The position numbers and the translations under genes were made by a program. Positions 1-64,000 of a stretch of DNA of 64,000 nt are shown in pieces; the first letter of the stretch is position 1; each line of letters opens with the position of its first letter. The stretch is taken from positions 4,770 to 68,769 of the forward strand of contig CAVAWW010000003.1 in NCBI GenBank assembly GCA_963592475.1. The letters run 5' to 3'. Source of the stretch: a bacterium. GTDB lineage: Bacteria; Bacillota; Clostridia; Oscillospirales; Acutalibacteraceae. The notes under the pieces were generated by a model. The model made no database searches, was not told where the DNA came from, and saw only the letters and a list, made by a program, of their open reading frames with translations.

Positions 1-707
1 TTAGTTTGCGCCTGAGTCGGACGCGAGTTTGAAAGCCCTGCCATCGCGGCAAACGATGCCCAGACGCGGTTGACCGAATTGAGCCTGCTTATCTGCTCGT
101 CTGCTTTTTCGATAGTATCTATTTCGCGCTCGCCCCAGTCTTTTCCAATAGAGGCTATATAATGAAAGCTTGATTTGCCGATCAAAACGGCGTATTCAAT
201 TATCATGAGTATGACTTCGACCGGTATTCCGTATGTATCGTGCATCATCAGAAGAGTACACTGGCCGTCATAGCCTATGGTTCTTCCGAGCTTGTTCTGC
301 GTTTCGAGAAGCAGGAATTTTATATCCGCCGATTCCTCTGCACGCTGAGCTATCTCGGCGGCGGTCGGTCTTGACGGGACGATATCCGGCAGCTCTTTTT
401 TGGGCGTCGCAGGCTCCTCTTTTTTCTCCGGTTTGGTGGGCGCAAAAGCAGATACCGCATTGGTATTTCCGTCCGATACAAGTATCCCGGTCTCGACCCA
501 ATATTGAAGATAATCCTGCGCATCGGGGACTGAAAAATTCAAGTCCCTGCACATTTTTTCCATATCAAAGCCCTCGCCCGCATGGCGGAGAGTCCAGAGC
601 AGAACCTTCAGCTGCTGACCGCCGGCAAGCTTGATATGCTGATCGACTATCTGCGACGGCACCATAAACACCGCCGAAAGAGAGTCCGGGTTTACCTTAT
701 AATTCAT
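1..707 (-). CDS. DnaD domain protein (3' end runs off the window)
   Basis: Not in ORF track. Hand translation from ATG 707 (RBS GGAG upstream) gives MNYKVNPDSLSAVFMVPSQIVDQHIKLAGGQQLKVLLW...EVILMIIEYAV...YIASIGKDWGEREIDTIEKA, typical of clostridial DnaD-domain proteins; open to position 1. Confidence 0.8.
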   Translation of the reverse strand, partial: MNYKVNPDSLSAVFMVPSQIVDQHIKLAGGQQLKVLLWTLRHAGEGFDMEKMCRDLNFSVPDAQDYLQYWVETGILVSDGNTNAVSAFAPTKPEKKEEPATPKKELPDIVPSRPTAAEIAQRAEESADIKFLLLETQNKLGRTIGYDGQCTLLMMHDTYGIPVEVILMIIEYAVLIGKSSFHYIASIGKDWGEREIDTIEKADEQISRLNSVNRVWASFAAMAGLSNSRPTQAQT

Positions 708-762
708 CAATATATCTCCGTTCCATCGAGAGCTTCACTCTTCACATAATAAATCAGCTTAT

Positions 763-772
763 ATTATACACA
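763..772 (-). promoter_or_regulatory. Extended -10 promoter (TGTGTATAAT) for the DnaD-domain gene
   Basis: Reverse complement reads TGTGTATAAT about 55 nt upstream of the start codon. Confidence 0.5.
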
Positions 773-883
773 CTTCCGGAGTAAAATGAAATATGTTATT
801 TCAAAATAAGTCATTTTTTTGCGCAATGCGTACTTTATGTCTCATTTATTTAATCGACACATATAATTTTTGGCTGAAAAATA

Positions 884-912
884 TTGATTTTCACTTATAA
901 AAAGTTTATAAT
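884..912 (+). promoter_or_regulatory. SigA-type promoter for the ceramidase-like pair
   Basis: TTGATT-N17-TATAAT. Confidence 0.65.
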
Positions 913-977
913 ATGTAAGATGATTTTGTACATATTGTGCAAAGTAAAACTTTTAGCTTTCTGAGAGGAGACAAAGC

Positions 978-2444
978 ATGAGTGCTTTAGGAACAGTCGG
1001 CAAAATGCTGCAAAATTCGCTGTCACGCGGCGGCGCAAAGAGGGCAAAGAAGAATCCCGCGCCCGAGCTTGAAAAAGGCACGTTTGATTATATCAGCGAG
1101 CCCAAGAGCGATTATTTCAGCGTAGGTTTTGCCAAGACGGATGTTATGCCCGACGATATGGACAAGACGACCTACTATGTCGCAGGCTATAAGATCAACA
1201 ACCCCGCAAAGGGCGCGCTCGATCCGATGACCGCGAGCGCCATATGGATAGACGACCAGTCCGGCAGAGGCGGCGTCGTTTTCGTGTCTATCGACGATAT
1301 CGGACTGACTAACTACGATGTCGGCATAATCAGAGATCTGCTTGCCGATTTCAAAAAGGAGACCGGCTGCCGCTCGATTAATATCATGAGCATACATAAC
1401 CACGCGAGCATCGACACTGTCGGCTTCTGGGGTCCCCTGCCGAGAAGCGGACGCAACAAGAAATATATGGAAATGCTCCGTCAGAAGGTCAAGCAGGTCG
1501 TTATCGACGCCTACAACGACCGCAGAGAGGGAGACCTCTATTACGGCAAGAAGGAGGCCGAAGAGATTCAGCGTGACTCCCGTCTGCCCGAGGTCTATTC
1601 AAAGGATGTAACAAGATTCCGCTTTGTTCCCAAGGACGGAAGCCGTGAAGTTTGGATGATAAACTTCGCTTCTCATACCGAGTCGCTTCTCGGCAAGAAC
1701 TCCTATGTCAGCGCAGACTTTGCGGGATATCTCAGAAACGAGATCCTTGAAAAGACCGGCGCAGAGACGATATATTTCGTCGGCGCTATCGGCGGACTCA
1801 TCAGACTCAAGGAGCTTGACGAGGACAATATTAAATCAACCATGATGGGCGGTCAGTCGATAGCACGCACAGCAATGGCTATTGAGGACGAGAGAAAGCT
1901 CCGTCCCATACTCAATTATATGCGCCAGGAATACTATGCGCAGTGCGATAACTATGTTCTCGCTCTCGTTCAGAGAGTCGGCATTCTCAAGTCCCACGCC
2001 GCATATACCGGCAAGGGTTCGCTCAACATGTCGATACACACCGAGATGAACTATTTCGAGCTTGACGGTCTCAAGCTTCTGTTCCTCCCCTGCGAGCTGT
2101 TCCCGGAGCTTGCTTACGGCGGATATCTTGACGCAGAGGGTTCAGCTGAGGGCAAATCGCCCGACATCAACCCGACTCCCCTGCTGCAGATCGCAAACGA
2201 TGACAATATGCTTATCTTCTGCCTCTCCAACGACTTCACAGGTTATGTCGTCCCGCCGAACGATTTCTATCTCAATCCCAACGAGCCCTATATCAACGGC
2301 GCACGCGACAGACTCGACAGAAGACATTATGAAGAGACAAACTCCCTCGGTCCCGAGACTGCACCTATAGTTGCAAGCGTATTCACCGGCATAATGGACA
2401 CTGTCAACAAAACGAAAGCAGAAGCCGAAAAGGCTGTAAAATAA
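978..2444 (+). CDS. Neutral/alkaline ceramidase-fold putative Zn amidohydrolase, no evident signal peptide
   Basis: HNHASID (HxH) motif, NFASH, CELFPE, NDFTGY and YEET motifs in the order seen in the neutral ceramidase N-terminal domain family; RBS GAGGAG. Confidence 0.6.
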   Translation: MSALGTVGKMLQNSLSRGGAKRAKKNPAPELEKGTFDYISEPKSDYFSVGFAKTDVMPDDMDKTTYYVAGYKINNPAKGALDPMTASAIWIDDQSGRGGVVFVSIDDIGLTNYDVGIIRDLLADFKKETGCRSINIMSIHNHASIDTVGFWGPLPRSGRNKKYMEMLRQKVKQVVIDAYNDRREGDLYYGKKEAEEIQRDSRLPEVYSKDVTRFRFVPKDGSREVWMINFASHTESLLGKNSYVSADFAGYLRNEILEKTGAETIYFVGAIGGLIRLKELDEDNIKSTMMGGQSIARTAMAIEDERKLRPILNYMRQEYYAQCDNYVLALVQRVGILKSHAAYTGKGSLNMSIHTEMNYFELDGLKLLFLPCELFPELAYGGYLDAEGSAEGKSPDINPTPLLQIANDDNMLIFCLSNDFTGYVVPPNDFYLNPNEPYINGARDRLDRRHYEETNSLGPETAPIVASVFTGIMDTVNKTKAEAEKAVK

Positions 2445-2462
2445 ACTAAGGAGTGTTAAACG

Positions 2463-4235
2463 ATGAAATGTAAAAAGCTGATCAGCGGCATCGTGGCAAT
2501 CATGCTCGTCGCCGTACTCGCTTTCGGTTCCACCGCTGCCGCAATCGGCGCACAGGCCGACAACGGCGCAGACCTCGCGCTAGCTTCGCAGAATGTTTCC
2601 GAGCTGACGGCAACAACGGACAGCTCCGCATCGTCCCGCGCAGACTCGCTTGATGACATCAACGAAGCTATCAGTGTTATCAAAGTTATCCTCGGCGCGT
2701 TCTCGTCTTCGGATAAGCTCACCTGGGACAGCTTCAAGACAGGCGTCAGCAGACTTTTCTATATGTCCGTTGACAAACTTATCGACAGTCTTGTGGTCGG
2801 TCTGAGCAAAGTTTTCCCGCTGATGAGCAGACCCGACGAAGCGGACTACAAGTTCACAAACTCAAATGTCGGTAGCAAGTCTTTCAACGACAAAGCAGCT
2901 GACGGAGCCCGCTGGAATGTCGGTTATTCAAGCGCAACGCTTCTCACCGGCAACGAGCTTGACGGCAATCACTATGTCGGCGGAAGCCTCTCCTATCCCA
3001 ACCCCAAGCATCCCACCGAAATACTCGACGACCTCAGAGTCAGAGTATTTGCAATGAGCGACGGCACGGATAACGGAATCGTTGTTTATGCGGTTCTCGA
3101 CGCATACGGACTTGCGGCAAAAGATGTACGCGAGATCAGAAGCAGAATCGCAGGATTCATAAAGAACAAGAATATCGTCAGCGTAAACATCTCCACTCTT
3201 CATCAGCACAGCGCCATCGATACTCTCGGACTAAACGGCGATCTCAACAAGGTTCTCTTCGGAAACACCTTCAAGAACGCCATCGGTATGGATCCGAGCA
3301 CCCTGCACAACGGTCAGAACAAGGAATATATGGAGCATCTCTATAAGACCACCGCAGACACCATTGTTGCGGCAGTCAACAACATGGAGCCCGGCGAAAT
3401 GTATTTCTCTCAGACCGATGTTCATGAGTATATCCGCGACAAGCGCGATCCTCAGACCTTTGACCCCAATCTCAACCGCCTCTGCTTTGTTCCCGACAAC
3501 AGAGAGTCAAAGCCCACATGGATAGTCAATGCCGCTATCCACTGCGTCGGACTCGGTGCAAGCACAACCAACATCTCCGGCGACTATCCCTATTTTATAG
3601 AGAAGCAGGTCAATGCGGCGGGCGCCAACTATGTTCAGATTCAGGGTGCAGAGCTTGCCATAACCTCGCAGACCGCCCCCGTGGCAGTTGAGGGCAATAC
3701 AAGATATCAGAACGTCGAAGCATACGGCAACAAGCTCGGCGAGATACTCGTTGCGGCCGATAAGGGCTCAAGAGTCGAGCCTATACTCAACATCGCCCAC
3801 AGAGATGTCTTTGTCACCGTTGATAACCACGCGCTCGAGTTCATCGCCTCCACCGGACTTCTCGCTAACGAAGCGGTCAAAGCTAAGGACGGTTCGATGA
3901 GAATCCCGACCGAAATCGGCTATATGGAGATCGGAACGAACCTTGCGTTCGCACTCATCCCCGGCGAGCTTGCTCCCGAAATCGCATTCGGCGGCGGCAC
4001 CGAGGCAAAGGACTCCTGGACCGGCGAGGATTGGGAGTATCCCTCGATGCAGGATATCGTAGGCAGCAGAAAGCTTATGGTACTCGGCCTTACGAACGAT
4101 CAGATCGGCTATATCATAGCCGACAACAACTATCACTCGATACTCACTGAGAACGAAGAGCTTCTCACCGTATCGAAGCACGAGGGTTCGAGAATACTTC
4201 TCGAGTTCAAGAGCCTCTATGAGAGCATCAGATAA
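2463..4235 (+). CDS. Secreted neutral/alkaline ceramidase-fold putative Zn amidohydrolase (paralog of 978..2444)
   Basis: N-terminal Sec-type signal peptide; HQHSAID, SGDYP, GELAPE and NDQIGY motifs matching the upstream paralog. Confidence 0.6.
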   Translation: MKCKKLISGIVAIMLVAVLAFGSTAAAIGAQADNGADLALASQNVSELTATTDSSASSRADSLDDINEAISVIKVILGAFSSSDKLTWDSFKTGVSRLFYMSVDKLIDSLVVGLSKVFPLMSRPDEADYKFTNSNVGSKSFNDKAADGARWNVGYSSATLLTGNELDGNHYVGGSLSYPNPKHPTEILDDLRVRVFAMSDGTDNGIVVYAVLDAYGLAAKDVREIRSRIAGFIKNKNIVSVNISTLHQHSAIDTLGLNGDLNKVLFGNTFKNAIGMDPSTLHNGQNKEYMEHLYKTTADTIVAAVNNMEPGEMYFSQTDVHEYIRDKRDPQTFDPNLNRLCFVPDNRESKPTWIVNAAIHCVGLGASTTNISGDYPYFIEKQVNAAGANYVQIQGAELAITSQTAPVAVEGNTRYQNVEAYGNKLGEILVAADKGSRVEPILNIAHRDVFVTVDNHALEFIASTGLLANEAVKAKDGSMRIPTEIGYMEIGTNLAFALIPGELAPEIAFGGGTEAKDSWTGEDWEYPSMQDIVGSRKLMVLGLTNDQIGYIIADNNYHSILTENEELLTVSKHEGSRILLEFKSLYESIR

Positions 4236-4244
4236 ATAAAAAGC

Positions 4245-4279
4245 AGCAGAGCAGGTCTTGATGATCTGCTCTGTTTTTC
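4245..4279 (+). terminator. Rho-independent terminator after the ceramidase-like operon
   Basis: AGCAGAGCAGGTC / GATCTGCTCTGTT hairpin followed by a T-tract. Confidence 0.75.
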
Positions 4280-4286
4280 TGCTAAG

Positions 4287-4325
4287 AAACGGGCGTCATG
4301 CTTAAATTGCATAACGCCCGTTTTG
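4287..4325. terminator. Second hairpin, probable terminator for the convergent GNAT gene
   Basis: AAACGGGCGTCATGC / GCATAACGCCCGTTT inverted repeat flanked by A/T tracts. Confidence 0.65.
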
Positions 4326-4339
4326 CTGTATCTGTAGTT

Positions 4340-4885
4340 TTACAGGTCGAGCTTCATGTAGACGAGCTCCTGATATCCGCTTATACGCGAATTGAAGCCT
4401 TTCGGGTTTCTCCCGTATTCAACGAAGCCCACTTTTTTATAAAGCGAAATCGCGCTTGCGTTATCAGAGACAACGTCGAGCTCCAGCTGAGTATATCCGG
4501 CTTCTTTGGCACATTCTATGCATGCCTCGGTCAGCGCACGCCCTAAGCCGAGCCCCCAGAATTCCTTGGCGATGCCTATTCCAAATTCCGCTCTGTGTTT
4601 TGTTTTGTATTTGTTTCCGACAGCGTCGATTCCGGCGGTTCCGGCAATTTTACCGTCAACGACCGCAATGATTTCTATCTCGTTGCTGCTCTCGGTTTTT
4701 GCCTTGAGGAACGCGCCCTCCTGTTCAACGGTAAAACTGTTTTCATCGGGATAAGAGAGAAGATAATCCGTCTCGGCATGTGTCAGATTAAAGACATCGT
4801 GCACTTCCTGTGCGTCGTTTTCCGTTCCGTTTCTCAGGCAGCATTCCCTGCCGTCCTTGAGCGATATTATTTTATTATACTTCAA
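4340..4885 (-). CDS. GNAT family N-acetyltransferase
   Basis: EFGIGIAKEFWGLGLGRAL acetyl-CoA motif and NASAISLYKKVGF; likely TTG start at 4885 after GGAG. Confidence 0.9.
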   Translation of the reverse strand: MKYNKIISLKDGRECCLRNGTENDAQEVHDVFNLTHAETDYLLSYPDENSFTVEQEGAFLKAKTESSNEIEIIAVVDGKIAGTAGIDAVGNKYKTKHRAEFGIGIAKEFWGLGLGRALTEACIECAKEAGYTQLELDVVSDNASAISLYKKVGFVEYGRNPKGFNSRISGYQELVYMKLDL

Positions 4886-4901
4886 ACTATCTACTCCGTT
4901 T

Positions 4902-6122
4902 TCAGGTGGTTTCTTCATCCTCAACCGGGTCTACCGAATAAAGATACGACTTGAGGAACTGTATATTTGCATCAAAATCGGTGACTATAACCGACTGTCC
5001 CCTCTTTGTCTGCGATTTCCAAGTATTTTCGTGCGGCACACGCTCGGATTTCACATCATAGCCGATATACTTGGGCGCGCCGAAGACAAGCTTCGTGAGC
5101 TCCATGGGCGACATATCGGTCTGAACCATCGGCAGCACTGTATCCGCAAGCTTCTTGAGCGTCAGCGGATTTGAAGTTTTTGCCTTCTTGATAAGAGCCG
5201 TTATAACTTTTCTCTGGCGATAAGTGCGCATGAAGTCGGAATCAAGCTTTCTTATGCGGCAATAGACAAGTGCCTGCGCGCCGTTCATGTGGACGCTCTC
5301 GCCGGACTGTATTTCTCTCGTCGCTCTCGCTGTGGCGCGCATGAACTGCGCCTCTTTTTCAGTCACTTCAACATCAATGCCGCCGACCGAGTCTATTATA
5401 GTCTCGAACATATCGAATCCGACGAGCATATAGTGGTCTATCTTGACATTGTAGTTATATTCGATAGTATCCATAACAAGCTGCGCTCCGCCATAAGAGC
5501 AGGCGGCGTTGAGCTTGTTATAAGACTTTGTTGACGGAATAACAGCCCATGTGTCGCGCAGGAAAGAAGTCAGCTTTATCTTCTTGTTGTTGCGGTCAAT
5601 TGATACCATGAGCATTGTATCCGAACGCAGCGAAGTATCGGAGCTTGAACCGTCAACACCGATGAGCAGAATATTTGTCACCTTGCTGTCGTGCATCAGA
5701 GTTGACGAATCGACGTAGACATTGTCCTGATGTGTCTCGGGCTTATAGTCAATCTTGCTTGCCGTTGAATACACAACGCCAAATACGCACGAGCCGATAA
5801 GCACAAGTACGAGAAGAACTATAAATATATTTCTCGCGGCGCGGCTTTTCTTCTTCGGCTTTTTGGGCGAAGGAGTGCTATTCTGCTGCCCGCCGTTAGG
5901 ATTCTGCCGGGGCTGATTATTGGGATTCGGTCTGCGCTGTTCGCGGTGCGGATCATGTTGCTGTCCCTGCTGCGGATGGCGTCTCTGCCCCTGCGGCGGC
6001 ACCTGCTGAGTGTTTCTGTTCTGTGCGCCGAGGTCGTTTACGTTGACTCTGCGCGGCGTTATCGGGATATCCTGAGTATCCTGATTTCTTCTTCCGTTTC
6101 CGGATATGTAAATATCTCCCAT
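4902..6122 (-). CDS. LCP (LytR-CpsA-Psr) family cell-wall polymer ligase
   Basis: Low-complexity cytoplasmic N-terminus, one TM helix, NILLIGVD, RSDT, SFLRD, KLNAA and DFMRTYRQR motifs. Confidence 0.92.
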   Translation of the reverse strand: MGDIYISGNGRRNQDTQDIPITPRRVNVNDLGAQNRNTQQVPPQGQRRHPQQGQQHDPHREQRRPNPNNQPRQNPNGGQQNSTPSPKKPKKKSRAARNIFIVLLVLVLIGSCVFGVVYSTASKIDYKPETHQDNVYVDSSTLMHDSKVTNILLIGVDGSSSDTSLRSDTMLMVSIDRNNKKIKLTSFLRDTWAVIPSTKSYNKLNAACSYGGAQLVMDTIEYNYNVKIDHYMLVGFDMFETIIDSVGGIDVEVTEKEAQFMRATARATREIQSGESVHMNGAQALVYCRIRKLDSDFMRTYRQRKVITALIKKAKTSNPLTLKKLADTVLPMVQTDMSPMELTKLVFGAPKYIGYDVKSERVPHENTWKSQTKRGQSVIVTDFDANIQFLKSYLYSVDPVEDEETT

Positions 6123-6138
6123 TTTCCTTACCTTCCTG

Positions 6139-7053
6139 TCAAAGCGTGCTCAAGTCATAAGGTGTACGCTGATACACGAAATAATTGAGCCAGTTTGAAA
6201 AAATTATATTGGCGGCACTGCGCCATTTGACTTCCGGAGTCTTCGAAGGGTCGTTGTCCGGAAAGTAGTTTTCCGGAAGATCAATATCCAAGCCCTTTTC
6301 AACATCGCGGAAATATTCTTTTGCGAGCGTATCGCGGTCATATTCGGAGTGACCTGTCGAGAAGAAATTGCGGCATTCCATATCTGATATCAGATGCACA
6401 CCCGATTTCTCGGAATAAGAAAGTATCTGAAGATCCTTTATCAGTGCGATGTCGCCGCGCCTGACTTCCGTATGCCTTGAATGAGGCACCCAGAATTTGT
6501 CGTCGAGTCCGCGCATGAGCGGATGAAAAGTGTCGAGCGAAACATGCTCAAAAACACCGAACATCTTTTTATCGAGCTGATACTTTTTCAGACCGTATTT
6601 ATAATAGAGCGCCGCCTGAGCGCCCCAGCATATGAAGAACGAGGAATAGACATTAGTCTCGCTCCACTCAAATATGCGGCAGAGCTCGTCCCAGTAGTCG
6701 ACCTGCTCAAACTCCATGTTTTCAACGGGAGCGCCGGTAACTACCATGCCATCAAAGCGTTCGTTCTTTATATCATCAAAAGTTTTGTAGAACTTGAGCA
6801 TATGCTCTTTGGAAACGTTCTTTACTTCATGCGTGGCGGTCTGAAGCAGCTCTACCTCGACCTGAATCGGCGAGTTGCTCAGCAGACGCAATATTTGCGT
6901 CTCCGTCTCGATCTTTGTCGGCATAAGATTGAGAATAAGTATTTTCAGCGGGCGTATATCCTGCGATACAGCCCGTTCCTCGGTCATAACGAAAATATTT
7001 TCATTCTCCAGCAGCTTATGTGCCGGCAAATTGCTGTCTATTTTTATAGGCAT
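6139..7053 (-). CDS. metA: Homoserine O-acyltransferase (probably acetyltransferase)
   Basis: [25 protein letters not shown] and GHSEYD motifs. Confidence 0.95.
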
Positions 7054-7177
7054 GATTTTCTTCCCTTTACCTTACATATGTGTAATAAAACGCTTGTCTT
7101 ATATAATACCCCATTTGAAAAAGAAAATCAATCTAAAGGGCATAAAAAGCGGATAGGCGACACAGGTTTATTTTGTC

Positions 7178-7206
7178 TTGCAATACATCCGGTTTTAATA
7201 TATAAT
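7178..7206 (+). promoter_or_regulatory. SigA-type promoter for the exonuclease gene
   Basis: TTGCAA-N17-TATAAT. Confidence 0.65.
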
Positions 7207-7266
7207 ACTTTATGGTTTTAAATAAAAATTTCAGATTGTGAAATATAGATTTCAAAGGATGTTTCG

Positions 7267-8148
7267 ATGGATTTTATAATAATGGATCTCGAATGGAACA
7301 ATACATATGCCCGCAAAACCAAAGGTTTCATAAACGAGATAATAGAAATAGGCGCCGTAAAGCTCGACGAAAATCTCAATTTCAAAGACAAATTCTCCTG
7401 TCTCGTCAGACCGCAGATAGGCAAAAAGCTGCGCGGCAGCGTCAAAGAATTGACAAACATAACAAACGAAGAGGTCAGAAGCGGCGAGCCGTTCACCAAG
7501 GTTTTTTCAAGCTTTCGCCGTTGGATAGGCTCGGAGTGCGTGCTGCTCACATGGGGCGACGGAGATATCCGCGTGCTCATCGACAATTATAAATATCTGA
7601 ACGGAATTGATACTATTCCGTTTCTGAGCTATTATGCCGATATGCAGGCGTATATTCAGTCTGTACTCGGAACGCCGAAATCACGTCAGATAGGTCTCTC
7701 GACCGCGGCGCAGGAGCTCGGAATCGACGAGAGCAGCTTCTCGCATCACAGAGCCTATGATGACAGCCTTCTCAGCGCGGAATGCCTGAAGAAAGTTTAT
7801 TCAAAAGACGCATTTAAGCCGTATATCAGAGAATGCAACGACGAGTTCTATGCACGGCTTACATTCAAGGCGCACCCGATAAGCAATATTCACAGCCCGC
7901 TTATCGACAAAAGCGTTCTCGATTATAAATGCGAGATATGCTCCGGCAAATGCGAGCAGACAAAGCAGTGGTCATATTCAAACCAGTATTTCCGCAGCAA
8001 ATATTACTGCCCGCACTGCGACAGAACGGTCAGAGTGGCGGTCAGATTCAAGCAGTACTATGACCGGATTGACATCAGAAAAACAGTTTCGCTTGTCGTG
8101 CCCGAGCCTGTTGACGCAGAAGGAACGGCTCAGGATAGCGAAAAATAA
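7267..8148 (+). CDS. DEDDh 3'-5' exonuclease with C-terminal zinc ribbon
   Basis: DLEWN, EIIEIGAV, WGDGD and HHRAYDDS motifs; CEIC...CPHC near the C-terminus. Confidence 0.85.
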   Translation: MDFIIMDLEWNNTYARKTKGFINEIIEIGAVKLDENLNFKDKFSCLVRPQIGKKLRGSVKELTNITNEEVRSGEPFTKVFSSFRRWIGSECVLLTWGDGDIRVLIDNYKYLNGIDTIPFLSYYADMQAYIQSVLGTPKSRQIGLSTAAQELGIDESSFSHHRAYDDSLLSAECLKKVYSKDAFKPYIRECNDEFYARLTFKAHPISNIHSPLIDKSVLDYKCEICSGKCEQTKQWSYSNQYFRSKYYCPHCDRTVRVAVRFKQYYDRIDIRKTVSLVVPEPVDAEGTAQDSEK

Positions 8149-8417
8149 ACTGCCGCGGCAATAATCAGAATATGCAGAATAACTTCCGCCGGAAGTCCGA
8201 GCATGAATTTTTTATGCTTGGTCTTGTGGCGGATTTTTTTCATTGTCAGATACATCGGTCCCGCCGCGCCGAGCAGACCGACGGTTATGAGTGTCGCCTC
8301 CGGGATACGGCGCTTCCCGCTTCCGGCAATGCGCTTGTCATAGACGGTCAGAATTATACCAACCAAAGATATGACTGCGAACCAGCACACAGCCGCCAGA
8401 ATAACATACTTTTTCAT
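8130..8417 (-). CDS. DUF1294 family small membrane protein
   Basis: YDKRIA...RRIPEATL...RHKTKHKKF signature; TAATG overlap with the upstream gene. Confidence 0.9.
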   Translation of the reverse strand: MKKYVILAAVCWFAVISLVGIILTVYDKRIAGSGKRRIPEATLITVGLLGAAGPMYLTMKKIRHKTKHKKFMLGLPAEVILHILIIAAAVYFSLS

Positions 8418-10438
8418 TATGTCTTTCTCCTCACCGTGACCTGTGTTACACCCTTCGGAATAATAACAACTCCGCGCTCGCTGTCATATTCGCAGCTTGC
8501 CGATTCTATATTTCCGCGAAGCCCGATAAGATCGAGTATTACTTTGCAAGTGCCCGCGCCGTCTCCGGTCAGAGTGAGAGTAACCGTATCATTTGATGAA
8601 ACGAGCGAGAAGCCGATTTTTCTTCCGCCGTTGAGCGAATAATCACGGATAACGGTTTTTTTGCCGCTTTCTATCCATTCTGTCGGCATTCCCCTGCCGA
8701 TAAGCAGGGTCGAATCGGCTTTCTGAACAATAAGAGAATCCCAGAGAACTTTTGTCGCGGTGCTCTGCCCCCACATATGCGGGCACGAACCGCCACCCGA
8801 GCCGCTTCCGCCGCTCGCCCATATACCGCCGTCCGCTTCGGGATAGCCTACTCCCTCCCACCAGCTGAACGGACCGCTTTGGGCGTGGTCTATCATAAAT
8901 TGATATGCTTTTATTCCGCTGTCGCGATATTTTTCGCCCCTGAGCGCGGTGCTCCCGTATCCGGCGTTATATGAACTGCAAAAGAAGCCGTGCGGGTATC
9001 CGCCGAAGTTGTACGGATTATCTGTTATATCTTTGCGGCACTCAAAAATATGCACATATGTGCCGTCGATTTTTTCTATCATGCCGCTTCCCTGTTCCGC
9101 GCCGAAAAGATAGCCGTCCCAGCCCCAGCGACCGAACAGGAACATTGAACCCCAGTTTGCATCGTGAGGATCGCTGCGCTGACCATATTCGTTCGGCTCA
9201 TCCATCGATATCGGGATATAATCAAGATTATATTTGTTCGAAGTTTCACCAAGCTTCTTTTCAACGCACGAGAGGAGATCTGTATATTCTTTCTGCGCCC
9301 ACTCGCTCTCGGACTTGTTTTCAATTTTGTCGCAGATATATTTATAAGCGCAGAGCCCGAACAGAGCCGACCAGTTGTCGATAGTCCAGTGTCCGTTGCT
9401 GTCGATAGCGTTTGTGCGCTTCATTATTCCGTCCGAGTCCCTGTCGGATGATATTTTGTGAGTGTTTGTCTTTATCTGCTCGAAACGTTCTTCAACAAGC
9501 TTCCTGTCGTCTGTTTTCTGGAGATAGAGCGCATACGGCCAGCTGAATTTCCATCCTGCGTCGGGATACTGGACAAACTTGAGAATCGTCTTTGAATATT
9601 CGTCAAAATATTTGAAGTCGCCTATTGTCAGTAACGACGCCATTATGCCGAGGACATCATGGTCGAACACTCTGTCATAGCCGTTCTCGCCGACATGGAG
9701 CCCGTAGCCGTCCTTGACTATCATCGTATACACATATCCCGCCTTGTAGGCGTCTATAAGCTTGCTGTCAGGCAGTTCGTCTATCTTTGCAAGCGGTTCC
9801 ATTCGCTCCGTCCAGTAAGCTTTCATATGTTCATAGTGCTCATCGAACCCACCGGCAGAAGCTATTTCACTGTTCGCGGGATATGCATATTTTTCGCCGA
9901 AGCGGTCTGCGCCGACGGCGTAATCAAGGACAATTGTTTCACCGTTTTTTACGGAATGCGGCTGTTTGTTGAGCGGGATAAGCAGTTTTGACACGCGCGG
10001 TATGTTCAAAGTTTTTCCGCTGATATTTTTGAGGGTCATTCTTGAATAGGCAATTTCAAACTTGCCGTCGCCCCTATCGAGAATATCCGCAAAGTTTTCT
10101 ATAGTGCATTCAAAGCCGCCCGCGCGATATTTGCTGACAAGGCACGGCAGCCAACCCTCTTTGTTGAACCACTCGACTTTTCCGTCTATATCGGCGAGGC
10201 CAAAAGTTATTAGCGTGTTTTTTCTGTCGCGCAGAAGATAAGAGCCGTCAATAAATGCAATCGGAGCATCCTTATCCCCCTCCCAACCGAACACAGAGAC
10301 ATAGCCCGGGTATTTGCGGCAGGCATATCTGCTCTTGCCAATAGCGCCCTTTCTGAAAGTCAGAAAATTCTTTGTATATATTTTAAAATATGCCGACGAC
10401 ACCATCGCCATAAGCGGCTTTTTCTTTTTCTTGCTCAT
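8417..10438 (-). CDS. Hypothetical protein, possible (alpha/alpha)6 glycoside hydrolase-like fold
   Basis: 673-aa ORF with RBS GGAGG; aromatic/acidic motifs (GYDRVFDHD, WTIDNW, WWEG, CPHMWG) and beta-alpha-beta layout. The fold call is inference. Confidence 0.45.
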   Translation of the reverse strand: MSKKKKKPLMAMVSSAYFKIYTKNFLTFRKGAIGKSRYACRKYPGYVSVFGWEGDKDAPIAFIDGSYLLRDRKNTLITFGLADIDGKVEWFNKEGWLPCLVSKYRAGGFECTIENFADILDRGDGKFEIAYSRMTLKNISGKTLNIPRVSKLLIPLNKQPHSVKNGETIVLDYAVGADRFGEKYAYPANSEIASAGGFDEHYEHMKAYWTERMEPLAKIDELPDSKLIDAYKAGYVYTMIVKDGYGLHVGENGYDRVFDHDVLGIMASLLTIGDFKYFDEYSKTILKFVQYPDAGWKFSWPYALYLQKTDDRKLVEERFEQIKTNTHKISSDRDSDGIMKRTNAIDSNGHWTIDNWSALFGLCAYKYICDKIENKSESEWAQKEYTDLLSCVEKKLGETSNKYNLDYIPISMDEPNEYGQRSDPHDANWGSMFLFGRWGWDGYLFGAEQGSGMIEKIDGTYVHIFECRKDITDNPYNFGGYPHGFFCSSYNAGYGSTALRGEKYRDSGIKAYQFMIDHAQSGPFSWWEGVGYPEADGGIWASGGSGSGGGSCPHMWGQSTATKVLWDSLIVQKADSTLLIGRGMPTEWIESGKKTVIRDYSLNGGRKIGFSLVSSNDTVTLTLTGDGAGTCKVILDLIGLRGNIESASCEYDSERGVVIIPKGVTQVTVRRKT

Positions 10439-10525
10439 TATAACCCCTCCGTATTTTCTTCATATGTATATATTAATTTTAAAGCCGGCAAAAGTCAATC
10501 GCGTATAGTCAATATAAACAAATAA

Positions 10526-10554
10526 TTGATATTTCCGCTCGGTGATGCTATAAT
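10526..10554 (+). promoter_or_regulatory. SigA-type promoter with extended -10 for the CARF gene
   Basis: TTGATA-N17-TATAAT, with TG at the extended -10 position. Confidence 0.7.
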
Positions 10555-10593
10555 CAATATATAAAAGATGTCTTATTACCCGGAGCTGAAAAG

Positions 10594-11847
10594 ATGAAAA
10601 CGCTTATCGAACTTTTTGATGAATCACCGATACTCAATGTGCTCGCTTCCATTGCATTCAAGCCCGAAAAGCTTATATTTTTCGGCGCAGACCCGCTGCA
10701 GGTCGAAGAGAGCCGCGGCGACTACATGCGCTTTTTCAAGAGCCGCGGCGAAAGCCCGGAGATAGAATATATAAGTGCCGATATGGAAGACATCGATGAG
10801 GTCAACGACACGCTCGCAAAAATAATATCCGAAAATCCCGACTGCGTTGTCGATGTTACCGGCGGCAAGGATATCGCTTTGCTCGCGGCGGGGATGGCGG
10901 CTGTGAAGCTCGGAGTGCCGCTTATCGCATACAACAGAAGAACAAAGAAATACGCAAATATAAGCAAATATGAGCACGCTATGAGAGCCAATATCTTCGG
11001 TCTGCTTGACTGCGAAGACTTTTTTAATGTCAGCGGCGGCAAAGTTATCGAAAGCGAAGATTTCAGCGAACACAGAGACGATTTCGGCGCTTTCTGGTCA
11101 AAGGTGCTTGATATCTGGAACATCTATCTTGAAAACATCGGCTCCTGGGTGCCGCATGTTCAGTTTTTACAGAGAGTGAGTCCCGCCTGCGAACCGAACG
11201 GAAATATGCCGCTGAAAGTCCGCGCGCCCGAGCACATCAGTGTCAACGGCAAGCAGATTTTCAGAAACGACGATATACTTCGTGCGCTCGACCGCTGCGG
11301 CGGCATAACGGAATTAAAATATCACGAAAACGGCGAATGCACATTTTACTACTGCGACAAAAATTTTCGCCACTATCTGACCGATGTCGGCGCGTTTCTC
11401 GAGCTTTTTATTCACCTATGCGCCGTCACCACGGGCAAATTCAGCAGTGTACGTTCGCGCGTCAAATATAACTGGGAATACAGCCGGATAAGACATGACA
11501 GATCAACGATATACAGACCGGCAAGCAACGAGATAGACGTTATCGCCATAAACGGTATCGAGCCGCTGTTTATATCCTGCAAGACATGCGCACCGGATAT
11601 GAAGCACATAGATGAGATATACCCGCAGGCTATGCGCATGAGCGGCGGAGAGGGTCACGCAGTTTTTGCCTGCACTCACGCGATAGATAAAGACATGCCG
11701 ATATATAACAAGGCAAAAGCTCTCGGGGTTTATATCATCGACGGCGACGACATAAAGAACAGACTCGTCACAGAGCGTCTTATCGAAATTGCGGAGGACA
11801 GATATATCTGGAAAGACGAGCCGGAATATAACCGCCTCATAAAATAA
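10594..11847 (+). CDS. CARF domain + PD-(D/E)xK-like nuclease protein (DUF1887 / Card1-like)
   Basis: N-terminal Rossmann-like CARF with VDVTGGKD; C-terminal GAFLE...NEIDVIA...FISCKT restriction-endonuclease-like motif. Confidence 0.8.
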   Translation: MKTLIELFDESPILNVLASIAFKPEKLIFFGADPLQVEESRGDYMRFFKSRGESPEIEYISADMEDIDEVNDTLAKIISENPDCVVDVTGGKDIALLAAGMAAVKLGVPLIAYNRRTKKYANISKYEHAMRANIFGLLDCEDFFNVSGGKVIESEDFSEHRDDFGAFWSKVLDIWNIYLENIGSWVPHVQFLQRVSPACEPNGNMPLKVRAPEHISVNGKQIFRNDDILRALDRCGGITELKYHENGECTFYYCDKNFRHYLTDVGAFLELFIHLCAVTTGKFSSVRSRVKYNWEYSRIRHDRSTIYRPASNEIDVIAINGIEPLFISCKTCAPDMKHIDEIYPQAMRMSGGEGHAVFACTHAIDKDMPIYNKAKALGVYIIDGDDIKNRLVTERLIEIAEDRYIWKDEPEYNRLIK

Positions 11848-11876
11848 AAAAGAGCCGCCCGAGGACAGCTCTTTCT
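11845..11876. terminator. Probable bidirectional terminator between convergent genes
   Basis: AAAGAGCCGCCC / GGACAGCTCTTT imperfect hairpin with A/T flanks. Confidence 0.5.
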
Positions 11877-11882
11877 ATCAAA

Positions 11883-13142
11883 TTATTCTGCAAGAAGCTT
11901 TTCTGCCGCCGCAAGCTGAACGCTTGTGCAGAGCAGATCAACGGCGAGCTCAAGCTCTTCAACCGGCGGGAAAGTAGGCGCAATACGGATGTTCGAATCA
12001 TCGGGGTCTTTGCCGTAAGGATAGGTAGCACCCGCGGGAGTGAGCACCACGCCCGCCTCTTTGCAAAGCTCGACCGTGCGCTCCGCGCAGCCGCTCAGAA
12101 CATTCAGGCTGATGAAATATCCGCCGTTCGGGTTGGTCCATTCGGCTATACCCTTGCCGCCGAGCTCATCGCTGAACGCCTTGAGCACAACATCAAACTT
12201 GGGCGCAATTATGGCGGCGTGCTTCTTCATATGCGCTCTGACGCCATCCATATTTTTAAGGAACTTCGCATGGCGCAGCTGGTTTATTTTATCATAGCCG
12301 ATGGTCTGCGTCTTCATGCGGTTCTTTATCATCGCAACATTTTTGTCAGAGGCAGCAAGTGCGGCAATGCCTGCGCCGCTGAATGTGACTTTCGAGGTTG
12401 AAACGACCTCTATAACCATATCCTCGGTCGAGTTCTTCTCACACTCGGGGAAAATATTGAGAAGCTTGTCGGGAGTCTCTCTGAGGTCATGGACGATATA
12501 AGCGTTATCCCAGATTATTCTGAAATCGTTCGCGGCGGGCTTGAGAGCCGCTATACGACGGACGGTCTCGTCGGAATATGTTGACCCATCGGGGTTAGCG
12601 TATTTCGGCACGCAGAACATACCCTTTACGCTGCTGTCTTTTATGAGCTCTTCGACAAGCTTCATATCGGGACCGCCCTTGACAAGCGGGACGTTTATCA
12701 TCTCGATGCCGAAATATTCGCAGATGCCGAAGTGTCTGTCATATCCTGGAACGGGGCATAAAAACTTTATCTTCCCCTGCTGCATCCAGGGCTTGTCGCC
12801 TGCGCCGTGGGTCATGCACTGCGCGATAAAATCAAACATGACATTGAGGCTTGAGTTGCCCATAACTATAACATTCTTCTCCGCGACTTCGAGCATCTCG
12901 GAGAAAATCGCCTTGCACTCGGGGATACCGTCGAGAATTCCGTAGTTTCTGCACTCAAGTCCGGTTGACGATTTGACATCGTTTATCTTGAGCATATCCA
13001 TAGAAAGGTCGAGCTGCTGGGTGCAGGGCTTGCCTCTGGACATATCAAGCTTGAGATTCTTCGCTTTGAAGCTGTTGTATTTTTCAAGGAGCTGAGAGTG
13101 GAGTCCTTCGAGCTCCTTTTTGGACATTGATTCAAAAGTCAT
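11883..13142 (-). CDS. PLP-dependent aminotransferase class I/II (actinobacterial AspAT-like subgroup)
   Basis: LDMSRGKP, PGYDRHF, WDNAY, STSK (PLP lysine), GGYFIS and IRIAPT motifs; ATG 13142 after GGAGG. Confidence 0.9.
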   Translation of the reverse strand: MTFESMSKKELEGLHSQLLEKYNSFKAKNLKLDMSRGKPCTQQLDLSMDMLKINDVKSSTGLECRNYGILDGIPECKAIFSEMLEVAEKNVIVMGNSSLNVMFDFIAQCMTHGAGDKPWMQQGKIKFLCPVPGYDRHFGICEYFGIEMINVPLVKGGPDMKLVEELIKDSSVKGMFCVPKYANPDGSTYSDETVRRIAALKPAANDFRIIWDNAYIVHDLRETPDKLLNIFPECEKNSTEDMVIEVVSTSKVTFSGAGIAALAASDKNVAMIKNRMKTQTIGYDKINQLRHAKFLKNMDGVRAHMKKHAAIIAPKFDVVLKAFSDELGGKGIAEWTNPNGGYFISLNVLSGCAERTVELCKEAGVVLTPAGATYPYGKDPDDSNIRIAPTFPPVEELELAVDLLCTSVQLAAAEKLLAE

Positions 13143-13178
13143 GTTGATTCCTCCGTAAACAAAGATCTTGTATATTCT

Positions 13179-13207
13179 ATTATATTCCGTCCGAATTTGC
13201 AAGTCAA
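13179..13207 (-). promoter_or_regulatory. SigA-type promoter for the aminotransferase
   Basis: TTGACT-N17-TATAAT on the minus strand, with an overlapping TTGCAA-N17-TAGAAT. Confidence 0.6.
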
Positions 13208-13302
13208 AAAGCTACATCCTGCAAAAAATCTTTGTTTTGCCCATATACAAGCTGATTTTATGGGCGAAATTTGAGCATAACTTTTATAAGAAAGGTGATT
13301 AT

Positions 13303-14646
13303 ATGAAACAAAGGTCAACGCGCATACTCTCTGTTCTGTTGGTGATACTCCTTTTCTGCTCGGTTTTTCTCCCCTGCTCGTTTGCGGCAACGGCCGAGGA
13401 ATGGGATGAAAACTGGGACAGGCTCAAAAATGACGCTTCGGCAGTTTCCATGTCTCCCGGGAGCGATCCGTCGAGTATGAATTTCACATGGCTCTCACCG
13501 ACCAAGGACTGCGTAGTAATGTTTGAAATTGCAACGGACAGTTCGATGAAAAACGGAAAGTTCTTAAAAGTCGAGCGCACGCACACCGTTCTCTACGGAT
13601 GGAAGAACGATGTGACCGCCGAAAATCTCAAGAGCAACACCACCTACTATTACAGAGTCGCCGAGAACGGCAAATGGTCAAAAACATACTCATTCAACAC
13701 AGGCAGCGACAAGGAATACAATGTTCTCTTTGTCTCCGACACGCAGATAGGCCGTTCGGGCGACAGAAAGCTCGACGAAGTCCTCAAGCACGACTCTCTC
13801 GGCTGGAACAATACACTCGAAGCGGCGGTAAAGTATGAACCGGACATCTCGCTTATAATTTCCGCTGGAGATCAGGTCGAAACCGGCATAACACAAGCAC
13901 AATACAACCTTTTCTATAACCCCGAGCTGATGCGCTCCATCCCGGTGGCTACAGCCATAGGCAACCACGATTTCTACTATCCGCTCTATTCAATAAGGAG
14001 CAACAATCCGAACAGATTCGACCGCGAGCTTCTTCAGTGTCCGGCGGGCAAGGGTTACTATTTCAAGCGCGGCGAAGCACTGTTCATCGTACTCAACTCA
14101 AATAATGTGTTGACCTATGACCATGAAGAACTGATAAAAGAAGCCATGAATTTTTATCCAGATGCCCTGTGGCGCGTGGTTGTTATGCACTACAGCATCT
14201 ACAGCCGCAAGGAAGAGGATAATTTCTATCGTCCACTGTTTTCAAAGATGTTCGATAAATATGACATTGATCTTGTATTGAGCGGGCACGACCATATATA
14301 CACCCGTTCCTCACTCATGCGCGGCAACGAAAAAGTCAAAAGCGGCGGAACACTCTATCTTGAAGCGAATACTGCTTCCGGTTGCAACTATGACGGTCAG
14401 CCCGCCAAAACTCCGTGGTACGCAGAAAAATGTATTCAGCTTCGCACTCCGACATATGTCTTGCTGAACTTCTCCGAGGGCAAGATTTCGATAAAAGCTC
14501 TGCGGAGTGACACGAATGAAATATTCGACTCCTGTGAACTGACAAAATCCGCGCCGTCAAAAACAGAATACAAAGACAGTCTGCTTCAGAAAATATATCT
14601 TTTCTTTGCAAATAGAATCTTCGAACTTCGCGATATTATCTTCTAA
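13303..14646 (+). CDS. Secreted purple acid phosphatase-like metallophosphoesterase (FN3 + calcineurin-like domain)
   Basis: Signal peptide; SDTQ, AGDQV, GNHD and SGHDH motifs; ATG 13303 after AAAGGTG. Confidence 0.88.
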   Translation: MKQRSTRILSVLLVILLFCSVFLPCSFAATAEEWDENWDRLKNDASAVSMSPGSDPSSMNFTWLSPTKDCVVMFEIATDSSMKNGKFLKVERTHTVLYGWKNDVTAENLKSNTTYYYRVAENGKWSKTYSFNTGSDKEYNVLFVSDTQIGRSGDRKLDEVLKHDSLGWNNTLEAAVKYEPDISLIISAGDQVETGITQAQYNLFYNPELMRSIPVATAIGNHDFYYPLYSIRSNNPNRFDRELLQCPAGKGYYFKRGEALFIVLNSNNVLTYDHEELIKEAMNFYPDALWRVVVMHYSIYSRKEEDNFYRPLFSKMFDKYDIDLVLSGHDHIYTRSSLMRGNEKVKSGGTLYLEANTASGCNYDGQPAKTPWYAEKCIQLRTPTYVLLNFSEGKISIKALRSDTNEIFDSCELTKSAPSKTEYKDSLLQKIYLFFANRIFELRDIIF

Positions 14647-14657
14647 AAACAGTCAAA

Positions 14658-14692
14658 GCACCCCTCGGCATTAACGCTGAGGGGTGATTTTT
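14658..14692 (+). terminator. Rho-independent terminator
   Basis: CACCCCTCGGC / GCTGAGGGGTG hairpin followed by ATTTTT. Confidence 0.8.
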
Positions 14693-14745
14693 CATATAAT
14701 ATAGCGCTTCTTCTCGGAGCAAATATACCCGCAGGAGGAAACAAA

Positions 14746-15264
14746 ATGTTTAACAAAGCTTCCGACACGCTGTCGGATTATTACTATTTTCAAGCAGATA
14801 TAAAGGGAAACAGCAGCGTTCCGGATATGTCCGGCACGGCGAGATTTTATCCCTGGCTCGACGGAACAATGGTCGAAATAGAACTCACCGGTATGCCGAC
14901 AAGAAACGAGCCGTTCGCAGTTCATATCCACGAGGGCGCAGTATGCGAACCCGAGGCATTCACAAGCGCCGGAATGCATCTGAAAAGCACGGATGTCGAG
15001 CTTGAAGTATCGCCCGAGCGGCACGAGACAAATATAAAAAGCACGCAGAATCACCCCGGACATATGGGCGATCTGCCGAGCATTTTCTCGAACAACGGCT
15101 ACGCATATATGGCGACCTACACCGACCGCTTTATCCCCCGACAAGTAGAAGGGAGAACCGTGATAGTTCACAGTTCCCCCGACACTTTCACTTCAACCGA
15201 TACATTCGGCAGCCGCATCGCCTGCGGAGTTATACGCCGAATGGAAATAAGCAAATCACTTTAA
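14746..15264 (+). CDS. Cu/Zn superoxide dismutase family protein
   Basis: VHIHE, H..HMGDLP, TVIVH and RIACG motifs; RBS GGAGG; no signal peptide. Confidence 0.85.
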   Translation: MFNKASDTLSDYYYFQADIKGNSSVPDMSGTARFYPWLDGTMVEIELTGMPTRNEPFAVHIHEGAVCEPEAFTSAGMHLKSTDVELEVSPERHETNIKSTQNHPGHMGDLPSIFSNNGYAYMATYTDRFIPRQVEGRTVIVHSSPDTFTSTDTFGSRIACGVIRRMEISKSL

Positions 15265-16911
15265 TTTTCTCAGATCGTTCGCTCTTATCTCAGTGCGTCT
15301 GATCTTGCCGTTGACGGTCTTGGGAAGAGAATCAACAAACTCGATGACCCTGGGATATTTGTAGGGCGCGGTCTCTTTCTTGACATATGTCTGAAGCTCT
15401 TTTTTCAGCTCCTCGGAGCCCTCAAATCCGGGCTTGAGAACTATGGTCGCCTTGACGACATTGCCTCTTATCGGATCGGGAAGACCGGTTACGGCGCACT
15501 CAAGGACCGACGAATGCTCGGTAAGAACGCTTTCAATCTCGAACGGTCCTATTCTGTAGCCGGAGGATTTTATAACATCGTCTGTTCTGCCGACATACCA
15601 GTAGTAGCCGTCCTCGTCTTTCCACGCGGTGTCGCCGGTATGATAGAGTCCGTCGTGCCACGCCTCGGCAGTCTTCTTCTCGTCGCGGTAATAGCCCTTG
15701 AACAGACCGAAGGGAACCTTGGGTTCGGTATGAACAACGATTTCGCCGGTGACTCCGGGAGGTACCGGTCTGCCGTCTTCGTCAACGATATCAACATCGT
15801 AGTGCGGAACGGGCTTGCCCATCGAGCCGGGCTTGGGCTCCATCCCGACGAGGTTTGCGATAAGCAGAGTTGTCTCAGTCTGACCGAAGCCTTCCATGAG
15901 CTTTATTCCCGTCTCCTCGTACCACTTGTTGAAAACATCGGGGTTGAGGGCTTCGCCTGCGATGGTGCAGTATTTCAGCGAGCTCAGATCATAGGAAGAT
16001 ACATCCTCCTGAAGCATAAATCTGAACATCGTGGGCGGGCAGCAGAGGCTGGTGATTTTGTACTTTTCAAGTATCGAAAGAATCTCGGATGCGTGGAACT
16101 TGTCATAGTCATAGACAAAAACGCAGCTCTCCATAAACATCTCGCCGTAAAGCTTGCCCCAAACCGCTTTGCCCCAGCCGGTATCGGCTATCGTCAGATG
16201 GATGCTGTCTGCGGTGACATCGTGCCAATACTTGGCGGTAGTCAGATGCGCGAGGGCATATGTATGCGCGTGCATAGCCATCTTGGGGTTGCCGGTGGTG
16301 CCGGACGAGAAATAGACTATCATGGGTTCATAATATTTCGTATCAACTCTTTCGAGATGCGAATCGGCTTTTTCCATGTCAGTCATGAAGTCGTCCCAAC
16401 CGTCGCGCTTGCCGTTGACGATGATTCTCGTCTCTATCGAGGGACACTCCGGCAGAGCCTCATCGACCTGCTCGGCAATGTCGCCGTCGCCCGTGCAAAT
16501 AACCGCCTTTATTGTGGCGGCGTTCGCTCTGTAGACTATATCATGCTTCTGCAGCATGAATGTTGCGGGGATAATAACCGCACCGAGCTTGTGCAGAGCG
16601 AGAATAGTGAACCAGAACTGATAGTGGCGCTTGAGGATAACCATGACCATGTCGCCCTTTTTGATTCCCTTTTCGCGCAGCATATTGGCAGTCTTGTCGC
16701 TGTAATATTTCAGGTCGCCATAAGTGAATATTCTCTCTTCACCCGCCGGGTTGCACCAGAGGAGCGCACGTTTGTCCGGTTCGGCAGCCGCGATGGCATC
16801 GACAACGTCATAAGCAAAATTGAAATTTTCAGGGCATTTGAGGGTATAATCAACTACATGTCCGTTTTCGTCATATACCTCATCCACAAAGTTTTTATTT
16901 AAATCAAGCAT
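15256..16911 (-). CDS. AMP-forming short/medium-chain acyl-CoA synthetase
   Basis: YFSSGTTGNPK, GFGQTET, YHTGD, GRTDDVIKSSGYRIGP and PKTVNGK adenylation motifs. Confidence 0.93.
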   Translation of the reverse strand: MLDLNKNFVDEVYDENGHVVDYTLKCPENFNFAYDVVDAIAAAEPDKRALLWCNPAGEERIFTYGDLKYYSDKTANMLREKGIKKGDMVMVILKRHYQFWFTILALHKLGAVIIPATFMLQKHDIVYRANAATIKAVICTGDGDIAEQVDEALPECPSIETRIIVNGKRDGWDDFMTDMEKADSHLERVDTKYYEPMIVYFSSGTTGNPKMAMHAHTYALAHLTTAKYWHDVTADSIHLTIADTGWGKAVWGKLYGEMFMESCVFVYDYDKFHASEILSILEKYKITSLCCPPTMFRFMLQEDVSSYDLSSLKYCTIAGEALNPDVFNKWYEETGIKLMEGFGQTETTLLIANLVGMEPKPGSMGKPVPHYDVDIVDEDGRPVPPGVTGEIVVHTEPKVPFGLFKGYYRDEKKTAEAWHDGLYHTGDTAWKDEDGYYWYVGRTDDVIKSSGYRIGPFEIESVLTEHSSVLECAVTGLPDPIRGNVVKATIVLKPGFEGSEELKKELQTYVKKETAPYKYPRVIEFVDSLPKTVNGKIRRTEIRANDLRKLK

Positions 16912-16950
16912 ATGTTAAAAGTCCCTTCGTTGAGTTGTTGAATAATGATT

Positions 16951-17529
16951 TTATTTCTTCTCCGTTTTCTTGAGGATTATTGCAAGAAAAACGCAGTCCT
17001 CGCCGCCGGTCGCAATCATTCCGTGACCGTGAGCGGAATTATAAAGTACGGCATCACCGGCGTTGAGTATCTCAACATGATCCTCGAATGCTACCTTGAG
17101 ACTGCCGCTGATAATATAATCAAATTCCTGTCCCTCGTGGGTTGAGAGGGTTATGGGCTTATCCTGATCCTCTTCCGAATACGGCGCGGTTACAAGGAAA
17201 GGCTCGCAATATTTGTCCTTAAAGCGATAGCCGAGATGAGAATAATTGAATCCCGTGCGGCGCTTCATCGGCAGTCCCTCGCCCTTGCGGACTATTGAAT
17301 AGAACGAAAGTCTCGGGTTATCACCGGTCAGCAGTTCTATCATATCAACATCGAACTTCTCGGCGCATTTGTAAATAAATGTGAAAGAAAAATCGACTTC
17401 GCCATTTTCGGCGGCAATATATTCTTCCGGGGTGCAGTCAACGGTCTGAGCCATCTCTTCCACGCTGTAGCCCATGATCTCGCGCAGGTCGCGTATTCGC
17501 TGTGCGATCTCAGTGATGATAATTTCCAT
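16951..17529 (-). CDS. XRE-family HTH + cupin domain regulator
   Basis: IAQRIRDLRE HTH N-terminus; HEGQEF...H.HG cupin motif; ATG 17529 after AAGGAG. Confidence 0.9.
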   Translation of the reverse strand: MEIIITEIAQRIRDLREIMGYSVEEMAQTVDCTPEEYIAAENGEVDFSFTFIYKCAEKFDVDMIELLTGDNPRLSFYSIVRKGEGLPMKRRTGFNYSHLGYRFKDKYCEPFLVTAPYSEEDQDKPITLSTHEGQEFDYIISGSLKVAFEDHVEILNAGDAVLYNSAHGHGMIATGGEDCVFLAIILKKTEKK

Positions 17530-17561
17530 AATTAAACTCTCCTTCTCAATAAAAATATAAT

Positions 17562-17812
17562 ATAAAAACCGCCCCAAACAAAATGTCTGGGGCGGCTGTT
17601 AACCGCGGTACCACCCAAATTCAGTGCTTTTTTACAGCACCCTCAAGCTCCAATAAGCTCTTGACTTTAACGCAGCCTTACGGAAACGCCTACTCGCTCG
17701 AAGTTTTCGGGTCTCTGCTCAGGAGTGATTCGATTACCCGGTTCATACATCCGTTTTCACCAACCACGGACTCTCTGCGGTACTTATCCGGAATCTTTCT
17801 CCGTCATCGCCT
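17562..17812 (-). ncRNA. T-box riboswitch (transcriptional, class I), probable Ile (AUC) specifier
   Basis: Minus strand shows stem I with GA motif, AGAGA and GGTGAAA loops, specifier loop GAAUCA, stem II with AGUA, a CGUUA box, stem III, the T-box AATTTGGGTGGTACCGCG and a terminator GCCGCCCCAGAC/GTTTGGGGCGGT-TTTT. Confidence 0.93.
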
Positions 17813-17838
17813 TTATGGGCAAGATTCAGTTTTTACAA

Positions 17839-17867
17839 AGTATATAACCGAAAAGTCGGTTTGTCAA
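17839..17867 (-). promoter_or_regulatory. SigA-type promoter driving the T-box leader
   Basis: TTGACA-N17-TATACT; the spacer contains the palindrome AACCGA-N4-TCGGTT. Confidence 0.8.
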
Positions 17868-17881
17868 TAGTTTTTCTGAAT

Positions 17882-18412
17882 TTATTTTTCAAACATCGTT
17901 CCGCCGTGCGAATCAGTGCCGACGGTCAGCGGAAAATCTTTGAACTCCAGACGCTTGACGCTCTCACATCCGAGATCAAAGAACGCTATCTCCTCGCATT
18001 TTGTTATGCACTTTGAGGCAAGCGCACCCGCGCCGCCTATTGCACAGAGATATACGGCATTGTTGCGCTTTATCGCATCGATAACCGATTCGCTTCTGCC
18101 GCCTTTTCCTATCATGCAGCAAAGTCCCTCGTCAAGAAGCCTCGGCGCATAGACATCCATGCGGCTCGAAGTAGTCGGACCGCAGCTGCCGATAACATCG
18201 CCCGGCTTCGTCGGCGTAGGTCCGGCATAATAAATTGCCGCGTCTTTCAAATCAAATGGAAGTTCCTCGCCGCTGTCCAGCAATGAGCATATGCGCTTAT
18301 GCGCCGCATCGCGCGATGTATAAACAGTTCCTGAAAGGAGGACTCTGTCCCCTGCGCGAAGTCTGCCGCAATATTCACGGAGTTCACTTGTGTCTATCTT
18401 ATATTCAGCCAT
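17882..18412 (-). CDS. Fe-S hydro-lyase, fumarate/tartrate family, beta (C-terminal) subunit
   Basis: RDAAHKR, YYAGP, GPTTSSRM and MIGKG motifs. Confidence 0.92.
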   Translation of the reverse strand: MAEYKIDTSELREYCGRLRAGDRVLLSGTVYTSRDAAHKRICSLLDSGEELPFDLKDAAIYYAGPTPTKPGDVIGSCGPTTSSRMDVYAPRLLDEGLCCMIGKGGRSESVIDAIKRNNAVYLCAIGGAGALASKCITKCEEIAFFDLGCESVKRLEFKDFPLTVGTDSHGGTMFEK

Positions 18413-19302
18413 CAGTCTTCTCCGAGAAATTTCTTTGTCAGCTCTGATATCTCTTCAGCTTCATCGGGTTTAACGGGCTCGTCAGAAGTATTTTCTTCGC
18501 TATGTATATCTTCGGTAACATTTTCTAAGCTTTCATCGGGCGCAGTGAATTTCAGATCCAGTCCGCCGCTTGCATTGAGGACATTGACAAGATTATTTAT
18601 CTCTTCATCGGATATTTCTATCTCCGGCTCTGTCGGATCTCCGAAATCTTCGTCGGTAAGCTTCGGCAGTTTGACTTCGCCGTTTTCGCCGAAAGTGAAC
18701 TGATGCTCGTCTATTTCTTCGTCCTGAGCGTCAAGTTTATCGGCAACACTGTTGAGATTGCTTGAGAGAGAATTTATCTTCGAAACGAGAGACGCGACAA
18801 CAACACCGAAGTTATCGGACATCTGCGAAATATCCTCGCCTATCTCGTCAACTCCGCTCGCCGCCTCTTCGATAGTCTGCCTGGTTTGATTCGAAATGCC
18901 CTTTGCGGACGCCTTGGCACTGCGGATTATCTTATCGGAATAGAGCAGTGCGTCAAGCACCAGGGCGCCTATCTGCCCCTCCACATCCTTTGCTCGCTCG
19001 CAGCCGACCTCAACGCTGTTGAGCTTTTCATTGAGGGCATTGACTTCGTCTTCGAGGGCGAATATCTTTTTTGCATATTCCTCACTCAGCGCAAAATATT
19101 CCTCGGCACGAGTCTGCTGCTCCGAAAGAAGAGTTTCAAGCTCTCTCGTTCGCTTTGAAGCCGCCGAAGCATTCTCTTCGGTCTCCTTGAGCTTTCTCTG
19201 TGTATCTGTAAGCTGAGTCTGCTGAGCACGAATATATTCAAGGACGTCTTCTTTGTTGAAGCCGCCGAAAGTCATCGTTTTGAAAAGCACATCTTTTGCC
19301 AT
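18412..19302 (-). CDS. Coiled-coil protein with DivIVA-like N-terminal motif and acidic tail
   Basis: FKTMTFGGFNKEDVLEYI resembles the DivIVA/GpsB membrane-binding motif; long heptad region follows. Confidence 0.55.
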   Translation of the reverse strand: MAKDVLFKTMTFGGFNKEDVLEYIRAQQTQLTDTQRKLKETEENASAASKRTRELETLLSEQQTRAEEYFALSEEYAKKIFALEDEVNALNEKLNSVEVGCERAKDVEGQIGALVLDALLYSDKIIRSAKASAKGISNQTRQTIEEAASGVDEIGEDISQMSDNFGVVVASLVSKINSLSSNLNSVADKLDAQDEEIDEHQFTFGENGEVKLPKLTDEDFGDPTEPEIEISDEEINNLVNVLNASGGLDLKFTAPDESLENVTEDIHSEENTSDEPVKPDEAEEISELTKKFLGED

Positions 19303-19322
19303 GCTTTTATCCCTCGTTTCTT

Positions 19323-21140
19323 TTAATAAGCGATAATATTATACGCGTCGCCGTCGATTATAGCAAGCTTATTTTTAGAATAAATACATAAATCTCCGCC
19401 GCTTCGTATAAAAGATATACCCTTGTCGGAGTATTTCATGTTTTTGAGTTCTGCTTTTTCTGCTACAAGCGAGGTCTTTTTGCCGTCGTATAAGTAAAGA
19501 TCGGCTATCTCCCCGTCTGAAGAAGATACAAAATCCTTGACTATAAGAACGCTTCCGTCGGGAAGTTCGGCAAAAGACGCGACATCGCCGTCAATCTTCT
19601 CTTTTTCCGTCGAATATTTATACAAATCGCAGAGCGAAGACCCGGTAACGCTGCGCCGGTACCACACATCCGTGCCGATGATATTGCAAGCCTTTATACC
19701 CGTATCAAGCATTTCAGCAGCAGATACAACGCCGTTTGTAACTGTGTGTCTGAACAGCGAGAATGTGTCGTTTGAATCATCAAACGATTTGACAAACAGC
19801 TTGTCCCCGGAGATTATAAACTTCGTTTTCTTGCCGTTATACGCATCGAGCTTCACAGGCTGTGTGGAATGCATATCAGCATATAAATATCCGGTTTTCT
19901 TAATGCAGGCTTTGACCGCCGATACAGCGGTTTCAACAACCGATTCAACCGACGATGAACCGAGCTGCGAATCGAGATCGGACATTCTGACGGTGCTGTC
20001 GGAAAGCTCGGTCATATAGAACACCGCGGCGGGTTCGCCGGAAACGGACACTGCAAATACCTCATCGGGAACAACATTTTCCGCGATTTTCTTTGAACCG
20101 TCGGCAGTTCTGGCATAGAGATTATAGCCCTGCGTGAAAGAATCGTCTTTTATCTGCTCGTCAAGAGCCTGGCGAATTTTGTCGCGCGAAACCTTGCGGT
20201 TATATTTGCTCATGTCGAGCTGATATTGAATACTGAAGCCGAAGATGAATGTGTAATCATTGCGGTTCGGCTCTTTTATAAGCTCGTCATCCTGCGCCAT
20301 ATCATCGTCAATAATATCGCGCCAGCCGGCAGGCGACTCTTTTTTGACAAAATAATAGAGATTGCCGCCGGGCGAATACGAATCATATAAAACGGAGCTG
20401 ACCATAGTAGCTATCTGAACCGGATTTTTTCCGGGAGAGACTGAAAAGAGCTCCGCTTCTCCCTCGTTGTAAGACCCGGTCTCAAAGAGAATCTCGCAGC
20501 TCTCACCATTATCATAAAAATGAATATTTGCGGCGTTTTTCACAAGCTCGCGGCTGCCGTCGGAAGATGAATAAACATACAGCGACTGTGAATCGGAAAG
20601 CTGCTTAAGATAATAAATCGAATCTCCGCTTTCGGGCAAAAACAGCTCTTTTATTGCAAAATCAATGTCTGATTTTTTGTTCTTTTTAATGTCATATGCA
20701 GTTGTCATAACAGAGAGATTGTCCGGATTCTGCTTTGAATAATACAGAGTTCCGTTATTATATCTGAACTCTTTTTCAACGCCGTAGTCTAAAAGTTTTG
20801 CGCCTTTTTTGGCGTTTGACGAATTCTTGATACTGCACAGATAGAGGTCATATTTGCGGCTGACCTTCGCCGAGGCGGTGGTATAGATAAGATACTCGCC
20901 GTCCGAAGTAAGCAAGACCGACGAATCGTCCGATATCGTCAGCTTGTGCTTTTTGCCATAGGCGGAAAGATAAGTTCCGCCGTCGGTTGACTTATATACA
21001 ATTGCCTGAGAGTCCGCATCGGGTATCTTATTTTTGCCCGACATCAGAAAAATCAACGCAGCCGTAGCTGCCGCCGCGAACACAACAATGATCGCGGCAG
21101 CGACTGCGACTGTACTCTTTTTGAATCTGCTTTTAGCCAT
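19323..21140 (-). CDS. Hypothetical membrane-anchored extracytoplasmic protein, probable beta-propeller
   Basis: N-terminal basic + hydrophobic anchor; recurring LYY/DLY beta-strand repeats. Confidence 0.55.
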   Translation of the reverse strand: MAKSRFKKSTVAVAAAIIVVFAAAATAALIFLMSGKNKIPDADSQAIVYKSTDGGTYLSAYGKKHKLTISDDSSVLLTSDGEYLIYTTASAKVSRKYDLYLCSIKNSSNAKKGAKLLDYGVEKEFRYNNGTLYYSKQNPDNLSVMTTAYDIKKNKKSDIDFAIKELFLPESGDSIYYLKQLSDSQSLYVYSSSDGSRELVKNAANIHFYDNGESCEILFETGSYNEGEAELFSVSPGKNPVQIATMVSSVLYDSYSPGGNLYYFVKKESPAGWRDIIDDDMAQDDELIKEPNRNDYTFIFGFSIQYQLDMSKYNRKVSRDKIRQALDEQIKDDSFTQGYNLYARTADGSKKIAENVVPDEVFAVSVSGEPAAVFYMTELSDSTVRMSDLDSQLGSSSVESVVETAVSAVKACIKKTGYLYADMHSTQPVKLDAYNGKKTKFIISGDKLFVKSFDDSNDTFSLFRHTVTNGVVSAAEMLDTGIKACNIIGTDVWYRRSVTGSSLCDLYKYSTEKEKIDGDVASFAELPDGSVLIVKDFVSSSDGEIADLYLYDGKKTSLVAEKAELKNMKYSDKGISFIRSGGDLCIYSKNKLAIIDGDAYNIIAY

Positions 21141-21162
21141 TTGAAAACCTTTCGGTCTGTTG

Positions 21163-22119
21163 TCAGCGGGCGGCTTTGAGCTCAAGCGCCTGCTTTGCTT
21201 TTTTGACTATGTTCTCCGCATCAAGACCATAGATATGGAGAAGCTCGACCGCCGGACCGGAACGTCCGAAAACATCCTCTACGCCGACCTTCACGACCGG
21301 TACGGGTATAGTTTCGCAGACAACTTCGCTGACTGCTCCGCCGAGTCCGCCGATAACGGAATGCTCTTCTGCGGTAACAATAGCACCGGTGTCTCTTGCG
21401 GCGTCGATTATCGCCTGTCTGTCGATAGGCTTTATGGTGTGCATATTGATGACTCTTGCGGAAATGCCCTCTTTTTCGAGCATCTCTCTTGCCATAACAG
21501 CCTCGTTCACCATAAGGCCGGTTGCGATTATAGTCACATCTTTACCGTCTGCAAGCTGAACCGACTTGCCTATTTCAAACTTATAGTTATCAGGATCATT
21601 GAATCTCGGCACTGCAAGGCGGCCGAAACGAAGATATACGGGTCCTTCATACTCGGCGGCGGCAAATACAGCCGCTCTCGCCTCGACATCATCGGCGGGA
21701 TTGATTATGACCATGCCGGGAATAGTGCGCATAAGAGCTATGTCCTCGCAACACTGATGGCTCGCGCCGTCTTCGCCGACTGATATGCCCGCATGGGTAG
21801 CGCCGATCTTGACGTTGAGATGCGGATAGCCGATTGTGTTTCTTATCTGCTCAAAAGCACGACCTGCAGCGAACATTGCAAACGAGCTTGCAAATACGGT
21901 GTAGCCGATGGTCGAAAGTCCGCCGGCAACACCTATCATGTTGCCCTCTGCGATACCGGAATCAAAGAATCTGTCCGGATACGCCTTTTTGAACATAGCT
22001 GTTTTTGTCGCCTCTGCAAGGTCTGCATCGAGAACGACGAGCTTATCATTTATGGCACCGAGCTCTACGAGCGCTTTGCCGTAACCGTCACGCGTTGCCG
22101 CTTTTATAATATCTGCCAT
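21163..22119 (-). CDS. Transketolase, C-terminal subunit
   Basis: ATRDGYG, GIAEGNM, GEDGASHQ and EEHSVIGGLG motifs. Confidence 0.93.
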   Translation of the reverse strand: MADIIKAATRDGYGKALVELGAINDKLVVLDADLAEATKTAMFKKAYPDRFFDSGIAEGNMIGVAGGLSTIGYTVFASSFAMFAAGRAFEQIRNTIGYPHLNVKIGATHAGISVGEDGASHQCCEDIALMRTIPGMVIINPADDVEARAAVFAAAEYEGPVYLRFGRLAVPRFNDPDNYKFEIGKSVQLADGKDVTIIATGLMVNEAVMAREMLEKEGISARVINMHTIKPIDRQAIIDAARDTGAIVTAEEHSVIGGLGGAVSEVVCETIPVPVVKVGVEDVFGRSGPAVELLHIYGLDAENIVKKAKQALELKAAR

Positions 22120-22143
22120 AGCACGACATTCCTTTCACTGAAA

Positions 22144-22989
22144 TTAGTTGGCTTCGAGGCTTGTGAGAGTCGCGTTGAGCTCCTCCATAGCCTCTTTGTA
22201 CTGCTCTTCGTTTGGAGCTTTGCCGTGCCATGAGCACTGATTCTCCATGAAGGAAACGCCCTTGCCCTTGACACTCTTGGCGATTATTGCGGTGGGCTTG
22301 CCCTTGAATTCGATAGCCGCGTTGAACGCCGCATCCATCTCATCAAAGCTGTCCGCATATATCTCAAGAACATTCCAGCCGAAAGCCTTGAACTTCTCGG
22401 CTATCGGATAAGGCGAATTGACCTCTGCGATCGTTCCGTCTATCTGAAGGTTGTTGTTGTCAACAACAGCAACGAGATTGTCGAGTCCCTTGGCACAGGC
22501 ATACATTGCGGCCTCCCAGACCTGACCCTCCTGAATTTCGCCGTCGCCGAGGATAGCATAAACTCTGAAGTTCTTGCCCGAAAGCTTTGCACCCAGTGCC
22601 ATACCGACAGCCACGGATATTCCCTGACCGAGCGAACCGGTGCTTGCGTCAACGCCGGGAACGGTTCTCATGTTCGGGTGACCCTGGAGTCTCGAATCGC
22701 TCTTTCTGAGAGTCTTGAGTTCCTCAACAGGGAAATATCCTCTGTGAGCGAGCACGGAATAATAAGCAGGCGCGGCATGACCTTTTGACATAACGAGCCT
22801 GTCCCTGTCTTCCCACTGCGGATTCTTGGGGTCGATGTTGAGCCGATGGAAATAGAGGTAAGTGAGGATATCGGCTATTGAAAGCGAGCCGCCCGGATGA
22901 CCGGACTTTGCGTTGTAAACGCCCTCAATCGCGCCCATTCTTACCTTACAAGCTTTGATCTTCAACTGTTTGCTGACAATTGTGTCCAC
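22144..22989 (-). CDS. Transketolase, N-terminal subunit
   Basis: SGHPGGSLS, SKGH, LQGHP and GDGE TPP motifs; GTG 22989 after GGAGG. Confidence 0.93.
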   Translation of the reverse strand: MDTIVSKQLKIKACKVRMGAIEGVYNAKSGHPGGSLSIADILTYLYFHRLNIDPKNPQWEDRDRLVMSKGHAAPAYYSVLAHRGYFPVEELKTLRKSDSRLQGHPNMRTVPGVDASTGSLGQGISVAVGMALGAKLSGKNFRVYAILGDGEIQEGQVWEAAMYACAKGLDNLVAVVDNNNLQIDGTIAEVNSPYPIAEKFKAFGWNVLEIYADSFDEMDAAFNAAIEFKGKPTAIIAKSVKGKGVSFMENQCSWHGKAPNEEQYKEAMEELNATLTSLEAN

Positions 22990-23015
22990 AACAGCCACCT
23001 CCTGTAATATCGTAT

Positions 23016-23840
23016 TTATTGGCAATTATTTTCAATATATTCAAGAAAATCGGCAACGGCACCGTGATTGCAGTGACATGCAACAAATGTTGCAGCATCT
23101 TTCATCGCCTGCGGAGCCTGCCCGCAGACTGCCGGAACACCGACGCTCTTTATCATATCATAGTCGTTGAAATAGTCTCCGATAGCACCCGTATGCTCAT
23201 GCGGAATACCAAGCATATCTGCTATTTCAAGCACCGCGGTGCCCTTATTTGTGCCTTCAAGGAGCATTTCATAGCTCGCTACCGAGGACGACATATATGT
23301 AACGCCCGAATGGTCTATAGAATCGAGATACTTAACCATCCGCGAAACCATCGGCGGAAGACCCATAAATATGACCTTACCCCAATTGCTCTTCGGGACA
23401 TCTTCGAATTTTCTGAAGCTCTGGTGCGGTATTCCGTCCGCCAGCGACATCGCGCCGCTGAAAACCCCTGGATTCAGAATAAATATCTCTCTATCTGTGC
23501 ATATCTCAATCTGAATCAGCGGAAAGCGCTCATTCACTCGTCTTACTATATCTATGCCACGTTCGTCAATTGAATGAAACGAAAGCATTTTTTCGTGCTC
23601 GTAGTCATAGATTCCAGCGCCGTTTAAGATAACTGCAGGCGTGGATTTTATCGGCAAGCGCTCATAATGCTTTCTGAGCGAAGATATATTTCTTCCGGAA
23701 GCAAGGGTAAAATTGCCTCCGAGATCTTCAACAAAATGTGTAACGGCTTTGAGATTCCGTTCGGGCAGCATTCTGAGTTTTGTATTCAGAGTGCCGTCAA
23801 CATCGGAAACTATCAGCCAATCGGAAAAATCTGTTTTCAT
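23016..23840 (-). CDS. Cof-type HAD-IIB hydrolase
   Basis: SDVDGTL, ASGR, NKGTA and GDYFND motifs. Confidence 0.9.
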   Translation of the reverse strand: MKTDFSDWLIVSDVDGTLNTKLRMLPERNLKAVTHFVEDLGGNFTLASGRNISSLRKHYERLPIKSTPAVILNGAGIYDYEHEKMLSFHSIDERGIDIVRRVNERFPLIQIEICTDREIFILNPGVFSGAMSLADGIPHQSFRKFEDVPKSNWGKVIFMGLPPMVSRMVKYLDSIDHSGVTYMSSSVASYEMLLEGTNKGTAVLEIADMLGIPHEHTGAIGDYFNDYDMIKSVGVPAVCGQAPQAMKDAATFVACHCNHGAVADFLEYIENNCQ

Positions 23841-23845
23841 ATCTC

Positions 23846-24790
23846 TCACTTTCTGATTTTTCTTAAAAAGTTCTCGAAATATTCAGGCAACTCAGACGAA
23901 AGTTCGATTCTCTCCCCTGTCACAGGATGATCAAAGCCGAGAAGCCTTGCGTGCAGACATTGACCGCAGAGCTCCGTTATGACATTTTTCGGACCATAGA
24001 CGGCATCTCCTGCCACCGGGTGACCTATATATGCCATGTGAACTCTTATCTGATGAGTTCTACCCGTTTCAAGGCGCAGCCTTACAAATGTAAACTTTTC
24101 AAATTCTTCTACTGTGTAATAATGTGTGACTGCAGGACGGGAATTTTTATCCGTCACTGCCATTTTCTTTCTGTCGTTAGGGTTTCTGCCTATCGGCGCG
24201 TCTATTATGCCTTCGGGCTCCCGCAGCTTTCCGTAGACAACCGCCGCATATTCGCGCGTCAGGCTGTGTTCCTTTATCTGATGGGCAAGTGATGCATGTG
24301 CCATGTCATTTTTGGCAACAAGTAGAAGACCGCTTGTATCCTTGTCTATCCTATGGACTATACCCGGACGCAGAACGCCGTTTATCCCCGAAAGACTGCT
24401 TCCGCAATGATACAAAAGCGCATTGACGAGCGTTCCGCTTCTGTTGCCGGGCGCGGGATGGACAACCATTCCCTTAGGCTTGTTGACAACGAGCATACAG
24501 TCGTCTTCATATCTTATATCGAGCGGAATATTTTCAGGTAAAGCCGTATCGTCCTGAGCAGGCTCGATATAAACGGACACTTCATCGTCCGCTTTCGGCT
24601 TGAAGCTCTTGCCGACAATTTTGCCGTTGACGGTTATACAGCCGTTTTCAGCCATATGCTGGATGCGCGAACGGGAAAGATCCGGAAAAGCATCGGCGAC
24701 CGTGCGGTCTATGCGCTGATCGGCTGTTTCGGAATCAACTGAAAAGCTCAGCGAATAACCGCCCGGCAAAAGCTCAGACATTTTTTTCAT
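23846..24790 (-). CDS. rluD: RluA/RluD family pseudouridine synthase
   Basis: S4 domain, GIVHRIDKDTSG and TGRTHQIR; follows lspA. Confidence 0.88.
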   Translation of the reverse strand: MKKMSELLPGGYSLSFSVDSETADQRIDRTVADAFPDLSRSRIQHMAENGCITVNGKIVGKSFKPKADDEVSVYIEPAQDDTALPENIPLDIRYEDDCMLVVNKPKGMVVHPAPGNRSGTLVNALLYHCGSSLSGINGVLRPGIVHRIDKDTSGLLLVAKNDMAHASLAHQIKEHSLTREYAAVVYGKLREPEGIIDAPIGRNPNDRKKMAVTDKNSRPAVTHYYTVEEFEKFTFVRLRLETGRTHQIRVHMAYIGHPVAGDAVYGPKNVITELCGQCLHARLLGFDHPVTGERIELSSELPEYFENFLRKIRK

Positions 24791-25292
24791 CTCCGCCGTT
24801 TTCGGCTTTCTTGTCGTCATCTGACAGATATTTTTTGTTCTCTCTTATCAAATCATATACCGTCTTGATAATAAGCAGCGCAGCTCCGACGGTAACACAG
24901 CAATCGGCAAAGTTGAAAACCGCAAAATTAACAAATGTAGGCTCGATATAATCGACAACAAAACCTCTTGCTACGCGGTCAACGAAGTTGCCTGCTCCGC
25001 CGGCTATAACAACGGCAACGCACCAGTAAATAAAGCCGGGCTTTATTTTTTTAGTCATGAGCAGGAAAATGAACATGACTATAACAACAGCCGTAAAAAT
25101 CGTCAGAAAAACCGTCTGATTCTGCATCGAGCTGAACGCCGCACCGGTGTTTTCGACATAGCGTATACGAATAAGACCGAATAGAATATCCATGCTGCCG
25201 CCCGCCGCAAAGCGATTGACAACAGCAATTTTTATGACCTGGTCAATCGCCACAAGCGCGGCAATCACCAGAAGAGTTATTGCTTGAATCAT
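24774..25292 (-). CDS. lspA: Signal peptidase II
   Basis: NTGAAFS, GNFVDR, VVDYI and FNFAD motifs. Confidence 0.95.
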   Translation of the reverse strand: MIQAITLLVIAALVAIDQVIKIAVVNRFAAGGSMDILFGLIRIRYVENTGAAFSSMQNQTVFLTIFTAVVIVMFIFLLMTKKIKPGFIYWCVAVVIAGGAGNFVDRVARGFVVDYIEPTFVNFAVFNFADCCVTVGAALLIIKTVYDLIRENKKYLSDDDKKAENGGDEKNV

Positions 25293-25306
25293 AAAAACCT
25301 CAAAAT

Positions 25307-26536
25307 TTATTTTTTGAAAAAGCCTCTGAAACGCGAATGATGAGTATGGCTGTCATTATCATCCTCATCGTCCTCATCGTCATCATCGTCATTCAGAAAA
25401 GCGTCGACATTAGCGGGAGTCTCCATATCTTCATCCGTGTCGGTAGCCTCAATTTCATCGGGCGTGATATGGTGCTTAATCGCATGGACATTTATCACGA
25501 AGCCGTTCTCGGCGGTATCGTCATCCGAATCGTCGGAATCCGACGCGGGTTCCTCCGCCGCAGCCATAGGATCATATGTATCGTCGGTTCCGAAGGACTG
25601 CTTGAGTATATCATTGGCCACTATCTCATCCGGAGTCGCCGTCTCTTCGCTGAACTCGGGCTCGTTGGCAAATGCGGTAATCAGTTCATCGGTAGCGGAA
25701 TCTTTTGCATCCGATTCAACAGCTTCTGCCGGAGATTCATCTTTTTCAGACTCTTCGGACTCAGCTTCTTCGGATTTTTCAGGTTCATCAATGACAATAT
25801 CATTATCTGCATCTGCATCATCTTCAACGGGAGCTGAATTTCCGGAGACATACTCGTCGGTATTTATCGTCGGTATTACCGGCATCTCCTGCTTTTGAGG
25901 AAGCGAAGAGACAAGATTGATATGCTTTTGATAAGCGTCAAGAATAAAATTGCGGAACGCTGAAACTTCGCTCTCAAGCTTCTCGAGTGTAGCGGAATTC
26001 ACGCGGATATCCGTATTTATTCTGTCGAGCTCAAGCTGTGCATTCTTCTTGGCACTTTCGATTATTTCGTTAGCCTTTGCCTCCGCATTGCTTATCATAG
26101 CAGAAGCGGTGCGCTCCGCAGAAGTTATACGCTCGGTGGCGTTGCGCTTGGATTCCTCTGTAAGCTGAGAAGCCTTTACAGACGCAGCGGTCTCCAAAAC
26201 ATCAGCTCTGTTCTGTGCCGATGCAATCAGCTCCTGCGCTTTCTTTTCCGCAGAGTCAAGCTGTTCCTGCGCGCTCTGCTGAGAATCACGCTGAATCTTG
26301 TCCGCCATGCGTTCTGCTGTAAGCAGGGCGCGTCTGATATTGTCCTCGTCCTTCTTATACTGCGAAACTCTCTCGGCAAGAAGGCTTATTTTATTCACAA
26401 GATCTCCGTTCTCTCTGAACACCTGCTCATAAGATACGGATACTTCTCTCAAGAACGCATCAACATCGCTGGCTTCATAAGTCCCGCGACCCGCTGAAAT
26501 AAAACGATGCGATTTGATCTGTTCGGGTTTAAGCAT
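25307..26536 (-). CDS. divIVA: DivIVA domain protein with long acidic C-terminal region
   Basis: MLKPEQIKSHRF...Y...DVDAFL N-terminus, ALLTAERMAD coiled coil; follows sepF. Confidence 0.82.
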   Translation of the reverse strand: MLKPEQIKSHRFISAGRGTYEASDVDAFLREVSVSYEQVFRENGDLVNKISLLAERVSQYKKDEDNIRRALLTAERMADKIQRDSQQSAQEQLDSAEKKAQELIASAQNRADVLETAASVKASQLTEESKRNATERITSAERTASAMISNAEAKANEIIESAKKNAQLELDRINTDIRVNSATLEKLESEVSAFRNFILDAYQKHINLVSSLPQKQEMPVIPTINTDEYVSGNSAPVEDDADADNDIVIDEPEKSEEAESEESEKDESPAEAVESDAKDSATDELITAFANEPEFSEETATPDEIVANDILKQSFGTDDTYDPMAAAEEPASDSDDSDDDTAENGFVINVHAIKHHITPDEIEATDTDEDMETPANVDAFLNDDDDDEDDEDDNDSHTHHSRFRGFFKK

Positions 26537-26566
26537 TATCTACACCTCTTAAATGGGAAATAAATA

Positions 26567-27058
26567 TCAATCAAAATAGCCTTCGCTCATGCTCTCGATA
26601 TCCTCGAGCACATCACCTGAAAGCGGAACGCTGTCGGGGGTGATGATATAAGCCTTGCCGGCAACTTTCTTGATATCTCCGGAATTTGCATATGCAACGC
26701 CGGAAAGGAAATCGATAATGCGTCTTGAATCGTCTGCGGGGCAGGTCTCAAGATTAAGAATAACTATTCTCTTCTCGTTGAGCACATCCGCAACGCTCTG
26801 AACATCAAGATATCTGTCAAGCTTCTTGAGCACAACAGGAGTACGGCTCGAAGAACGCAGATCAACTATATTGGGCGTCGAAGAGATCGACGACGTTCTC
26901 GAAGAAGCGCTGAAATCGCTGAACGACTTCGCGGGCTCGGCGCTGTCGGACGAATAAGTGTCGTCTGCCGAATCATCGTAAACGTTTTCGATATCCTCGT
27001 CGATAGTGTCCTCGTCAGAATTGTCAATGAAGTTTTTTACCTTGTCAAAGATTCCCAT
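26567..27058 (-). CDS. sepF: Cell division protein SepF
   Basis: VILNLE...RIIDFLSGVAYA...YIITP motif. Confidence 0.93.
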   Translation of the reverse strand: MGIFDKVKNFIDNSDEDTIDEDIENVYDDSADDTYSSDSAEPAKSFSDFSASSRTSSISSTPNIVDLRSSSRTPVVLKKLDRYLDVQSVADVLNEKRIVILNLETCPADDSRRIIDFLSGVAYANSGDIKKVAGKAYIITPDSVPLSGDVLEDIESMSEGYFD

Positions 27059-27087
27059 GATATTTTCCTCCCGTATTTATAAAGAAA

Positions 27088-27813
27088 TCAATATTGCCTG
27101 TCTCCGAATATCGCCGAGCCTATACGCACAAGCGTTGAGCCCGTCGCTATTGCCTCTTTGAAATCGCCGGACATACCCATAGAGAGAATGTCCATATCTA
27201 TATTATCCATTTTTTTGGCGCCGATGTCAATAAACAGTTTGTGCATATTATCAAAAACGCACTGATTTTTCACAGAATCTTTAAAATTCGGCGCCACTGT
27301 CATCATACCTTTGACTTTGACAAACCGGAGCTCCGATATTTTCCCGAGCTGATCCGCAACTTCGTCTGCGGAATATCCGAATTTGTTTTCATCCTCACCG
27401 ATGTTGACTTCGAGCAATATATCAGTCGTTATCCCCTGCTCTCCCGAGCGGCGGCTTATCTGCTGAGCGGTCTCGAACGAATCGACGCTCTGAATCATGT
27501 CGACCTGACCGACTATCTTTTTTATCTTATTGCTCTGAAGATGACCGATGAGATGGAGCTTGCAGTGCTCAAGATTAAGTTCAGGGCGCTTGAGCAGGAC
27601 TTCCTGAACCTTGTTTTCGCCGATGAGATCGACTCCGCAGGCAATAGCGTGATTTATAAGCTCGACAGAAACAGTCTTCGTCACCGCCATGAGCTTCACT
27701 TCCTGCGGGTCTCTGCCGCTCTTCAAAGCAGTTTCGGCTATCTCGTCGCGAACCTTTTTCAGGTTGTCCTCAAGGAGCCTCAGACGCGCATCAGTAACTG
27801 ATAAGTTTTCCAT
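27088..27813 (-). CDS. yggS: YggS family PLP homeostasis protein
   Basis: AVTK, GENKVQE, HLIGHLQSNK, LSMGMSGD and VRIGSAIFG motifs. Confidence 0.95.
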   Translation of the reverse strand: MENLSVTDARLRLLEDNLKKVRDEIAETALKSGRDPQEVKLMAVTKTVSVELINHAIACGVDLIGENKVQEVLLKRPELNLEHCKLHLIGHLQSNKIKKIVGQVDMIQSVDSFETAQQISRRSGEQGITTDILLEVNIGEDENKFGYSADEVADQLGKISELRFVKVKGMMTVAPNFKDSVKNQCVFDNMHKLFIDIGAKKMDNIDMDILSMGMSGDFKEAIATGSTLVRIGSAIFGDRQY

Positions 27814-29044
27814 CTTTAAGATCCTTTCCTTCCAATATTACCGCATCGTAAATTTTCAGATACGGCACTTTATTTTCATCGTATGTATCCTCTTTTATCA
27901 TCTTTGAGACTACATAGTCATCGCCTGTATATATTACATCGAGCTTCTTGAAGCGGACGATATTACCGGTAAGCACATACACGCCCTGAGCTCCGTTGAC
28001 AACTCTGACTGCGGACTTATTTATTCTTATTCCGTCGGTCTCGTTTATCACTATTTCTACATCTTCCGTTCTCAGTCGCGCTATGTCCGAATCCATTATC
28101 TTCGATGAAAGAATCAGAACGGTCTCATCGGTGTTTATCGGTCCTCTGTAATATACCGTGGCATTTATGCCGTCGCGCGACATATTGTCGCATCTGAGCG
28201 TAACACTGTCTCCATCATTGAGCTTCGTGGCGTCGGACTTGTTGACTACGCCTACAAAGTACCATGTATATCCGCGGATAAGCTTGCCCTTTATATTAGC
28301 GGACACCGCGGCAGGAGAAGCGGACAGTGCCGCCTTTATTTTATCGCTGCTGAGATTTTTAACATCCGAAAAGCTCAGCGTATTCTCATATCCGTCGGCG
28401 GACGAGACATAATAGCCGGTATCGTCAGCCTTGAGATAATCGACAGTTCCGACTTTCGCCGAAAGAGAAGCTATTTCAGATTTGAGCGAGGCTATCTTCT
28501 CCGAAAAATCTATATTGCCGTTTATAAGTATCTGCTTTGCGGTCATCTTGTCGCTGAAGTTTTCCGCACTGCCTTCAAGTGCCGAGATTTTATCCGACCG
28601 CACATCGTCGAGCATTTCATAAAAATATGAATCTGCCTGAAGATTTATTTTTGAGATATCAAGCTCGGTAAGATTCTGTTGATTATTTAAGTTTTCGTAC
28701 CGCTCAAGCTCGTTTTTGAGATTTTCGAGGTCGACATATGCCGAGGCAGAGTCGGCTTTGCCGAACTGCGCCGCAATAGCCTGTCCTCCTGCGACGCGTT
28801 CACCGTCCTGCAAAAGCGGAACATAGGTCAGCGAAGAAGAGCCGTTTATAAGCGATTCATCGCGCACGGCGAACATCTTTACTGTTATGCTGTTGCGGTA
28901 TGTTGTGGCGGTCGCGGGTTGGGTTTTCACATTTGAAGAGTTGAAGTTGCCTATCTCATAGCATAACACTACCACAGCCAGAAGCGCAGCAACGGCAGCG
29001 ACTATTTTTCTTACGCCTTTTTTGCTCACTTTAACTTTCTTCAT
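27791..29044 (-). CDS. HlyD-like membrane fusion/adaptor-fold protein conserved upstream of yggS in clostridia
   Basis: N-terminal TM helix, DGERV lipoyl-like motif, coiled coil, DGYE and LKIYD motifs. Confidence 0.65.
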   Translation of the reverse strand: MKKVKVSKKGVRKIVAAVAALLAVVVLCYEIGNFNSSNVKTQPATATTYRNSITVKMFAVRDESLINGSSSLTYVPLLQDGERVAGGQAIAAQFGKADSASAYVDLENLKNELERYENLNNQQNLTELDISKINLQADSYFYEMLDDVRSDKISALEGSAENFSDKMTAKQILINGNIDFSEKIASLKSEIASLSAKVGTVDYLKADDTGYYVSSADGYENTLSFSDVKNLSSDKIKAALSASPAAVSANIKGKLIRGYTWYFVGVVNKSDATKLNDGDSVTLRCDNMSRDGINATVYYRGPINTDETVLILSSKIMDSDIARLRTEDVEIVINETDGIRINKSAVRVVNGAQGVYVLTGNIVRFKKLDVIYTGDDYVVSKMIKEDTYDENKVPYLKIYDAVILEGKDLKDGKLISY

Positions 29045-29988
29045 TCTGCGATCCCCCTTTCTATTATCCCGACTGCCGTCTTTAGCAGTTCGTCGTATGA
29101 CATTTCGTCTATATACAGATGTGTTATTCTCTCGTCGCGCCTGAACCATGTCAGCTGGCGTTTGGCATAACGGCGCGTGGAGCGCTTGAGATTATCTATT
29201 GCATCATCAAGCGATATTTCTCCGTTGAAATAGGGCTGCAATTCTTTATAGCCTATAGCTTGCCCTGATGTTTTACCAAGCTCGCCGGAGAGGAAACGTT
29301 TCGCCTCTTCGATAAGACCGTTTTCAACCATTATATCGACTCGGCGGTCGATCCTGTCATATAAAAACTGTCTGCCGCGCACATCGAGACATATCGCCGT
29401 GCAGTCATATTTTGGCTCAGCAAGTCTTGATCTGCGCTGCTGTTCGCTCATCGTGACTCCGGTCTTATAATAGACCTCGAGCGCTCTTATAATCCGTCCG
29501 CGATTGTTGAGGTGAAGCTGCGCGGCGGTTTCCGGGTCGATAGCCGAGAGTTCCCTGTGGAGCGTTTTAATGCCTTCACTCTCCGCGCGGCGCTCAAGCT
29601 CACTGCGTATTGAAGCATCGTCGTCCTCGTCGGCAAATGAAATGTTGTCAATAAGTGAAGAATAGTAGAGCCCTGTTCCGCCGACGAGCACGGGAAGCTT
29701 TCTCCTGCCGGATATATCGTCTATGCACTTACCCGCTTCCGCACAGTAAGCGGCAACGCTGTATTTTTCGCCGGGTTCTAGAAAATCGAGCATATGGTGA
29801 GGTATCCCGCACATCTCCTGAACCGTTGGCTTTGCGGTGGCGATATCCATATATTTATATATCTGCATCGAATCGCAGGAGACCGCCTCGCCGTTGAGCG
29901 CGTGGCAGATATCCACTGCGAGCTTTGTCTTGCCCGATGCTGTTGGACCGACGACAGCGGCTATTTTTATTTTCTTACGCTCGTCCAA
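29041..29988 (-). CDS. miaA: tRNA dimethylallyltransferase
   Basis: GPTASGKT, DSMQIY, VGGTGLY and YAKRQLTWF; likely TTG start at 29988. Confidence 0.96.
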   Translation of the reverse strand: MDERKKIKIAAVVGPTASGKTKLAVDICHALNGEAVSCDSMQIYKYMDIATAKPTVQEMCGIPHHMLDFLEPGEKYSVAAYCAEAGKCIDDISGRRKLPVLVGGTGLYYSSLIDNISFADEDDDASIRSELERRAESEGIKTLHRELSAIDPETAAQLHLNNRGRIIRALEVYYKTGVTMSEQQRRSRLAEPKYDCTAICLDVRGRQFLYDRIDRRVDIMVENGLIEEAKRFLSGELGKTSGQAIGYKELQPYFNGEISLDDAIDNLKRSTRRYAKRQLTWFRRDERITHLYIDEMSYDELLKTAVGIIERGIAE

Positions 29989-31960
29989 AGTTCTTCTCCA
30001 ATTCACGCCTGGTTATCTCAATCATAACGGGTCTGCCGTGCGGACAGTATCTTATCTCGGGGCTCGCGAACAGGCGCTTTATAAACAGCTCGCGTTCGTA
30101 TTCGGTAGTGTACATTCCGCCTTTTATCGCCGCCTTGCACGCCATGAGGCTGAACAGCCACTCTTTCTTTTCGGATATGAGCTTCTGCCTGTTTTCAACA
30201 AGATATCCGGCAAGCTCTGCGACAACATCGGGAACTTCATCAGCGGATATCTCCATTGGGCATTCGCGGACTATAACAACGGAATATCCGAAGTCTTCAA
30301 CCGCAAAGCCCGCCTGCATGAGCATATCGAGATTATCGAGCACCGCGGAATATTCCTCTTTGCTGAGCGTTACGGTTATCGGGGTCAAAAGCATCTGAGT
30401 GGAACGCTTGGTGTCGTTTTTGACAAGCTCGTTGAACAACATTCTCTCATGTGCAGCGTGCTTGTCAACAAGAAAGATGCTCTCCCCTTGTTGAACAATA
30501 ATGTATGTTTTGAACGCCTCTCCGATAACGGTTACGGGCAGCTCCGCAGGCTTCTCGTCAACAGCCGCATCGAGAGCCCGAGCCGTTTCTTCCGGCTTTT
30601 CGTCGGGAAGCGTTGCGGCTTTTTCCGAAAGCTCCAGCCGTATATCCGCTTCAATGACGGCGGTCTCTTCTTTTTTTGCCCTTTGAGCGTCAAGAAAATG
30701 CTGAATGGTCGACGGCTCCGTATCCGCCGTTTCAGGCTTTTTATCGGGGCTTGCGACAGACACAATATCCTCGCGCGGTGCGGGTGCAGACTGCTGCGGA
30801 TAGCTATATCTCGGCTTTTCCGTCTGCTGCGCCGAACGGTATTCGGAAGATGACATACGGTTCCAGAAATCAGGCTGCTTTTCCGGCAGTCTCATCTGCT
30901 CTGTCTTTGGGCGTGCAGGCTCGAAGAGTTCCGCCTGCGGTGTTCTCGGAATAGATACTTTCGGCGCTTCATCTCTGCGTTCGAGTGCATTTTTTGCGGC
31001 ATAATATATCGCGCTGAAAACAGTGCGCTCGTTTGCAAAGCGGACTTCCGTCTTTGCGGGATGGACATTTACATCGACAAGTCCGGGCGCTGTTGTTATG
31101 TTGAGCACGCAGTACGGGAACTTGCCGACCATTATTGAATTTTTATATGCTTCGCTCAGCGCCGCCGAAGCCGTACCCGACTTCACGAGTCTGCCGTTGA
31201 CGAAGAAGAACTGCATATTGCGGTTCGGGCGCGATTTTGTCGGCTTTGAGATAAGTCCGCTTATCTGCACCGATTCAAAGCTGTAATCCGCTTCAATAAG
31301 TCCATCGGCAAAGTCCTTGCCGAAAATCTCATAGGCTGCGGTTTTGAGGTCGCCGCTTCCGGAGGTAAACAGGGCGCTCTTGCCCTCTCTTATAAATCTT
31401 ATCGAAACATCCGGGTTTGAGAGCGCAATTTTATCAACTATGCTTGCGACCGCGTTAGCCTCGGACACATCTTTTTTGAGGAACTTCATTCTCGCGGGAG
31501 TGTTGAAGAAAAGATCACGGACAACTATTGTCGTGCCGAGCGGGCATCCTGCATCATCGACAAGCGTCTCTTCGCCCGCACTGATGCAATAGCGCGTCCC
31601 GGTCTCTTCTTCGGGCGTTCTTGTGAGCACTTCGACATTTGAAACCGCGGCTATAGACGCGAGCGCTTCGCCTCTGAATCCGAGAGTACCTATGGCATAG
31701 AGATCGTCGCGCGTGCTTATCTTGCTTGTGGCGTGGCTGATAAACGCTGTATGTATATCATCACGGCTTATTCCGCATCCGTTATCGGTTACGCGGATAT
31801 AAGTTATTCCGCCGTTTTTTATTTCAACCGTGACCGAAGAAGAGCCCGCATCTATTGCGTTCTCCATAAGCTCTTTTATAACGGACGCGGGTCTTTCGAC
31901 AACTTCGCCCGCGGCAATAAGCTCCGCTATTTCTTTTGGCAGGACTTTTATCTTCGGCAT
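29975..31960 (-). CDS. mutL: DNA mismatch repair endonuclease MutL
   Basis: IAAGEVVERP, GFRGEAL, DKHAAHER and CPHGRP motifs. Confidence 0.97.
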   Translation of the reverse strand: MPKIKVLPKEIAELIAAGEVVERPASVIKELMENAIDAGSSSVTVEIKNGGITYIRVTDNGCGISRDDIHTAFISHATSKISTRDDLYAIGTLGFRGEALASIAAVSNVEVLTRTPEEETGTRYCISAGEETLVDDAGCPLGTTIVVRDLFFNTPARMKFLKKDVSEANAVASIVDKIALSNPDVSIRFIREGKSALFTSGSGDLKTAAYEIFGKDFADGLIEADYSFESVQISGLISKPTKSRPNRNMQFFFVNGRLVKSGTASAALSEAYKNSIMVGKFPYCVLNITTAPGLVDVNVHPAKTEVRFANERTVFSAIYYAAKNALERRDEAPKVSIPRTPQAELFEPARPKTEQMRLPEKQPDFWNRMSSSEYRSAQQTEKPRYSYPQQSAPAPREDIVSVASPDKKPETADTEPSTIQHFLDAQRAKKEETAVIEADIRLELSEKAATLPDEKPEETARALDAAVDEKPAELPVTVIGEAFKTYIIVQQGESIFLVDKHAAHERMLFNELVKNDTKRSTQMLLTPITVTLSKEEYSAVLDNLDMLMQAGFAVEDFGYSVVIVRECPMEISADEVPDVVAELAGYLVENRQKLISEKKEWLFSLMACKAAIKGGMYTTEYERELFIKRLFASPEIRYCPHGRPVMIEITRRELEKNFGRA

Positions 31961-31972
31961 GGTTTCCTCCTG

Positions 31973-34591
31973 TTATATTTCTTTTGCGCTCTTTGTCAGC
32001 TCATACAGCACGCCCATTGCCTCTATCGGCGTCAGCGTGTTGACATCGAGCACTTTGAGTTTTTCGACTATCTCATTTGAACTGTTTTGACCGAACGAAA
32101 TCTGCCCGGCATCGGGTTCAACAGCTGTGCTCGGTTCACGGTCGCGAACGAGCACAAGTCCGCTCTCTTCGAGTTCTTTGAGAACTTTTTTCGCCCTCTC
32201 GACAACCGGCTTCGGAACTCCGGCGAGCTTCGCGACCTCGATTCCGTAGCTTCCGTCCGCTCCGCCGCGCACTATGCGGCGCAGGAAGGTTATATCATCG
32301 CCGCGTTTTTTGACGGCTATATTGTAGTTCTTGACACCGTCTATCTGACCCTCAAGCTCAGTCAACTCATGATAATGTGTTGCGAAAAGGGTCTTTGCAC
32401 CGATGCGCTTTTTGTCCGCAGCATATTCGAGCACGGCTCGCGCAATACTCATGCCGTCGAAAGTGGAAGTGCCTCTTCCTATCTCGTCAAAAATTATAAG
32501 GCTTCTCGAAGTTGCGTTATTGAGTATCGATGCAACCTCGCTCATCTCGACCATAAACGTCGACTGTCCGGCTGAAAGGTCGTCGGATGCGCCGATTCTA
32601 GTAAACACGCTGTCAACTATTCCGAGCTCCGCGCTCACGGCGGGAACAAAGCTTCCTGCCTGCGCCATGACGCAGACGAGTGCGACCTGACGCATATATG
32701 TGGACTTACCTGCCATATTGGGACCGGTTATTATCGCACAGCGGTCGTCGGCACAGTCGAGAATAGTATCATTCGGGACAAACGGTTCGCCGTTGAGCAT
32801 TTTTTCAACAACGGGATGGCGTCCTTCGTTTATCTTTATAACCGGCTCTGCGGACATCTGAGGGCAGACATAGTTATTTTCGAGCGCAGCCTGAGCAAAT
32901 GAACAGAGAACATCGAGCTGCGCCACTGCTGCAGCGGTACGCTGAACTCTGGCAAGCTCTGCGCCGGTGCGCTTTCTGATATCGTCAAAAATCTCGTATT
33001 CGAGCTTGACTATTCTGTCCTGTGCTCCGAGGACTTTTGCCTCGAGGTCTTTTAGCTCCTGAGTAATAAATCTCTCGCAATTTGCAAGAGTCTGTTTTCT
33101 TATATATTCATCGGGTACAAGCTCTTTGTAAGCGTTGGGCACTTCTATGTAGTAGCCGAATACCCTGTTATATCCTATTTTAAGTTTCGCTATTCCGGTC
33201 TTTTCCTGCTCCTGCTGCTGAATGGCGGCAATATAATCCTTGCCGTTGAGCACTATATCACGCAGAGAATCAAGCTCCGGATGGAAGCCGTCCTTTATCA
33301 TGCCGCCCTCGCGAACGGAAAACGGCGGCTCTTCAACTATCGCGGCATCTATCAACTCATGGATATCGGAAAGCGTGTCCATATTTTCGGCACACTCCTG
33401 CATCAGAGAGGACGAGAGCGCCGAGACTTTTTCTTTGAGCTCCGGCAGACACGATGCCGCGAGCGCAAGCGCACGCAGATCCTTTGCACTGGCAGTGCCG
33501 AACGATATTCTTGTTATAAGGCGCTCGAGATCATGTATGCCCGACATGCTTTCGCTGAGCTCCTGTCTCGCCATAGGCTGAGAGACAAGCTCTGCCACGG
33601 CGTTATGGCGCTTTGTTATGCGCGCCATGCTGAGCAGCGGGCGTTCGAGCCACGCGCGGATCATTCGCTTGCCCATCGGTGTGCGGGTTTTATCTAGCAC
33701 CCAGAGCAGAGAGCCGCGTTTTTCGCGGTTTCTGAGAGTCTCGACTATTTCGAGATTGCGCAGAGCCGCAACATCGAGGCGCATGAAATTGAGTTCCGAA
33801 TAGAACGATATCGAAGATATGTTATCGAGATCGTTGCGCTGAACTTCGGTGAGATATTTGAGCGCCGCTCCGAGTGCCGGAACCGCCGCGCCCGTCTCGT
33901 TGAGTTCAAGTTCGGAGAGACTGTCTTTTTTGAAATGTCTGAGTATTATTTCGGCGCTTGACTGCGGGTCGAAATAATTGTCGCCGAGCTCCTGTGCAAG
34001 AGCTTCGGTCTTGTTTGAAATGAACGAGAACACCTTGGTAAGAGAGGAAGATGCGGAGTTGAAAACTATCTCGCTGGGCATAAATCTGCCTATCTCGTTG
34101 ATTATCTTATCGGGAAGCGCGGGAGCGGCAAGCTCGGTCAGGTTGACGGAACCCGTCGAGACATCTATAAAGCAGACACCCGCCGACTCGCCCGTAAAAT
34201 ACACGCTCGCGAGGAAATTGTTTCTGCCCTCGTTGAGCATACTGTTTTCAATGACCGTACCGGGAGTCAGAACTCTGACGACTTCGCGCTTGACAAGACC
34301 CTTTGCAAGTGCGGGATCCTCCATCTGCTCGCATATGGCAACTTTGTAGCCCTTTGCAACAAGGCGCGCCATATAGCTGTCTGCACTGTGAAACGGCACT
34401 CCGCACATCGGGGCGCGCTCCTCCTGCCCGCAGGCTCTGCCTGTCAGCACAAGTTCGAGTTCGCGCGACGCAGTTACCGCATCGTCAAAGAACATCTCGT
34501 AGAAATCACCGAGTCTGAACATCAGTATCGTATCGGGATATTTCTTTTTGGTTTCAAAATACTGTTTCATCATCGGAGAAAGCTCTGCCAT
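31973..34591 (-). CDS. mutS: DNA mismatch repair protein MutS
   Basis: GDFYEMF, TGPNMAGKST, DEIGRGT and ATHYHEL motifs. Confidence 0.98.
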   Translation of the reverse strand: MAELSPMMKQYFETKKKYPDTILMFRLGDFYEMFFDDAVTASRELELVLTGRACGQEERAPMCGVPFHSADSYMARLVAKGYKVAICEQMEDPALAKGLVKREVVRVLTPGTVIENSMLNEGRNNFLASVYFTGESAGVCFIDVSTGSVNLTELAAPALPDKIINEIGRFMPSEIVFNSASSSLTKVFSFISNKTEALAQELGDNYFDPQSSAEIILRHFKKDSLSELELNETGAAVPALGAALKYLTEVQRNDLDNISSISFYSELNFMRLDVAALRNLEIVETLRNREKRGSLLWVLDKTRTPMGKRMIRAWLERPLLSMARITKRHNAVAELVSQPMARQELSESMSGIHDLERLITRISFGTASAKDLRALALAASCLPELKEKVSALSSSLMQECAENMDTLSDIHELIDAAIVEEPPFSVREGGMIKDGFHPELDSLRDIVLNGKDYIAAIQQQEQEKTGIAKLKIGYNRVFGYYIEVPNAYKELVPDEYIRKQTLANCERFITQELKDLEAKVLGAQDRIVKLEYEIFDDIRKRTGAELARVQRTAAAVAQLDVLCSFAQAALENNYVCPQMSAEPVIKINEGRHPVVEKMLNGEPFVPNDTILDCADDRCAIITGPNMAGKSTYMRQVALVCVMAQAGSFVPAVSAELGIVDSVFTRIGASDDLSAGQSTFMVEMSEVASILNNATSRSLIIFDEIGRGTSTFDGMSIARAVLEYAADKKRIGAKTLFATHYHELTELEGQIDGVKNYNIAVKKRGDDITFLRRIVRGGADGSYGIEVAKLAGVPKPVVERAKKVLKELEESGLVLVRDREPSTAVEPDAGQISFGQNSSNEIVEKLKVLDVNTLTPIEAMGVLYELTKSAKEI

Positions 34592-34625
34592 TCCGATACC
34601 GTCCTCTCAGCGGCTGTGCCGCAAA

Positions 34626-34665
34626 ATAAAAAGCTTTCGGCTCCGCGGGTGTTGCCCGCGGAGCA
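34626..34665 (-). terminator. GC-rich hairpin between ylbF/ymcA and mutS (terminator-like)
   Basis: GCTCCGCGGG-N5-CCCGCGGAGC perfect stem; a T-tract follows a few nt later on the minus strand. Confidence 0.55.
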
Positions 34666-34678
34666 GGATATGCAATAA

Positions 34679-35089
34679 TCAGCAGCCCGAGCAGCCGGAG
34701 CAGTCTCCGCCGCAGTGGTGGTGCTCTTCTTCGGGCTCGCAGGTTGCGGGATCTTCGCCCTGGATGCAAAGAGCGAGGATGCCGGTGATATAATGCATCA
34801 TTTCATCTATCTCGGCTCTTGCGACTTCATAGTCGCGCATATGCTCGTTCTCCATGACCTTCTTGTAGAGATCGTTGAACTCGGTCTCGTATGCAGCAAG
34901 CTTCTGCTCATTGGCATCTTCCTTGCTTGCCTCATGCTGATAAGACATATGAACGAGCTGGATCTTGCCCATGAGGTCGTTGAGATCCTTGTCCTCTTCG
35001 TTTGCCTTCTGAGCCGCCTGGAACTTTGCGTATCTGTCATCCTGCTGGATAGCTGCGCCGAGTTCTCTTGTAAGTTTGATGATGTCCAT
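34679..35089 (-). CDS. YlbF/YmcA (Ric) family protein with Cys/His-rich tail
   Basis: ELGAAIQQDDRY N-terminus, helical body, CEPEEEHHHCGGDCSGCSGC tail; miaB-X-mutS synteny as for Bacillus ymcA. Confidence 0.82.
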   Translation of the reverse strand: MDIIKLTRELGAAIQQDDRYAKFQAAQKANEEDKDLNDLMGKIQLVHMSYQHEASKEDANEQKLAAYETEFNDLYKKVMENEHMRDYEVARAEIDEMMHYITGILALCIQGEDPATCEPEEEHHHCGGDCSGCSGC

Positions 35090-35148
35090 AACTGTACTCC
35101 TTGAATTTTATCTTATATCATTATCCGCAAAGCGGAGATATAGCGTTT

Positions 35149-36576
35149 TTAATCGGCAAGTTCGCCTTTGAGCATCCATATCAGAGCTTCGGTCACTCTG
35201 ACTGTTCTGAATGAGCCTATAACCGACTCGTCCGCCGGAAACTCAATTATTATATTCCCCTGCGTTCTGCCCGATATATAGCCGTCCTTCTTGGCTTTTG
35301 ATTCGCAGAGAACGCGGTATTCCCTGCCGACCATCGCGGAAGTCCGCGCCGCCGCAATCTTCTCCTGCGCGGCACAAAGCTCCGAGAACCACTTGCCTTT
35401 TTCTTCTCGCGAAACGGGGTCGTCCATCTTTGCGGCACGGGTGCCCTCGCGGGGTGAGAAAATGAAAGTATAAAGCGATGTGTACTGCGCTTTTTCAATA
35501 AGTTTCACAGTGTCAAGAAACTCTTCGTAAGTCTCGCCGGGGAAACCGACAATTATATCGCTCGTCACCGAAAGCTCCGGCATGACGCTGCGGGCGTATT
35601 CGAGCAGGGAGAGATACTTTTCGGCCGTATATCCGCGGTTCATTGCTTTTAGCACTCTGTCGTTTCCACACTGGACAGGAAGATGCAGATGCTTCGCAAC
35701 CTTTTCGCACTGAGCCATGGTATCAAGCAGCTCGTGCGTGCAGTCTTTCGGGTGCGAGGTCATAAAGCGTATAATAAAATCGCCGTCGATATTATTTATC
35801 TCGCGCAGAAGAGATGCAAAATTCATCTCGCCCTCGCGGTCGTTTCCGTAGGAATTGACATTCTGCCCGAGCAGGGTTATCTCTTTATATCCGCTCCTGA
35901 CAAGCTCGCGCGCCTCGCTGATTATAATATCGCTGCTGCGGCTGCGCTCGCGTCCGCGGACATAGGGAACTATGCAGTAAGTGCAGAAATTATTGCACCC
36001 GTACATTATCGGCAGCCACGCTTTAAAAGTGCTGTCTCTGTGCAGAGGCAAATCCTCCGCGATAACGCCGTCGGAATTTTCGATATCAAATACACGCTTG
36101 CCGGTAGACAGAGCGCGGTAAAGCAGCTCAGGGAATTTATGTGCGGCATGAGTGCCGAAAACTATATCGACAAACGGATAGCTCTTCTGAATCTTTTCGG
36201 CTACTCTCTCCTGCTGCATCATGCATCCGCAGAGGATTATTTTGAAGTCGGGATTCTTCTCTTTTATTTTCTTGAGTGCACCGACATTTCCGAAGAGTCT
36301 GTCTTCGGCGTGCTCGCGGACGGCGCAGGTGTTAAAAAGCGATATATCCGCGTTTTCCGGCTCTTCGGTGAAACCGAAGCCCATTTTTTCAAGCAACCCC
36401 TTGAGTCTCTCACTGTCGGCAACGTTGCCCTGGCAGCCGAAAGTGTGGACATAAGCGAGCGGCCTACGCCCGTCAAGGCGCGTTTCAAGCACTGTATGTA
36501 CAAGTCCGCAGAACTCCATCTGTCTGTCGAGCTCCTCCTGCGGAACAACTATGTTTCTGTCTTTGGAAAGCGGCAA
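35149..36576 (-). CDS. miaB: tRNA methylthiotransferase MiaB
   Basis: TFGCQ, NTCAVRE, GCNNFCTYC radical SAM motif and TRAM domain. Confidence 0.96.
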   Translation of the reverse strand: MPLSKDRNIVVPQEELDRQMEFCGLVHTVLETRLDGRRPLAYVHTFGCQGNVADSERLKGLLEKMGFGFTEEPENADISLFNTCAVREHAEDRLFGNVGALKKIKEKNPDFKIILCGCMMQQERVAEKIQKSYPFVDIVFGTHAAHKFPELLYRALSTGKRVFDIENSDGVIAEDLPLHRDSTFKAWLPIMYGCNNFCTYCIVPYVRGRERSRSSDIIISEARELVRSGYKEITLLGQNVNSYGNDREGEMNFASLLREINNIDGDFIIRFMTSHPKDCTHELLDTMAQCEKVAKHLHLPVQCGNDRVLKAMNRGYTAEKYLSLLEYARSVMPELSVTSDIIVGFPGETYEEFLDTVKLIEKAQYTSLYTFIFSPREGTRAAKMDDPVSREEKGKWFSELCAAQEKIAAARTSAMVGREYRVLCESKAKKDGYISGRTQGNIIIEFPADESVIGSFRTVRVTEALIWMLKGELAD

Positions 36577-36610
36577 ATCAGTTCTCCTCCGAAAAATCTT
36601 TAATCAGTTT

Positions 36611-36639
36611 ATTATACAACGAAAAGCGAATTTGTACAA
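36611..36639 (-). promoter_or_regulatory. SigA-type promoter for the miaB operon
   Basis: TTGTAC-N17-TATAAT on the minus strand. Confidence 0.6.
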
Positions 36640-36766
36640 GCTTAATAATATAAAAACTTCTGTATATTTACAAAATCCGTGTTAATAAAAAATTTTTCTT
36701 TCAAGGCTGTTAATAAAACTGAAAATAGGCTATAATCATCATATGTTATTCTAATCGGAGGCACAT

Positions 36767-37645
36767 ATGAACAGGCACTACGATATAGCTATCATCGGCA
36801 GCGGCCCTGCCGGACTGTCGGCGGCGCTCTATATAAAGCGCGCAGGGCTCACCTGCGCCGTTATCGGCAAGGACGGTGGAGCGCTGGAAAAAGCGGAAAA
36901 GATAGAGAATTATTTCGGCACAGGAGCAATTTCCGGCGCAGAGCTTGTAAAACGCGGCGTTGAGCAGGCAAAGGAGCTGGGGGCGGATATATTCGAAGAA
37001 GAGGTTTTTTCGCTCGGTTGGAACGGCGATTACACCGTATCATGCTCGGAAGATAACTTTATCTCCCCTGCCGTTATAATCGCAACCGGCTCGGCGAGGA
37101 AAAGTGTTACCATTCCCGGCATAAAAGAATTCGAGGGAAAAGGCGTCAGCTACTGTGCGGTCTGCGATGCGTTTTTCTATCGCGGAAAAGATGTTGCAGT
37201 GCTCGGAAACGGCGCATATGCACTGCACGAGATAGGCAATCTTTCGGGAGTCGCAGAAAGTGTTACTCTGCTCACAAACGGCGTCGAACCGAACGGAGAC
37301 TTCGGCAATATAAAAATCATAACCGATCCGATAGATTCACTTTACGGCGAAAACAGGCTCAGCGGAGTTAAATTCAAAGACGGTTCTAGCCTGCCTATCT
37401 CCGGGCTGTTTATCGCGCTCGGGAGCGCTGCCGCAAGCGACCTTGCAAAGAAAGTCGGCGCACCCGTTGAGGGAAACTCGGTAAAAGTCGGCGCCGATAT
37501 GTCAGCGGGGCTGCCGGGGCTTTTCGCCGCCGGAGACTGCACGGGCGGGCTGCTTCAGGTAAGCGTCGCCGTTGGAGAGGGCGCAAAAGCGGCGATGGGC
37601 GCGATAAAATTCGTAAAATCATCCGGCGGGAGGAACGGCAATTGA
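36767..37645 (+). CDS. Thioredoxin reductase-like FAD/NAD(P) disulfide oxidoreductase
   Basis: GSGPAG, GVSYCAVCD redox motif and FAAGD. Confidence 0.88.
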   Translation: MNRHYDIAIIGSGPAGLSAALYIKRAGLTCAVIGKDGGALEKAEKIENYFGTGAISGAELVKRGVEQAKELGADIFEEEVFSLGWNGDYTVSCSEDNFISPAVIIATGSARKSVTIPGIKEFEGKGVSYCAVCDAFFYRGKDVAVLGNGAYALHEIGNLSGVAESVTLLTNGVEPNGDFGNIKIITDPIDSLYGENRLSGVKFKDGSSLPISGLFIALGSAAASDLAKKVGAPVEGNSVKVGADMSAGLPGLFAAGDCTGGLLQVSVAVGEGAKAAMGAIKFVKSSGGRNGN

Positions 37646-38604
37646 AAAGTTTTACTATAGGAAAAAACGACGCCAATCAGCGCGTTGACAAATTCATAAA
37701 AAAGACCGTTCCGAATCTTCCCGATTCACTGATGTACAAATACATCAGACTCAAGCGCATAAAGCTCAACGGCAAGCGGTGTGAAATATCCACGCGCCTG
37801 AAAGAAGGCGACAAAGTGGATATGTACATAAACGACGAATTTTTCGAGCAGCGGTTCGACAGATATGATTTCATGCACGCTTCGACTAATCTCACGGTCA
37901 TCTACGAAGACGAGAATATAATGCTGCTCGACAAAAAAGTCGGACTTCTTTCGCACCCGGACGAGCGCGAATACAACGACACACTGCTGACCAGAATCAA
38001 GCGGTATCTCTACGAAAAGGGCGAGTATGACCCGTCAGACGAAAACTCCTTTGCGCCGGCTCTAATAAACAGAATCGACCGCAACACGGGCGGAATAGTC
38101 ATGGCCGCAAAGAACGCGGAAGCCCTGAGAATCATGAACCAGAAGCTCAAGGACAGGGAAATAAAGAAATTCTACCTCTGTGTTGTCCACGGAACATTGA
38201 AGGAAAAAGAAGGCATTCTGCACGGTTGGCTGACAAAAGACGAAAAGAAGAATCTTGTCAAAGTATTCACCCGTCAGACAGACGGTTCTAAAGAAATAAA
38301 GACAAAATACCGCGTGCTCGCGGAAAATAAAAATATGAGCCTCGTTGAGGTCGAACTGCTGACGGGGCGCACACACCAGATAAGAGCTCATTTTGCGTCG
38401 ATAGGTCATCCCCTGCTCGGCGACGGAAAATACGGGCGCAACTCCATGAACAAGGAGAGCGGATATAAAAAGCAATTTCTGTATTCATACAAGCTCAGGT
38501 TTGACTTTGTCACCGATGCGCAGTCGCTCAACTATCTCAACGGCAAGCAGTTTGAAGTCAGGAATGTGTGGTTCAAAGACGCATTTCTTAACGGCGAGCT
38601 GTGA
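37642..38604 (+). CDS. RluA family pseudouridine synthase (RluC-like)
   Basis: S4 domain, NRIDRNTGG and TGRTHQIR. Confidence 0.9.
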   Translation: MKSFTIGKNDANQRVDKFIKKTVPNLPDSLMYKYIRLKRIKLNGKRCEISTRLKEGDKVDMYINDEFFEQRFDRYDFMHASTNLTVIYEDENIMLLDKKVGLLSHPDEREYNDTLLTRIKRYLYEKGEYDPSDENSFAPALINRIDRNTGGIVMAAKNAEALRIMNQKLKDREIKKFYLCVVHGTLKEKEGILHGWLTKDEKKNLVKVFTRQTDGSKEIKTKYRVLAENKNMSLVEVELLTGRTHQIRAHFASIGHPLLGDGKYGRNSMNKESGYKKQFLYSYKLRFDFVTDAQSLNYLNGKQFEVRNVWFKDAFLNGEL

Positions 38605-38642
38605 TTTGATTATGAACTAACTATAAAACTTGCAAATTCGGC

Positions 38643-38671
38643 TTGTCAAAACTAATAAAATAGTATAGAAT
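38643..38671 (+). promoter_or_regulatory. SigA-type promoter for the PPIase gene
   Basis: TTGTCA-N17-TAGAAT. Confidence 0.55.
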
Positions 38672-38729
38672 AAGAATGTTATAGACCGTCAGGTCAAATC
38701 AACCTTAACAAAGAAAAGGATGAAAAAGA

Positions 38730-40412
38730 ATGGCAAACAAAGACACTCAGCGGACTTCTGCCGAGTCATACCGTGACGACAGAAAGGCCCGCCTCGCTCA
38801 GTCTGCGAAAAAGAGTCAGAAAAAGAGCGAGAAGAGCAAAGCGGCGGCAAAGATAGTCAAGATGGTAGTTGCCATCGTTCTCGCCGTTGTAGTTGCAGGC
38901 GGCATCGTATGGAAAATTCTTGACGATACTGCCGTTATCAAGAAGAATACCACCGTATTCTCCGTTGGCGATGACATACGCGTTTCGGAAGTTGAGTTTA
39001 CATATTACTACAGCCAGTATCTCAACAATATCTACTCATACGCTCAGCAGTACGCAATGTACGGCATGAACATCGGCATTGACCCGACAAAGTCGCCGGA
39101 TGAGCAGAACTACGGCACCGATGCCGACGGAAAAGAAATGCTTCTTTCCGATTATCTCAAGAATGAGACCATCTCCGCCCTCCAGACCTACAAGATTCTC
39201 TATGCCGAAGCTATCAAGGCAGGCTACAAGCTCACAGACGACGAGCAGAAATCAATTGACGATCAGGTCGAGGAGCTCAGAAATACCGCCGCAGAGAAGA
39301 AATACTCTCTCAACGCCTACCTCAAGGCGAGCTACGGCAAGGGTATAAACGAGAAGTTCCTGCGCAAGCAGCTTGAGATGCAGAATATCGTTTCCAGATA
39401 CCAGAGCGACATCTCAAAGAAGCTCACCGATTCTTACAGCGCCGCCGACATAAAAGCTGTCTACGACAAGGATCCCGGCGCATATAACGCGGTTGACGCA
39501 AGAACCCTTTCGTTCGCGATAGAAACTCTCACCGCAAAGGACGGCGAGTCCGACGAACAGCTTGCCACCCGCCAGAAGGCAGCTGCCGCAAAGGTCAAGT
39601 CTGAAGCAGAAGCCGCTCTCAAAGCCTGCACCAGCGAAAAGGCTTTCCTTGAGCAGGCAAAGAAAAAGAACAGCTCCACCGAAAACTATGACGCGGAGTC
39701 CGCAACCGCCCTCAACGAGGCCGCAAAGTCAACCATCACCTCCTATGTCTCCGAGGATGCCGCTAAGTGGGCATTTGACAGCGCAAGAAAATCCGGCGAT
39801 GTCAAGCTCTTTGAGGTCGGCAGCGACGGCAATGTAACTTCCTATGTTATCCTCTACATCAACAAGGGCAGCTACGCTCCCATGGCGGCGAATGTAAGAC
39901 ATATACTTATTTCTTTCACCGATGACACCAGCTCCAGCTCAGAGGCTACCGACGAGCAGAAGAAGGCGGCAAAGGCTTCCGCAGAAGAGATCTACAAGCA
40001 GTGGCAGAGCGGTGCAAAGACCGAGGATTCGTTCGCAGCTCTTGCAAAAGAGAAGTCTAAGGACACCGGAAGCGCAGCAGACGGCGGACTTATCAGCGGC
40101 ATCACTGCAAACTCCAACTATGTTGAGTCTTTCCGCAACTGGGCTACCGACAGCAGCAGAAAGGTCGGCGACACCGGCATAATCGAGTCCGAGTACGGTT
40201 ATCACATCATGTTCTATTCGGGCAAGGATTACGCCTGGAAGAGCACAATTCGCTCCAAGAAGTCCAGCGAGGACTTTGAGAAGAAGCTGACCGAGCTTGA
40301 GGGCTCCGATGAGTACAAGCTCGAGAAGAACGACAAGAAGCTTGACAAGGCTCTCAAGTCTTACCTCAAATCTTTCAAGCAGCGCCTCGCAATGAGCAAC
40401 AGCAGCAAATAA
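38730..40412 (+). CDS. Membrane-anchored SurA/PrsA-type peptidyl-prolyl isomerase (parvulin)
   Basis: One TM helix, SurA-like helical domain, VRHILI, FAALAKEKSKD..GG and YGYHIM motifs. Confidence 0.9.
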   Translation: MANKDTQRTSAESYRDDRKARLAQSAKKSQKKSEKSKAAAKIVKMVVAIVLAVVVAGGIVWKILDDTAVIKKNTTVFSVGDDIRVSEVEFTYYYSQYLNNIYSYAQQYAMYGMNIGIDPTKSPDEQNYGTDADGKEMLLSDYLKNETISALQTYKILYAEAIKAGYKLTDDEQKSIDDQVEELRNTAAEKKYSLNAYLKASYGKGINEKFLRKQLEMQNIVSRYQSDISKKLTDSYSAADIKAVYDKDPGAYNAVDARTLSFAIETLTAKDGESDEQLATRQKAAAAKVKSEAEAALKACTSEKAFLEQAKKKNSSTENYDAESATALNEAAKSTITSYVSEDAAKWAFDSARKSGDVKLFEVGSDGNVTSYVILYINKGSYAPMAANVRHILISFTDDTSSSSEATDEQKKAAKASAEEIYKQWQSGAKTEDSFAALAKEKSKDTGSAADGGLISGITANSNYVESFRNWATDSSRKVGDTGIIESEYGYHIMFYSGKDYAWKSTIRSKKSSEDFEKKLTELEGSDEYKLEKNDKKLDKALKSYLKSFKQRLAMSNSSK

Positions 40413-40429
40413 GCAATAGAATAACAAAT

Positions 40430-40464
40430 GTCCCTCGGGAGGTAAAACTTCCGAGGGATTTTTT
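40430..40464 (+). terminator. Rho-independent terminator after the PPIase gene
   Basis: TCCCTCGGGAG / CTTCCGAGGGA hairpin followed by TTTTTT. Confidence 0.8.
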
Positions 40465-40509
40465 CGTGCATAAAACAAGCCCGGGACTTTTACATCCCGA
40501 GCTATACTT

Positions 40510-41874
40510 TTATTCGTCCGCAAGAGCGGCTTTTATCATTATCGCACACTCAAGTCTCTTCTGTTCGAGAGCGCAGGAGAGCTTGTGCGGCTTGAAGATA
40601 GTGTTGTTATACTGCATATTATTTGCGTTGCACCCGCCGCTGCAATAGAACTTCGCCCAGCAATCGGCGCACTCTTCTTTTGAGTAGATGTTCGCCTTAG
40701 AGAACATCTTCTTCATCTTGTAGTCGATAGAATCGTCAAGCACGCTGCCCATCTTCCACTCATCCATACCCACAAACTGATGACAGGGATAGATATCGCC
40801 CTCGGGAGTGACGGCGACATACTCGTTGCCGCAGCTGCATCCGCGAAGTCTCTTTATAGCGCACGGACCCTGATCAAGGTCAATCATGAAATGGAAGAAG
40901 TTGAAGCTCGTACCGTTTTTCTTCCGCTCTATAAGTATCTTTGAAAGCTTCTCATATTCCTCTGCGATAGCCGGAAGATCACTTTCGGTCAGCGCATAAG
41001 GCAGCTCGGGATCTGTCACAACGGGTTCGACAGAGATCTGGTCAAATCCAAGCTCGTTGAGATGCATGACATCATCGGTGAAGTCAAGATTATATTTAGT
41101 AAATGTACCGCGGACATAATATTCCTTGTCCCCTCTCTCGGCGACAAGCTTCTGATACTTCGGAACGATTATGTCGTAGCTGCCCTTCTTGTTGACGGTC
41201 GGGCGCAGACGGTCGTTTACTTCTTTTCTGCCGTCGAGCGAGAGAACGACGTTCGACATCTCGCGGTTGATAAAATCGATACTATCATCGTCGAGCAGAA
41301 TACCGTTTGTAGTCATTGTAAAACGGAAATTCTTGTTGTGCTCTTTCTCGATCGACCTTGCATACTCAACAACTTTTTTCACGACATCGAGATTCATAAG
41401 CGGCTCGCCGCCGAAGAAATCAAGCTCGAGATTATGTCTGTTTGCGGAATGTTTGATAAGGAAATCTATCGCGGCCTTGCCGACCTCAAAAGGCATGAGC
41501 TTTCTGCCGTGGCCGAAGTCGCCCTGAGCGGCAAAGCAATACTCACAGCGGAGATTGCAGTCATGGGATATGTTGAGGCACATCGACTTTATCGGAGCCT
41601 CAGTGAGCATATCCGCAAAGGGTCTGTAGGTATCCTCTGAGAAAAGGGAATCATCATCGCACAGCGCCTTGAGTTCGGCATAAGTGTCGATGATATCCCG
41701 CTTATCAAAGCCCTCATTTACAAGAGTTGAGATAATCTCATCGGGACATTCGCCCTTGAGCTTTTCCGTGAAGAAGTCAAGCAGTCTGTATGCAAGCTCG
41801 TCCACAATGTGAACGGCGCCGCTGTTTGTGTCAATGACTATATAGTAGCCGTTGAGAAAATATTTATGTATCAT
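40510..41874 (-). CDS. scfB: SCIFF (ranthipeptide) radical SAM/SPASM maturase
   Basis: MIHKY N-terminus, CNLRCEYC, DFFGGEP, GPCAIKRLRGC, YPCHQF and CWAKFYCSGGC; adjacent to scfA. Confidence 0.95.
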   Translation of the reverse strand: MIHKYFLNGYYIVIDTNSGAVHIVDELAYRLLDFFTEKLKGECPDEIISTLVNEGFDKRDIIDTYAELKALCDDDSLFSEDTYRPFADMLTEAPIKSMCLNISHDCNLRCEYCFAAQGDFGHGRKLMPFEVGKAAIDFLIKHSANRHNLELDFFGGEPLMNLDVVKKVVEYARSIEKEHNKNFRFTMTTNGILLDDDSIDFINREMSNVVLSLDGRKEVNDRLRPTVNKKGSYDIIVPKYQKLVAERGDKEYYVRGTFTKYNLDFTDDVMHLNELGFDQISVEPVVTDPELPYALTESDLPAIAEEYEKLSKILIERKKNGTSFNFFHFMIDLDQGPCAIKRLRGCSCGNEYVAVTPEGDIYPCHQFVGMDEWKMGSVLDDSIDYKMKKMFSKANIYSKEECADCWAKFYCSGGCNANNMQYNNTIFKPHKLSCALEQKRLECAIMIKAALADE

Positions 41875-41944
41875 ATACGCCGGGTCTCCCCGCTTTCGCT
41901 CCTTTTAGCCGCATTACTATCGGCAAATTGTTTCAGACAGAATT

Positions 41945-41973
41945 TTAGGGACAGGCGCAAAGCCTGCCCCTAA
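41945..41973 (-). terminator. Hairpin between scfA and scfB
   Basis: TTAGGG(A)CAGGC / GCCTG(C)CCCTAA near-perfect inverted repeat 17 nt after the scfA stop; no clean U-tract on the minus strand. Confidence 0.55.
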
Positions 41974-41990
41974 TTTACGTTCAAATCAGA

Positions 41991-42128
41991 TTACTTCTCG
42001 CACTTCTGGTTAGCAACGGTGCAGGAAGTCTTGCAAGCTGACTGGCAGGAAGCCTGGCACTCGCCGCAGCCGCCCTTAGCAGCGCTCTCTTTAAGATTCG
42101 AAGCATTGATGGTCTTGATGTGTTTCAT
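41991..42128 (-). CDS. scfA: Six-cysteine ranthipeptide precursor SCIFF (45 aa)
   Basis: Not in ORF track. Hand translation MKHIKTINASNLKESAAKGGCGECQASCQSACKTSCTVANQKCEK; RBS GGAGGTG. Confidence 0.97.
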   Translation of the reverse strand: MKHIKTINASNLKESAAKGGCGECQASCQSACKTSCTVANQKCEK

Positions 42129-42158
42129 GATATAACACCTCCAAAATTTACTGAAATG

Positions 42159-42187
42159 ATTATAACATAATAGTCCGGGTATTGCAA
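42159..42187 (-). promoter_or_regulatory. SigA-type promoter with extended -10 for scfAB
   Basis: TTGCAA-N17-TATAAT with TG extension. Confidence 0.7.
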
Positions 42188-42193
42188 GTGCAA

Positions 42194-42823
42194 TTATTTC
42201 GTGCCGAAGATTCTGTCGCCGGCATCACCGAGACCGGGAACGATATAGCCGTGATCGTTGAGCTTCTCGTCCTTTGCAGCGGCGAAGATATCAACATCGG
42301 GATGAGCCTTGCTGAGAGCCTCAAGTCCCTCGGGAGCCGCAATGATGCACATGAACTTTATCGACTTGGGATTTCTCTTCTTAATCTGGGTTATAGCATC
42401 GATAGCCGAGCCGCCGGTGGCAAGCATGGGATCGAGAACAATAACATCGCGCTCACCGATATCACTGGGCAGCTTGCAATAATATTCAACAGGCTGCAGG
42501 GTTGCGGGGTCGCGGTAAAGACCGATGTGACCGACTCTGGCGGAAGGAACAAGGGTCAGAACACCGTCAACCATACCGAGACCGGCTCTGAGAATCGGGA
42601 CAAAAGCGAGCTTCTTGCCCGCAAGAGCCTTTGTGGTCATCTTGGAAACGGGAGTCTCAATCTCAACATCCTTGAGAGGAAGGTCCCTTGTAGCCTCGTA
42701 GCACATGAGCATAGCAATCTCGCCAACAAGAGTGCGAAACTCTTTGGAAGCGGTGTGCTTGTCTCTGAGGATAGACAGCTTATGCTGAATAAGCGGGTGA
42801 TTTGTTATTGTTATGTTTGCCAT
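42194..42823 (-). CDS. upp: Uracil phosphoribosyltransferase
   Basis: [26 protein letters not shown] and PGLGDAGDR motifs. Confidence 0.97.
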
Positions 42824-42869
42824 TTTTGAACTCCTCCAGATATATATAATTTGAAAATTTCTGACTTCT

Positions 42870-43322
42870 TTATTTTGAGAACTTCTCGTTCTCTATAGCC
42901 ATGACCTGGTCGATTCTTCTCTGGTGTCTCTCCTCGCCGCTGAAAGGCGTGTCAACAAAGAGATCGACCATATCAAGCGCAAGACCTGCGCCTATAACTC
43001 TGCTGCCGAGGCAAAGGACATTTGCGTCGTTATGGAGTCTTGTCATGCGCGCGGAGAAAGTATCTGCGCAGTTTGCAGCTCTGACTCCTCTGACCTTATT
43101 TGCCGCCATCGAGATGCCGACGCCGGTACCGCAACAGAAAATGCCGAGCTTGCACTCGCCGGACGCGACTGCCTCGCCCGCTATCTTCGCGAAAACAGCA
43201 TAGTCAACGGACTTGTCGCTGTCAGTTCCGAAGTCCTTGACATCGAAGCCTCTCTCCAAAAGATGTTTTTTGATTTCCTCCTTGAGAGGATATCCTGCAT
43301 GGTCAGCAGCAAGAGCTATCAT
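42870..43322 (-). CDS. rpiB: Ribose-5-phosphate isomerase B
   Basis: [22 protein letters not shown] and RHQRR motifs. Confidence 0.95.
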
Positions 43323-43341
43323 GATAATTTCTCCTTTTGAT

Positions 43342-44046
43342 TTATTGATTATGAGACTTTTTCAGGCTGAGTTCGCGCTCCGCCTGCGAAGGTCTCAGAT
43401 ATACGGGCAAAAGTTGAGCCGGAGGAATGAAGTCCATATTCTCGCACACGGCGGCGCAAGCGGCTCCGTATGCACGCTGAAAACGCCTACTGCCCTGCGC
43501 GAGGCTAACGCTCTTAAAACTGTCTTTAACAGCCTGATAAGCGATATGCGCTCCGTCTCCGACACAAATTATACGCTCATTTGCATATTTTTCAAGTATT
43601 TCCGGAAGTTTTGATGCGGGAATTGCGTCATCTTCGGTCAATCTCTCGACTTTTCCGTCAAAACAGCGGAATATTGCTGAATAGACCTGCGAACATCTTG
43701 CATCCATTGCACAGCAGGCAATGCAGTTATCATAGCGCAGATTATAAGCCATCGCCTTGAGAGTGGACACGCCGCAGCACTTCGTCTCATTGGGCATTGC
43801 AAGCCCCTTCACGGCGGCGGTACCTATTCTTATACCAGTAAACGAACCGGGACCGTCGGTTATAACGCATCCGTCAATATCTGACATTGTGAGGCATGCG
43901 AGGCTGAGAACGGAATCGACCATAGGAAGAAGAGTCTCACTGTGCGTGAGTCCGGCATTGACAAACGCTTCGCTTATCAGCTGCTCGCCGTCGGTTATAG
44001 CGGCGCTCGCTGTTTTTGCGGACGAATCAAGCGCGAGTATCTTCAA
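43342..44046 (-). CDS. tsaB: t6A biosynthesis protein TsaB
   Basis: ILALDSS, HSETL, GPGSFTGIRIG, DAR and PVYLR motifs; start is TTG 44046 or GTG 44055. Confidence 0.95.
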   Translation of the reverse strand: MKILALDSSAKTASAAITDGEQLISEAFVNAGLTHSETLLPMVDSVLSLACLTMSDIDGCVITDGPGSFTGIRIGTAAVKGLAMPNETKCCGVSTLKAMAYNLRYDNCIACCAMDARCSQVYSAIFRCFDGKVERLTEDDAIPASKLPEILEKYANERIICVGDGAHIAYQAVKDSFKSVSLAQGSRRFQRAYGAACAAVCENMDFIPPAQLLPVYLRPSQAERELSLKKSHNQ

Positions 44047-44473
44047 TTTCAGCACCCCTCTCCAAAGTAATTATGCGTTCATTCTCGTTATCATTCTTGG
44101 ATATTGAAACTCTTATCGAATTTTCGGGCAGACAGTTCTCGATATTTTCGCTCCACTCAATCACGAGCACACCGCCCATGTCAAGATAATCAAAAAATCC
44201 GGTTGAATAAAGATCGTCCCAGGTAGTAATCCTGTACATGTCAAAATGATAAATCGGTATATCCGCCGGATATTCATGCACAAGCGCAAAGGTCGGGCTG
44301 CTGACTTCGCCGTCAAAGCCCATTCCGTGTGCGAGTCCTCTGGTAAACGCAGTCTTGCCTGCGCCGAGATCACCGAACAGGGCGACAACATCCCCGGCTT
44401 TGAGGCTTTTGCCGAGCTGAGAGCCGAACTCCTCGGTCTGTTTTGAAGAATAAGAATGAAAAACCGTCTTCAT
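44027..44473 (-). CDS. tsaE: t6A biosynthesis ATPase TsaE
   Basis: GDLGAGKT, SPTF, HFDMYR and IEW motifs. Confidence 0.95.
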   Translation of the reverse strand: MKTVFHSYSSKQTEEFGSQLGKSLKAGDVVALFGDLGAGKTAFTRGLAHGMGFDGEVSSPTFALVHEYPADIPIYHFDMYRITTWDDLYSTGFFDYLDMGGVLVIEWSENIENCLPENSIRVSISKNDNENERIITLERGAEIEDTRA

Positions 44474-44603
44474 CTGAAAAATACCGCTGCCTTGCATTAA
44501 ATTCAAATAATTATATCACACAAATCAAAGATATAAAAGTATTTTACTTGAATTTGATTAAATTTCGCTTTATAATATCAGTATAATTTCTAAGGAGCTG
44601 CCA

Positions 44604-45788
44604 ATGAACATACTTCAGGCAATCAAAAGAGGATTAAAAACTACGGACAAACTGCTGATGTCGCTCTGCCTTCTGACATCGCTGTTCGGCGTTCTTATGG
44701 TCTACAGCGCCACATACAGCAGCCTTGAGGACGGAAGCCTTATCAGCCGTACGACGCTTGTCATGCTGCTCGCAGTGATTGTCGGTGTGGCGATGTGCAT
44801 AGTCATATCATTTATCGACTATGAAATAGTTCTTCGCTTCTGGATGATAATCGGCGGCGTGTGCCTGCTGATGATGCTTCTGCTTTTCCCGTTCGGCAGC
44901 GGAACAGCAGACAGACCGGATGCAAGAACATGGTTCGATTTCAAAGTCATCAACTTCCAGCCGTCCGAGCTTTTCAAGATAGCGTTTATAATAACATTCG
45001 CCGTTCATCTCGACTATGTCGGCGAAGATATAAACAAACTCAAGAACGCTCTGCTTCTCTGTGTTCACGGCGGAGTTCCGGCATTGCTTGTCATTCTGAC
45101 CGGCGACCTCGGCTCTGCGCTCGTATTCGTTTCGATATTCATCGGTATGATGTTTGCATCGGGTCTTGCCGCAAGATATTTTGCGGCTGCAGGAGCTGTA
45201 ATCCTTGCGGCGGTTCCCGTGCTCTGGTTCGCATTCTTCAGCGACTTCCAGAAGGGCCGTATTCTTGCCGTATATGCCCCGAGCAAGCTTGACACGGCGC
45301 TTTATAAGAAATACATCTTTCAGCAGCAGCAAAGCGTCAACGCCATCGGCAGCGGAAGATTTTTCGGTCGAGGATTCCTTAAAGGCGCATATACCCAGTC
45401 ACACTCTGTTCCTGTCAACGACAGTGATATGATATTCTCGGTTATCGGCGAAGAGCTCGGATTTGTCGGCGCTTTTGCAGCTCTTGCGCTTATAGCGCTG
45501 ATAATAGTCAAGATAGTATTTGTCGGCAAACAGGCTAACACAAATATGGGTTCGCTCATCTGCTACGGCACTGCGGTTATGATAGGCTCGCAGGCTATCA
45601 TGAATATCGGAATGTGTTTAAAGCTTCTCCCCTGCATCGGTATCACTCTGCCGTTTTTCAGTTCAGGCGGCTCCTCAAACCTCTGCATATATATCGCGAT
45701 AGGACTTGTCATGAGCATCTACAGATGCAGTCAGCGCGGTGAGGTAACAAACTTCAGATATAACAGGATAAGCACACCTTTCAACTAA
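44604..45788 (+). CDS. FtsW/RodA/SpoVE (SEDS) family protein
   Basis: Multi-TM; FQPSELFK, DLGS, DMIFSVIGEELG and GITLPFFSSGGSS motifs. Confidence 0.92.
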   Translation: MNILQAIKRGLKTTDKLLMSLCLLTSLFGVLMVYSATYSSLEDGSLISRTTLVMLLAVIVGVAMCIVISFIDYEIVLRFWMIIGGVCLLMMLLLFPFGSGTADRPDARTWFDFKVINFQPSELFKIAFIITFAVHLDYVGEDINKLKNALLLCVHGGVPALLVILTGDLGSALVFVSIFIGMMFASGLAARYFAAAGAVILAAVPVLWFAFFSDFQKGRILAVYAPSKLDTALYKKYIFQQQQSVNAIGSGRFFGRGFLKGAYTQSHSVPVNDSDMIFSVIGEELGFVGAFAALALIALIIVKIVFVGKQANTNMGSLICYGTAVMIGSQAIMNIGMCLKLLPCIGITLPFFSSGGSSNLCIYIAIGLVMSIYRCSQRGEVTNFRYNRISTPFN

Positions 45789-45849
45789 ACAAAAGACGCT
45801 GTACGAAACATTACAGCGTCATATTATATTTTCAGACAAGGAGATCAAA

Positions 45850-47469
45850 ATGAGTCAAGCAGTTAAACCCGTAAGAGGTTCAACGGAACAGCCCGACCAC
45901 ATAATGCTCAGCATAAAGGGCGACGCCGCAACCTCGATGACCGTCACCTGGAGAACCTGCACAGATATCAAGGAGGGCTATGTTCTCTACCGCGAGGACG
46001 GCAGCAGTGAAGTTATGCGCGCCGATGCGGCGACGGAAGTTTTCAAGAGCGACATCGACATAAGCAATATGTTCTGGGCAGACCTCACAGGGCTCAAGCC
46101 GGACACTAAATATTTCTACACCTGCGGCAATGACAAACACAGGAGCGAAGAATTCTATTTTTCAACCGCGCCCGAGAATCTCACGAAATTCAAATTCCTC
46201 TGTGTATCGGATCAGCAGAAGGGCGAGCCGTTTGACTGCCCGGACTATTCGCATTTCAACGGATTTGTCAAAGAAATGCTCGAAAAGAACCCAGACACGC
46301 GCTTCATTCTGACCGGCGGCGACAACACCGACTGCGGACAGCACGAGGTTCAGTGGAACGGAGCATTCAGCGGACTTATCGGAATATCCGAGCGCATCCC
46401 GTTTATGATGACTCTCGGCAACCACGACAACCGCGGATTCAAGGACTATAAAAATGCCATAGGCAGATATTACGCCGAGCCTGCGGAGTTCTTTGACAAC
46501 CAGTTCAAAGGCTCATATGCCTATAACGGTTCCGAGAACTGGAAAACGGAGAACTACACTTTTGACTACGGCAACGTGCATTTCGCAATAATCGGAATAA
46601 ACGGTCCCGAAGAAGTCAACGAATGGCTTATAAAAGACCTCGACGCCTGCGATAAGCAATGGAAAATAGGATCATATCATTTCCCGATATGCTATTCCGG
46701 CTCGGACTGCCAGAACTATGATGCTTATCCCGTCATGCGCGAGGGAATGGAAAAGCTTGACATACTCTTCTCGGGTCATGAGCACAATTTTTCAAGGAGC
46801 TTCCCGGTCAGAAACGAAGAAATTTTTGACAGACCGTCTCAGGGAACTATACACTATATGCTCGGCAACTCAAATCTGAATCCGCCCGGAACACGCGCCG
46901 TTCCGAAGGTCTGGCACAGTGCCTTCTATTCTCAGGAGGAGATGGTCTCTATGGTCGTTGTCGTCGAGGTTGACGGCCCGAAGATAACGCTTACCGCTCA
47001 TCTCAATGATGGGCGCATTGCCGACCGCTGTGTGATAAACAAAGAAACAGATTCAATTGACCCTCCCGCACTTGCACCTATATACAATACAACGCGAATG
47101 AAGTTCAAGGGCATGGATCTCGGCCTCTGCCAGTACACGACCCCGTGCGAGTTCAAAGACGGAATATGGTTCGCTCCCCTTTCCGTTCTCGTCGGATTCA
47201 TCGGCGGTGAGGTCAGAAAGACTCCCGGCAAAGTGTATCTTGACATTTACGGCCACAATGCGGAATTCACGCTTGACAGCGACGTGGCGCAGACCGACCG
47301 CGGCGAGCTCAAGCTTCCCGCAAAGGTCTACAGAGGCAAGAGAGATCAGCTCTACATACCGCTCGACGGAGTTAAGGCGTTTGAAATGCGCTGGGCATAT
47401 GCGCCGCGCAACAACTTTGTTTCCATAGAGCACGAGAGCGAAGACAAGCCGATAACCGTTCAGCCCTAA
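45850..47469 (+). CDS. Purple acid phosphatase-like metallophosphoesterase with C-terminal copper-amine-oxidase-N-like domain; no signal peptide
   Basis: FN3-like N-terminus; SDQQ, GGD, GNHD and SGHEH motifs; C-terminal WFAPL...LYIPL pattern. Confidence 0.82.
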   Translation: MSQAVKPVRGSTEQPDHIMLSIKGDAATSMTVTWRTCTDIKEGYVLYREDGSSEVMRADAATEVFKSDIDISNMFWADLTGLKPDTKYFYTCGNDKHRSEEFYFSTAPENLTKFKFLCVSDQQKGEPFDCPDYSHFNGFVKEMLEKNPDTRFILTGGDNTDCGQHEVQWNGAFSGLIGISERIPFMMTLGNHDNRGFKDYKNAIGRYYAEPAEFFDNQFKGSYAYNGSENWKTENYTFDYGNVHFAIIGINGPEEVNEWLIKDLDACDKQWKIGSYHFPICYSGSDCQNYDAYPVMREGMEKLDILFSGHEHNFSRSFPVRNEEIFDRPSQGTIHYMLGNSNLNPPGTRAVPKVWHSAFYSQEEMVSMVVVVEVDGPKITLTAHLNDGRIADRCVINKETDSIDPPALAPIYNTTRMKFKGMDLGLCQYTTPCEFKDGIWFAPLSVLVGFIGGEVRKTPGKVYLDIYGHNAEFTLDSDVAQTDRGELKLPAKVYRGKRDQLYIPLDGVKAFEMRWAYAPRNNFVSIEHESEDKPITVQP

Positions 47470-47480
47470 AAATATACAGC

Positions 47481-47519
47481 AAAACGCCGGACAGCGTACA
47501 CAGCCGTCCGGCGTTTTTT
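47481..47519. terminator. Bidirectional Rho-independent terminator
   Basis: AAAACGCCGGAC / GTCCGGCGTTTT inverted repeat between convergent genes. Confidence 0.85.
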
Positions 47520-47607
47520 ATGTTGTTTGTTCCTGCCGTTTTATTCCGAAAATGAGTCTGAGTATTCCGGAAAAAAGCTTAGGGCTTCTGACTACTACCA
47601 CTTTCAT
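47518..47607 (-). CDS. spoVM: Stage V sporulation protein SpoVM (29 aa)
   Basis: MKVVVVRSPKLFSGILRLIFGIKRQEQTT, with Pro9 and an amphipathic helix; RBS GAGGGTG; downstream of rsgA as in Bacillus. Confidence 0.85.
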   Translation of the reverse strand: MKVVVVRSPKLFSGILRLIFGIKRQEQTT

Positions 47608-47624
47608 CTCATTCTCACCCTCCG

Positions 47625-47786
47625 TCACCAAAAACTTCGTGAGGCGGTGCAGATAAGCAAAAGCAGGATGAGCATAAGAATAATGAACAACGAATACGGG
47701 AAGAATTTTGCGGCGATTATCCCGGCCGCAAATGAAATTATTATGATACATACAGACCCGTCTCTGCCGCATCCGCATCTTCTCAC
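47625..47786 (-). CDS. Small two-helix membrane protein (53 aa) upstream of spoVM
   Basis: Not in ORF track. GTG 47786 after GGCGGTG gives MRRCGCGRDGSVCIIIISFAAGIIAAKFFPYSLFIILMLILLLLICTASRSFW. Confidence 0.65.
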   Translation of the reverse strand: MRRCGCGRDGSVCIIIISFAAGIIAAKFFPYSLFIILMLILLLLICTASRSFW

Positions 47787-47859
47787 GCTCGCCACCGCCC
47801 TTACATATAACAGTCTCGCCTTCAGTCCATTATATACAAAGCGCGGCGTTTGCGTTACT

Positions 47860-48750
47860 TTATTTCTTTTCCCATTCTTTTATATCTTTTGCTTCGTTGT
47901 AGAGCGCAATATAGCTGTTGTGGCGCGATTCGCTGATTTCGCCCGATTCAACGGCGGCAACTATTTCGCAGCCCTTGTCGTTTATGTGTCTGCATGAAGT
48001 GAATCTGCATTTTCCGAGATATTTTTCAAACTCGGGGAAGCAAAACGGAAGTTCGTCAACAGGTATCATCTCGCTGTTCTCGCCGGTCAGGGAAGAAAAT
48101 CCGGGCGTATCCGCAACATATCCGCCGCAAAGCTTATAGAGCTCAACAGCTCTTGTTGTGTGTCTGCCTCTGCCGAGCTTGTCGCTTATTTCACCTGTTT
48201 TCAGCGAAAGTTCGGGGGCGATGAGATTAAGAAGCGACGACTTCCCGACACCGGTATTGCCCGCAAAGGCGCTTATATGGCCGCCAAGCATAGCCTTCAC
48301 TTCGTCGGCTCCCCTGCCGTCGCGGCTCGACACCGAAAAGAACGGTATGCCCGCTTTTTCATATATACTGCGAAGCTCGGAAGTGTCTCCGAGGTCGTCT
48401 TTTGTGATTACTATAACGGGCTCTATATTCTTCCAGCAGGCTATCGCAGTCATTTTATCAATTATCAGCGTGCTCGGATTCGGGTCACGAACGGACGAGA
48501 GAATAAACAGCCTGTCAAGATTCGCAACCGGCGGGCGCATCAGCTCGCTGCGGCGCGGATATATCTTTTCGATAGTGTTGTTTGCCCCGTCCTCGCCGAT
48601 GAGTATATCAACCTCATCGCCGACGAGCGGCTTCTGTCCGCTTTTGCGGAATATCCCGCGGGCTTTGCACTCAAATACCGCATCGGCGGTCTCCACAAAG
48701 TAGAGACCACCGATTCCTTTTAATATTATTCCTTTTTTGACATCTGCCAT
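47860..48750 (-). CDS. rsgA: Ribosome small subunit-dependent GTPase A
   Basis: TKDD, GNTGVGKSS, GRHTT, DTPG and C..F..C.H...C zinc finger. Confidence 0.96.
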   Translation of the reverse strand: MADVKKGIILKGIGGLYFVETADAVFECKARGIFRKSGQKPLVGDEVDILIGEDGANNTIEKIYPRRSELMRPPVANLDRLFILSSVRDPNPSTLIIDKMTAIACWKNIEPVIVITKDDLGDTSELRSIYEKAGIPFFSVSSRDGRGADEVKAMLGGHISAFAGNTGVGKSSLLNLIAPELSLKTGEISDKLGRGRHTTRAVELYKLCGGYVADTPGFSSLTGENSEMIPVDELPFCFPEFEKYLGKCRFTSCRHINDKGCEIVAAVESGEISESRHNSYIALYNEAKDIKEWEKK

Positions 48751-48760
48751 AACAAAGACC

Positions 48761-50938
48761 TTAGCCGACAAACTTGCCGACGGTTATAGTTACTGTTGTG
48801 CTCAAAGGATAGGCTTTAGAGCTGTTCTTCGGGGTCTGAGAAATAACCTTTCCGTTCTTCGAAGAATCAACAACGCTTATATAATTGACTTCAACGGAGG
48901 TAAAGCCGTGACTCTTGAGAATGCTTATCGCCGAAGCTTCATTGCTGCCGACAACATTGGGGATTGTCGAACTCTCGGAAACATCATGTCGCTTGACATT
49001 TGATATCTCCGCAGGGCTCTTAGTGAAGTCAACATTGCACTCATAATACAGCTCGGAGTCAATATAGACCTTGATGTGGTTGCTGCTGCCGGAGCCGTTT
49101 ACGGTTATGGTGTACTCGCTTCCGTCAAGAATAACGCTCTGATCCATAAAGACATTATTGTTGTTTGCAGCCTTTATGGACTTAGAAGTGCCGCTCGAAT
49201 ATTTCGGAAGCGTTATAGTTATATTCGCCTCAGAAGAAGCCGCGACACCGGTGCTGACGGTAACTCTTACCTTCGTTCCCTCAGGCACCTTCTCGCCTTC
49301 GGCATAGCTCTGTTCGATGATAGTACCCTTGGGCTTGTCGCTGTCCTTCTCGTCTATTGTATCATCAAGAACAAGGTTGAGAGACTCGAGTATAGCCTTT
49401 GCGTTCTCAACATTCTCGTCTATAAGCTTGGGAACTTCGATAAGCTCCTGCTCGCTCGCATAATAAATCGTTATTGTCGAGCCCTTTGACACCTGTCTGC
49501 CGTATTCCGGCGAGGTGCTAAGAACAGTGCCCGCCTTTTCCGTGCTCTGCTGAGGAACGGAATAGACCTCAAAGCCCGCGTTTTTGAGCTTTGTTATAGC
49601 GTCGTTGAGCTGATATTTGAGAACATTCGGAACAGATGCTTTTTCTTCGCTGACAGCGACAGTAACAGTGATAACATTGTTGGACTTATCAACCTTTGTG
49701 CCTGCCGCAGGATCCTGCGCATAAACCTGACCGGGCTCATAGAAGCTGTTCTGGACTTCGTTGACTTTGATAACAAAGTTCTTATAATCGTCGTTACCGA
49801 GAATTTCCTCAGCATAGTTTTTATTTATGAGCTTCGGCACAGTAAGCTTTCTGTTGAAAACATCCGTAAACGAATACAGGCAAATAAGAACTATCGCGAG
49901 AACGGCGACAAATCCGATAACGATTCCGGAAAGAATCGGGATCATCTTGTTTTTCTCTGTAGTCTTGTTGGTCTCTTCCGGTGCCGGCTGCGGATTGTCT
50001 ATAACACGCGTGTCGCTGGAGTTAGCCATGGGTACAGTGACCGGTGCGGTCTTGTCAACGAACTTTGTCGGCTCGTTGTCGACAAAATAGCTATAGTCAA
50101 ATTTTATTGCGGGGTTGCGCTTGAACTCCTCAAGATCAAGAATCATCTCTGCGGCAGACTGATATCTGTCCTTCGGGTTCTTCTGCATAGCGCGCATGGT
50201 TATCTGCTCGAGTCCCTCAGGAATGGAGCTGTTTATCTCACGCGGCTTTACCGGGTCTGTCTGAAGCTGCATAATAGCGACCGAGACGGAATTATCCGAC
50301 TGGAAAGGCAGCTGACCCGTGAGCATCTCGTACATAACGACACCGACGGAATAGATATCTGACTTGTCATCGGTTATATCTCCGCGAGCCTGCTCGGGGC
50401 TGATATAATGAACCGAACCGATCGCGGTATCGGTCATTGTTCTCGTTTCGCTTCTGCTGAATCTCGCGATGCCGAAATCGGTAACTTTGATAGTACCGTT
50501 TTCAAGAAGCATTATGTTCTGCGGCTTGATATCGCGGTGAACAATGCCCTTGTCATGGGCGTGCTGAAGCGCGCGGAGAATCTGCGTTGTAAAATGCACG
50601 GTCTCCTTCCACGATATAACGCCCTGCTGCTCAATATACTCCTTGAGCGTGATGCCCTCGACATACTCCATAACGATATACTGGAGCTTGTCGCCGTAGC
50701 TGACATCATAAACCTTGACTATGTTCGGATGAGAAAGCACAGCTATCGCCTTGGACTCATTCTTGAATCTGCGGCGAAACTCCTCGCTTGCAAGGAACTC
50801 ATCCTTTAGAATTTTGACGGCAACCGTCCTGTCGTCGATATTGTCGTAGGCTTTATAGACAACCGCCATTCCGCCAACGCCAATGACTTCCTGAAGTTCA
50901 TACCTTCCATCAAGTCTTTTTCCGACATAATTATCCAT
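48761..50938 (-). CDS. pknB: Stk1/PknB family PASTA-domain Ser/Thr kinase
   Basis: GVGGMAVVY, HRDIKPQN and DFG motifs, one TM helix, PASTA repeats. Confidence 0.95.
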   Translation of the reverse strand: MDNYVGKRLDGRYELQEVIGVGGMAVVYKAYDNIDDRTVAVKILKDEFLASEEFRRRFKNESKAIAVLSHPNIVKVYDVSYGDKLQYIVMEYVEGITLKEYIEQQGVISWKETVHFTTQILRALQHAHDKGIVHRDIKPQNIMLLENGTIKVTDFGIARFSRSETRTMTDTAIGSVHYISPEQARGDITDDKSDIYSVGVVMYEMLTGQLPFQSDNSVSVAIMQLQTDPVKPREINSSIPEGLEQITMRAMQKNPKDRYQSAAEMILDLEEFKRNPAIKFDYSYFVDNEPTKFVDKTAPVTVPMANSSDTRVIDNPQPAPEETNKTTEKNKMIPILSGIVIGFVAVLAIVLICLYSFTDVFNRKLTVPKLINKNYAEEILGNDDYKNFVIKVNEVQNSFYEPGQVYAQDPAAGTKVDKSNNVITVTVAVSEEKASVPNVLKYQLNDAITKLKNAGFEVYSVPQQSTEKAGTVLSTSPEYGRQVSKGSTITIYYASEQELIEVPKLIDENVENAKAILESLNLVLDDTIDEKDSDKPKGTIIEQSYAEGEKVPEGTKVRVTVSTGVAASSEANITITLPKYSSGTSKSIKAANNNNVFMDQSVILDGSEYTITVNGSGSSNHIKVYIDSELYYECNVDFTKSPAEISNVKRHDVSESSTIPNVVGSNEASAISILKSHGFTSVEVNYISVVDSSKNGKVISQTPKNSSKAYPLSTTVTITVGKFVG

Positions 50939-50970
50939 TAAATCTCACACTCCTGTTGGGATACAGAAAC

Positions 50971-51699
50971 CTAAAACGCCATTGCAACAACAGTGATATT
51001 GTCCCCGCCGCCGTTCTCGTTGGCAAGGTTTATCAGCCTGTCTGCAAACTCGTAATAATGATTGTCTCTGGTGGCATTATATATATCATCGGTCTCAACA
51101 TAATTAGTCAGACCGTCAGTGCAAATGATAATAACGTCTCCCTCATTAAGAGTATCCTGATAATAATCCGTCTCTATGTCCGCGCTCACTCCGAGCGCCC
51201 TTGTGATTATATTCTTTCGCGGGTGATCTTTCGCCTGCTCCTGGGTCAATTCGCCGTGTTCAACCATATCCTGAACAACCGAATGATCTCTCGTGAGCTG
51301 GGTTATGCCCTCCTGCGAAATGCGGTAAGCCCTGCTGTCTCCGGCATGAACGAGATAAAGCTCTTTGTCTCTTATCATGGCGGCGACGACCGTCGTGCCC
51401 ATGCCATTGAGACTCTCTACCGAGCATGACATCTCATAAATAGAAGAATTGGCATTCTCGACAACAGAAGTCAGCAGATTTTTTATCGATCTGTCGCTCA
51501 TTCCGTGCTGATAACCGGAGGCGATTTTTTCGCTGATCATCTTAACGGCAGTCTGGCTGGCAACGCTTCCGCCTGCCGCGCCGCCCATGCCGTCGCAGAC
51601 AACAGCCCAAACTACGCCGCCGGGAAGCTCTCCCGCAGCGAACGAATCCTGATTGTCTTTTCTGACTTTTCCCTGGTCTGTCTTTGCAACAATTTTCAT
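50971..51699 (-). CDS. stp: Stp1/PrpC family PP2C phosphatase
   Basis: CDGMGG, MGTT, GDSRAY, CTDGL and DNIT motifs. Confidence 0.93.
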   Translation of the reverse strand: MKIVAKTDQGKVRKDNQDSFAAGELPGGVVWAVVCDGMGGAAGGSVASQTAVKMISEKIASGYQHGMSDRSIKNLLTSVVENANSSIYEMSCSVESLNGMGTTVVAAMIRDKELYLVHAGDSRAYRISQEGITQLTRDHSVVQDMVEHGELTQEQAKDHPRKNIITRALGVSADIETDYYQDTLNEGDVIIICTDGLTNYVETDDIYNATRDNHYYEFADRLINLANENGGGDNITVVAMAF

Positions 51700-51736
51700 A
51701 TCTTCCCCCGGAAATTGAGAAAATTCCGAATTGAGC

Positions 51737-52783
51737 TTACTGCTCTTTTATTTTACGAAGCCGAAGCTGGCCGCACGAAGCATCTATATCAGAACCGAGC
51801 TTCCGCCTTACCGTAACATTTATCGATTTCTTTTCGAGTATGCTTATAAATCGTTCAATGCGCTCCGGCTCTGACGGCTTATAAGGACTCTCGGCAACCT
51901 CGTTGACAGGTATGAGATTGACATGACACAGCATACCCTTCAGGAGCGCCGCAAGCTTCTGAGCGCACTCGTCGCTGTCATTGACTCCGCCGAGCATTGC
52001 ATATTCAAACGATATTCTTCTCGAAGTTACCTTTGCATATTCACGGCACGCCGGCATCAGCTCGTCGAGCGAATACCGACGGTTGATCGGCATTATCTTT
52101 GATCTGAGCTCGTTATACGGCGCGTGAAGCGATATCGAAAGCGTGAGCTGAAGCTTTTTTTCAAGCAGTTTGTATATCCCGGGAACTATTCCGCAGGTGG
52201 AAAGCGATATATTTCTCATGCTTATGTTGAGCCCGTCTTCACAGGTCACAAGCTCAAGGAAACGCATAACATTATCAAAATTATCAAGCGGTTCACCCAT
52301 GCCCATGAGGACAATATGGGAGATTCGGATATTCTCGTCGCGCTGAGCGGTATATATCTGACCGAGGATTTCCGACGGAAGCAGACTTCTGACATAACCA
52401 CCCAAAGTGGACGCGCAGAACGAGCAGCCCATTTTGCAGCCTATCTGAGTCGAGACACAGATAGTATATCCGTACTTATATTTCATCAAAACGCTTTCGG
52501 CATATTCATTGCCGCCGAAACCGAAAAGGTATTTAACCGTTCCGTCCTCTGCGGATACCTGCTTGCGCTCGATAGTGCACTTTTTAAGCGGCAATTCTTC
52601 TTTCAGCTTCTCGCGCAGAGACAGCGGAAGATTGGTCATCTCATCGTAATCGAGAGCGCATTTCTGATGGATCCACGAATAGATCTGCTTCGCCCTGTAT
52701 GACGGAAGTCCCATCTCGGAAAGAGCCGCAGAAAGCTCGGTAAAGTTCATTGACTTTACATCAGTCGTATTCAAAAGGCTCAC
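51737..52783 (-). CDS. rlmN: 23S rRNA/tRNA m2A methyltransferase RlmN
   Basis: CKMGCSFC, MGMGEP, SLHA and ASCGQL motifs. Confidence 0.96.
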   Translation of the reverse strand: MSLLNTTDVKSMNFTELSAALSEMGLPSYRAKQIYSWIHQKCALDYDEMTNLPLSLREKLKEELPLKKCTIERKQVSAEDGTVKYLFGFGGNEYAESVLMKYKYGYTICVSTQIGCKMGCSFCASTLGGYVRSLLPSEILGQIYTAQRDENIRISHIVLMGMGEPLDNFDNVMRFLELVTCEDGLNISMRNISLSTCGIVPGIYKLLEKKLQLTLSISLHAPYNELRSKIMPINRRYSLDELMPACREYAKVTSRRISFEYAMLGGVNDSDECAQKLAALLKGMLCHVNLIPVNEVAESPYKPSEPERIERFISILEKKSINVTVRRKLGSDIDASCGQLRLRKIKEQ

Positions 52784-54102
52784 TCCGTTCTGGTAAATGC
52801 GGCGATAAAGAAGCCGTCCGTTCCATGTATCTGAGGCATCAAAGTCAAGTAATTTTCGTTGCCGTCTACCCTTTTTATGTCAGGGAAAAGCTTAACAGCC
52901 TCAAAATTTTTATGTTCGCTGAGAAACTTGTTGCAAATCTCAGAATTCTCTGCCGGATTCAGCGAGCAGGTAGAATAGACTAACCGACTGCCAACCTTGA
53001 CATATTCAGAGGATGAACACAGGATATCATACTGCAAAACGGGTAATTTGTCAATATCTTCAAGGGTTTTATAGCGTATCTCGGGCTTGCGGCGGAGTAT
53101 TCCGAGTCCCGAACAAGGAGCGTCGCACAAAACTCTGTCCGCTTTCTTCAAAGCCGGATTCACTTTTGCGGCATCGTTAGGTATAACCGCGATGTTATCA
53201 AGCCCGAGTCTTTCCGCTCCGTTTTCGATAAGAGCGAGCCTCGATGGATAAACATCCATGGCAAGTATTTTGCCTTTACAATTTGTCAGTTCGGCAAGTG
53301 TAAAGCTTTTACCGCCGGGTGCTGCACACATATCATATACGGTATCTCCCGGCTGCGGGTCGAGCGCCATGCAGCAAAGCTGCGACGAAAGATCCTGCAC
53401 ATGGAAAAGTCCTTTTTTATATGCATCAAGATGCTCCACCGCGCCGCCGTTTACCAATTCAAGTGCGTTCGGAAAGCCGTCGATTTTTCTGCCCTCAACA
53501 CCCTGCCGGGCTAATATCTCTATAAGCTCGTCCGCTGTGCATTTCTGCGTATTCACACGGACAAATATCTTCGCGCGCTCAGACATTGCTTCAAATATTT
53601 CGCAGGCAATCTTATCGGAATAAGCATCCGCAAAAAGCTTGACAGTCTGCTCCGGAACGGAATATTTGACGCTCATAAATTTGAGTCTGTCCGATTCATC
53701 GGGCAGCTGCAATCCGTTTGAAGCCACCTTTCTGAGCACCGCATTCACAAGTCCCGCCGCAAACTGCGCACGGTTGTTTTTGACGAGCTTCACGCTCTCG
53801 TTGACCGCCGCGCTCTCGGGAATCCTGTCCATAAACAGCAGCTGATAAGCGCCGATGCGCAGCGCAATGAGCACCTCCGGCTTGAGCTTTTTCAGCGGCT
53901 GACGCAAATAAAGTGCGATGTTATAATCAAGCGTAATAAGCCTTTCAAGCACGCCGTATACGAGTGCCGTCAAAAGAGCTGAATCGCCGTCGACCCCGTC
54001 TTTCGACGAGAGCTGTGCATCGAGAGCAAGATTCGAATACGCCCCGCTGCGCTCGACTTTATAAAGTATTTCAAACGCGCTCTGGCGTGCGCTCTTACTC
54101 AT
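52780..54102 (-). CDS. rsmB: 16S rRNA m5C967 methyltransferase RsmB (Sun)
   Basis: NusB-like N-terminus, DMCAAPGGKS, DAPCSGLG and YSTCS motifs. Confidence 0.95.
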   Translation of the reverse strand: MSKSARQSAFEILYKVERSGAYSNLALDAQLSSKDGVDGDSALLTALVYGVLERLITLDYNIALYLRQPLKKLKPEVLIALRIGAYQLLFMDRIPESAAVNESVKLVKNNRAQFAAGLVNAVLRKVASNGLQLPDESDRLKFMSVKYSVPEQTVKLFADAYSDKIACEIFEAMSERAKIFVRVNTQKCTADELIEILARQGVEGRKIDGFPNALELVNGGAVEHLDAYKKGLFHVQDLSSQLCCMALDPQPGDTVYDMCAAPGGKSFTLAELTNCKGKILAMDVYPSRLALIENGAERLGLDNIAVIPNDAAKVNPALKKADRVLCDAPCSGLGILRRKPEIRYKTLEDIDKLPVLQYDILCSSSEYVKVGSRLVYSTCSLNPAENSEICNKFLSEHKNFEAVKLFPDIKRVDGNENYLTLMPQIHGTDGFFIAAFTRTE

Positions 54103-54118
54103 TAACGATACACTCCGT

Positions 54119-54820
54119 TCAATTTCTTCGATTTCTGCCGCTGAAGCGTATAACAAACCTCAGCAGATTTGCAAGCGCCACGAGAAGCGACGCAACATAT
54201 GTCATTGCCGCCGCAGAAAGCACTTTTCTTGCGCCTGCGCGCTCGTCATCGTCCAGGACACCGGTTTCTTCAATAACTTTCAACGCTCTGCGGCTCGCAT
54301 TGAACTCTACCGGCAGAGTGACAAGCTGAAACACCGCGATAAGTGCATAGAGCAGCAGACCGAATGTGATGAGCGGCTCAAAGCTGAGAATATATCCCAA
54401 TATTGCAAGCGGCAGACCTATGGTCGAACCGATATTGCAGACAGGGATAATCGCGTTTCTGATTTTTATCGGCATATAGCCCTCTGCATGCTGCGCGGCG
54501 TGCCCTGCCTCATGGCAGGCAACGCCTATGGCGGCTATAGAAGTGTTGTTATAGACTTTATCCGAAAGTCTTATAACATTCGTCCTCGGGTCATAGTGAT
54601 CCGTTAAGTCGCCCGCTACGCGCTCTATGCGAACATCGTTTATTCCGTAATATTTGAGCACCTGCATCGCCGCCTGCGCGCCGGTAAGTCCGCGCGAGCT
54701 GAGTCTTTTTGACTGCGAAGCGAAAGTGGTCTTTACTTTTATCTGCGCCCACAGCGCAATAAGCATCGCCGGGACAACGAGAAGCAGAAAATAGTAATCA
54801 TAGTAATACATCCAGCCCAT
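54119..54820 (-). CDS. YugP-like membrane zinc metallopeptidase
   Basis: LTDHYDP, HEAGH, LPVEFNAS and AAAMTYVA motifs. Confidence 0.92.
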   Translation of the reverse strand: MGWMYYYDYYFLLLVVPAMLIALWAQIKVKTTFASQSKRLSSRGLTGAQAAMQVLKYYGINDVRIERVAGDLTDHYDPRTNVIRLSDKVYNNTSIAAIGVACHEAGHAAQHAEGYMPIKIRNAIIPVCNIGSTIGLPLAILGYILSFEPLITFGLLLYALIAVFQLVTLPVEFNASRRALKVIEETGVLDDDERAGARKVLSAAAMTYVASLLVALANLLRFVIRFSGRNRRN

Positions 54821-54839
54821 AAGCCGAACCTCCTAACGG

Positions 54840-55766
54840 TCATTCAAAGAATGCGCCCTTTCTAATCGGATTGCCGCGCAGGAAATCCTGAGCCGGCATC
54901 GCCCGTTTTCCGGGAGCCTGAAGAACGAGTATCTCAACGGCGTTGCTGTCTCCGCAGGAGACAACAAGGCGTTTGCCGCTTTCAATTATCTCTCCCGGCT
55001 TTCCGTTGCACGCACCCGCAAGGCGCGACGAATGTATTTTTATGACCTTGCCGTCGAGTTCGCCCGACGCACCCGGCCATGAATACAGTCCTCTTATCTT
55101 ATCATGTATATGCTGTGCGGTATCATTCCAATCTATTTTTGAAAGCTCCTTGGTAAGTATAGGAGCATATGTGCTCTTTTCGTTATCCTGCTTTACAGGA
55201 TGGAGATTTCCCGCCTGAAGCTCGGCTATAGTCTCACGCATGACTTCCGAGCCGAGTGATGACAGCCTGTCATGGAGTTCTTCGGCGGTCTCGTTTTCGC
55301 CTATTTCAACGCTCTTTGAGATAAGCATATCTCCGGTATCGAGTCCCTCATCCATCTGCATGGATGTGACTCCGGTGCGCTTTTCTCCGGTGATTATAGA
55401 CCACTGGATGGGTGCTGCGCCGCGCAGTTTCGGGAGCAGCGAGGCGTGCATATTGATGCAGCCGTACTTCGGCGCATGGATAAACTCGCCAGGAAGTATC
55501 TTTCCGTAGGCAACAACTATTGCGAGGTCTGCATCGAGCGATTTAAAAAGCTCTTTTGCTTCGTCCGTTTTCAGCGTTTTCGGCTGATATACGGGAATAT
55601 CATATTTGAGTGCAAGCTCTTTGACGGGCGGCGGAGTCAGAACGCCGTGGCGTCCTTTGGGCTTGTCCGGCTGAGTGAACACAGCGCAGACATCGTGTCC
55701 GTCGTCTATAAGTGCCTGAAGGCACGGAACGGAAAAATCCGGAGTGCCCATAAAAACTATTCTCAT
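54840..55766 (-). CDS. fmt: Methionyl-tRNA formyltransferase
   Basis: FMGTPDF, HASLLP..RGAAPI and GLDTGD motifs. Confidence 0.97.
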   Translation of the reverse strand: MRIVFMGTPDFSVPCLQALIDDGHDVCAVFTQPDKPKGRHGVLTPPPVKELALKYDIPVYQPKTLKTDEAKELFKSLDADLAIVVAYGKILPGEFIHAPKYGCINMHASLLPKLRGAAPIQWSIITGEKRTGVTSMQMDEGLDTGDMLISKSVEIGENETAEELHDRLSSLGSEVMRETIAELQAGNLHPVKQDNEKSTYAPILTKELSKIDWNDTAQHIHDKIRGLYSWPGASGELDGKVIKIHSSRLAGACNGKPGEIIESGKRLVVSCGDSNAVEILVLQAPGKRAMPAQDFLRGNPIRKGAFFE

Positions 55767-56227
55767 AAATTCTCCTTATGCTCCATCGGGTCTGCGAGTC
55801 TCTGAGTGAACAGGATTCCGTCAAGGTGATCTATCTCATGGCAGAAGCATCTCGCCTTGAGTCCTTCGCCCTTTAGAACCTGCCACTTGCCGTTTCTGTC
55901 CTGAGCCTTGACTTTCACCACTGCCGGGCGGATGGTCGTGCCGTACTCTCCGGGGATTGAAAGGCAGCCCTCGGCCTCGCGCTGTTCGCCGTCACGGAAG
56001 ATTATCTCGGGATTCACAAGCTCAATGCAGCCGTCGCCGACGTCGAGGACAACTACCCTCTTGAGAATACCGACCTGCACCGCAGCAAGACCGCAGCCGT
56101 CGTTTGCATACATTGTCTCCTTCATATCGTCAATGAGCTGAGCCAAGCGGTCATCAAACTTTTCGACCGTCCTGCTGTGCTTTTTAAGCGTCGGATCGCC
56201 GAGCTTAACTATGTTTCTCATCGCCAT
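55763..56227 (-). CDS. def: Peptide deformylase
   Basis: GCGLAAVQ, EGCLS and HEIDH motifs. Confidence 0.96.
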   Translation of the reverse strand: MAMRNIVKLGDPTLKKHSRTVEKFDDRLAQLIDDMKETMYANDGCGLAAVQVGILKRVVVLDVGDGCIELVNPEIIFRDGEQREAEGCLSIPGEYGTTIRPAVVKVKAQDRNGKWQVLKGEGLKARCFCHEIDHLDGILFTQRLADPMEHKENL

Positions 56228-56246
56228 TTTTATTGTCCTCCTTCGA

Positions 56247-58691
56247 TCATACGGTTATTTCGGGGTTCATGTCGGCATAGACGGAGACGTCTGAAAATTT
56301 GCTGTCGCCGTAAAAATCTTTTAGTATCTCCGATATCATGCTGCGAAATCCCTTTGTGTTTCTGCATTTTATTATGAGTCTGTATCTGTATTTTTTATTG
56401 ACGCGCGGCACTCGCGCAGGCAGAGGTCCGAGAACGATAAGCTTTTCGTTTTTATATTCCCCTGCTGTCAGTTCTTTTATTTTGTCGAGCGTGCGCTGGG
56501 AAGCAACGCGGGTCTTGACTTCGTCCGCGCCGGAAAATCCGACAACGCATATATCGCAAAACGGCGGATATATCATTAAGCGTCTCATGCGTATTTCCGT
56601 ATCATAGAACGCATCATAGTCCTGCTTTGCCGCAAGCCTTATTATTTCATTCTCAGGCGTCAGTGTCTGAATAATAGCTTTTCCGGGGTGCTCTCCGCGT
56701 CCCGAGCGGCCTACGACCTGAGTGAGCAGCGAAAAAGTGCGTTCAAGGCTTCTAAAATCGTCGTTGTAAAGCTGCTGATCGACTGAAACAACAGCCGCAA
56801 GCGTGACATTTTCAAAGTTCAAGCCCTTTGCGACCATCTGGGTGCCGACGAGTATATCATAATCGCCTCTCGCGAAAGCATTCAGGCACTCTTCGTGAGC
56901 GAATCTCGACGAAGCGGTATCGGTATCCATACGCATGATACGCGCTCCGGGCACGGCCTTTTCAAGCTCGTCTTCTATTCTCTGCGTCCCGAACCCGGCA
57001 TATCTCAGCGCGGGCTTGTGGCAGGACGGGCACTCCTGCGTAAAGCGCATGGAATATCCGCAGTAATGGCACATCAATCTGCCGTTTGCCGCATGATAGG
57101 TCATGGAAATACTGCAATTCGGGCAGGTTACAACCTCGCCGCACGCAGTGCACGAGACAAATGTATTATATCCGCGGCGGTTTATCAGCACTATCGACTG
57201 CTTGCCGTCCGCACGATTTTTGTTCAGCTCCTCTATAAGCTCATGACTCAGCTCGCGGTTTTCCGTCTGCTGTTCGCTGCGCATATCGACGGTAACGACC
57301 TGCGGAAGCACCGCCTTGCCGTATCTGTTCTTCAGCTCATAGAGAGAATATTTGCCGCTCTTCGCCGCGGCGAAAGACTCGACGCTCGGAGTAGCGGACG
57401 CGAGCAGAGTCAAGCCTTTATGCCATGCGGCACGGTATCTTGCCACGCTTTTGGCGTTATAGCGCGGAGTCTGCTCAGATTTATATGTATGCTCCTGCTC
57501 TTCGTCGATTATTATAAGTCCGACATTTTCAAGCGGTGCAAAAACCGCAGAACGGGTGCCTATAACTATTTTTGCATCGCCGTTCTTGACGCGCTTCCAC
57601 TCATCAGCTCTTTCTCCGGCAGACAGTGCGCTGTGAAAAACCGCAACGCCGTCATTGTATCTCGAATGAAACACCGAAAGCGTCTGCGGGGTCAGCGATA
57701 TTTCCGGCACCATAACTATAACCGTCTTATTATCCGCAAGAACCGCGTCTATGAGCTTCAAATAAACTGATGTTTTGCCGCTTCCGGTAACGCCGTAAAG
57801 AAGTGCAGTCTTACCCGTACCGCCTTTATAGTCCTCGAGTAGACCGTCATAGGCTTTCTGCTGTTCGTCGGTGAGATGTATCTCGCCGCTGTCATATGCG
57901 CTTTGCACAGCATATCTGCTGACGAAGCTACGAAGCTCTTTGCGTTCAAAGCATTCGACAACACCTTTCTTTTCGAGCGCGGATATGACTGACGGCGTAT
58001 AGCCCGTGAAATAGCACAGCTCTTTGACACTCACAGAGCCGATATCTTTCAAAACATTGACAACTTCACTCTGCTTCTTTGTCATCGACACATCGTCCGA
58101 ACCCTCGCACAGGCGCACCATACGGATGTTATTATCCCCGATGTTGCGCACAGCATCGTCGTTTGCGGCAAGAAGTCCGGCTTTAAGAAGGCGTTCCGGA
58201 ATATCCGAAGAAACATCAAAGCCGAGAGTTTTCAAAAAATTCTCGGGCTTGACATAGCCCGAACGCGAGAGCAGATAGTCATAGACCTGCTTCTCATCGG
58301 AGTCGAGCGAAGCAATAACACTCTCATCAACGCCCGGAACAGCGCAGAACGAACGTATTATTTTATGGTTTATCCCGGCGGGCAGCATAGCCTTGACCGC
58401 TTCATAGTATGTACAAAAAGTCTGCTCGGATATCCACCGGGCAAGCGACATCATCTCATTACTAAGAAGCGGCGCTTCATCGAGCACCGCTGAAATAGAC
58501 TTTATTCTTTTTCCTTGAGTCGAATCGGTCAGCCGCGTGATAATTCCTATGCGCTTTCTGTTGCCGACGCCGAACGGTACGGCAACGCGGCAGCCGACGA
58601 GAGCTTTGCCCTCAAGCTGCTGCGGTATGCTGTAATCATAGTCCTTATCGAACGTACAGTTGACGTTCTCGACGGCGACCTGTGCGTACAT
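56247..58691 (-). CDS. priA: Primosomal protein N' (PriA)
   Basis: GVTGSGKT, DEEQE, four CxxC pairs and QVVGRSGR; ATG 58691. Confidence 0.96.
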   Translation of the reverse strand: MYAQVAVENVNCTFDKDYDYSIPQQLEGKALVGCRVAVPFGVGNRKRIGIITRLTDSTQGKRIKSISAVLDEAPLLSNEMMSLARWISEQTFCTYYEAVKAMLPAGINHKIIRSFCAVPGVDESVIASLDSDEKQVYDYLLSRSGYVKPENFLKTLGFDVSSDIPERLLKAGLLAANDDAVRNIGDNNIRMVRLCEGSDDVSMTKKQSEVVNVLKDIGSVSVKELCYFTGYTPSVISALEKKGVVECFERKELRSFVSRYAVQSAYDSGEIHLTDEQQKAYDGLLEDYKGGTGKTALLYGVTGSGKTSVYLKLIDAVLADNKTVIVMVPEISLTPQTLSVFHSRYNDGVAVFHSALSAGERADEWKRVKNGDAKIVIGTRSAVFAPLENVGLIIIDEEQEHTYKSEQTPRYNAKSVARYRAAWHKGLTLLASATPSVESFAAAKSGKYSLYELKNRYGKAVLPQVVTVDMRSEQQTENRELSHELIEELNKNRADGKQSIVLINRRGYNTFVSCTACGEVVTCPNCSISMTYHAANGRLMCHYCGYSMRFTQECPSCHKPALRYAGFGTQRIEDELEKAVPGARIMRMDTDTASSRFAHEECLNAFARGDYDILVGTQMVAKGLNFENVTLAAVVSVDQQLYNDDFRSLERTFSLLTQVVGRSGRGEHPGKAIIQTLTPENEIIRLAAKQDYDAFYDTEIRMRRLMIYPPFCDICVVGFSGADEVKTRVASQRTLDKIKELTAGEYKNEKLIVLGPLPARVPRVNKKYRYRLIIKCRNTKGFRSMISEILKDFYGDSKFSDVSVYADMNPEITV

Positions 58692-58716
58692 TTGAGTCAC
58701 ACTCCGTGAAAAAGCG

Positions 58717-58926
58717 TCAGATATTACGGATCTCTTCCGGCTCGATAATGATATATTTGCCGCTGAGGATCTCATCGATAGCCATGGAGACTGGCTTCTC
58801 GGTAAGGATTATCTGCTTCTCCTCGGCATCTTCGGAGATAGCGCGTGCTCTCTTTGCGGTTGCCGTAACAAGAGAATAACGGCTCAGGTGGTTTTTAAGA
58901 ACGCCTCTGAGATCAGGATTAAACAT
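58717..58926 (-). CDS. rpoZ: RNA polymerase omega subunit
   Basis: SRYSLV..TAKRAR and KPVSMA motifs; follows gmk. Confidence 0.9.
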   Translation of the reverse strand: MFNPDLRGVLKNHLSRYSLVTATAKRARAISEDAEEKQIILTEKPVSMAIDEILSGKYIIIEPEEIRNI

Positions 58927-59536
58927 TGTTGATTACCTCACTTATAATGTTTTTGCAGCGGAAAGTTTTCTGCTTTTCCGCATCAAGAATAGTGCATATA
59001 TCACTCACGGCATATGAAACTATGTCGTTGATGACTATGTAGTCATATTCAACGGCGCGCTTTATCTCGTCAACTGCGATGGTAAGGCGGCGCTGGATAT
59101 CCTCCTCGTCCTCGCTCTCGCGGCAGCGAAGTCTCTCTTCGAGCGCTGCCATTGACGGAGGCATAAGGAAGATGCTGACGGCTTCGGGATAGAGCTTACG
59201 GATTTTCTCCGCACCCTGAACCTCGATTTTGAGGAACACGGTTCTGCCCTGGGCAAGAAGTTCGTCAACGGGAGCCTTAGGGGTTCCGTAATAGTTTATG
59301 CCGTACTGCGCATATTCAAGAACCTGTCCCTCATCTATCTTGCGCATGAAATAATCCTTGTCAACGAAATAATAATGTATTCCGTCAACCTCCCACTCGC
59401 GCTTTTTGCGCGTCGTCATTGAAGTGGAGACTTTGATATTCATGTCGCGCTTGGTAAGCTCGGTCAGAATGGTATCCTTGCCGGAGCCCGACGGACCGGA
59501 AAGGATGACCAGAAGGCCGTTGTTGTTATTATTCAT
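58919..59536 (-). CDS. gmk: Guanylate kinase
   Basis: [16 protein letters not shown] and VQGA motifs. Confidence 0.96.
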
Positions 59537-59804
59537 CGCTTTCTTCCTCCTCAATATCAAGCTCATCGCCGTCATTGTTGAGGCGGTTTGCTACTGTCTC
59601 GCTCTGCAGATAAGTAAGAATAACATGGTCGCTGTCGGTTATTATGACAGCGCGTGTGCGTCTGCCGTGGGTCGCATCGATAAGTGTTCCCCTCTCCTTG
59701 CAGTCCTGAATTATCCTCTTTATCGGGGCTGATTCGGGGCTGACTATAGCCACAAGACGATTAGCGTTGACCATATTGCCAAAGCCAATGTTTATCAGCT
59801 TCAT
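59529..59804 (-). CDS. remA: DUF370 / RemA family protein
   Basis: [10 protein letters not shown]...SPESAPIKR...[13 protein letters not shown]. Confidence 0.92.
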
Positions 59805-59823
59805 TATGATAATACCTCCGCAG

Positions 59824-60705
59824 TTATTCGATATTCTGTATCTGTTCTCTGATCTTCTCGATCTCGGCCTTGACATCGACAACGCAGCGCGCTATCTCGA
59901 TATCCTGAGCCTTTGAACCGATAGTGTTTATCTCTCTGTTTATCTCCTGAACGAGGAAATCCATCTTTCTGCCGATGGCGCCGCCATCCTCTTCAAAGAG
60001 CTTTTTAAACTGATCAATATGACTGCGCAGACGAACCGTTTCCTCCGCCACAGCGACCTTGTCGGCATATATCGCCGCCTCGGTCAGCAGGCGCTGCTCG
60101 TCCACATGGACATCGCCGAGAACCTCGCGCATTCTCGTGAGGAGCTTTTCGTTATATTCTTTTACGGTCTGCGGAGAACGCTCTTCGATAAACGCGACCT
60201 TGTCGATTATGAAATCAAGGCGCGAAGTAACATCATCCTTGAGCTTTCCGCCCTCGACAGCACGCATGGCGATAAATCTTTCGAGTGCTTCTGCCGCAAC
60301 ACTGAGAACATCGGCGCAAATCTTTTCTTCATCTTCTGGCTCTTTCGAGACAGTGAAGATATCATTCACTCTCGCAAGATCGGATACTTTTATATCATTC
60401 TCGATCCCGCAGGTCTCGGAAAGTTCTTTGTAAGCCGCAAGATAACCTTTTGCGAGCGCACTGTTGAGCTTGACGACAGCCGATTCCTCGCCCGCCGTGT
60501 CTATCTGGACATAGCACTCGACCTTGCCTCTTGATATTTTTCCCTGGAAAAAGCTCTTGAGCTTTTCATCAAGGAAGCCGAAATTTCTGGGTACACGCGA
60601 TGAAAATTCAAAGTATCTGTGATTTACGCTCTTGAGCTCAAGAGTTATATCCATTCCGTCGAACGAGCCTGTTGCCCGTCCGTATCCGGTCATGCTTTTT
60701 ATCAT
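59824..60705 (-). CDS. yicC: YicC/YloC family endoribonuclease
   Basis: [23 protein letters not shown] and [10 protein letters not shown]...QNIE motifs. Confidence 0.94.
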
Positions 60706-60743
60706 CGGAAGGACTCCTTTTCGTCGGTCTTTTAAATCATTTT

Positions 60744-60773
60744 ATTTTATCAGTTTAAGCATACATTTGTCAA
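60744..60773 (-). promoter_or_regulatory. Internal SigA-type promoter for the yicC-gmk-...-rsgA run
   Basis: TTGACA-N18-TAAAAT with TG extension. Confidence 0.6.
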
Positions 60774-60795
60774 TATGTGAAGCGCATAAAGAGGG

Positions 60796-61134
60796 TTATT
60801 TGGCGCAGTGGCCGCAGCTTCCCGTAAGAGCTGACGGTATATCGGACTCATAAAAGCCGTTTTTTTCTTCAAAACCGAGAGTTACAAACGGCTCTTTTTC
60901 AACTCTGCCTACATCCACCCGCGCCATATAAGTGCTGCGGTTGGCGGCAAAATTCAGCGCGCTGCGTACAAGTCCCTCTGCAACGAGCCTGTCCCCGCCA
61001 CGGGTTTTCACACTCAGGATTTCAGCATAGGTTCCGCCGAGCGAGAATATGCATTCGCCGATATTCTCCCCGTTTTCCACTGCTCGGTATCCGTGAGTTT
61101 TGTCATCTATATCAAACGGCTTGAACTCAAGCAT
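60796..61134 (-). CDS. Hypothetical small protein, degenerate GNAT-like fold, C-terminal CxxC
   Basis: 112 aa; AEGLVRSAL...FVTLGF pattern; ends in GSCGHCAK. Confidence 0.55.
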   Translation of the reverse strand: MLEFKPFDIDDKTHGYRAVENGENIGECIFSLGGTYAEILSVKTRGGDRLVAEGLVRSALNFAANRSTYMARVDVGRVEKEPFVTLGFEEKNGFYESDIPSALTGSCGHCAK

Positions 61135-61135
61135 T

Positions 61136-61906
61136 TTATCTTCTTTTCTCCTTTTTGTTCGACTTTGCGCCGGCAGCCGAGAGTATATGCGAAACCTCCT
61201 GCGGGGTCAGCTCGCGCCACTTGCCCTGCGGGAGCATGCCGAGCTTGACACCGGCTATTGCGGTTCTCTTGAGGCGTGCAACCTCGATTCCGAGCTCCTC
61301 GCACATTCTTCTTATCTGCCTGTTTCTGCCCTCGAAAAGCACTATTTCTATAACCGCTCTGTCGTCGCGCTTTTCGAGCACCGTCACCTGCGCCGGAGCG
61401 GTCATTCTGCCGTCGATCATCATTCCGTCGCTCATAGCAGCTATCTGCTCATCGGATATGTCCGGTCTTATGGTGACTCTGTAGACTTTCGCGACGTGCT
61501 TTGACGGGTGCATCACGGCGTTTGCAAATTCTCCGTCATTAGTCAGCAAAAGCAAGCCCTCGGAGTTCCTGTCGAGCCTGCCTATCGGATAAACTCTCTC
61601 ACCGACATCCTCGACAAGCGACGCCACGCATCTGCGTCCAAGCTCATCACTCATCGTCGTGACAAAACCGCGCGGCTTGTGAAGCATAATATATTTTGCA
61701 ACCGTTTTATTTTCTATTTTTTTGCCGTTGAGCGTTATTATATCGCGCTTTGGATCCACCGAGTCGCCTATCTTTGCAACAGTACCGTTGACTTTAACAG
61801 CACCTTTTGCAATAAGCTCCTCCGATTTTCTGCGCGACGCAACGCCGCATTCGGACATATATTTCTGAAGTCTTATTCTGTCATCTGACAAATGATTCAC
61901 ATCCAA
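61136..61906 (-). CDS. rluB: RsuA/RluB family pseudouridine synthase
   Basis: RLQKY S4 domain, GRLDRNSEGL and EGRNRQIRRM motifs. Confidence 0.9.
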   Translation of the reverse strand: MDVNHLSDDRIRLQKYMSECGVASRRKSEELIAKGAVKVNGTVAKIGDSVDPKRDIITLNGKKIENKTVAKYIMLHKPRGFVTTMSDELGRRCVASLVEDVGERVYPIGRLDRNSEGLLLLTNDGEFANAVMHPSKHVAKVYRVTIRPDISDEQIAAMSDGMMIDGRMTAPAQVTVLEKRDDRAVIEIVLFEGRNRQIRRMCEELGIEVARLKRTAIAGVKLGMLPQGKWRELTPQEVSHILSAAGAKSNKKEKRR

Positions 61907-63078
61907 TTTCTGAGAATGTTCTTTATTTTTTCAATTAGCTTTTTTATTCGGCTTTTTTCTTTTTGGGGCTCTTTGGGAACAATCTTTCGTATCCGAACCC
62001 CGCCCGCCGTCAGAATTTCCGCCCGGTCTACTACATTGCCGTCTATTATAAGTTCGACCGAGCCGACCACCGTATTTTCTTCTATCGGTGCATATTCAAA
62101 CTTTTTCAGGCTTATTTTCCGCTCCGTCCGCGCTGATTTGCCTTTTCTTGAGATATATCGAAGCGGTCTCGATAGCTTCAGCGGCACGGTTTCACTTTCC
62201 CCGCCCGCGATTTTTAATGAAACTGCGGACATATCCGTATCCGCCTCATACCGCTCAACAACCGAAAAGCCGTATTCGAGCATTTTTGAATGGTCATTCC
62301 AGTCGTCCGGCGCATTGAGCGTCACGGCTACGAGCGTAACTCCGTCACGCCGCGCCGCAGAAACAAGGCACCGTCCGCTCTTTTTTGTAAAACCGGTTTT
62401 TATTCCGACTGCGTCATCGTATATACGTAATAGACGGTTGTGGTTAGTGAGCGTGCGGCGATACGGCGGATTGCCGTAGCACACAACGGCACTTTTTTGC
62501 GAGCAAACAGCGGCAAATTCCGGATTTTTGATAGCGGTGCATCCGAGCAGAGCCATGTCATATGCTGTCGAATAGTGCTCCTTTGAATCAAGCCCGGACG
62601 GAGTCTCGAAATGCGTATCATTCATGCCGATTTCCGCAGCACGCTTGTTCATCATCGAGACGAAATTTTCAACATTGCCGCCGAGCGTTATCGCGGTAAC
62701 ATTCGCGGCATCGTTGCCGGACTGCAAAAGCATTCCGTAGACAAGCCCCTCAAGGGTAACTGTGTCTCCCGGAAGAAGCCCCATCGAAGTGCCCTCGACG
62801 TTTAGCATATCAGCGCTGACGGTTATCTTCCTCTGAGGAGTCAGCGCTTCTATTGCGAGAAGCGAGGTCATTATCTTCGTTGTGCTCGCCATGGAGCGCC
62901 TGTCATGCTCGTTTTTGCCGTAGATAAGCTCGCCCGTCTCGGCGACCATAAGAGCCGCGCACGAGGCAGAAACATTCGGCTGGGCAAATGCCGTCAGCCC
63001 GGACAATACAAAACAGACCACCGTAAAAACAGCAGTCACAAAAGCAACCGGTCTTAAATTCACCAAACACACCGCCAT
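61897..63078 (-). CDS. dacB: D-alanyl-D-alanine carboxypeptidase (DacB/DacF-like, peptidase S11)
   Basis: STTK, SGN and KTG motifs; signal peptide; amphipathic C-terminus; ytfJ-dac-rluB synteny. Exact start uncertain. Confidence 0.8.
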   Translation of the reverse strand: MAVCLVNLRPVAFVTAVFTVVCFVLSGLTAFAQPNVSASCAALMVAETGELIYGKNEHDRRSMASTTKIMTSLLAIEALTPQRKITVSADMLNVEGTSMGLLPGDTVTLEGLVYGMLLQSGNDAANVTAITLGGNVENFVSMMNKRAAEIGMNDTHFETPSGLDSKEHYSTAYDMALLGCTAIKNPEFAAVCSQKSAVVCYGNPPYRRTLTNHNRLLRIYDDAVGIKTGFTKKSGRCLVSAARRDGVTLVAVTLNAPDDWNDHSKMLEYGFSVVERYEADTDMSAVSLKIAGGESETVPLKLSRPLRYISRKGKSARTERKISLKKFEYAPIEENTVVGSVELIIDGNVVDRAEILTAGGVRIRKIVPKEPQKEKSRIKKLIEKIKNILRNWM

Positions 63079-63124
63079 TCATCATCCGTTACTGATAATG
63101 AATATGCGGTGTGCAGGAAAAAAA

Positions 63125-63538
63125 TCAATATAATCCTTCGAGGTTCTCCTCGGTCTTCTTGCCCTTGCCGTCAACAAACTTGTTGACAACATCTGTGACG
63201 CTGTTGACAACATCGGGAATCATGCCGATGGTTCTCTCGATAGAGCCTTCCTCGGTCGAGATATGTTTGATGCTGACCTCGCCGTTGTTGACAACGATGA
63301 ATGCGATAGGAGTGATGGTGATGCCTGCTCCGCCGCCGCCGCCGAAGAGCTCGGCGTTCGACTTCGACGGGAAGTCAGAACCGCCCGACGCGAAACCATA
63401 GGATACCTTAGAGACGGGAATGATTTTTATGCCGTCGCCCAGATCCATGGGATCGCCGATGATCGTGCTGACATCAACAAGATCCTTTATCTTTTCGATT
63501 GAAGTTCCGAGAATTCCGGATGCTGACTGTTCTTTCAT
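63125..63538 (-). CDS. ytfJ: GerW/YtfJ family sporulation protein
   Basis: IIPVSKVSYGFASGG...FGGGGGAG..ITPIAF. Confidence 0.93.
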   Translation of the reverse strand: MKEQSASGILGTSIEKIKDLVDVSTIIGDPMDLGDGIKIIPVSKVSYGFASGGSDFPSKSNAELFGGGGGAGITITPIAFIVVNNGEVSIKHISTEEGSIERTIGMIPDVVNSVTDVVNKFVDGKGKKTEENLEGLY

Positions 63539-63563
63539 TTTTAAGTCCGCCTTTCATTGGATT

Positions 63564-64000
63564 TCAAACAGATTTATTTTTCTTTTTACTGCCTTTAAGC
63601 AGTTTTAAAAGCACTTTGAACAAAAGCCTGAATGCAAGGACAACCGCCGCATTCGTAAGCTTTATAGGTCTGACGGAGAGCGAGAGCGCAAACTGAGCTT
63701 TATTCTCCTGCGAGATGAAGTCGGGAACAACATTCACCTCATATTTTTTGACCTTCATATTCGAGCATATAAAGCCCATTGAAGGATAGACCGCCGAACA
63801 CACTTTGCCGTATTTTATGGCATTCTGAGCCGCATCGTCTCCGGAGCTGACTTTCAAAAGGAGCTTCAGATTTTCTATGACAAAGGCTCTGTATATGCTG
63901 CCCATAAAGCCGCCGAGCTGAGCCGCCGCGGTCTGAATGAGTTCGACCGTTGCGCCGAAGCCCTGTTTCTCATAGAACTCTTTGAAGATGTTTTTCTTGG
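63564..64000 (-). CDS. DUF2953 (YtfI-like) protein, 5' end outside the window
   Basis: Frame open to the window end; DDAAQNAIKYG motif; directly upstream of ytfJ. Confidence 0.8.
   Translation of the reverse strand, partial: KKNIFKEFYEKQGFGATVELIQTAAAQLGGFMGSIYRAFVIENLKLLLKVSSGDDAAQNAIKYGKVCSAVYPSMGFICSNMKVKKYEVNVVPDFISQENKAQFALSLSVRPIKLTNAAVVLAFRLLFKVLLKLLKGSKKKNKSV

Follow-up and report, generated by a model that had tools for sequence, protein, structure and literature searches.

A T-box leader that reads isoleucine heads a two-gene unit in this genome, an XRE-cupin gene followed by a gene for an AMP-forming acyl-CoA ligase (Table 1), and we consider it highly probable that the unit responds to uncharged tRNA-Ile by activating 2-methylbutyrate for isoleucine synthesis. 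From the leader, the gene families and their neighborhoods we infer the following course: as uncharged tRNA-Ile builds up, the T-box would let transcription into the unit, the ligase would convert 2-methylbutyrate to its CoA ester, Vor, working in the carboxylating direction, would carboxylate 2-methylbutyryl-CoA, and IlvE would transaminate the product, so that carbon would flow into isoleucine. An earlier note on this DNA had put forward such a route as a candidate, and it is favored by specifiers that read only Ile or Val in homologous leaders, by the kinship of the ligase with the enzyme MacsMa, by Vor and IlvE occurring where ilvC and ilvD were not found, and by clustering of the ligase with ilvE and vor in relatives.

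Table 1. Features of the T-box-led unit, numbered from the first letter of the window (the whole stretch of DNA analysed, 64,000 nucleotides).
Feature	Position	Strand	Basis or remark
Promoter candidate, sigma-70-type, TTGACA-17-TATACT	17839..17867	-	11/12 consensus matches; 23 nt upstream of T-box
T-box leader: stem I, II, IIA/B, III, antiterminator	17585..17816	-	RF00230, 112.5 bits, model positions 1-219
Specifier codon AUC (Ile), then A + CUCC stem strand	17727..17729	-	Folding, calibrated register, ileS T-box context
Antiterminator, UGGUACC bulge at 17613-17607	17588..17617	-	Covariance model and folding
Intrinsic terminator: hairpin 17597-17567 and U-rich tail, overlaps antiterminator	17557..17597	-	
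XRE-fold and cupin protein, 192 aa; acidic helix-turn-helix; predicted metal site His131, Glu135, His169	16951..17529	-	HTH_3 + Cupin_2
AMP-forming acyl-CoA synthetase, MacsMa type, 551 aa	15256..16911	-	AMP-binding + AMP-binding_C
Predicted acyl-pocket segment W246-G247-K248-A249-V250-W251	16159..16176	-	G247 codon 16173-16171; W251 = MacsMa Trp259 by alignment
Terminator-like hairpin at end of two-gene unit	15151..15180	-	13 pairs, T-rich tail

The architecture described in the earlier note holds up. Its consensus promoter is present, with a putative function: a promoter-pattern scan of 4 kb returned 6 sites where chance alone would give 4.4, and only quality and position therefore favor this candidate. 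The full T-box with terminator is likewise there. The leader matches the whole RF00230 covariance model (gathering score 93; E 4.5e-24) and is the sole Rfam match in the window, and the terminator hairpin has 14 pairs and a folding energy of -24.1 kcal/mol, compared with -9.7 kcal/mol for the antiterminator as drawn. Folding stem I alone reproduced the claimed GGAG/CUCC and GAUU/AAUC pairings, which enclose GA-AUC-A. In the stem I loop the specifier thus falls 2-4 nt from the 3' end, in keeping with the published rule (PMC7778990). The whole-model match, the AUC codon, the UGGN bulge and the competing terminator are all common to class I transcriptional T-boxes such as the ileS and ilv/leu leaders of Clostridia, from which this leader differs in its cargo. 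CodY control was considered and rejected: upstream of the -35 element there is a weak CodY-like stretch, but PF06018 had no match in 5 genomes.

With the Rfam covariance model run, folding and a register taken from the genome itself agree with the claim that AUC is the specifier. The register is a fixed offset from the K-turn, calibrated on the 12 other T-boxes of this genome; it gives the matching amino acid in 9, while one of the remaining 3 reads CUC before a membrane protein gene and two are off by one base. The ileS T-box of this genome has an AUC-A-CUCC context identical to that of the ligase leader. Moreover, the specifiers of 140 full T-boxes before homologous ligases comprise 94 AUC, 41 GUA and 5 GUC and no other codon, which makes 94 Ile leaders and 46 Val leaders. 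We rejected both the -1 and the +1 (Ser) registers. Were the specifier read one base later, as UCA, the unit would be unrelated to isoleucine. The +1 frame after AUC is indeed always a Ser codon (64 UCA, 30 UCC), and alternative frames occur in some T-boxes (PMC7778990). However, in 41 homologous leaders the same frame reads UAG, a stop, the shared ileS context argues against serine, and UCA accounts for 6% of Ser specifiers compared with 99% of Ile specifiers for AUC (PMC7778990), leaving the Ser reading next to no chance. The earlier note had also taken the UGGU bulge, as a fit to an A discriminator, in support of isoleucine. The bulge is present but not diagnostic: UGGU also occurs in the serS T-box of this genome, whose tRNA-Ser genes end in G-CCA. 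A simple pattern match also places it in 6 of the 12 other T-boxes, so that the bulge is no marker of isoleucine in particular. As a point against our preferred reading, the assembly, which is 95.9% complete, yielded no tRNA-Ile gene.

Both genes agree with the earlier note in coordinates and Pfam domains. The closest solved relative of the ligase is the medium-chain acyl-CoA synthetase MacsMa (PDB 3ETC; 688 bits, E 5.6e-206 over residues 21-546; next best 407 bits), which prefers 2-methylbutyrate according to PMC10455477. MacsMa Trp259, Gly459, Tyr460, Arg490, Tyr525 and Tyr527 align with conserved ligase residues, the last five with G451, Y452, R482, Y517 and Y519 of a CBAL-like CoA site. 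W251 itself aligns with 3ETC chain residue 282, which corresponds to 259 by an offset of 23 fixed on YHTGD. Like MacsMa, the ligase has the alternate pocket Trp, a Gly replacing Acs Trp414/416 and the CoA-site Tyr and Arg residues; the EGFGQ segment is identical, and W251 and G343 are invariant in 167/167 homologues. The two are unlike in that MacsMa is archaeal (Methanosarcina acetivorans) and has no T-box, and its Lys461 is Arg in the ligase. The acetyl-CoA synthetase model TIGR02188 scores 292 against a cut-off of 725, and the ligase has Gly where Acs has a pocket Val. In the alignment this residue, 247, falls opposite the Val that follows Trp in the Acs motif; as V310, that Val lines the acyl pocket of Acs (PMC8511477). 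We predict from the alignment that residue 247 lines the substrate pocket of the ligase; Gly247 suggests more room for an acid one carbon larger, 2-methylbutyrate, and the ligase likely activates this acid.

Among NCBIfam models the best match is MbcS (NF047394), at 519.7 bits. Staphylococcus aureus MbcS activates 2-methylbutyrate and isobutyrate and feeds FabH and lipid synthesis (PMC10026030). By analogy, the 2-methylbutyryl-CoA made by the ligase could prime the synthesis of anteiso membrane fatty acids at times when isoleucine, the usual source, is short, and a shortage of isoleucine would also reduce primer supply. However, the MbcS score lies under the cut-off of 850, the ligase is linked to vor and ilvE and not to fab genes, and fabH (TIGR00747) had no match in this genome or in 36 same-genus genomes and was found in only 9 of the 61 searched. 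Because fabH was not found we rejected the lipid-primer role, which we regard as extremely unlikely.

In relatives the specifier codon, Ile or Val, tracks residue 247. Of 97 Ile-led ligases, 92 have Gly at this position, and all 46 Val-led ones have Ala; the counts are 56/57 and 18/18 in a first set and 36/37 and 28/28 in a held-out set. The exceptions are 5 Ile-led ligases with Ala, 3 of which have only partial T-box matches. Phylogenetically independent contrasts number only 5, of which 4.5 point in the same direction and 0 in the opposite one (sign test p 0.06-0.125). Many genomes carry one Gly-type and one Ala-type ligase, often in tandem and each with its own T-box. Position 250 splits the Ile-led and Val-led groups as well as position 247 does. 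For 158 of 317 ligase homologues, a T-box was not found in the flank read.

Alternatively, the ligase might be a broad branched-acid enzyme for Ile, Val (and Leu), with the specifier and residue 247 marking lineages and not substrates. The five Ala exceptions favor such breadth, as does the acceptance of both 2-methylbutyrate and isobutyrate by MbcS (PMC10026030), and five contrasts put p<0.05 out of reach for an independent-pair test. Against it, the Gly/Ala switch appears at 5 separate positions in the tree and never in the reversed direction, and the two types of copy stand side by side under separate T-boxes. We therefore judge broad specificity very unlikely; it would in any case share the salvage role with our preferred reading, activation of 2-methylbutyrate for isoleucine.

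The genome encodes VorB (NF005507, 3-methyl-2-oxobutanoate:ferredoxin oxidoreductase; 540 bits, cut-off 399) and IlvE (400 bits, cut-off 250). Following the suggestion of the earlier note, it was searched for a Vor-type oxidoreductase and for ilvBN, ilvC and ilvD. Vor and ilvBN are present, together with cimA and leuA, and ilvC, ilvD and leuB were found neither here (95.9% complete) nor in the related genome G023 (97% complete); ilvC and ilvD were not found in G011 either. Retention of ilvBN and cimA would suit a ligase whose substrate is propionate or some other short, straight acid, with 2-oxobutyrate formed by carboxylation and passed through IlvBN, IlvC and IlvD to isoleucine. An Ile T-box is equally compatible with this scheme, and PMC10455477 reports that MacsMa can adenylate propionate, but also that with many acids of this kind it does not carry the reaction through the CoA step. 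The scheme further needs the very ilvC and ilvD that were not found in the three genomes, and it leaves the Val-led paralogues and the Gly/Ala switch unexplained, so that we think it quite unlikely. The 2-methylbutyrate route instead has VorB and IlvE in common with the reductive carboxylation of rumen anaerobes and methanogens; PMC7356843 and PMC10658910 describe branched acids as precursors of Ile, Val and Leu, with 2-methylbutyrate giving Ile and isobutyrate giving Val in rumen microbes. Compared with that known pathway, the activating enzyme and the tRNA-based control are what we propose here from genomics.

Here the ligase is not linked to vor (C4) or ilvE (C19), neither of which has a T-box. 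The likely substrate of a T-box-free ligase paralogue (C22), in which Ala occupies the pocket position, is isobutyrate, destined for valine. Linkage is evident in relatives, where T-box-led ligases stand directly upstream of ilvE and vor and where 28 of the 52 genomes that have both the ligase and vorB carry them no more than 6 kb apart. In one complete example (G040; 100% complete, 10 contigs), a ligase under an Ile T-box and another under a Val T-box form a single run with vor and ilvE, and ilvB, ilvC, ilvD, leuB and fabH all lack a match. Older surveys reportedly place T-boxes before 2-oxoacid:ferredoxin oxidoreductase operons. Across 26 loci, we found no T-box next to vor/ilvE clusters without a leading ligase, the one match lying 2 kb off on the other strand. 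The ligase and Vor occur with no ilvD match in 23 of 39 near-complete relatives; among near-complete genomes with ligase and Vor, 9 of 32 also retain ilvD, showing that salvage is not always obligatory. Acid activation by a kinase was rejected, as no butyrate kinase exceeded the cut-off in 5 genomes.

The first gene of the unit had been read as a transcription regulator, which we now doubt. PF01381 (HTH_3) and PF07883 (Cupin_2) both exceed their cut-offs, and an alignment-based structure prediction (pLDDT 90.6; only 42.9 from the single sequence) has a TM of 0.69 to 1Y9Q. This Vibrio regulator and the metal enzyme HppE (hydroxypropylphosphonate epoxidase, 1ZZ9) are both full-length profile and fold matches. 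HppE shares the H-x-G-x-E motif and the last His with the XRE-cupin protein, and H131, E135 and H169, kept at 99-100% in 279 homologues, align with its metal triad. Identity to either protein is ~20%, so that no HppE activity or substrate can be transferred, and the helix-turn-helix, unlike theirs, is strongly acidic. The net charge of helices 2-3 is -7 here and -4.4 on average over 280 sequences, against a range of -3 to +1 for 15 further XRE domains from this genome, which suggests loss of DNA binding. The helix-turn-helix also matches a Wolbachia NCBIfam family at 31 bits against a cut-off of 300, a generic similarity. In 133 of 317 homologues the XRE-cupin module is fused to the ligase. 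It is probably not a DNA-binding regulator and likely a metal-binding partner that acts on the ligase and not on DNA. Nor is a T-box over a regulator gene as unusual as the earlier note had supposed, alaRT being a known case (PMC3766115 supplement 2).

The cargo described here is absent from the Clostridium entries (20 rows) in the T-box table of RegPrecise (PMC3766115 supplement 2) and from the C. difficile T-box list (PMC11477304 Table 2). A literature search, with the two main T-box surveys outside its scope, returned no account of a T-box with an XRE-cupin and an acyl-CoA ligase. Acyl-CoA ligases would be an addition to the list of T-box cargo. Drawing these observations together, we tentatively suggest, as a possibility short of an even chance, that gut and rumen Clostridia have a modular salvage system in which tRNA sensor and pocket were retuned together in at least five switches: AUC with Gly247 for 2-methylbutyrate to isoleucine, and GUA or GUC with Ala247 for isobutyrate to valine. 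The often-fused XRE-cupin would be a metal module controlling the ligase and not a transcription factor, and a third, T-box-free class with Leu or Met at 247 would serve isovalerate or straight acids.

Many gut and rumen anaerobes require branched short-chain acids, whose conversion to isoleucine and valine is known from labelling, but the enzymes that activate these acids, and how they are controlled, have been mapped only poorly. This locus supplies a candidate for the gene, a circuit for its control and one residue that would predict substrate. It also suggests that uncultured lineages lacking ilvC and ilvD may live by cross-feeding on branched acids, with implications for culture media, genome-scale models and rumen nutrition.

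The unit in the window is real. Rfam, open reading frames and domain matches confirmed every element of the earlier note's description, namely a promoter, a T-box, a terminator and two genes, which encode an XRE-cupin protein and an acyl-CoA ligase. The T-box matches the whole Rfam model and is the sole Rfam element in the window. It is preceded, at a distance of 23 nt, by a near-consensus promoter, and its antiterminator overlaps a terminator of 14 pairs. A Cu/Zn superoxide dismutase-like gene runs towards the ligase gene from the other side, with a 9 nt overlap at the ligase stop.

Features of the window and of related loci (G000, genome carrying the window; C, contig; L, analysed record)
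Feature	Position	Strand	Remarks
T-box	17816-17585	minus	Rfam, 112.5 bits, whole model
HTH_3 + cupin protein	16951-17529	minus	192 aa ORF, downstream of T-box
AMP-forming ligase	15256-16911	minus	551 aa ORF, 40 nt from XRE-cupin ORF
Terminator-like hairpin	15180-15151		after ligase ORF
Superoxide dismutase-like gene	14746-15264	plus	PF00080 over cut-off
Second XRE-cupin + ligase pair	G000:C22:7955-10198 (L082:5938-8211)		no T-box
T-box before membrane protein	G000:C10:7091-7338 (L003)		CUC (Leu)
T-box before ABC transporter	G000:C48:12331-12586 (L008)		UGG (Trp) by eye
ilvB-ilvH-cimA and Leu-T-box leuA	G000:C28:18519-22278 and C67:356-2116
GHYGSGKT-motif protein	L083:8829-9485 (G000:C4) and L069:7677-8363		218-228 aa
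Clusters with LeuA-like and 838 aa proteins	L069:105-3990, L212-L223
Two-gene counterpart of 838 aa protein	G000:C7:43299-45821

The earlier note had read the specifier as AUC (Ile), and this reading was borne out. G000 has 13 T-boxes, and the codon was taken at a constant distance from the K-turn, calibrated on the 12 outside the window. This codon matched the amino acid in 9/12 (proS, pheS, tyrS, cysE-cysS, leuA, serS, thrS, ileS and alaS, with gene names assigned by inspecting translations and a model check for leuA only). The remaining three comprise a CUC before a 392 aa membrane protein, a candidate Leu transporter, and two, before asnB and before an ABC transporter, in which the reading is shifted by one base. 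In the window the codon is AUC, in the same context as in the ileS T-box. The UGGU bulge, offered previously as a discriminator argument for tRNA-Ile, adds little because the serS T-box shares it.

A profile made from the leaders of 12 ligases and from the 12 G000 T-boxes outside the window served to read the leaders of homologous ligases. Set 1 held 175 distinct ligases, 167 after 8 short or broken ones were left out: 75 have full T-boxes (57 AUC, 13 GUA, 5 GUC), 3 partial ones, 7 are cut by a contig end and 82 have none. Set 2, gathered after set 1 and mostly from 150 genomes drawn from the class (92 with the ligase), held 151: 65 full T-boxes (37 AUC, 28 GUA), 6 partial, 4 cut and 76 with none. 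No other codon occurs among these 140 full T-boxes. The +1 frame, which gives AUC leaders a Ser codon, the kind of reading (e.g. UCA) that the earlier note had set against its own, was rejected because it yields a stop in 41 Val leaders; the -1 frame, spread across 8 codons, was rejected as well. One Val(GUC)-T-box ligase (L102, G003:C92) is broken by stops, yet lies upstream of ilvE and vor.

All alignment columns of set 1 were scanned against the specifier, and position 247 (window ligase numbering) stood out, with Gly in 56/57 Ile-led and Ala in 18/18 Val-led ligases, the latter from four separate Val clades. By alignment, its equivalent in the acetyl-CoA synthetase motif is the Val that follows Trp, V310 of the Salmonella enzyme, which forms part of the acyl-pocket wall and governs specificity (PMC8511477, PMC6298115). 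The rule held in 36/37 Ile-led and 28/28 Val-led ligases of the held-out set 2, where four of six partial T-boxes have a readable AUC and 3/4 of these go with Ala247. With those four included and one short sequence left out, the combined count is 92 Gly and 5 Ala for Ile-led and 46 Ala for Val-led ligases. On a tree built without column 247 there are five independent contrasts, on average 4.5 in the same direction and 0 opposite (p 0.06-0.125), and position 250 separates the two groups as well as 247. The Gly/Ala direction would fit the chemistry, 2-methylbutyrate being isobutyrate plus one carbon.

The window ligase has Gly247. Its T-box-free paralogue on C22, from the second pair (49% identical), has Ala and is a candidate isobutyrate ligase. 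Among 158 T-box-free homologues, 84 have Ala, 54 Gly, 19 Leu/Met and 1 Val; the Leu/Met class (plus one truncated member; L101, L108, L124, L150, L187, L205, L295, L299, L327, L332, L338 and others) possibly takes a third substrate. Fused Gly-type ligases without a T-box form a clade (L169-L206, labelled Ruminococcus and Alistipes), and archaeal records (L162, L182, L184, L195, L204; Methanomassiliicoccales/Thermoplasmata labels) have XRE-cupin and ligase genes with adjoining Gly-type and Ala-type copies.

The best solved relative of the window ligase is PDB 3ETC (688 bits; next, human ACSM2A, 407 bits). PMC10455477 identifies this structure as MacsMa of Methanosarcina acetivorans, gives 2-methylbutyrate as its preferred substrate, and names Trp259 and the CoA-site residues, which correspond by alignment to W251, G451, Y452, R482, Y517 and Y519. 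Like the window ligase, MacsMa has Gly at the equivalent of position 247. The best NCBIfam model is Staphylococcus aureus MbcS (NF047394), but the score is below cut-off.

XRE-cupin and ligase form one fused protein in 133 of 317 homologues and two separate ones in 155; in the other 29 no XRE-cupin was detected. Helices 2-3 carry a mean net charge of -4.4 (280 sequences; -7 in the window protein), compared with -3 to +1 in 15 other G000 XRE domains, and H131, E135 and H169 are 99-100% conserved. Charge and conservation suggest that it may be a partner module. Profile and fold searches rate the Vibrio regulator 1Y9Q and the iron enzyme HppE, whose helical domain is structural, about equally: TM-score favors 1Y9Q (0.69 vs 0.49), whereas the metal motif favors HppE. 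We take alaR to be a regulator gene. The placing of a T-box ahead of a regulator gene, which the earlier note called unusual, has precedents: alaRT in five Clostridium genomes (PMC3766115 supplement 2) and two regulator genes listed elsewhere (PMC2494555 supplement 1).

G000 (95.9% complete) encodes VorB, in a vor cluster on C4 (540 bits vs cut-off 399), and IlvE, on C19. It keeps ilvBN, cimA and leuA, candidate pathway remnants or genes in other use. Searches of G000 found no match to ilvD, ilvC or leuB, with controls positive in 14/14 genomes, nor to leuC. Two relatives with ligases 97% and 90% identical (G023, G011) also have ilvB matches without ilvD, making an assembly gap less likely. 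Of 61 related genomes, the ligase is present in 56, VorB in 53 and both in 52, the two genes lying ≤6 kb apart in 28/52. The 39 near-complete relatives, being kin, give non-independent counts: ligase and Vor without ilvD in 23, with ilvD in 9, ilvD only in 5 and neither in 2. A lipid-primer role for the ligase was rejected, fabH being matched in 9/61 genomes and 0/37 of the genus group.

Within 6 kb downstream of the set 1 ligases, and in the same orientation, ilvE and/or vor follow 7 Ile-led and 8 Val-led members; 32 long-flank T-box-led ligases have neither, and 28 flanks are too short to judge. For vor and ilvE to sit in a unit that Ile or Val shortage switches on would be sensible only if they run towards synthesis. 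Rumen microbes are established to use 2-methylbutyrate for making Ile and isobutyrate for making Val (PMC7356843, PMC10658910). In 23/23 vor clusters read far enough upstream, a GHYGSGKT-motif protein (no NCBIfam match at 1e-10), a possible Vor accessory factor, precedes a ferredoxin-like gene and vorB. A LeuA-like protein that scores below every cut-off is also encoded in many vor/ilvE clusters, together with an 838 aa protein that joins an N-terminal domain to an acyl-CoA ligase (PRK12583-like, below cut-off) and is represented in G000 by two adjacent genes, a candidate for isovalerate/Leu handling.

All the parts belong to known kinds, and labelling had already revealed the pathway; the combination of Ile-T-box, XRE-cupin and ligase was not found in the literature searched. 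The Vitreschak 2008 and Gutierrez-Preciado 2009 surveys reportedly mention T-boxes before 2-oxoacid:ferredoxin oxidoreductase genes, and if they do list them the novelty of that part is lower. The combination does not appear among the rows given for 20 Clostridium genomes in a T-box table (PMC3766115 supplement 2) or in the C. difficile list (PMC11477304 Table 2), and a term search of Wels 2008, text and supplements alike, did not find it.

We infer every activity in the scheme that follows; its components, register, families, gene presence and linkage in relatives are directly observed. The scheme as a whole is probable: Ile shortage would leave tRNA-Ile uncharged, and this tRNA would block the terminator by pairing with AUC and the UGGU bulge. 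The induced ligase would then make 2-methylbutyryl-CoA, which Vor would carboxylate at the expense of reduced ferredoxin, and IlvE would aminate the resulting 2-oxo acid to Ile.
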